Shown: in pieces, positions 1-36,109 of the stretch
Numbering within the stretch: position 1 is the first letter of the stretch
Layout: every line of letters begins with the position of its first letter
Made by a program: the position numbers and the translations under genes
The notes under the pieces: model-generated
The model's input: the letters and a program-made list of their open reading frames with translations, nothing else
Told to the model about the DNA's origin: nothing
Databases searched by the model: none
Source of the DNA: Octopus bimaculoides
Taxonomy: Eukaryota
Assembly (NCBI RefSeq): GCF_001194135.2
Contig: NC_069002.1
Location: forward strand, 3,877,197-3,913,305
Reading direction: 5' to 3'
DNA: 36,109 nucleotides

Positions 1-480
1 CCCCAATTCGCCCATTTTTTGTTTTCAAAAATTTCTTTGGATTCTTGTTATCATTATTAAGATTTTGCAAAAAAAAAAGCACGTTTTCAAAATTTTTATT
101 TCCCCCTCCGGACCCCCAATTTTTAATTTATCACTTTTTTTCGAATTTTTTTTTTTAATTCACGCAGAAATACAGCGATTACGAACCTGGAAAATTTTTT
201 TTTTTTTCCTTTTTCCTTTTAATTTTTCTTAGAAAATACTCTATTCTCCCCCCACTCCCACTCACCACTTTCAAAACGCTAAGAACTCCGTATGTTTTAC
301 GCATGTGTAGATTTCCCTTGAAACAGCAGACAAAAAATATCAAACCATCACCAGAAAACCCGATATGCTAGAAACAACAGCTTAATGTCTAGAAAATATA
401 TTTTCCTTTCATTTAACAACCTTTTTTTTTTTTTCACTTCATTTTTAAACATAAATGACGTTTGTAATATAAGGGTGACC
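1..480. repeat. AT-rich, probable DNA-transposon remnant (unclassified)
   Basis: Poly-T/poly-A runs. The motif TGCTAGAAACAACAGC (~366-381) recurs in reverse at ~8290-8305 and in related form at ~24780. No ORF support. Confidence 0.25.
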
Positions 481-626
481 TGGTTACACAATGCATTATA
501 GAGTAATACATTATAATGCAAGTTTACTAATCACACTATACAACTTCTGTCTCTCTAATCGTATAAAACCTCATTCAAATTTCCTAACTGAATTAAATGA
601 TTTTTGCCAAAAACAAGGGAATCTTC

Positions 627-835
627 TACAAGGGGTTACTGAAAAGTTCCTCGCTTTAAGAGTATTACAGAAGGCCCAACCTTCCAAGTTCTTTTACAGG
701 GATTTGAAAAACTGAAGGACCACTACAATAAGTGTATGAATCCTAGAGGGGAATATGTTGAGTGGAATCATAATTAACTGATCCTCCTGTATTTTCTTTT
801 ACACAAGGCCAGGAATTTTTCAGCAATCCCTCATA
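627..835 (+). mobile_element. Mariner-derived MITE (non-autonomous)
   Basis: ~30-bp terminal inverted repeats (TACAAGGGGTTACTGAAAAGTTCCTCGCTTT ... AAGGCCAGGAATTTTTCAGCAATCCCTCATA) with TA at both ends. Internal remnant of a mariner transposase C-terminus (..KC.N.RGEYVE). Second copy at 17760-17981. Confidence 0.85.
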
Positions 836-840
836 TATGA

Positions 841-1000
841 TTGCTTGATCAGTTCAAAATAACAGCCAAATCTCCTTTAAGTAATGATTTAGTCTTTAAA
901 AAAAAATGGTAGGCCACATCATATAATGCAGTCTTGGGTAAAATATGAAGGGATGGTCATGTTTGAAATACCTGAATTCAGGACAGACCTGGGGTTAACA
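841..1000 (+). repeat. Interspersed repeat fragment (family ending ...CTGACCTGGGG(C/T)TAAAC)
   Basis: Shares blocks (AATAACAGCCAAATCTCC; GATGGTCAT; GACCTGGGGTTAA) with copies at ~21640-21790, ~24770-24840 and (reverse) ~34720-34786. Confidence 0.55.
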
Positions 1001-1753
1001 TGGTAACTGCCATGGTCTGTTACTAGAACTTATCAGTGATGCTACATATTTTCAGTCACTGCTTAATTACAAGGAAATATAATTTTTTTGCACTTTTATG
1101 TGGATATTTTGAAAATACCCCATGGTGACAGTGCTCTGCATAGTTACAGGCTGCCCCTTGGCTAGGCATAGTACCCGTTTAGCCACCTTGCCAGGGACAT
1201 GCCGAAATCATGGGACTGCAGCATGGTGGATTGTGAGAGCTCAAATGAGTCGTTGATGCTTCTTACATAAATGCTGAGCAGAGGAATCCTAGATCAAAGT
1301 CAAGATCACCAGGTTCTAGCAAGAGAATAACTGAAATGCAGCTGTAGGGGTGGTGTCCGTGGTTGTGTAATTAGCTAATGATGAAAGAGTCACTCTGACT
1401 CAGACTCCCAATTCAAATTAATAATAATAATAATAATTGGTGGCAGAGAATCATGGGAATCCGTAAAAGCAGCAAAAAGAAAAAAAAAAAGACAATATTT
1501 CATAATTAAATTTTAATATTTAGCATTCATGTTATTTAAATATCCTCGAAACCAAGTCAGATATGGAATAAAATATTTTCACAAATTATGAAAATATACC
1601 ACCAGTGGTGCATATGGCAGTTGTACGAAGTTTGCAATAAGGTGCAGGTGACAGTTACTGTGTTAAACAATAAAAAACATACTCCGACCAATAAACCATC
1701 TCAGTTCACGGAAAATAAAAACTTACATTTAAAAGAAAATCAGAAATAGAACA

Positions 1754-1759
1754 TTTATT
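1754..1759 (-). terminator. Candidate polyadenylation signal (AATAAA) for NCAPD3
   Basis: Minus strand reads ..TTTTGTAAATAAATGTTCTATTTCTGATTTTCTTTT.., with a U-rich downstream tract. Closer AATAAA hexamers (2818-2823, 2978-2983) have poorer context. Confidence 0.35.
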
Positions 1760-2033
1760 TACAAAAGAGAAAAACAGTTCATGTTTTAAGTTGACAGGTT
1801 AAGAATTAAAGTTTTATGTACATATATATATATATACATTTATAAAGTATATACAAGCATTCTATTTTAAGGTTATTTTTATTTTAACCATTTTCTTTTC
1901 AAGCGAGTAAAGTCTTGTATCGGTCCTTTATGTAGACAAATAATTATGTATATGTGAGCATTATCTCTACAGTATGTATTGAACACTCCGATCTCATTCA
2001 TCCAATATAAACCAATGTATGAATATATATATA

Positions 2034-2285
2034 TCATCATCATCATCATCATTGTTTAACGTCCGCTTTCCATGCTGGCATGGGTTGGACGGTTTGACTG
2101 AGGACTGGTGAACCAGAGGCTGCACCAGGCTCAATCTGATCTGGCAAAGTTTCTACATCTGGATGCCCTTCCTAATGCCAACCACTCCGAGAGTGTAGTG
2201 GGTGCTTTTAGATTCCACTGGCACGTGAGCAAGTCCGGCAGCACCGGCAACAACCATGCTCAAATGTTGTTTTTCACCTGCCAGT
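2034..2285 (-). mobile_element. RTE-LINE 3' UTR / RTE-tailed short element with (ATG)n tail
   Basis: (CAT)n followed by GTTTAACGTCCGCTTTCCATGCTGGCATGGGTTGGACGG...GGATGCCCTTCCTAATGCCAACCAC. The same block recurs many times in the window, and related sequence is contiguous with RT-coding sequence at 8900-9925. Confidence 0.8.
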
Positions 2286-2291
2286 AAAGCG

Positions 2292-2832
2292 ATCACTAGG
2301 AATGGTGACGTGATGCTTCCATTCATTTTCCCACAGGCTTCAGACTCAACATGGATGAGGTAGTGCAACCCTGGGTCAAGAGGGTGGCTGCGGGAAGACC
2401 CTATGTCTGGCAACAGGACTCTGCACCATTGCCACACAAGCAGGAGAACCCAGTCATGGCTGTCAGACAACTTCTGTGACCACATCACCCCTAACATCTG
2501 ACCACCTAACTCCCCAGACTGCAACCCCTTAGATTATTATGTGTGAGGCGCAGTTGGACGAAAGACCAACAAAACTCCTTGTAACACCAAAGATAAACTG
2601 GAGGCAAGGATTATGGCAGCATTCACCAACAAGGAGACCATCCAGAAGAGTTGCAGGAGATTCCGAAATCGTCTGGAGGCTGTGGTTGAAGCCAATGACG
2701 ATTTCATTGAATAAATTTACTCTTTAGTATTTCAAGATATTTTTATGTAATTTTGGTAAATATATGTTAAAATGAGATGTCAATGTTATTTTCATTTTTG
2801 CATAATTTAGATGACAGTTTATTCACTGCATC
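2292..2832 (+). mobile_element. Tc1/mariner superfamily, DD37D (maT-type) transposase 3' relic and right end
   Basis: Manual translation: ..GDVMLPFIF..VVQPWVKRVAAGRPYVWQQDSAP/CHTSRRTQSWLSDNFCDHITPNI*PPNSPDCNPLDYYV*GAV..RRFRNRLEAVVEANDDFIE*. There are 37 residues between the 2nd and 3rd catalytic Asp after correcting a +1 frameshift, and two TGG>TGA stops. Confidence 0.88.
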
Positions 2833-3150
2833 CTATATATACATCATACATATATACAATATATACACACACATATATATATACATACACAACTAGATAC
2901 ATGTAAATATATACACACATATATGTACATACACATATTTACATAAATACATGTGTGTGTGTATGTATACATGTTTGTTTATTTGTTTAATGTATGTATG
3001 TATATATATATGTATATGCACATACCCACATAAACAGTCTGTTTCAATAGGAAATTTTATATATACATAGCTCTAACAGTGAATCATACATACATATTAT
3101 ATAAGTTTACAACACACCACACTACAATCGTATCACACACACACACATAC
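2830..3150. repeat. (TA)/(CA)/(TG) low-complexity microsatellite tract
   Basis: Directly visible alternating TA, CA and TG runs. Confidence 0.85.
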
Positions 3151-3230
3151 AAGCAAAAATTTAAGTGGGAATTAATGCAACTAGTTCCATTACTCAATAA
3201 TTGCTATTGAGAGTTCTATATCTCAGTCTA

Positions 3231-3909
3231 TCAGCTTCGACGTGTCTGGCCTGCAACAGTAGTAGCAGGCTCTTCCATCTTAATGTCATTTTCATCTTCG
3301 TCTTCACATTTCAAGGCTGTTAGTCTTGCTGATTTAGTTCTATGCCGTCCGGGGGTAATGTTCCAAACCTTGTTTGCCTCGGAGATCTTTAAAGGAGAAG
3401 TGAGGTGGATGACATTCTCGGCATTGTCTTGCAGTGAATTTAAGCTTGTCGACTGCAAAGATGTATTCCTTAAACTGTTTGGTGAGTTGTGGCGAATGGG
3501 GGAAGGTGGCGTCATACTAATATTTTGGTCGGAGTGAAATGTGACATTTTTAGACCTGCTGGCAACAAATGGAGTGCTGATAGCACGGTTCAGATAATTC
3601 TGTTCGTCTGAACTGTCTCTGACATCCTGTCTTGATTTTGAAGTATTGCTTGTTGAGCTGTCAGAACTCATTCCAAGAGACTGCCTCTTTTCTCCATTAA
3701 TTTGCTGAAGTCTTTCAATAGATTTTTTCGCAGAATTCAAAATTGCTTTCTTAGATAAGGAAAGGGTTTCTAAATTTCTGCCCAGCTTTTCAGTAGAAAC
3801 AGGAACTTGGTTTGAGTTACGATTGTTATTCACATCATCAAATTCTTGCTCAGGAGAAGGAGATTTTTGAGCGATTTCTTGTTGTTCTTCATTTTCTTCT
3901 TCTTGCTGC

Positions 3910-3967
<58 letters not shown>

Positions 3968-6900
3968 CTTCAAACTTACGTAAATCAAATTCGATTTCAT
4001 CAGCAAGTTGCTTGTTCGTACCAAGAATCTGTTGAATTTCGCTTTTGAAATCTTTAATGAGTTCTCGGAGATACAACATCAGCTCTTTCAACACTGGAGA
4101 CCGTTTAGTTTCTAAGACAAGCTTTAGTGATGTAACAATCGGAACTATATTTTCTATCAAATTTTTCTTCATCACTTTTGAAATAAGATTTTTGTTCATT
4201 TTTGCAATAACAGCAGCTGCCATTTCCTCTTCATCCATGTTACCTTCATTTTGTTTGTTGACAATTAAAGATATTTTGATTTCTTTACTACCAAGGATGG
4301 TTAAAGAATCCTGCAACACTGTAGTTCCGTCTGCATCAAGTTCAATGATTCCATCAACAACGCCTGCAAGGATTTCCTGATTCAGTTTTGCAGATAAGTT
4401 GATTTTATGTTCATCGGTCATGTGTTGGAGCATGAAAGTGTAAAGACGCCACCGCAGTTCAAATTTGGATTTTCCACGTAGATCAAGGCTGTTTTTGGTG
4501 TTTTGATCTTGGGTGAATCTGTTATACATTGGATGTTTCTGGTAACGATTGAAGTAAAAGATGCATTCAATAAAATGATAGAACATGATGTTTGGATTAC
4601 GAACCAACAGACAATGAACAAAGCAAAACTCGGAGAACTTTTGCAGTTCTATTTGTTCGTCTAAGTAAGTTGTGATGAAACGATAAAAGAGTGGACCTTT
4701 CCATTTCAGATAATCTTCTTGGATGAGCATGGTGAGTAATGTCATGGTTTGTTTCCGGATCAAAGGAGAAACGTCATTGAGACATGTTGCTACCTTGGGA
4801 ATATACTGATCGACAAGGGTAGTGTATCGTATGCACAGGTCACACAAAATGAAAACCACATTGTTGCGGATCGCTTCTTCGGATGACGTTTCCAATTCTC
4901 GTACAAGTGCTGCAACACACTTTTTCGCAAGATCTTCATTCTGAAGGCAGAATTTCCCGAGTGTAATGAAAGCATGCCCTCTCACGCGACTGCTTAACTT
5001 GGAACCGGCAAAATGAAGCAAAGTTTCATGATCTTTACTGGACTTTGTTTTAGACAAATTATCCAGACCATTTGTTTGGGAGGCGGCTGATCCTTGGGAA
5101 CATTTCAATACAAAATCCGAAATGCAAGGAGAAGCAATGATGCTCTGGACTACTAACAAAATATGTTTGATGGGATATGCTGGATGAAGTTGACAAACTT
5201 CTCCAAGAGTAAACAAATGACAAATAACTTTTTCTTCATCAACAACAGTGTTTTCTTTTTCAGACAAAATTAATTTGGATAAATATTTATCAGAAGCTTG
5301 CAGAATGTCCTGGCATAACGTTTTCAACTTGTTTTTCTCAAATTTATTGTCTTCAGTTAGTTTCTTGATAGTTGCCATGGTTACAGAAATTAAGTCGATA
5401 GGAGAACAGAACTGCAACAAACGCTTGCTGAGGTCAGCTACAAGTTTTTGCTTCTCTTCAAAAGGCACTGATTCAGCCACATTCAATAAAACTTTCAAAA
5501 CATATTTACAAGTTGATGTACTCTCGTTGCCACTGTCTAATGAACAATTTTCTTCCCAAAACTGAACTACAAAAGAGCAATCGAATTTTACTTTTGCAGT
5601 CGAAAGTTCTGAAAGCATCATCCATGCTGCATTGTTATGTTCAGTACCAATGTGAGTTTTAAGGACATTGATGTGAAACGCTTTGATCAGCTTCAACCTT
5701 GACCACTGGCTAACAGCGCGTTGGAAATATCGCCGAAGACTTTCTTCCTCTTCTCCAGCCATTATTTTTAATAAATTCCATGTTAACTGGTACTGACTTG
5801 ACAGAGACCTATTGTATGTACACAGATTCTGAAGGAGGACTTCTTCAAGGCACTTCATGCATTTTTCTTGTAAAGTACTTTCACAATCCAAAATCAAAGG
5901 TAAAACTCCATTGAGCCAAGCCTTCTGAATGAAATAGCATGTTGGTAAATCAATTAGAAGGGAGCTGAGCGACTGCATAGCTTGCTTCCGAACAGACAAA
6001 GACGGGTCTCGGCATCTTTCTTCCAAAATATTTACACCCATTTGGCAGTCATTCTGCAGCAACCGTACAAGACTTTCAAAAGCCTGAAGAGCTGATTTCC
6101 TCACAAAAACTTTTTCATCTGATGATCTCCTTTTCAACATTGAAAGAACACCATTATTATCAGAAAGATTATTATCAGCAGGACTAAAATCCAAGTTGAC
6201 AAACGGTGTCTGTCCAGTGAGGACAATACCTTGATTAGGGGTATTGTTATTTTCAGAGCCTGAAGGAAGAGTGGTACCATTCATTTCTTTCTCACAAGAA
6301 ATTGGAGTCACATTGTCAGCTTCTACATTTGGAAGACTTTCTAAATTTGAAGGGTTGCTGTCATATTCTTTATTTTGTGGCGTAAACAAACTTTGGCACA
6401 CATTTACAATTTTTTGATTCCTCGACCCTACACACTGGGAAAAGATTACAATTGCTCTTGAACGGACTGATGAAGAATTGTCGGAACAGCGGTCAACAAC
6501 GTAACCAATATAATGTTTATGTTTTAAATATTCTTGTAGATCGACAGGAACATCTTCGATTGACTGTATCTCAGCTTTCGAAAGCAACAACGAAAAAATT
6601 TCAAGAGCTATCATTCGGTTGTTAGTTTTCGAAGTATTTACCAACACACCAAGCCATTTTATCATTTCGGCATAATTGATTTTGTCAAAAGCGTCCATTA
6701 TAGTCAAAATAGATTCCGCCACTTTGCTTCTATAATCTGTTTTGTCTGGAGTTTTAATACATAAATGTTGAATTAAAGTCCTAGCAGACTTCATTGCCGA
6801 ATCTTTGTGCTGACGAAGAATGTCACATACAAATGAAATAGAATTCAGTCGGCATTGAGTGTAGGCAGCAGGAATTGTTTGGGAGAAAACCACTTTGTTG

Positions 6901-7838
6901 TTGATACCAAGCATTAATATGCTGCTCATTAGTTGTTTGTAAACAATGCTGATGATGGCAGACGAGTTACCTTGAAAGCCGGAACATAATTGTTTTAAGG
7001 CAACATACGCCAACTCGACTGGATATTTAGCGGTGGAAGTAGTAAACGAACAGTTAATATGGTTGTCCAAACCTGCGTAGGGACGGATAAGTTCGGCCAT
7101 AACTTGGACGCTTTTGTGAATTGAAGAATCGGATCCACGCAAAGAAAAATTCTGAACAAGTTGAATAAAAGCTTTTAGCGCACTAACCAAGGCTTTCTGT
7201 AGAATGATGTTATCTTGCGGAGAAAGTTCTTCTCCGTCACTTTCTTCGCTTCCATTGTCCCCGTCATCATCATCCATCTCGACCGAAGTATTTCTATTCA
7301 ATCTACGATTTTTCGCGCGGATATTCTTCTGAGAATTCTTTTGTGAGAGTTTACGTTTTCTGTTGGCGCCGGCGCTCGACGTCCACCTACGCAAAACGTC
7401 CAGGCACAAGTTTAATAACATCGGATTAAAAATTTTAAAAGCGCCACTACCAGAAATGGATACGAGTTGGAAATAATTACAAGAAGCCAACAGACCTGCA
7501 TGTCTTTTTGTTGCACCCACTTTGGTTTTGGAAGAAGCAGATTCTATCAAATATGCCAGATAAGCGATGAAATGTTTATAGGAAACATTACTTTCGACTA
7601 GAACCGTCCAAAAACTAACCTCGTTTGTTTCTCTGTTTATCCAGCGATCGAGAGAAGATTGAAGTTTAAGCAGATCTTCGATGTAGAAGTTGTTCTCTTC
7701 TAAATCAATTATCAAGTCTTCCGGAACAGAGTCTAATTCAACAAAATCTTTTTCCCATGCCGACTTTACCCAGCTATCTTCCAGTTGATCAAGAGGCAAA
7801 TCGTTTAGAATCGCGATAATTTGTTCGATGCCCGCCAT
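3231..7838 (-). CDS. NCAPD3: Condensin II complex subunit D3 (CAP-D3), single coding exon, 1535 aa
   Basis: Uninterrupted ORF from ATG 7838 (context ACTATGG) to the stop at 3231. CAP-D3-like N-terminus (..FWTVL..; RKRK basic patch followed by an acidic EMDD tract), HEAT repeats (DEKVFVRKSALQ; RCRDPSLSVRKQAMQSL), Cnd1-type C-terminal block (IRNNVVFILCDLCIRYTTLVDQYIPKVATCLND..LIRKQT..QEDYLKWKG.LF) and C-tail RAISTP..VTF. Confidence 0.96.
3903..3965 (-). repeat. Coding (CAA)18(CAG)2CAA repeat = 21-Gln tract in CAP-D3
   Basis: (TTG)n on the plus strand, in frame within NCAPD3. Confidence 0.95.
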
Positions 7839-7898
7839 AGTTTGAATTTCAGCCTCGTTTTCAGATAACCGAACCGCTCGCTTTCCTTTCCTTTCGAT

Positions 7899-7908
7899 NN
7901 NNNNNNNN
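7899..7908. other. Assembly gap (10 N) between the NCAPD3 5' UTR and a SINE
   Basis: N run; true length unknown. Confidence 0.99.
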
Positions 7909-8060
7909 GTCACGCTGAATATCCCCGAGAACTACGTTAAGGGTACACGTGTCTGTGGAGTGCTCAGCCACTTGCACGGTAATTTCACGAGCAGGCTGTT
8001 CCGTTGATCGGATCAACTGGAACCCTCGATGTCGTAAGCGACGGAGTGCCAACAACAACA
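7909..8060 (+). mobile_element. SINE 3' portion with (AAC)n tail, CpG-rich and apparently young
   Basis: GTCACGCTGAATATCCCCGAGAACTACGTTAAGGGTACACGTGTCTGTGGAGTGCTCAGCC...GACGGAGTGCCAACAACAACA resembles a recurrent octopus short-element consensus (recalled, not searched). Many intact CpGs. Confidence 0.7.
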
Positions 8061-8159
8061 TAGATGGAGGTGGGGCAGCGGTTAAATTACATGTTAATTA
8101 AAATTTACATTGGTTTAAAATTATTTTAGCGGAACCAACAAAAAGGCGAAGAAAGGGCA

Positions 8160-8650
8160 GAATTCTGGTTAAGTACCCCATATAATCCCTCATAACGTTT
8201 TTAGAAAATTGTTGCAAATTTGCTCTACGCACGGGAATTTATACGATTATGCAGAAAAATAATTTTTGCATGATTTAAAGGTTGGTTTAGCTGTTGTTTT
8301 TAGCACAACTCACGACCGCCTGATACCTTTCTCGTTTCTAACTTGTATTGATATGTTTCAACTTTTTCTTCCCATAAACACATTTAATGGAATGATGGTG
8401 CACCCAAGGGTGGTGAACAGCTGGGATTTAAGAATAAAAAATTCGGACTGTCCGTATTTTAAACTGATTTTTTTTTTAATGCGCAAAAATGCCAACTTTT
8501 AAGATTTATTAGGAAGTGGGGTAAAAAAAATTTTTAAGAAAATTTTTGTTGCATAATTGTATGAATTCCCATGAGTGGAACACAAATTCGCAAAAATTTT
8601 CGGGAAATTCCAAAAACTAAAAACGTTATGGGGTGCCTAGACCAGAATTT
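8160..8650. mobile_element. Degenerate long inverted-repeat (MITE/foldback-like) element upstream of NCAPD3
   Basis: 8160-8270 aligns with the reverse complement of 8540-8650: AATTCTGGT; CATAACGTTTTTAG (14/14); AAAATT[G/T]TTGC[A/G]AATTTG; GGGAATT[T/C]ATAC[G/A]ATTATGCA. Confidence 0.65.
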
Positions 8651-8899
8651 CGCTGCAGAAAGTAGAATTATATGGCTGTATTTTCTATCTTGTTTTCTCA
8701 TCAATAATGAGGAGTGAGAGAAAAAAAATTCTCCTAATTTTGAGAGTGGGAGCAGAATCAAGGGATTTCTCTGATTGAGAAGCAGTCTTGAAATAAAATA
8801 TAGACGAAAACATGGATTTTTACAACAGACACAAAGGCAGCAATTTGATTTGAGAATGAAGTCGTCAAATCAATCCTGAGCATATTACTGCTATTTATT

Positions 8900-9925
8900 T
8901 TCTCATAGGTCTGCAGGATAGGTGCTGCTGTGGGGCCCAACACTCAAAAGATGCTTTTTATGTGCAACCAGCACAGGTGCCAGCTATGCAACACCAGCAT
9001 CGGCCACATTTCCTCCATGAGGCCCAACACTTAAAAGGTCCTTTTTATGTGCCACCACCACAGGTGCCAATTATGTGACACTGGTATTGGCTATGACTAG
9101 AATTTCACTTAGCTTAATGGATCTTCTCAAGCACAGCATATCACCAAAGGTCTTGGACACTAGTCATTGCCTCCATGAGGCCCAATGTTTGAAGATCATG
9201 CTTCACCACCTCGTTCCATGTCTTCCTGGGTCTACCTCTTCCACAGGCTCCCTCCACAATTAGAGATCAGTGCTTCTTTACACAGCTGTCCTCGTCCATA
9301 TGCATCACATGACCATACCAGCACAGTCGTCTCTCTTGCACACCACATCTGATGCCTCTATTATGCCCAACTTTTCTCCCAAGACGCTTACACCCCATCA
9401 TACATGCACACTGACATTGCACATCCAGCAAAGCATACTAGCTTTGTTTCTTTCAAGCCTACGCATGTCCTTGGTGGTGACAGCCCATGTTTCACTACCA
9501 TGTAGCACAGCTGTTCGCACCACAAGCATCATACTGTCTGTCTTTTACTCTGAGAGAGAAGCCATTTGTTAACAACGGAGGGAGGAGCTCTCTGAACTTC
9601 GCCCAGCCTATTCTTATTCTTGCAGCTAACTCTTGGAGCATCCATCTCCACTACTAACTTGGTTACCTATCAACAGAAGCTATCAACAACATCTAGCTTA
9701 CCTGCTTGGTATTTGATGGAGTCTATTTTCTGTACATTTTCAGTGTTTATTGTACCCGTGCACCTTCTACACACAAAACCTATTTTCCCAGTTAACCCTC
9801 ATCTGATATTGCTGCACATCTTGTGTGTCCATAGCTTGCACCAGGCACATCTTATGGAATTCCTGCCTGTGAGCATCTCTGTAACCTTCATCACCTGATC
9901 CAACAATTTGTTGCCTCTGTAATTA
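8900..9925 (-). mobile_element. RTE-clade LINE, 5'-truncated ORF2 3' end plus 3' UTR (degenerate)
   Basis: Minus-strand translation across frameshifts and stops: GRNSIRCAWCKLWTHKMCSNIR..FVCRRCTG..VDSFC.LG.QV..RIRIGWAKFRELL..LHGSETWAV..MRRLERN. This is a typical post-RT region of RTE elements. Confidence 0.85.
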
Positions 9926-10010
9926 TTTACCCCTACCCCCAAACCTGCTGGTTTTGAACCAAAATTTGAAACCAATATTATTATTATTATTATCATTATT
10001 ATTATTATTA
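9925..10010 (+). mobile_element. SINE family B 3' tail fragment with (ATT)n
   Basis: CCCCTACCCCCAAACCTGCTGG..CCAAAATTTGAAACCAATATTATT is the reverse complement of the tails of the minus-strand copies (e.g. 26800-26850). Confidence 0.55.
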
Positions 10011-10062
10011 ATAGTAATATTTCTATTCATAAAGTATTTCCTATATTGTAATGAAACATGTG

Positions 10063-10185
10063 TAACAAGGAATTAAATTGACCCCGAAAGGATGAAAGGC
10101 AAAGACAACCTCAGCGGAATTTGAACTCAGAGTGTTAAGACAGACGCAATGCCACTCAGCATTTTTCCCAGCATGCTAATGAATG
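10063..10185 (-). mobile_element. tRNA-derived SINE family B fragment
   Basis: GACCCCGAAAGGATGAAAGGCAAAG..CCTCAGCGGAATTTGAACTCAG; on the minus strand this carries a B-box-like GAGTTCAAATTCC. Confidence 0.8.
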
Positions 10186-11361
10186 ACTAAGCAAAATGCT
10201 GGCATTATATAATAATGTTGTGTAGAAGTAGAACACCCCTATTGGTCGGCTCCTTATGGACTGTGCCACAATATAAATGGACGTACGCAGAGAGCCTTCA
10301 GAGCAGTGTCAAGTAGGGTGAAGCTGAGAGTTGTGTATTGTTGAGGGTTATTACCAGTATCCTGAGTAGAATGGTTTGTGAGGACGTCATCAATGTCCCG
10401 TTATATTATACATCGAACATATAATACATCGATGCAACAAATAATAAAGCCAACTTGGACAGGATTGCAATCTGGATTGTAAAGCAATTTATCTGGTGCA
10501 CTATTGATTCTGCTCAAAACATAAATTTATGGAAAATAATAACAAAACAATGTTTTTTTATTGAAAACTATATATTATTTATTTTATTTTTTCCTTTTGA
10601 GATTGCAAGATACAACCACATACATACATTTATATACATATTTAAATACATGCACACATATCCATATGAATTTACACACACACACACACACGCGTACGTG
10701 CATGCATTTTCACACGTACACAAAAAATAACATTAATTATTAGTTGATATTTTCGTGTAAATTAATATATTAACTGACTTAACACTACAAATAGGGTAAG
10801 CAATATTTGAATAGGGGTGAGAGGGGGATGAATATGCGTCACTCTCACCACCGGTCAAGCAGAGAAAATATTTATTACAATATTCAAGTTGACTACTTTT
10901 CCATTACTCCAAATTTCTTGCTGAATGGGCAATCAGCAGGTTTTAATGTCAGCAGGTAGGTGTATCAGCAAAAAAAAACAAAAAAAGTGTTTCCAATGTC
11001 AATGGGCTTCTTTCAATAACATTCAGCATCACATGATACCACACAGTAAACTTTAGGTTTGACTTATTTATATCAGATGGTCAAATGCATCAAAAAAATA
11101 TTCCTAATACTAAGTTTTTCCATTGCTTTTCAACAGTACAAGACAGTAGGCTGTAAACTACCAGTCAATCTTGTTAAAATCTTGGATTTCGATTTGATTC
11201 TATTGCTCCGTCATAGTTTGTCAGACATTTTCCATCCAAAAGATAGTTCTTGTTAGTCCTACAGTTACACTCAATCTTTAGAGTGTGATACAAATTGGCT
11301 TCCAAAGTTTACTCTTTATAATACAGCTAATTTTTCATACAGTTATAATTGGTTTTGATAT

Positions 11362-11480
11362 TCATCATCATCATCATCATTTAAAGTCTGCCTTCCATGC
11401 TGGCATGGGTTGGACATTTTGACAGGAGCCAGCCAAGTAGAAGATGATACTAGACTTCTGTGTCTGTTTTGACATGGTTG
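11362..11480 (-). mobile_element. RTE-tail element fragment
   Basis: (CAT)n-TTTAAAGTCTGCCTTCCATGCTGGCATGGGTTGGAC; same family as 2034-2285. Confidence 0.7.
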
Positions 11481-11804
11481 TTAAAACAGTATATAGTACT
11501 TGTAATTGTTTAGGAAGTGTTTTTATTTCTCAATTTTTTTCTTTTAATTAGAACTAAAAATTGTTAGCAATGTTTCATAGTAATCATTCGAAATTTTTAT
11601 TAACCCAAAAATTTTAAAATCAAATGATGTTGCATTTTCTGCTTTTTTTTTAATGCCATTTTTCCTTCTATTTTAGTAAGTAATAATTAATTTTGATAAG
11701 ATTTCTTTTCGTTCACTTACAATAGCTGCTGTTCCATTAAGAAAATAAAGTAATAGAAAAATCATACTTAATAATAATAATAATAATTATAATTATTATT
11801 ATTT

Positions 11805-11912
11805 CTAGCACAGGGTCAATCATTACCATCAATCCCAGTACATGACTGGTACTTTATTTTATCAGCCCCTAAAAGTATGAAAGGCAAAGCTGACCTCGGC
11901 AGGAACTGAACA
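11805..11912 (-). mobile_element. SINE family B fragment
   Basis: ACTGGTACTTTATTTTATC..ATGAAAGGCAAAGCTGACCTCGGC next to (AAT)n. Confidence 0.7.
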
Positions 11913-12018
11913 TAATAATAATAACATTTCCATCATCTACATATTAATGATAACATGTATATATAAACACACACATACACACACAAACTGGAACTCTCAC
12001 ACATAATTTCAACATCTG

Positions 12019-12024
12019 TTTATT
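12019..12024 (-). terminator. Candidate polyadenylation signal (AATAAA) of the IP3-kinase gene
   Basis: AATAAA on the minus strand ~530 nt after the stop, followed ~25 nt later by a GU-rich tract (GTGAGAGTTCCAGTTTGTGTGTGT). Confidence 0.5.
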
Positions 12025-12079
12025 ATTATCATTGAATGCATTTTATAATTTTAGATTCTTTTGATTGTATTATCTGGTT

Positions 12080-12320
12080 TACCTATCTCATATGTATACA
12101 CACACACATGTACATACAGATACATATATAAATATACATACACACACACTGACAGACAGACATACATATATATGCATATATATGCATGTGTGTGTTGTGT
12201 GAGTGTATACACACACATATATACATATAAGCATACATATACATTCACATATATACATAAGTATGTACGTATATATATATATAGATATACACACACACAT
12301 ACATGTATATNNNNNNNNNN

Positions 12321-12382
<62 letters not shown>

Positions 12383-12430
12383 GCACGCACACATACACAT
12401 GCACACACTGTCAGCATGTGTGTGTGTATG
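12080..12430. repeat. (TA)/(CA)/(TG) microsatellite block with a 10-N gap (12311-12320) in the kinase 3' UTR
   Basis: Directly visible. Confidence 0.9.
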
Positions 12431-12553
12431 TCTGGAATGATGATTATCAAATTTGATTGGTAAACTTCAAAGACATTGCCTTTCTGCATAGGGGTTCTAT
12501 ATGGAAATGCTGCTCCTAGTTTGAGGGGACACACAGACAGTCTACAATGACAT

Positions 12554-24017
<11,464 letters not shown>

Positions 24018-24529
24018 GGTAAAAACAATTCCAAGATTATTCCATTAATAACTTCCTTCACCAGTAATGAGATCTTATTGGAAGTGGGAAGGACAGGGAC
24101 TGGTTGATTTAGAACATACAGTGGTGGTGAGGAGGACACTGCTGACCGTTTCTTAACAACGACAAGAGATGACAACGGGTGCGTCATATAACCTCTTTTT
24201 TTTTAGAAAGAGCAGTTAAATTTCCTCCGGTGTGTTGGAAAAGGAATGAGAACCAGCACTAGATGTATATAATGTCTGAACTAAAGACTGTCACGGTTAG
24301 AACGTCTTTGATCGTAGATTTCTCTGCTGGATCTGAAGAGATTTCAGGTTAAGCAGCAGCAGCAGTGGTAGTAGTAGTAGTAGAGGTAGTAGTCGTAGTC
24401 GTAGTAATAAACTAAACAACACAATTAGTTTGCTGCGATTGTATTTGCCAGATCTCAAAACAAGAATAGAGTTATAAGTGAGTGTGGTGATGGTGGGAGA
24501 GACAGAAGGAGACAGAAGGAGAGAAAGAG

Positions 24530-24540
24530 AGAGAGAGGGA

Positions 24541-24630
<90 letters not shown>
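24530..24630. repeat. (GA)n microsatellite
   Basis: ~100 nt of near-pure GA. Confidence 0.97.
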
Positions 24631-24634
<4 letters not shown>

Positions 24635-24959
24635 GAGAATATTAAACAGCAGCAGCTGTATGATAAAGCTATTGGTTGCTGTGTTGAAATGTGTTTGGTT
24701 TCCTCTCTCAGAACAATAACACCAACAACAACAATAAGATAAACAACACAAAGACCAATAACAAACAAGTCTGTATACAGCTAGAAATAGCAACCAAATC
24801 CCCCTGGATTCACACCCTATCATCTTAACCCTTTCTTTACTATAATTTCTAATAATTCTAACCATGACCACTCCTTTTACTTTCTCCCAGGCAGTGTATC
24901 TAAAACTACATTGCGTAATATGTCCTTCTCTTTTGCAGGCAACACATTGTGATTTGAGA

Positions 24960-25315
24960 GGGACTTGGCTGCTATTTTTAGATGGGTTGGGCGTTTTGAT
25001 TGAGAGTTGGCAAACCAGAAGGCTGCACCAGGCTCCAATCCAATCTGGCAATGTTTCTACAGCTTGATGCCCTTCCTAACACCAACCACTTAGAGAGTGT
25101 AGTGGGTGCTTTTTAGGTGCCACCAGCACAAGGGCCAGTCAGGCGACACTGACAACGTTCACGCTTGAATGGTGCTGTTTAAGTGCCACCAGCAAGGGAC
25201 CAGTCAGCCGGCACTCGCAGCTTGAATGGTACTTTTTACATGCCATGACACAGGAACCAGTCAGGCGGCACTGACAACGTTCACGCTCGAATGGTGCTTT
25301 TTACATGCCACCAGC
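24960..25315 (-). mobile_element. RTE-tail element with internal duplicated units
   Basis: GGGTTGG..GGCTGCACCAGGCTCCAATC..GATGCCCTTCCTAACACCAACCAC..; repeated CAGTCAGGCG(A/G)CACTGACAACGTTCACGCT. Confidence 0.8.
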
Positions 25316-25339
25316 ACAATAATAATGATGATGATAATA

Positions 25340-25552
25340 ATAATAATAATCCCTTCTTTACAGGCACAAAGCCTGTAATTTTTATGGAGAGGGAGCTAAT
25401 TGATTACATCAACCTCAGTGATCAACTGGTGTTTATTTTATCGACCCCAAAGACAAAATCAATGCCAGTGACATTTGAAACTCAGAACATGAAGACAGAC
25501 AAAATGCTGCTAAACATTTTGTCCAGCACAGTAACAATTCTGCCAGCACAAT
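25340..25552 (-). mobile_element. SINE family B copy
   Basis: Tail after (AAT)n; ATCGACCCC; TTTGAAACTCAGAAC; CATTTTGTCCAGC..ATTCTGCCAGC. Confidence 0.8.
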
Positions 25553-25823
25553 GGTTAATACTTTAAGTGCTGAGATGGCTGAGATAAGAACAAGTATTGT
25601 ATTTTTTATTCCTCTTTTTTTTTTTCTTGTTTGTTTTATTAATTATAAATAACCCAGGATAGATTTCAAGTGATGGCTTAGATGAAGCGGATAAGAACAG
25701 ATTTCATTGTTTTAAATCAAGCAATACAGAATGGATTTCATTGGCGTGTTTAGATGAGAGTGATAAGAATGTATTTCATTGACGTGTTGTAGGAAGTAAG
25801 TTATTTTAGTGGGTTTTACTCAC

Positions 25824-25936
25824 AGGATTGAGGACAGGAAATCGTACAGTAGAATCCATCGTATGAAGAGTAGTGGTTGAAACAATATTCAGATCAGATG
25901 ACAGAATTCAATAAGGTCATTGTATTTATATCACAG
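25824..25936 (-). other. Candidate upstream (5' UTR or alternative N-terminal) exon of the IP3-kinase, 113 nt
   Basis: Long pyrimidine tract plus AAG acceptor, strong donor CCT|GTGAGT. Contains ATG 25859 encoding MDSTVRFPVLNP, ending in phase 0. Confidence 0.45.
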
Positions 25937-26079
25937 CTTTTTAAAAGAGAAAAAGAAAGAAAAGAAAAAATATAAGATTACAAATTCATTGAAAAAAAAA
26001 AGCAGAAAAAAAAACAGCATCAAATACCATTCAACTTTTGAATGAACAAAAATATTCCAAACCAAATTTAAGAGCATAA

Positions 26080-26135
26080 ACAACAACTACAAAACAACAA
26101 CAACAACAACAACAACAATAATAATAATAATAATA

Positions 26136-26170
<35 letters not shown>
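26080..26170. repeat. Compound (CAA)/(TAA)/(TGA) microsatellite
   Basis: Directly visible; probably the tail of the adjacent minus-strand LINE. Confidence 0.9.
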
Positions 26171-26172
<2 letters not shown>

Positions 26173-26520
26173 CAGTTATTTGCCACAAGGGCAAAGGAAA
26201 AGAGGGACAATACAAAGACAGACATAAAGTGTAGGGGTTTACATATAATAATGAAATGATAAAAAAAACATTAAAAAAATAAAGTATACAGTGGAAAAGA
26301 AGGGACATATGCATAGCATACAAAGGTAAGAAAAATGTGGGGGGATGATAGAGATGTGGCCCTCCTGATACAGGAAGGCCTCTAGGGATAATCGAGGAAC
26401 CCCACTGTCCGAGATTTCCCTGAAACTCCAAGAGCAAGCGCCCTCTCCAATTTCTTCCCTCTGCCTCACAGGTCTACACTTAGAGAGAGGTACCATCCAC
26501 TCCTGCCATTTTCGCAACAA
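26170..26520 (-). mobile_element. Possible L1/Tx1-like LINE 3' end
   Basis: Minus strand ..VAKMAGVDGTSL* resembles ORF2 C-termini of octopus Tx1-like elements (from recall), followed by a 3' UTR and a microsatellite tail. Confidence 0.4.
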
Positions 26521-26900
26521 TGGTTTCAAATTTTAGCAGAGGGCCAGCTGTTTTTGAGTGGAAGGGGAAGTTGATTGCATCGACCCCAGTCCTCAGCCGG
26601 AACTAACCAACCCTAAGAGGATTTAAAAAGGAAAGGCACAAGGCTATCAATTTGTGAAGGGAGGCAGCAAGTTAATACCATCGGCCCCCCCCCCAGCATT
26701 AAGACTGATACTTTATTTTATGGACCCGGAAAAGATGAACAGCAAATTTGACCTAAGTGGGATTTGAACACTGAACATAAAGAATTTGAAAATAATAATA
26801 ATAATTTCAAATTTTGGCATGAAACAAGTAATTTCAGGGGTGGGGGTAAGTCAATTACATCGACCACAGTATTCAACTGGTATTCATTTTATCAACCCCA
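26520..26900 (-). mobile_element. Cluster of three SINE family B fragments
   Basis: Repeated (T/C)ATCG(A/G)CCCC, ACTTTATTT, GATTTGAAC and TTCAAATTTTGGCA blocks. Confidence 0.7.
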
Positions 26901-27079
26901 AAAGGGTAGCAGCTACACTTTCAGCGCACCCTCCCCCACTACTAACTTGGTCACCTAGATAGCAGAAGCTATCAACTATGTCTAGTTTTTCTCCCTGGAA
27001 TGTGGCAGTTGTTGTTTTCTGTGCATTTACAGTGTTTAGCATGACTGAATGAAATGCAGACAGGATACACTAGCCTAGA

Positions 27080-27612
27080 AGAGATTACAATCTCTGAATC
27101 AAAATCAGTGATTTGAACTCAAAAGGCAACGACATGAGTAATGATGTATCTTTCCAGGTGCGTATTACCAAGTTGGCAATAAAATGCAGACAGCTGGCCG
27201 GATGAACCCTGACAACTTTCAGAATGGAAGAACAGGAAACCATGATGGTCCTCTCGAGGACATTTATCCTCAGCTGTTTAGACTACTGCTCCCAACTACA
27301 GTCTCTGCACGGTGTAAAATTTACGACAGATCTTGAAGCAATCCAGCAAAGTTACACAAAGAAGATCGTCTCAATATGACATGTCAGCTACTGGGTGAGA
27401 CTGGAAAAGTTAAGACTCTACTCCCTAGAATAAAGCTGGAAAAGATATGTAGTGATACACATTTGGAAAATTCTAGAACTTGTACCAAATTTTCACATTG
27501 AAAGTTACACAAAAAGCAGAATGGGACACTACTGCATAGTGCCAAAAATCTCAACATTGCCATCAGGATACAGGACCAGATACTGCAAAAACTTAGATTT
27601 CAAGAGACCGAC
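27080..27612 (+). mobile_element. CR1/L2-group LINE ORF2 3' fragment (degenerate)
   Basis: ..RQLAG..TFR..QETMMVLSRTFILSCLDYCSQL..LEAIQQSYTKKI..VSYWVRLEKLRLYSLE..IHIWKIL..VPNF..: the DYCSQLW-like and RL..L.LYSLE motifs of CR1-group elements. Confidence 0.8.
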
Positions 27613-27735
27613 AGAATAAGTACCAGGTTTCGAAAGAAAATAAGTAGTGGAGGAGGGGTCAATTAGTTCAGTGAAAATTCCTTAATGTGGTGCCCCAGCA
27701 TGGCTGCAGTCTAATGACTGAACCAAGTAAAAGAC
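27612..27735 (+). mobile_element. SINE family A 3' end
   Basis: AGAATAAGTACCAGG..GTGCCCCAGCATGGCTGCAGTCTAATGACTGAACCAAGTAAAAG. Confidence 0.75.
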
Positions 27736-28164
27736 ATAGGAGAGCATGTGTGCATGATCACATACACACACATTCATAGAGACACACTCCCACACAAACA
27801 TATTTGTCTGAATTGACATGTCCATATATACACACACAGACACTTACTCCCACACACGGACACATTCTACATTCATAGAATGTCAATGAGTAAATTCTTT
27901 GAGAATACACTTTGCGATATCAGGAGGAGGAGAAGAAGAAGGGGGTGGGGGAGGAGAAGAAGAAGAAGAAGAAGAAAAAACAACAACAACAAAACAAGTT
28001 TCCAAACTCAGAAACAATTCTTCGCTGTTCAAGACCGAAATAAAAGTGAACCAATGGATGTTCATGATGTGTGTCTGTTGCCTGAGGAAGAAGAGGTGTG
28101 AGAATTGTAACAGTTGTAGACCAAGACAACACTTCACCTTTCTTATGACGTCTTTTGGTGCTTC

Positions 28165-28205
<41 letters not shown>

Positions 28206-28295
28206 CTCTAAAATGTATACATTCAAACACACTAATATACATACATATACATATCCTCTTCAGTATACATACATAGATAAAGAAAGTGTGTGTGC

Positions 28296-28326
<31 letters not shown>

Positions 28327-28472
28327 GGGACTCTCTTGAAATGGCTTCCAAAAGTGCACATATATTCTCCTCTTCAAAATGTATACACTTATACACATGT
28401 ACAGACCTACAAACACACACATAGGACATTCACAAACACACATATCTATACACACACAAATATATAAGCATA

Positions 28473-28519
<47 letters not shown>

Positions 28520-29286
28520 NNNNNNNNNNNNNNNNNNNNNNNNNNNNNNNNNNNNNNNNNNNNNNNNNNNNNNNNNNNNNNNNNNNNNNNNNNNNNNNNN
28601 NNNNNNNNNNNNNNNNNNNNNNNNNNNNNNNNNNNNNNNNNNNNNNNNNNNNNNNNNNNNNNNNNNNNNNNNNNNNNNNNNNNNNNNNNNNNNNNNNNNN
28701 NNNNNNNNNNNNNNNNNNNNNNNNNNNNNNNNNNNNNNNNNNNNNNNNNNNNNNNNNNNNNNNNNNNNNNNNNNNNNNNNNNNNNNNNNNNNNNNNNNNN
28801 NNNNNNNNNNNNNNNNNNNNNNNNNNNNNNNNNNNNNNNNNNNNNNNNNNNNNNNNNNNNNNNNNNNNNNNNNNNNNNNNNNNNNNNNNNNNNNNNNNNN
28901 NNNNNNNNNNNNNNNNNNNNNNNNNNNNNNNNNNNNNNNNNNNNNNNNNNNNNNNNNNNNNNNNNNNNNNNNNNNNNNNNNNNNNNNNNNNNNNNNNNNN
29001 NNNNNNNNNNNNNNNNNNNNNNNNNNNNNNNNNNNNNNNNNNNNNNNNNNNNNNNNNNNNNNNNNNNNNNNNNNNNNNNNNNNNNNNNNNNNNNNNNNNN
29101 NNNNNNNNNNNNNNNNNNNNNNNNNNNNNNNNNNNNNNNNNNNNNNNNNNNNNNNNNNNNNNNNNNNNNNNNNNNNNNNNNNNNNNNNNNNNNNNNNNNN
29201 NNNNNNNNNNNNNNNNNNNNNNNNNNNNNNNNNNNNNNNNNNNNNNNNNNNNNNNNNNNNNNNNNNNNNNNNNNNNNNNNNNNNNN
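28520..29286. other. Assembly gap flanked by (TA)n
   Basis: N run. Confidence 0.99.
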
Positions 29287-29703
29287 TATATATATGTACA
29301 TATTTATGTATAAACATCATCATCATTGTTTAACATCCGTTTTCCATGCTGAATATTTTTCGCAAAACTACTTGGATAGCACACATACACACATACATAC
29401 ATACACACATACATACATACAAAAATATGTGTATAGCTATAAATATACACACACGAATCCACACACATACATTTACAAACATTTGTGCATCGTTGCAGTA
29501 TGTGTGTGTGTATGCATGTATGTATACATACATACACAATCAAACCCCATACACATATTGCAACTTTTCTGAATCAAAATAAACACTGTACTCTACTTTT
29601 CAGTATTGAGTGCTTCTTCAGAGTTTATCTTCATATTTATACCTAACATGCATACATGTGTATATAAAAGCAAAACATGAATACCCAGATTGTATATACA
29701 CTT

Positions 29704-29859
29704 ACACTGCTACGAGAGCATTTTGCATGGCACTGCTATGAGCGCATTTTGCGTAGCACCGCTATGAGTGCTTTCTGTGTGGCACCGCTACAAGTGCGTT
29801 TTGTGTGGCACTGCTATGAGTGCATATGGCGTGGCGCTGATACAAGTGCTTTTTACATG
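29704..29859. repeat. 26-bp minisatellite x6 (consensus GCACTGCTATGAGTGCATTTTGCGTG)
   Basis: Units start at 29704, 29730, 29756, 29782, 29808 and 29834; contiguous, no spacers. Confidence 0.9.
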
Positions 29860-29864
29860 GCCTC

Positions 29865-29977
29865 AGCACAAAACTCTTACAGGTCAATCCTCAGTGCTGT
29901 GAGGGCTGGTCTCTGCAGTCAAAATGTTAAAACCAGTCCCACCAGTGGTGAGGATTGACCCACAAGAGTCCTGTGCT
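29865..29977. repeat. Inverted repeat (46-bp arms, 21-nt loop), MITE- or hairpin-like
   Basis: AGCACAAAACTCTTACAGGTCAATCCTCA..CTGGT (29865-29910) pairs with ACCAG..TGAGGATTGACCCACAAGAGTCCTGTGCT (29932-29977). Confidence 0.85.
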
Positions 29978-29984
29978 ATACCAT

Positions 29985-30125
29985 ATAAAAATTACTTGTG
30001 GTGGTGTCACATAAAAGTGCCCAACCAGTGCCACATAAAAGCACCCAGCACACACTGTAAAGTGGTTGGCATTAGGAAGGGAATCCAGCCATAGAAACCA
30101 TACCAAATCAGACTGGAGCCTGAGA
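29985..30125 (+). mobile_element. RTE-tail element fragment (plus orientation)
   Basis: GTGCCACATAAAAGCACCCAG..GTGGTTGGCATTAGGAAGGGAATCCAGC..GAAAC is the reverse complement of the other copies. Confidence 0.8.
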
Positions 30126-30199
30126 CTTAGCTGGAGCTTTATTACTTTTCCTTATTAAAATATTGCATAATGAAATCGGTTCATTCTTGAATAACTCTG

Positions 30200-31022
30200 N
30201 NNNNNNNNNNNNNNNNNNNNNNNNNNNNNNNNNNNNNNNNNNNNNNNNNNNNNNNNNNNNNNNNNNNNNNNNNNNNNNNNNNNNNNNNNNNNNNNNNNNN
30301 NNNNNNNNNNNNNNNNNNNNNNNNNNNNNNNNNNNNNNNNNNNNNNNNNNNNNNNNNNNNNNNNNNNNNNNNNNNNNNNNNNNNNNNNNNNNNNNNNNNN
30401 NNNNNNNNNNNNNNNNNNNNNNNNNNNNNNNNNNNNNNNNNNNNNNNNNNNNNNNNNNNNNNNNNNNNNNNNNNNNNNNNNNNNNNNNNNNNNNNNNNNN
30501 NNNNNNNNNNNNNNNNNNNNNNNNNNNNNNNNNNNNNNNNNNNNNNNNNNNNNNNNNNNNNNNNNNNNNNNNNNNNNNNNNNNNNNNNNNNNNNNNNNNN
30601 NNNNNNNNNNNNNNNNNNNNNNNNNNNNNNNNNNNNNNNNNNNNNNNNNNNNNNNNNNNNNNNNNNNNNNNNNNNNNNNNNNNNNNNNNNNNNNNNNNNN
30701 NNNNNNNNNNNNNNNNNNNNNNNNNNNNNNNNNNNNNNNNNNNNNNNNNNNNNNNNNNNNNNNNNNNNNNNNNNNNNNNNNNNNNNNNNNNNNNNNNNNN
30801 NNNNNNNNNNNNNNNNNNNNNNNNNNNNNNNNNNNNNNNNNNNNNNNNNNNNNNNNNNNNNNNNNNNNNNNNNNNNNNNNNNNNNNNNNNNNNNNNNNNN
30901 NNNNNNNNNNNNNNNNNNNNNNNNNNNNNNNNNNNNNNNNNNNNNNNNNNNNNNNNNNNNNNNNNNNNNNNNNNNNNNNNNNNNNNNNNNNNNNNNNNNN
31001 NNNNNNNNNNNNNNNNNNNNNN
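30200..31022. other. Assembly gap
   Basis: N run, followed by a 30-bp tandem unit ACACACACAAACATATATATATATAAGTGC. Confidence 0.99.
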
Positions 31023-31100
31023 ACACACACAAACATATATATATATAAGTGCACACACACAAACATATATATATATAAGTGCACACACACAAACATACAT

Positions 31101-31149
<49 letters not shown>

Positions 31150-31739
31150 CGCACATGTATATATATATATATATAGACACACATCTATATAAGGATTCAT
31201 CTGATAAGGAAAAAAAAGAACAAAGGAAAGGAAAAAAAATATAAAAGACAAAAATTAGCAAGGAATTGTTGTCGAAGGAGTTCTAGAATAATCTATGAAT
31301 GAGAAAAGTGTTCTGTTTCATTGGAGACTATCTCTTCTCAATCTATTTGATTACTTCCTACACACCCTGGCATTCAATCGAATGACATTTTAACAATGAT
31401 ATTATACAAACATCCTGTTTTAATGCTAACACAGTTTGAACTTACACAACAGGATTTCAAAGTCTCTCATCACCTCAAGCCATTCAAGACAATCCTGCCT
31501 CCTCTTCACCTCCACTTCTTTTCTTTTAATAGGACAGGAGGTGATGGTCTTGAGAATTGTTGGTCGGGGTGTGGGAAGCGGGGGGGATGCCAATTAACTG
31601 ACCTTGTCTTCTTCAGTGCCCACTTCATTTCCTACTTTTAAACACACACACACACACACACACTCACAAGAATATCTTTTTCTCTCTCCCACACAATCTC
31701 TCATTTCCTCTTACAAGCTCACACATACACACACACACA

Positions 31740-31890
31740 GAGGTGTGGTTGTGTGGTAAGAAGCTTGCTTCCCAACCACAAGGTTCCAGGTTCAGTCTCA
31801 CTGCATGGCACCTTGGGCAAGTGTCTTCTGTAGCCTCAAGCTGACTAAAGTCTTGTGATTGGATTTGGTAGATGGAAACTGAAAGAAGCT
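31740..31890 (+). mobile_element. SINE family A (5' half)
   Basis: GGTGTGGTTGTGTGGTAAGAAGCTTGCTTCCCAACCAC..GGCACCTTGGGCAAGTGTCTTCT..GGAAACTGAAAGAAGC. Confidence 0.88.
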
Positions 31891-31924
31891 CATCATATAT
31901 ATCTATATACATAAATGGCAATTT

Positions 31925-32085
31925 CAGTCTGTCTGTCTGATCTATCTGTTACCATGTTGCTCCCTACACCAGTGAACCAATTTTGATGAAACTTTGCATA
32001 CATGTTAAACTAACATCCAGTTGAATTATAGACTAATAGGATTTCAATGAAAATTCATAATGGGTCCCCTATGGGGTGCTGTAGC
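31925..32085 (+). mobile_element. Possible Helentron-associated (DINE-1/HINE-like) fragment
   Basis: (GTCT)3 microsatellite followed by CCAATTTTGATGAAACTTTGCATACATGTT, the layout typical of DINE-1/HINE cores. Confidence 0.45.
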
Positions 32086-33510
32086 ACATGTTTACAAATC
32101 AATAACACATCTACTGATATGAATTAAGTAAGGCTGCTGTAAGGTTCAACAAGGCACTGTAAACAGCATGTGACCCTTTGAAAGAACAACTCAGCTTTCC
32201 AAAAGGAAAACAATTCTGCATGTCACATCCGTATAGGATTCGTGGATAAGACATGGAACAATGTAATGACCAATGACCTGGAAATTGGTTCACCATGTGA
32301 TTAATTTGATGAATTAAATACAAATTACTGTAACATCTTAATATTTATCGTGCTACACAAGATACGGCCAGATAAGCTACGACACACAACAAAGCCAGCT
32401 ATGGTATGCGGATTTTCCCACTGATCGAATTAATAATTTGTAATACCTATTTTTAGCAATAAGAAAACATTAGCATAAGAAAACGATGGGTTGGGCATAA
32501 AGACAGGAACTGAACAGAAAACAGGATAGGACATGGAACATTTTAATCAGATGCCTATTCATTTCATTTGTTAAAATAATACGGGGACTTCCCTTATTCA
32601 CCCACTAATCGCATTAATAGTTTGTAATAACTATTTTTAGCAATAAACTATAACCATAAAGGTTAATAAACTATCTAATGGCTTAATTACACCCGATTCT
32701 AAAATTTATATACTGAAATAGGATTAAGGATAGGAATGGGAGTGGAACTAAAACGGGAACTGAATAGGGATCGGGATAGGACATGAAACAGTGTAATGGA
32801 AACGGGAACTGGAAATACCCCCCCCCCCCACACACTCTTCTGATTATTACCAGGTAATTCAGCTAGTATGTACAGTTAGTATATACAGGTGCTGAACACA
32901 GTTAAATGACAAACAAATAAAAGAATACAAATAGACATAGGTAGCCAGCCCTATGTAAACTGTTGATCCAATCCAAGGGTGGTTCAGAGTGTAGAGTATA
33001 TATAAAAGAACACACAGATATGCATTAACACATGTGCATAGTACACATAATATATATTGTGAAAAGCAAGTTAATATGCTTGGTTTGTTTTTTTGTTTTT
33101 TTATTACTTAATCCATGGCCCTTCACAGGGTTTCCAAATCTCGCAGGAAGTAGGGAGAGAGAGGTAGGGGGGAGGGGTCTTCAAACCAGAAGCTAAACCC
33201 AAATGTGTACAACAGAGAGCATTTCACTAAAGTAACCCAAGAACCATTATGATAATGATGATGATGACGACGACGGTGGTGGTGGAGGTGGTGGTGTTAA
33301 AGTGACAGATTAAATCAACAGCTTAATGAAACAATTATTAATCGAGTAATAATATTATAATTATCTGAAATTATTTCAATACCAAGAAGAAAACATTAAC
33401 GTTAATAAAAATTTATCTGAAAAGATACAAGGGAGAGAACTTCGACATTTCAATTGATTAAAAAAATCAAGTGAGGTTATGCAAAGGCAGGATAGTGAGT
33501 GTGAGGTTTG

Positions 33511-33524
33511 GTTGCTATGGTGAC
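33511..33524. promoter_or_regulatory. RFX X-box-like imperfect palindrome GTTGCTATGGTGAC
   Basis: Near match to GTTGCYATGGYAAC in non-repetitive-looking sequence. No adjacent gene start is proven. Confidence 0.25.
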
Positions 33525-33604
33525 GGTTCCAGCAATCTCATTTATCAAAAAATCCTGCACCTGGTTCATTTTTATATTCTTTTTTACCTTTCCAGAAAAA
33601 TTAT

Positions 33605-33966
33605 TTGTCTCTCTGAAACATGGACTACAACCAAGAGCACTGAAAATAAATTAAAAGCCATGGAGAGGAAGACGCAGAAGATTAAGGAAACCGGAAAGTG
33701 GAGAAACGATGGGATAAGAGTGGCAACAAGTTTAATGGACATTACCTGGGAAATAAAAACTCTGTGATGGTATTTTGCGGGACGTGTTTAGAAAAAAATT
33801 GACAGAGTGGACACCATGTTCAGAAAAAAAAAGAGAGGAAAACCATGCAGAAGTCAGAATGAAGGCTTTGGTAAATTCTTTGGTCGGCACTCAAACATGG
33901 ATGGAGAAAACATAGTGGTGGTTGGGGGGAGAACTTACTGAGGCATTCGTCCAGCACTGGACCGAA
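33605..33966 (+). mobile_element. Second, older RTE-type LINE ORF2 C-terminal relic
   Basis: SETWTTTKSTENKLKAMERK..KWRNDGIRVATSLMDI..KKRGKP..EAFVQHWT, resembling the ETW..NEEIR..EAFVQQW ends of RTE ORF2. Confidence 0.7.
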
Positions 33967-34172
33967 CATGTGCAAGGATGCTACACACACACACACACAC
34001 ATTATATATATATATATATTTACATCAAGTAGTCTATGTCTGCTTTGGTCTCTTACCTGTTGTGTATCCTGTTGAGTGAGACAATATATATAGGTTGTTT
34101 GGTACATAGTAAAAAACAAAATGAATCATTTTTAAATCACAACTCTACACTCTGTGACTAAAGATTGTGTGG

Positions 34173-34299
<127 letters not shown>

Positions 34300-34629
34300 C
34301 TAATATATGAGTGTATAAAAGAGAAAAAGATGGAAATATGGGTGAGAGAGTTAGACTGTATGAACCACATACATGTGAGGGAAATACAGAACCTGTGTGA
34401 GAGGAAAAAGATAGGAAGAGGGAAGGAAGCCAGCATGTACGTGTGAGAGAGAAGGGTTGAAAGCTAGTGTGGGTATGTGAGAGACAGTAAATGCACGTGT
34501 GTGAGCCCATGTGTGTGTGTGTAGGTGGAAGAGAGGGAGAGAGAAAGAGCAATACAGAGAGTGTGTGTATGTGTGTGTGAAAGACAAAGAAAACTAGTTG
34601 TATATATGTAGAGGGAAAAGAGAGAGAGT

Positions 34630-34668
<39 letters not shown>

Positions 34669-34786
34669 CCAAGTGGAGGGAGAGAGAAAGGAAGTTAGAA
34701 TACATAAATGCCATTTTTTTTTTTTTTTAGCCCAAGTCAGTCCCAACTGAGCAGACCCTATAATCAAAGGCATTCCAGCAATGGAC

Positions 34787-35353
34787 NNNNNNNNNNNNNN
34801 NNNNNNNNNNNNNNNNNNNNNNNNNNNNNNNNNNNNNNNNNNNNNNNNNNNNNNNNNNNNNNNNNNNNNNNNNNNNNNNNNNNNNNNNNNNNNNNNNNNN
34901 NNNNNNNNNNNNNNNNNNNNNNNNNNNNNNNNNNNNNNNNNNNNNNNNNNNNNNNNNNNNNNNNNNNNNNNNNNNNNNNNNNNNNNNNNNNNNNNNNNNN
35001 NNNNNNNNNNNNNNNNNNNNNNNNNNNNNNNNNNNNNNNNNNNNNNNNNNNNNNNNNNNNNNNNNNNNNNNNNNNNNNNNNNNNNNNNNNNNNNNNNNNN
35101 NNNNNNNNNNNNNNNNNNNNNNNNNNNNNNNNNNNNNNNNNNNNNNNNNNNNNNNNNNNNNNNNNNNNNNNNNNNNNNNNNNNNNNNNNNNNNNNNNNNN
35201 NNNNNNNNNNNNNNNNNNNNNNNNNNNNNNNNNNNNNNNNNNNNNNNNNNNNNNNNNNNNNNNNNNNNNNNNNNNNNNNNNNNNNNNNNNNNNNNNNNNN
35301 NNNNNNNNNNNNNNNNNNNNNNNNNNNNNNNNNNNNNNNNNNNNNNNNNNNNN
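34787..35353. other. Assembly gap
   Basis: N run. Confidence 0.99.
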
Positions 35354-36109
35354 GGTGGTGGTGGTGTCAAGAAAGGGCCATAGATGTGACAGTGGTGGTG
35401 GGGGGGTGATAGAAATGGCGGCGGTGGTGGAGGTGAGGGGGTAATAGGGAGGGATGATGGTGGTGACGGTTATGGTGGGAGTGGAGTGATGGGGAGGATG
35501 GGGGAAATGATGGGAGGGGATTTAGTGAGAGTAGTGGGGGTGGAGATGGTGATGGTGGTGGTAGTGATGGTTGTGGTGTCAGTGGATGTCAGTGGTGGTG
35601 GTGGTGGTAGTGGTGGTGATAATAGTGTTTAGTAGTGGTAGCCAAAACAATGATAATGGTGGTGGCAACAATAGTAGTAGTAGTAGTAGTGATGGCTATG
35701 GCAGGGGTCGTGTTGATATGGGGGGGTACCAATTGGTGGTTATCATAATGATAATGATGATGGTGATAGTAACAATAGTGGTAGTAGTGGTGGTGATGGT
35801 AGTGGTGACAGTGGTGGTGATGGTGTTTGTTGTATTAGTGGATAATAGTGATGTGGTGGTGGTGGTGGTTTTAGTGGTGGTGGTCGTGGTAGTAGTAGTG
35901 GTGATCGTTGTGGAGAAGGTAGTGGTGTAGGAGAGAAGTCTGAGTAATAACGGTGGTTGTCATGGTATTGATGGTGGTAACAAGTAGTAGTAGTAGCAGC
36001 AGCAGCAATCATGGGGGGGGGTAGAAGCAGCAGCAGCAGTGGTAGTAGTAGTAGTGGTGATGGTGGTGTCGACAGTGTCAATGGTGATGACCATCAACAG
36101 AGAGAGAGG
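35354..36109. repeat. Degenerate (GGT)/(GAT)/(TAG) trinucleotide low-complexity region
   Basis: G/T-rich triplet mosaic; gives rise to the poly-V/poly-P artefact ORFs. Confidence 0.9.

What the first reader, a model, noticed from the sequence alone, without database searches (positions are those of the whole stretch)
3231..7838. Completely intronless 4.6-kb NCAPD3 beside an intron-rich gene: retrogene or wholesale intron loss
Seen: 1,535 codons with no intron, while the neighbouring kinase has an intron every ~55-180 nt of CDS. Established: vertebrate NCAPD3 is a many-exon gene, and condensin II presence shapes interphase chromosome architecture. Inference: an essential condensin II subunit was replaced by an intact retrocopy, or lost all introns by cDNA recombination. 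No poly(A) scar or TSD is visible, which suggests an old event.
Basis: partly seen in the sequence, partly recalled or inferred. Interest (0 to 1): 0.7.

Follow-up and report, generated by a model that had tools for sequence, protein, structure and literature searches.

The report
Intronless condensin II gene in coleoid cephalopods
The octopus gene for the condensin II subunit NCAPD3 is one uninterrupted 4.6-kb coding exon, a state shared by octopuses, argonauts and cuttlefish, whereas snails and clams split the gene into about 30-36 exons, so all introns were most likely removed in one RNA-mediated event before these cephalopods diverged.

Summary
Window 3231-7838 (- strand) is an intact 1,535-codon ORF encoding full-length NCAPD3 (human CAP-D3 structure 9f5w_D, E 2e-245). 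The gene upstream is an inositol-polyphosphate kinase split into at least 8 small exons.

The intronless coding sequence is not peculiar to this genome (record GCA_001194135.2). It is also one exon in Octopus vulgaris, a third octopod, Argonauta hians, the cuttlefish Acanthosepion esculentum and a second decapodiform. Five gastropod and bivalve orthologues span 12-77 kb in about 28-36 or more blocks. At least 22 intron positions are shared between them, from codon ~20 to ~1500.

The gene is under purifying selection (dN/dS 0.12-0.20), and no second copy turned up in any search. So one old event, before the octopod-decapod split, removed every coding intron of an essential gene.

I favour retroposition followed by loss of the parent gene (retrogene replacement). 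In-place replacement by a cDNA is not excluded: neighbouring genes differ even among the outgroups, and no poly(A) tract or target-site duplication survives. Nautilus could not be tested.

This is a clean, apparently unreported example of a known kind of event. Interest is moderate.

The parts
3231..7838 (-). NCAPD3 (condensin II subunit CAP-D3) coding sequence as one exon: 1,535 codons, ATG at 7836-7838, TGA at 3231-3233
3903..3965 (-). Run of 21 glutamine codons (aa 1292-1312) in the poorly conserved C-terminal tail. This region differs in the relatives.
7839..7863 (-). Sequence just upstream of the ATG, conserved from octopods to cuttlefish (ACGAGGC..ATTCAAAcT, followed by ATGGCGGGCAT). On the opposite strand it reads CCCGCC-ATAG-TTTGAA. 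I take it to be a promoter-proximal or 5'UTR element; this is my inference.
   Evidence: alignment of six taxa. Synonymous sites are saturated between the same taxa.
7899..7908 (.). 10-N assembly gap 61 nt upstream of the ATG. The true upstream sequence here is unknown.
2818..2991 (-). Candidate polyadenylation signals downstream of the stop: ATTAAA at 2991, AATAAA at 2983 and 2823. No poly(A) tract follows.
12554..20262 (-). Upstream neighbour in the same orientation: inositol polyphosphate kinase (IP3 3-kinase-like), with at least 8 small coding exons and a stop about 4.7 kb upstream of the NCAPD3 ATG

Best explanation
In the stem lineage of coleoid cephalopods, a full-length spliced NCAPD3 mRNA of about 4.7 kb or more was reverse-transcribed and inserted into the genome. 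The retrocopy was expressed. It either carried promoter-proximal sequence in its very short 5'UTR or landed in a permissive place downstream of the IP3-kinase-like gene. It took over the essential condensin II function, and the ancestral gene of about 35 introns was then lost. This is retrogene replacement, producing an 'orphan retrogene'.

Shown here: the coding sequence is one exon in every coleoid sampled; the outgroups are intron-rich with shared intron positions; the gene is under purifying selection; no second copy was detected.

Inferred: the RNA intermediate, the change of locus and the loss of the parent gene.
For: - The coding range equals 3 x aa + 3 in this genome, O. vulgaris, Argonauta hians and a 418-kb decapodiform contig. 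Genomic contigs of Acanthosepion esculentum and of a third octopod carry uninterrupted ORFs.
- The outgroups are split: Haliotis 1,635 aa over 36.9 kb, Patella 1,512 aa over 50.8 kb, Mactra 1,671 aa over 77 kb in 36 blocks, Bulinus over 19.7 kb, Biomphalaria over more than 12 kb.
- At least 22 intron positions are shared by two or more outgroups, from codon ~17-21 to ~1457. Every one, including the first and the last, is absent here.
- dN/dS is 0.12-0.20, and the frame has stayed intact although synonymous sites are saturated between octopods and decapods.
- Only one NCAPD3 per cephalopod turned up in the searches.
- None of the outgroup neighbours of NCAPD3 (an aminotransferase head-to-head in Haliotis; NAD_binding_10 and a LIS1-like gene in Patella) lies next to the cephalopod gene. 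The cephalopod gene sits in tandem after an IPK gene.
- The neighbouring IPK gene kept its many introns, so intron loss is not a regional or genome-wide habit.
- Precedent exists: the single 3.2-kb coding exon of amphioxus SYCP1 (PMC5803294).
Against: - No poly(A) remnant or target-site duplication is present. This is expected after roughly 250-300 million years (a date from memory), but it leaves no positive retroposition scar.
- A change of locus is not demonstrated. The outgroup neighbours differ among themselves, so the ancestral locus is undefined.
- 10-kb flanks of the decapodiform locus share nothing with the octopod flanks.
- E2F-like GGCGG motifs close to the ATG also occur in Haliotis and Patella. 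That would fit retention of the native promoter just as well.
- The whole genome could not be searched for a relic of the parent gene.
Confidence: 0.5

Rival explanations
1. Wholesale intron loss in place. A full-length cDNA of NCAPD3 recombined with the original gene (gene conversion or double crossover) and erased all introns at the ancestral locus. The native promoter was kept and no second copy ever existed.
For: Intron removal is precise and the frame is intact. The gene kept a conserved, compact region at the ATG, and GGCGG motifs also occur next to the ATG of Haliotis and Patella. There is no retroposition scar. An essential single-copy gene never has to pass through a phase of redundancy followed by loss.
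Against: cDNA-mediated conversion usually removes some introns, often adjacent and biased to the 3' end (general knowledge). Here about 35 introns went, including one only ~20 codons from the ATG, which leaves about 60 nt of homology for the 5' crossover. The head-to-head partner genes seen in Haliotis and Patella are absent here.
Confidence: 0.35
2. Gradual, independent loss of each intron along the long stem branch of coleoids.
For: The stem branch is long, and Nautilus was not sampled.
Against: It requires about 35 separate precise deletions in one gene, while the neighbouring 317-aa kinase keeps 7 or more introns. Gastropods and bivalves kept at least 22 shared positions over a longer time. 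No sampled coleoid retains a single coding intron.
Confidence: 0.07
3. This copy is a retropseudogene or a specialised (for example germline) duplicate, and a spliced paralogue is the working gene.
For: Expression was not examined, and the genome could not be searched as a whole.
Against: The 1,535-codon frame is intact, with orthologous intact copies in six taxa and dN/dS of 0.12-0.20. It covers human CAP-D3 end to end. No other cephalopod NCAPD3 appeared in the exhaustive representative search or the word-indexed searches.
Confidence: 0.03
4. Assembly artefact: cDNA contamination or a mis-joined transcript in the genome assembly.
For: A 10-N gap sits 61 nt upstream of the ATG.
Against: The same single-exon structure, embedded in repeat-rich genomic flanks, is present in independent assemblies: the O. 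vulgaris chromosome, Argonauta, a 418-kb long-read contig and short-read genomic contigs. Window and O. vulgaris are collinear through the gene and both flanks.
Confidence: 0.01

Closest known systems
Retrogene replacement / 'orphan retrogenes' (Krasnov 2005 and Ciomborowska 2013, as cited in PMC5803294; PMC3548309). Example: amphioxus SYCP1.
   Same: One long coding exon (3.2 kb in AmphiSYCP1, 4.6 kb here) stands where orthologues across animals are multi-exonic. No parent copy is found. The state is conserved across a clade, and the gene is an essential chromosome-biology gene.
   Different: For AmphiSYCP1 the new locus (next to the ParaHox cluster) and co-option of a neighbour's bidirectional promoter were shown. 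Here the change of locus is not demonstrated and the promoter is unknown. The event here is probably much older and the mRNA longer.
Reverse-transcriptase-mediated intron loss by recombination with cDNA (the model originally proposed for yeast, later applied to animals and plants; from general knowledge)
   Same: Introns are removed exactly and the coding sequence is undisturbed.
   Different: Typical cases lose one or a few adjacent introns, biased to the 3' end. Here every coding intron (about 35) is gone at once, including the one ~20 codons from the start.
Canonical multi-exon NCAPD3 of vertebrates and other molluscs
   Same: The protein is orthologous over its full length: 9f5w_D at E 2e-245, and 37-41% identity to gastropod and bivalve proteins.
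   Different: Gene structure: one coding exon in 4.6 kb, against about 28-36 or more exons in 12-77 kb.

Membership tests
NCAPD3 / condensin II CAP-D3 protein family | Full-length collinear similarity to an experimentally characterised CAP-D3 | tested here: met
   9f5w_D (human condensin-2 subunit D3), E 2.3e-245, query 15-1447 against chain 16-1438, one stretch
NCAPD3 / condensin II CAP-D3 protein family | Cnd1 C-terminal HEAT domain, and clearly D3 rather than CAP-D2 (condensin I) | tested here: met
   PF12717 at E 9.5e-14. CAP-D2/Ycs4 chains score only E 8e-4, against 2e-245 for D3.
NCAPD3 / condensin II CAP-D3 protein family | NCAPD3-specific Pfam domains (PF26777, PF26778, PF26779) | tested here: inconclusive
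   These are precomputed for orthologues 92-94% identical and for all relatives. They were not returned by the local Pfam scan of the window protein, and none is on record for it.
NCAPD3 / condensin II CAP-D3 protein family | Assembles with SMC2/SMC4, CAP-H2 and CAP-G2 and acts in chromosome condensation | not testable with these tools
   Biochemical property
Retrogene replacement (orphan retrogene) | Single coding exon where orthologues in related lineages are multi-exonic with shared intron positions | tested here: met
Retrogene replacement (orphan retrogene) | No multi-exon parent copy left in the genome | tested here: inconclusive
   No second cephalopod NCAPD3 was found. A whole-genome tblastn was not possible.
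Retrogene replacement (orphan retrogene) | Lies at a locus unrelated to the ancestral one | tested here: inconclusive
   The cephalopod neighbours (IPK, caspase) differ from those of Haliotis and Patella. But those two also differ from each other.
Retrogene replacement (orphan retrogene) | Poly(A) tract and target-site duplications at the insertion | tested here: not met
   No A-run of 8 or more within 1 kb downstream of the stop. Erosion is expected at this age, so absence is weak evidence.
Retrogene replacement (orphan retrogene) | Functional: the frame is maintained under purifying selection | tested here: met
   dN/dS 0.12-0.20. The ORF is intact in six taxa with synonymous sites saturated between the suborders.
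In-place cDNA-mediated intron loss | Same locus and native promoter as the intron-bearing ancestor | tested here: inconclusive
   The synteny comparison is uninformative. GGCGG motifs near the ATG occur in cephalopods, Haliotis and Patella.

The most novel reading that the evidence does not exclude
A single full-length retrocopy of more than 4.6 kb replaced an essential cell-cycle gene in the coleoid ancestor. It could do so because the gene's cell-cycle control element lies within or next to its very short 5'UTR and travelled with the mRNA, making the retrocopy self-sufficient for regulated expression. The candidate element is a CDE/E2F-like CCCGCC, a 4-nt spacer and a CHR-like TTTGAA on the opposite strand, straddling the start codon and conserved from octopus to cuttlefish.
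Probability: 0.15. Interest if true: 0.5.

Novelty: new member of a known kind. Interest (0 to 1): 0.35.

Why it matters
Complete replacement or 'processing' of an essential, long, roughly 35-intron housekeeping gene is rare. This case is clean and deeply conserved, and it has good outgroups. It gives a single rare genomic change shared by Octopodiformes and Decapodiformes, which could be scored in Nautilus and Vampyroteuthis. It also offers a natural experiment on how an intronless copy acquires or keeps cell-cycle-regulated expression.

It does not by itself say anything about condensin II function or about 3D genome architecture in cephalopods. The protein is full length and conserved.

Tried and rejected
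1. Nautilus could not be tested. Three word-indexed protein searches and the exhaustive representative search with cluster look-ups returned no nautiloid sequence. The one unnamed full-length hit (P0118) shows no molluscan affinity.

2. Synteny could not separate retroposition from in-place loss. The outgroup neighbours differ from one another. The decapodiform 10-kb flanks share nothing with the octopod flanks.

4. The first homologue search was swamped by the polyglutamine run and gave only 7 true hits. The query was trimmed for later searches.

I used hand-picked exon ORFs instead.

6. The Pfam scan of the putative mariner remnant found nothing.

7. Rfam found no RNA family in the window.

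8. Literature searches for an earlier report of intronless cephalopod NCAPD3 found none.

9. I had thought the Logan contigs L004-L007 might be transcripts giving evidence of expression. Their ends look genomic, with no poly(A) and with repeats, and ERR12945500 is described as short reads used for coverage analysis. They count as genomic evidence only.
Full report
**What is there**

The window holds one very long ORF on the - strand, 3231-7913. The first ATG is at 7836-7838 and the TGA stop at 3231-3233, giving 1,535 codons. With a stop-codon frequency of 0.05 in this AT-rich sequence, an open frame of that length has a chance probability of about 1e-34.

The product is NCAPD3, the CAP-D3 subunit of condensin II.
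- It aligns in one collinear stretch, residues 15-1447 to residues 16-1438 of human condensin-2 subunit D3 (9f5w_D, E 2.3e-245).
- The condensin I paralogue Ycs4/CAP-D2 reaches only E 8e-4.
- Pfam finds the Cnd1 domain.

A look-up of the exact protein shows the window is part of record CM046622.1 of assembly GCA_001194135.2. There the same 1,535-aa product is called over exactly 4,608 nt.

A 10-N gap lies 61 nt upstream of the ATG and outside the coding sequence. The start is the conserved one: all cephalopod relatives begin MAGI- there, and O. vulgaris has stops just upstream.

**The neighbour**

Upstream and in the same orientation lies an inositol polyphosphate kinase. It matches PF03770 at E 2e-27 on concatenated exons. 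Its motifs resemble IP3 3-kinases, which is my reading. It is annotated as 317 aa.

Its coding exons in the window lie at about 20119-20262, 17507-17590, 16724-16825, 16434-16490, 14277-14324, 12882-13052 (ending in a GT donor) and a last exon ending near 12554.

**Distribution**

The single-exon coding sequence is not a peculiarity of this species. The coding range equals 3 x aa + 3 in each of the following.

| Taxon | Locus | Evidence |
|---|---|---|
| O. vulgaris | L001 | 94% aa identity. The annotated model starts at an internal Met, but the genomic frame is intact from the MAGI start. |
| Argonauta hians | L002 | 70% aa identity |
| Unnamed decapodiform, 418-kb long-read contig | L003 | 58% aa identity |
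| Acanthosepion (Sepia) esculentum | L004-L006 | Uninterrupted ORFs on genomic short-read contigs. Run ERR12945500 is identified in bioRxiv 10.1101/2025.04.22.649952. |
| A third octopod | L007 | Uninterrupted ORF on a genomic contig |

The two decapodiform proteins are 82% identical to each other. Window and O. vulgaris are collinear through the gene and both flanks, which rules out an assembly artefact.

**Outgroups**

| Species | Protein length | Span of coding range | Blocks found |
|---|---|---|---|
| Haliotis asinina | 1,635 aa | 36.9 kb | 32 or more |
| Patella vulgata | 1,512 aa | 50.8 kb | 28 or more |
| Mactra antiquata | 1,671 aa | 77 kb | 36, with near-complete coverage |
| Bulinus truncatus | 1,062 aa | 19.7 kb | 16-22 |
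| Biomphalaria glabrata | 904 aa, partial model | more than 12 kb | about 17 |

I projected the block boundaries onto a protein alignment. At least 22 intron positions are shared by two or more of these species, from about codon 17-21 to about codon 1457 in window numbering. Haliotis and Patella both have a GT donor after codon 21. The ancestral molluscan gene was therefore intron-rich along its whole length, and the coleoid gene has lost every one of those introns.

**Function**

The gene is under purifying selection.
- dN/dS is 0.20 against O. vulgaris (dS 0.14).
- dN/dS is 0.12 against the third octopod (dS 0.33).
- dN/dS is 0.12 between the two decapodiforms.
- Between octopods and decapodiforms synonymous sites are saturated, yet the frame is intact.

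No second cephalopod NCAPD3 appeared in three word-indexed searches or in an exhaustive HMMER search of 1.84 billion representatives. This is evidently the working and only copy, though expression was not examined.

**Mechanism**

About 35 precise intron removals in one gene are best explained by one RNA-mediated event. The neighbouring small kinase keeps its introns, and gastropods and bivalves kept theirs over a longer time. The event happened before the octopod-decapodiform split, roughly 250-300 million years ago (a date from memory).

Two routes fit: retroposition of a full-length mRNA followed by loss of the parent gene (retrogene replacement, as for amphioxus SYCP1, PMC5803294), or replacement of the gene in place by its cDNA.

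I favour retroposition (0.5 against 0.35) for these reasons.
- All introns are gone, including one only ~20 codons from the ATG. That would leave about 60 nt of homology for a 5' crossover.
- The cephalopod gene sits in tandem 4.7 kb behind an unrelated gene. In Haliotis and Patella it sits head-to-head with a partner.

The evidence is not decisive.
- The outgroup neighbours differ from each other: an aminotransferase in Haliotis, NAD_binding_10 and a LIS1-like gene in Patella, and none within 10 kb in Mactra. No ancestral locus can therefore be defined.
- The decapodiform flanks are uninformative.
- No poly(A) tract or target-site duplication remains.

**A possible regulatory clue**

Across all six coleoid sequences, about 25 nt around the start codon are nearly invariant: ACGAGGC..ATTCAAAcTATGGCGGGCAT. 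Synonymous sites elsewhere in the gene are saturated between the same taxa. On the opposite strand the block reads CCCGCC-ATAG-TTTGAA.

This resembles a CDE/E2F element, a 4-nt spacer and a CHR element, as in G2/M promoters. That resemblance is recalled from memory and was not tested. GGCGG-type motifs also lie within ~40 nt of the ATG in Haliotis and Patella. If control elements sit in or beside a very short 5'UTR, a retrocopy could have carried them along. This is speculation.

**Known or new**

The single-exon model is visible in public annotation. I found no paper that notes it. It is a new member of a known kind, retrogene replacement or complete RT-mediated intron loss, and not a new mechanism. 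It says nothing direct about condensin II function or 3D genome architecture in cephalopods.

**Limits**

- Nautilus was not found in any accessible collection, so the event is bracketed only between the coleoid crown and the split of cephalopods from gastropods and bivalves.
- Introns in the UTRs, the transcription start site and expression were not assessed.
- Intron positions were mapped from tblastn block ends, so they are approximate and the counts are minimum counts.

Noticed in passing
window 19135-19661, 28520-29286, 30200-31022, 34787-35353, 12311-12320, 7899-7908: Runs of N (assembly gaps). They cause the very low GC values in the composition profile and the spurious long 'ORFs' listed there.
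   Followed up: yes
L001 9584-10078 (O. vulgaris OX597835.1): The deposited O. vulgaris NCAPD3 model (1,370 aa) starts at an internal Met. The genomic frame is open from the conserved MAGIEQ start about 165 codons upstream, so the annotation appears truncated at the N-terminus.
   Followed up: yes
window 7836-7863 (- strand); same position in L001, L002, L003, L004, L007: A block of ~25 nt straddling the start codon is nearly invariant from octopods to cuttlefish. On the opposite strand it reads CCCGCC-ATAG-TTTGAA, which resembles a CDE/E2F plus CHR cell-cycle promoter module. That resemblance is from memory and untested.
   Followed up: partly
window ~2280-2720 (+ strand): A decayed transposase-like frame with stops and frameshifts ends in ...PPNSPDCNPLDYYV*GAVGRKTNKTP...EANDDFIE. 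It looks like the C-terminus of a mariner/Tc1-type transposase, about 500 bp downstream of the NCAPD3 stop. Pfam gave no hit.
   Followed up: partly
L010 1-9652 and L011 1-9328: In Haliotis and Patella, NCAPD3 has a head-to-head neighbour within ~350-700 bp of its ATG: an aminotransferase (PF00155) and an NAD_binding_10 protein respectively. The partners differ. Both species share an intron after codon 21.
   Followed up: partly
window 15545-16131, 17177-17332, 18497-18617, 31741-31916; also 13353-13565, 22646-23126, 26802-26908: Dispersed short repeats (SINE-like, ~100-200 bp) occur many times in the window and in the O. vulgaris and Argonauta loci. A 217-bp unit is repeated 1.9 times at 23448-23859, and GA microsatellites lie at 24497-24631 and 34179-34299.
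   Followed up: no
window 3903-3965 (aa 1292-1312); P0003 (Argonauta): The C-terminal tail carries a run of 21 glutamines in this species. Argonauta instead has long N/D-rich and G/A-rich low-complexity insertions, which make its protein 1,681 aa. The polyglutamine run swamped the first word-indexed homologue search.
   Followed up: partly
window 14195-14369 (- strand): Two kinase-like ORF pieces (..[16 protein letters not shown].. and ..[16 protein letters not shown]..) lie ~20 nt apart in different frames. This is either a very short intron or a wrong guess about the second piece. The exact exon model of the kinase was not resolved.
   Followed up: no
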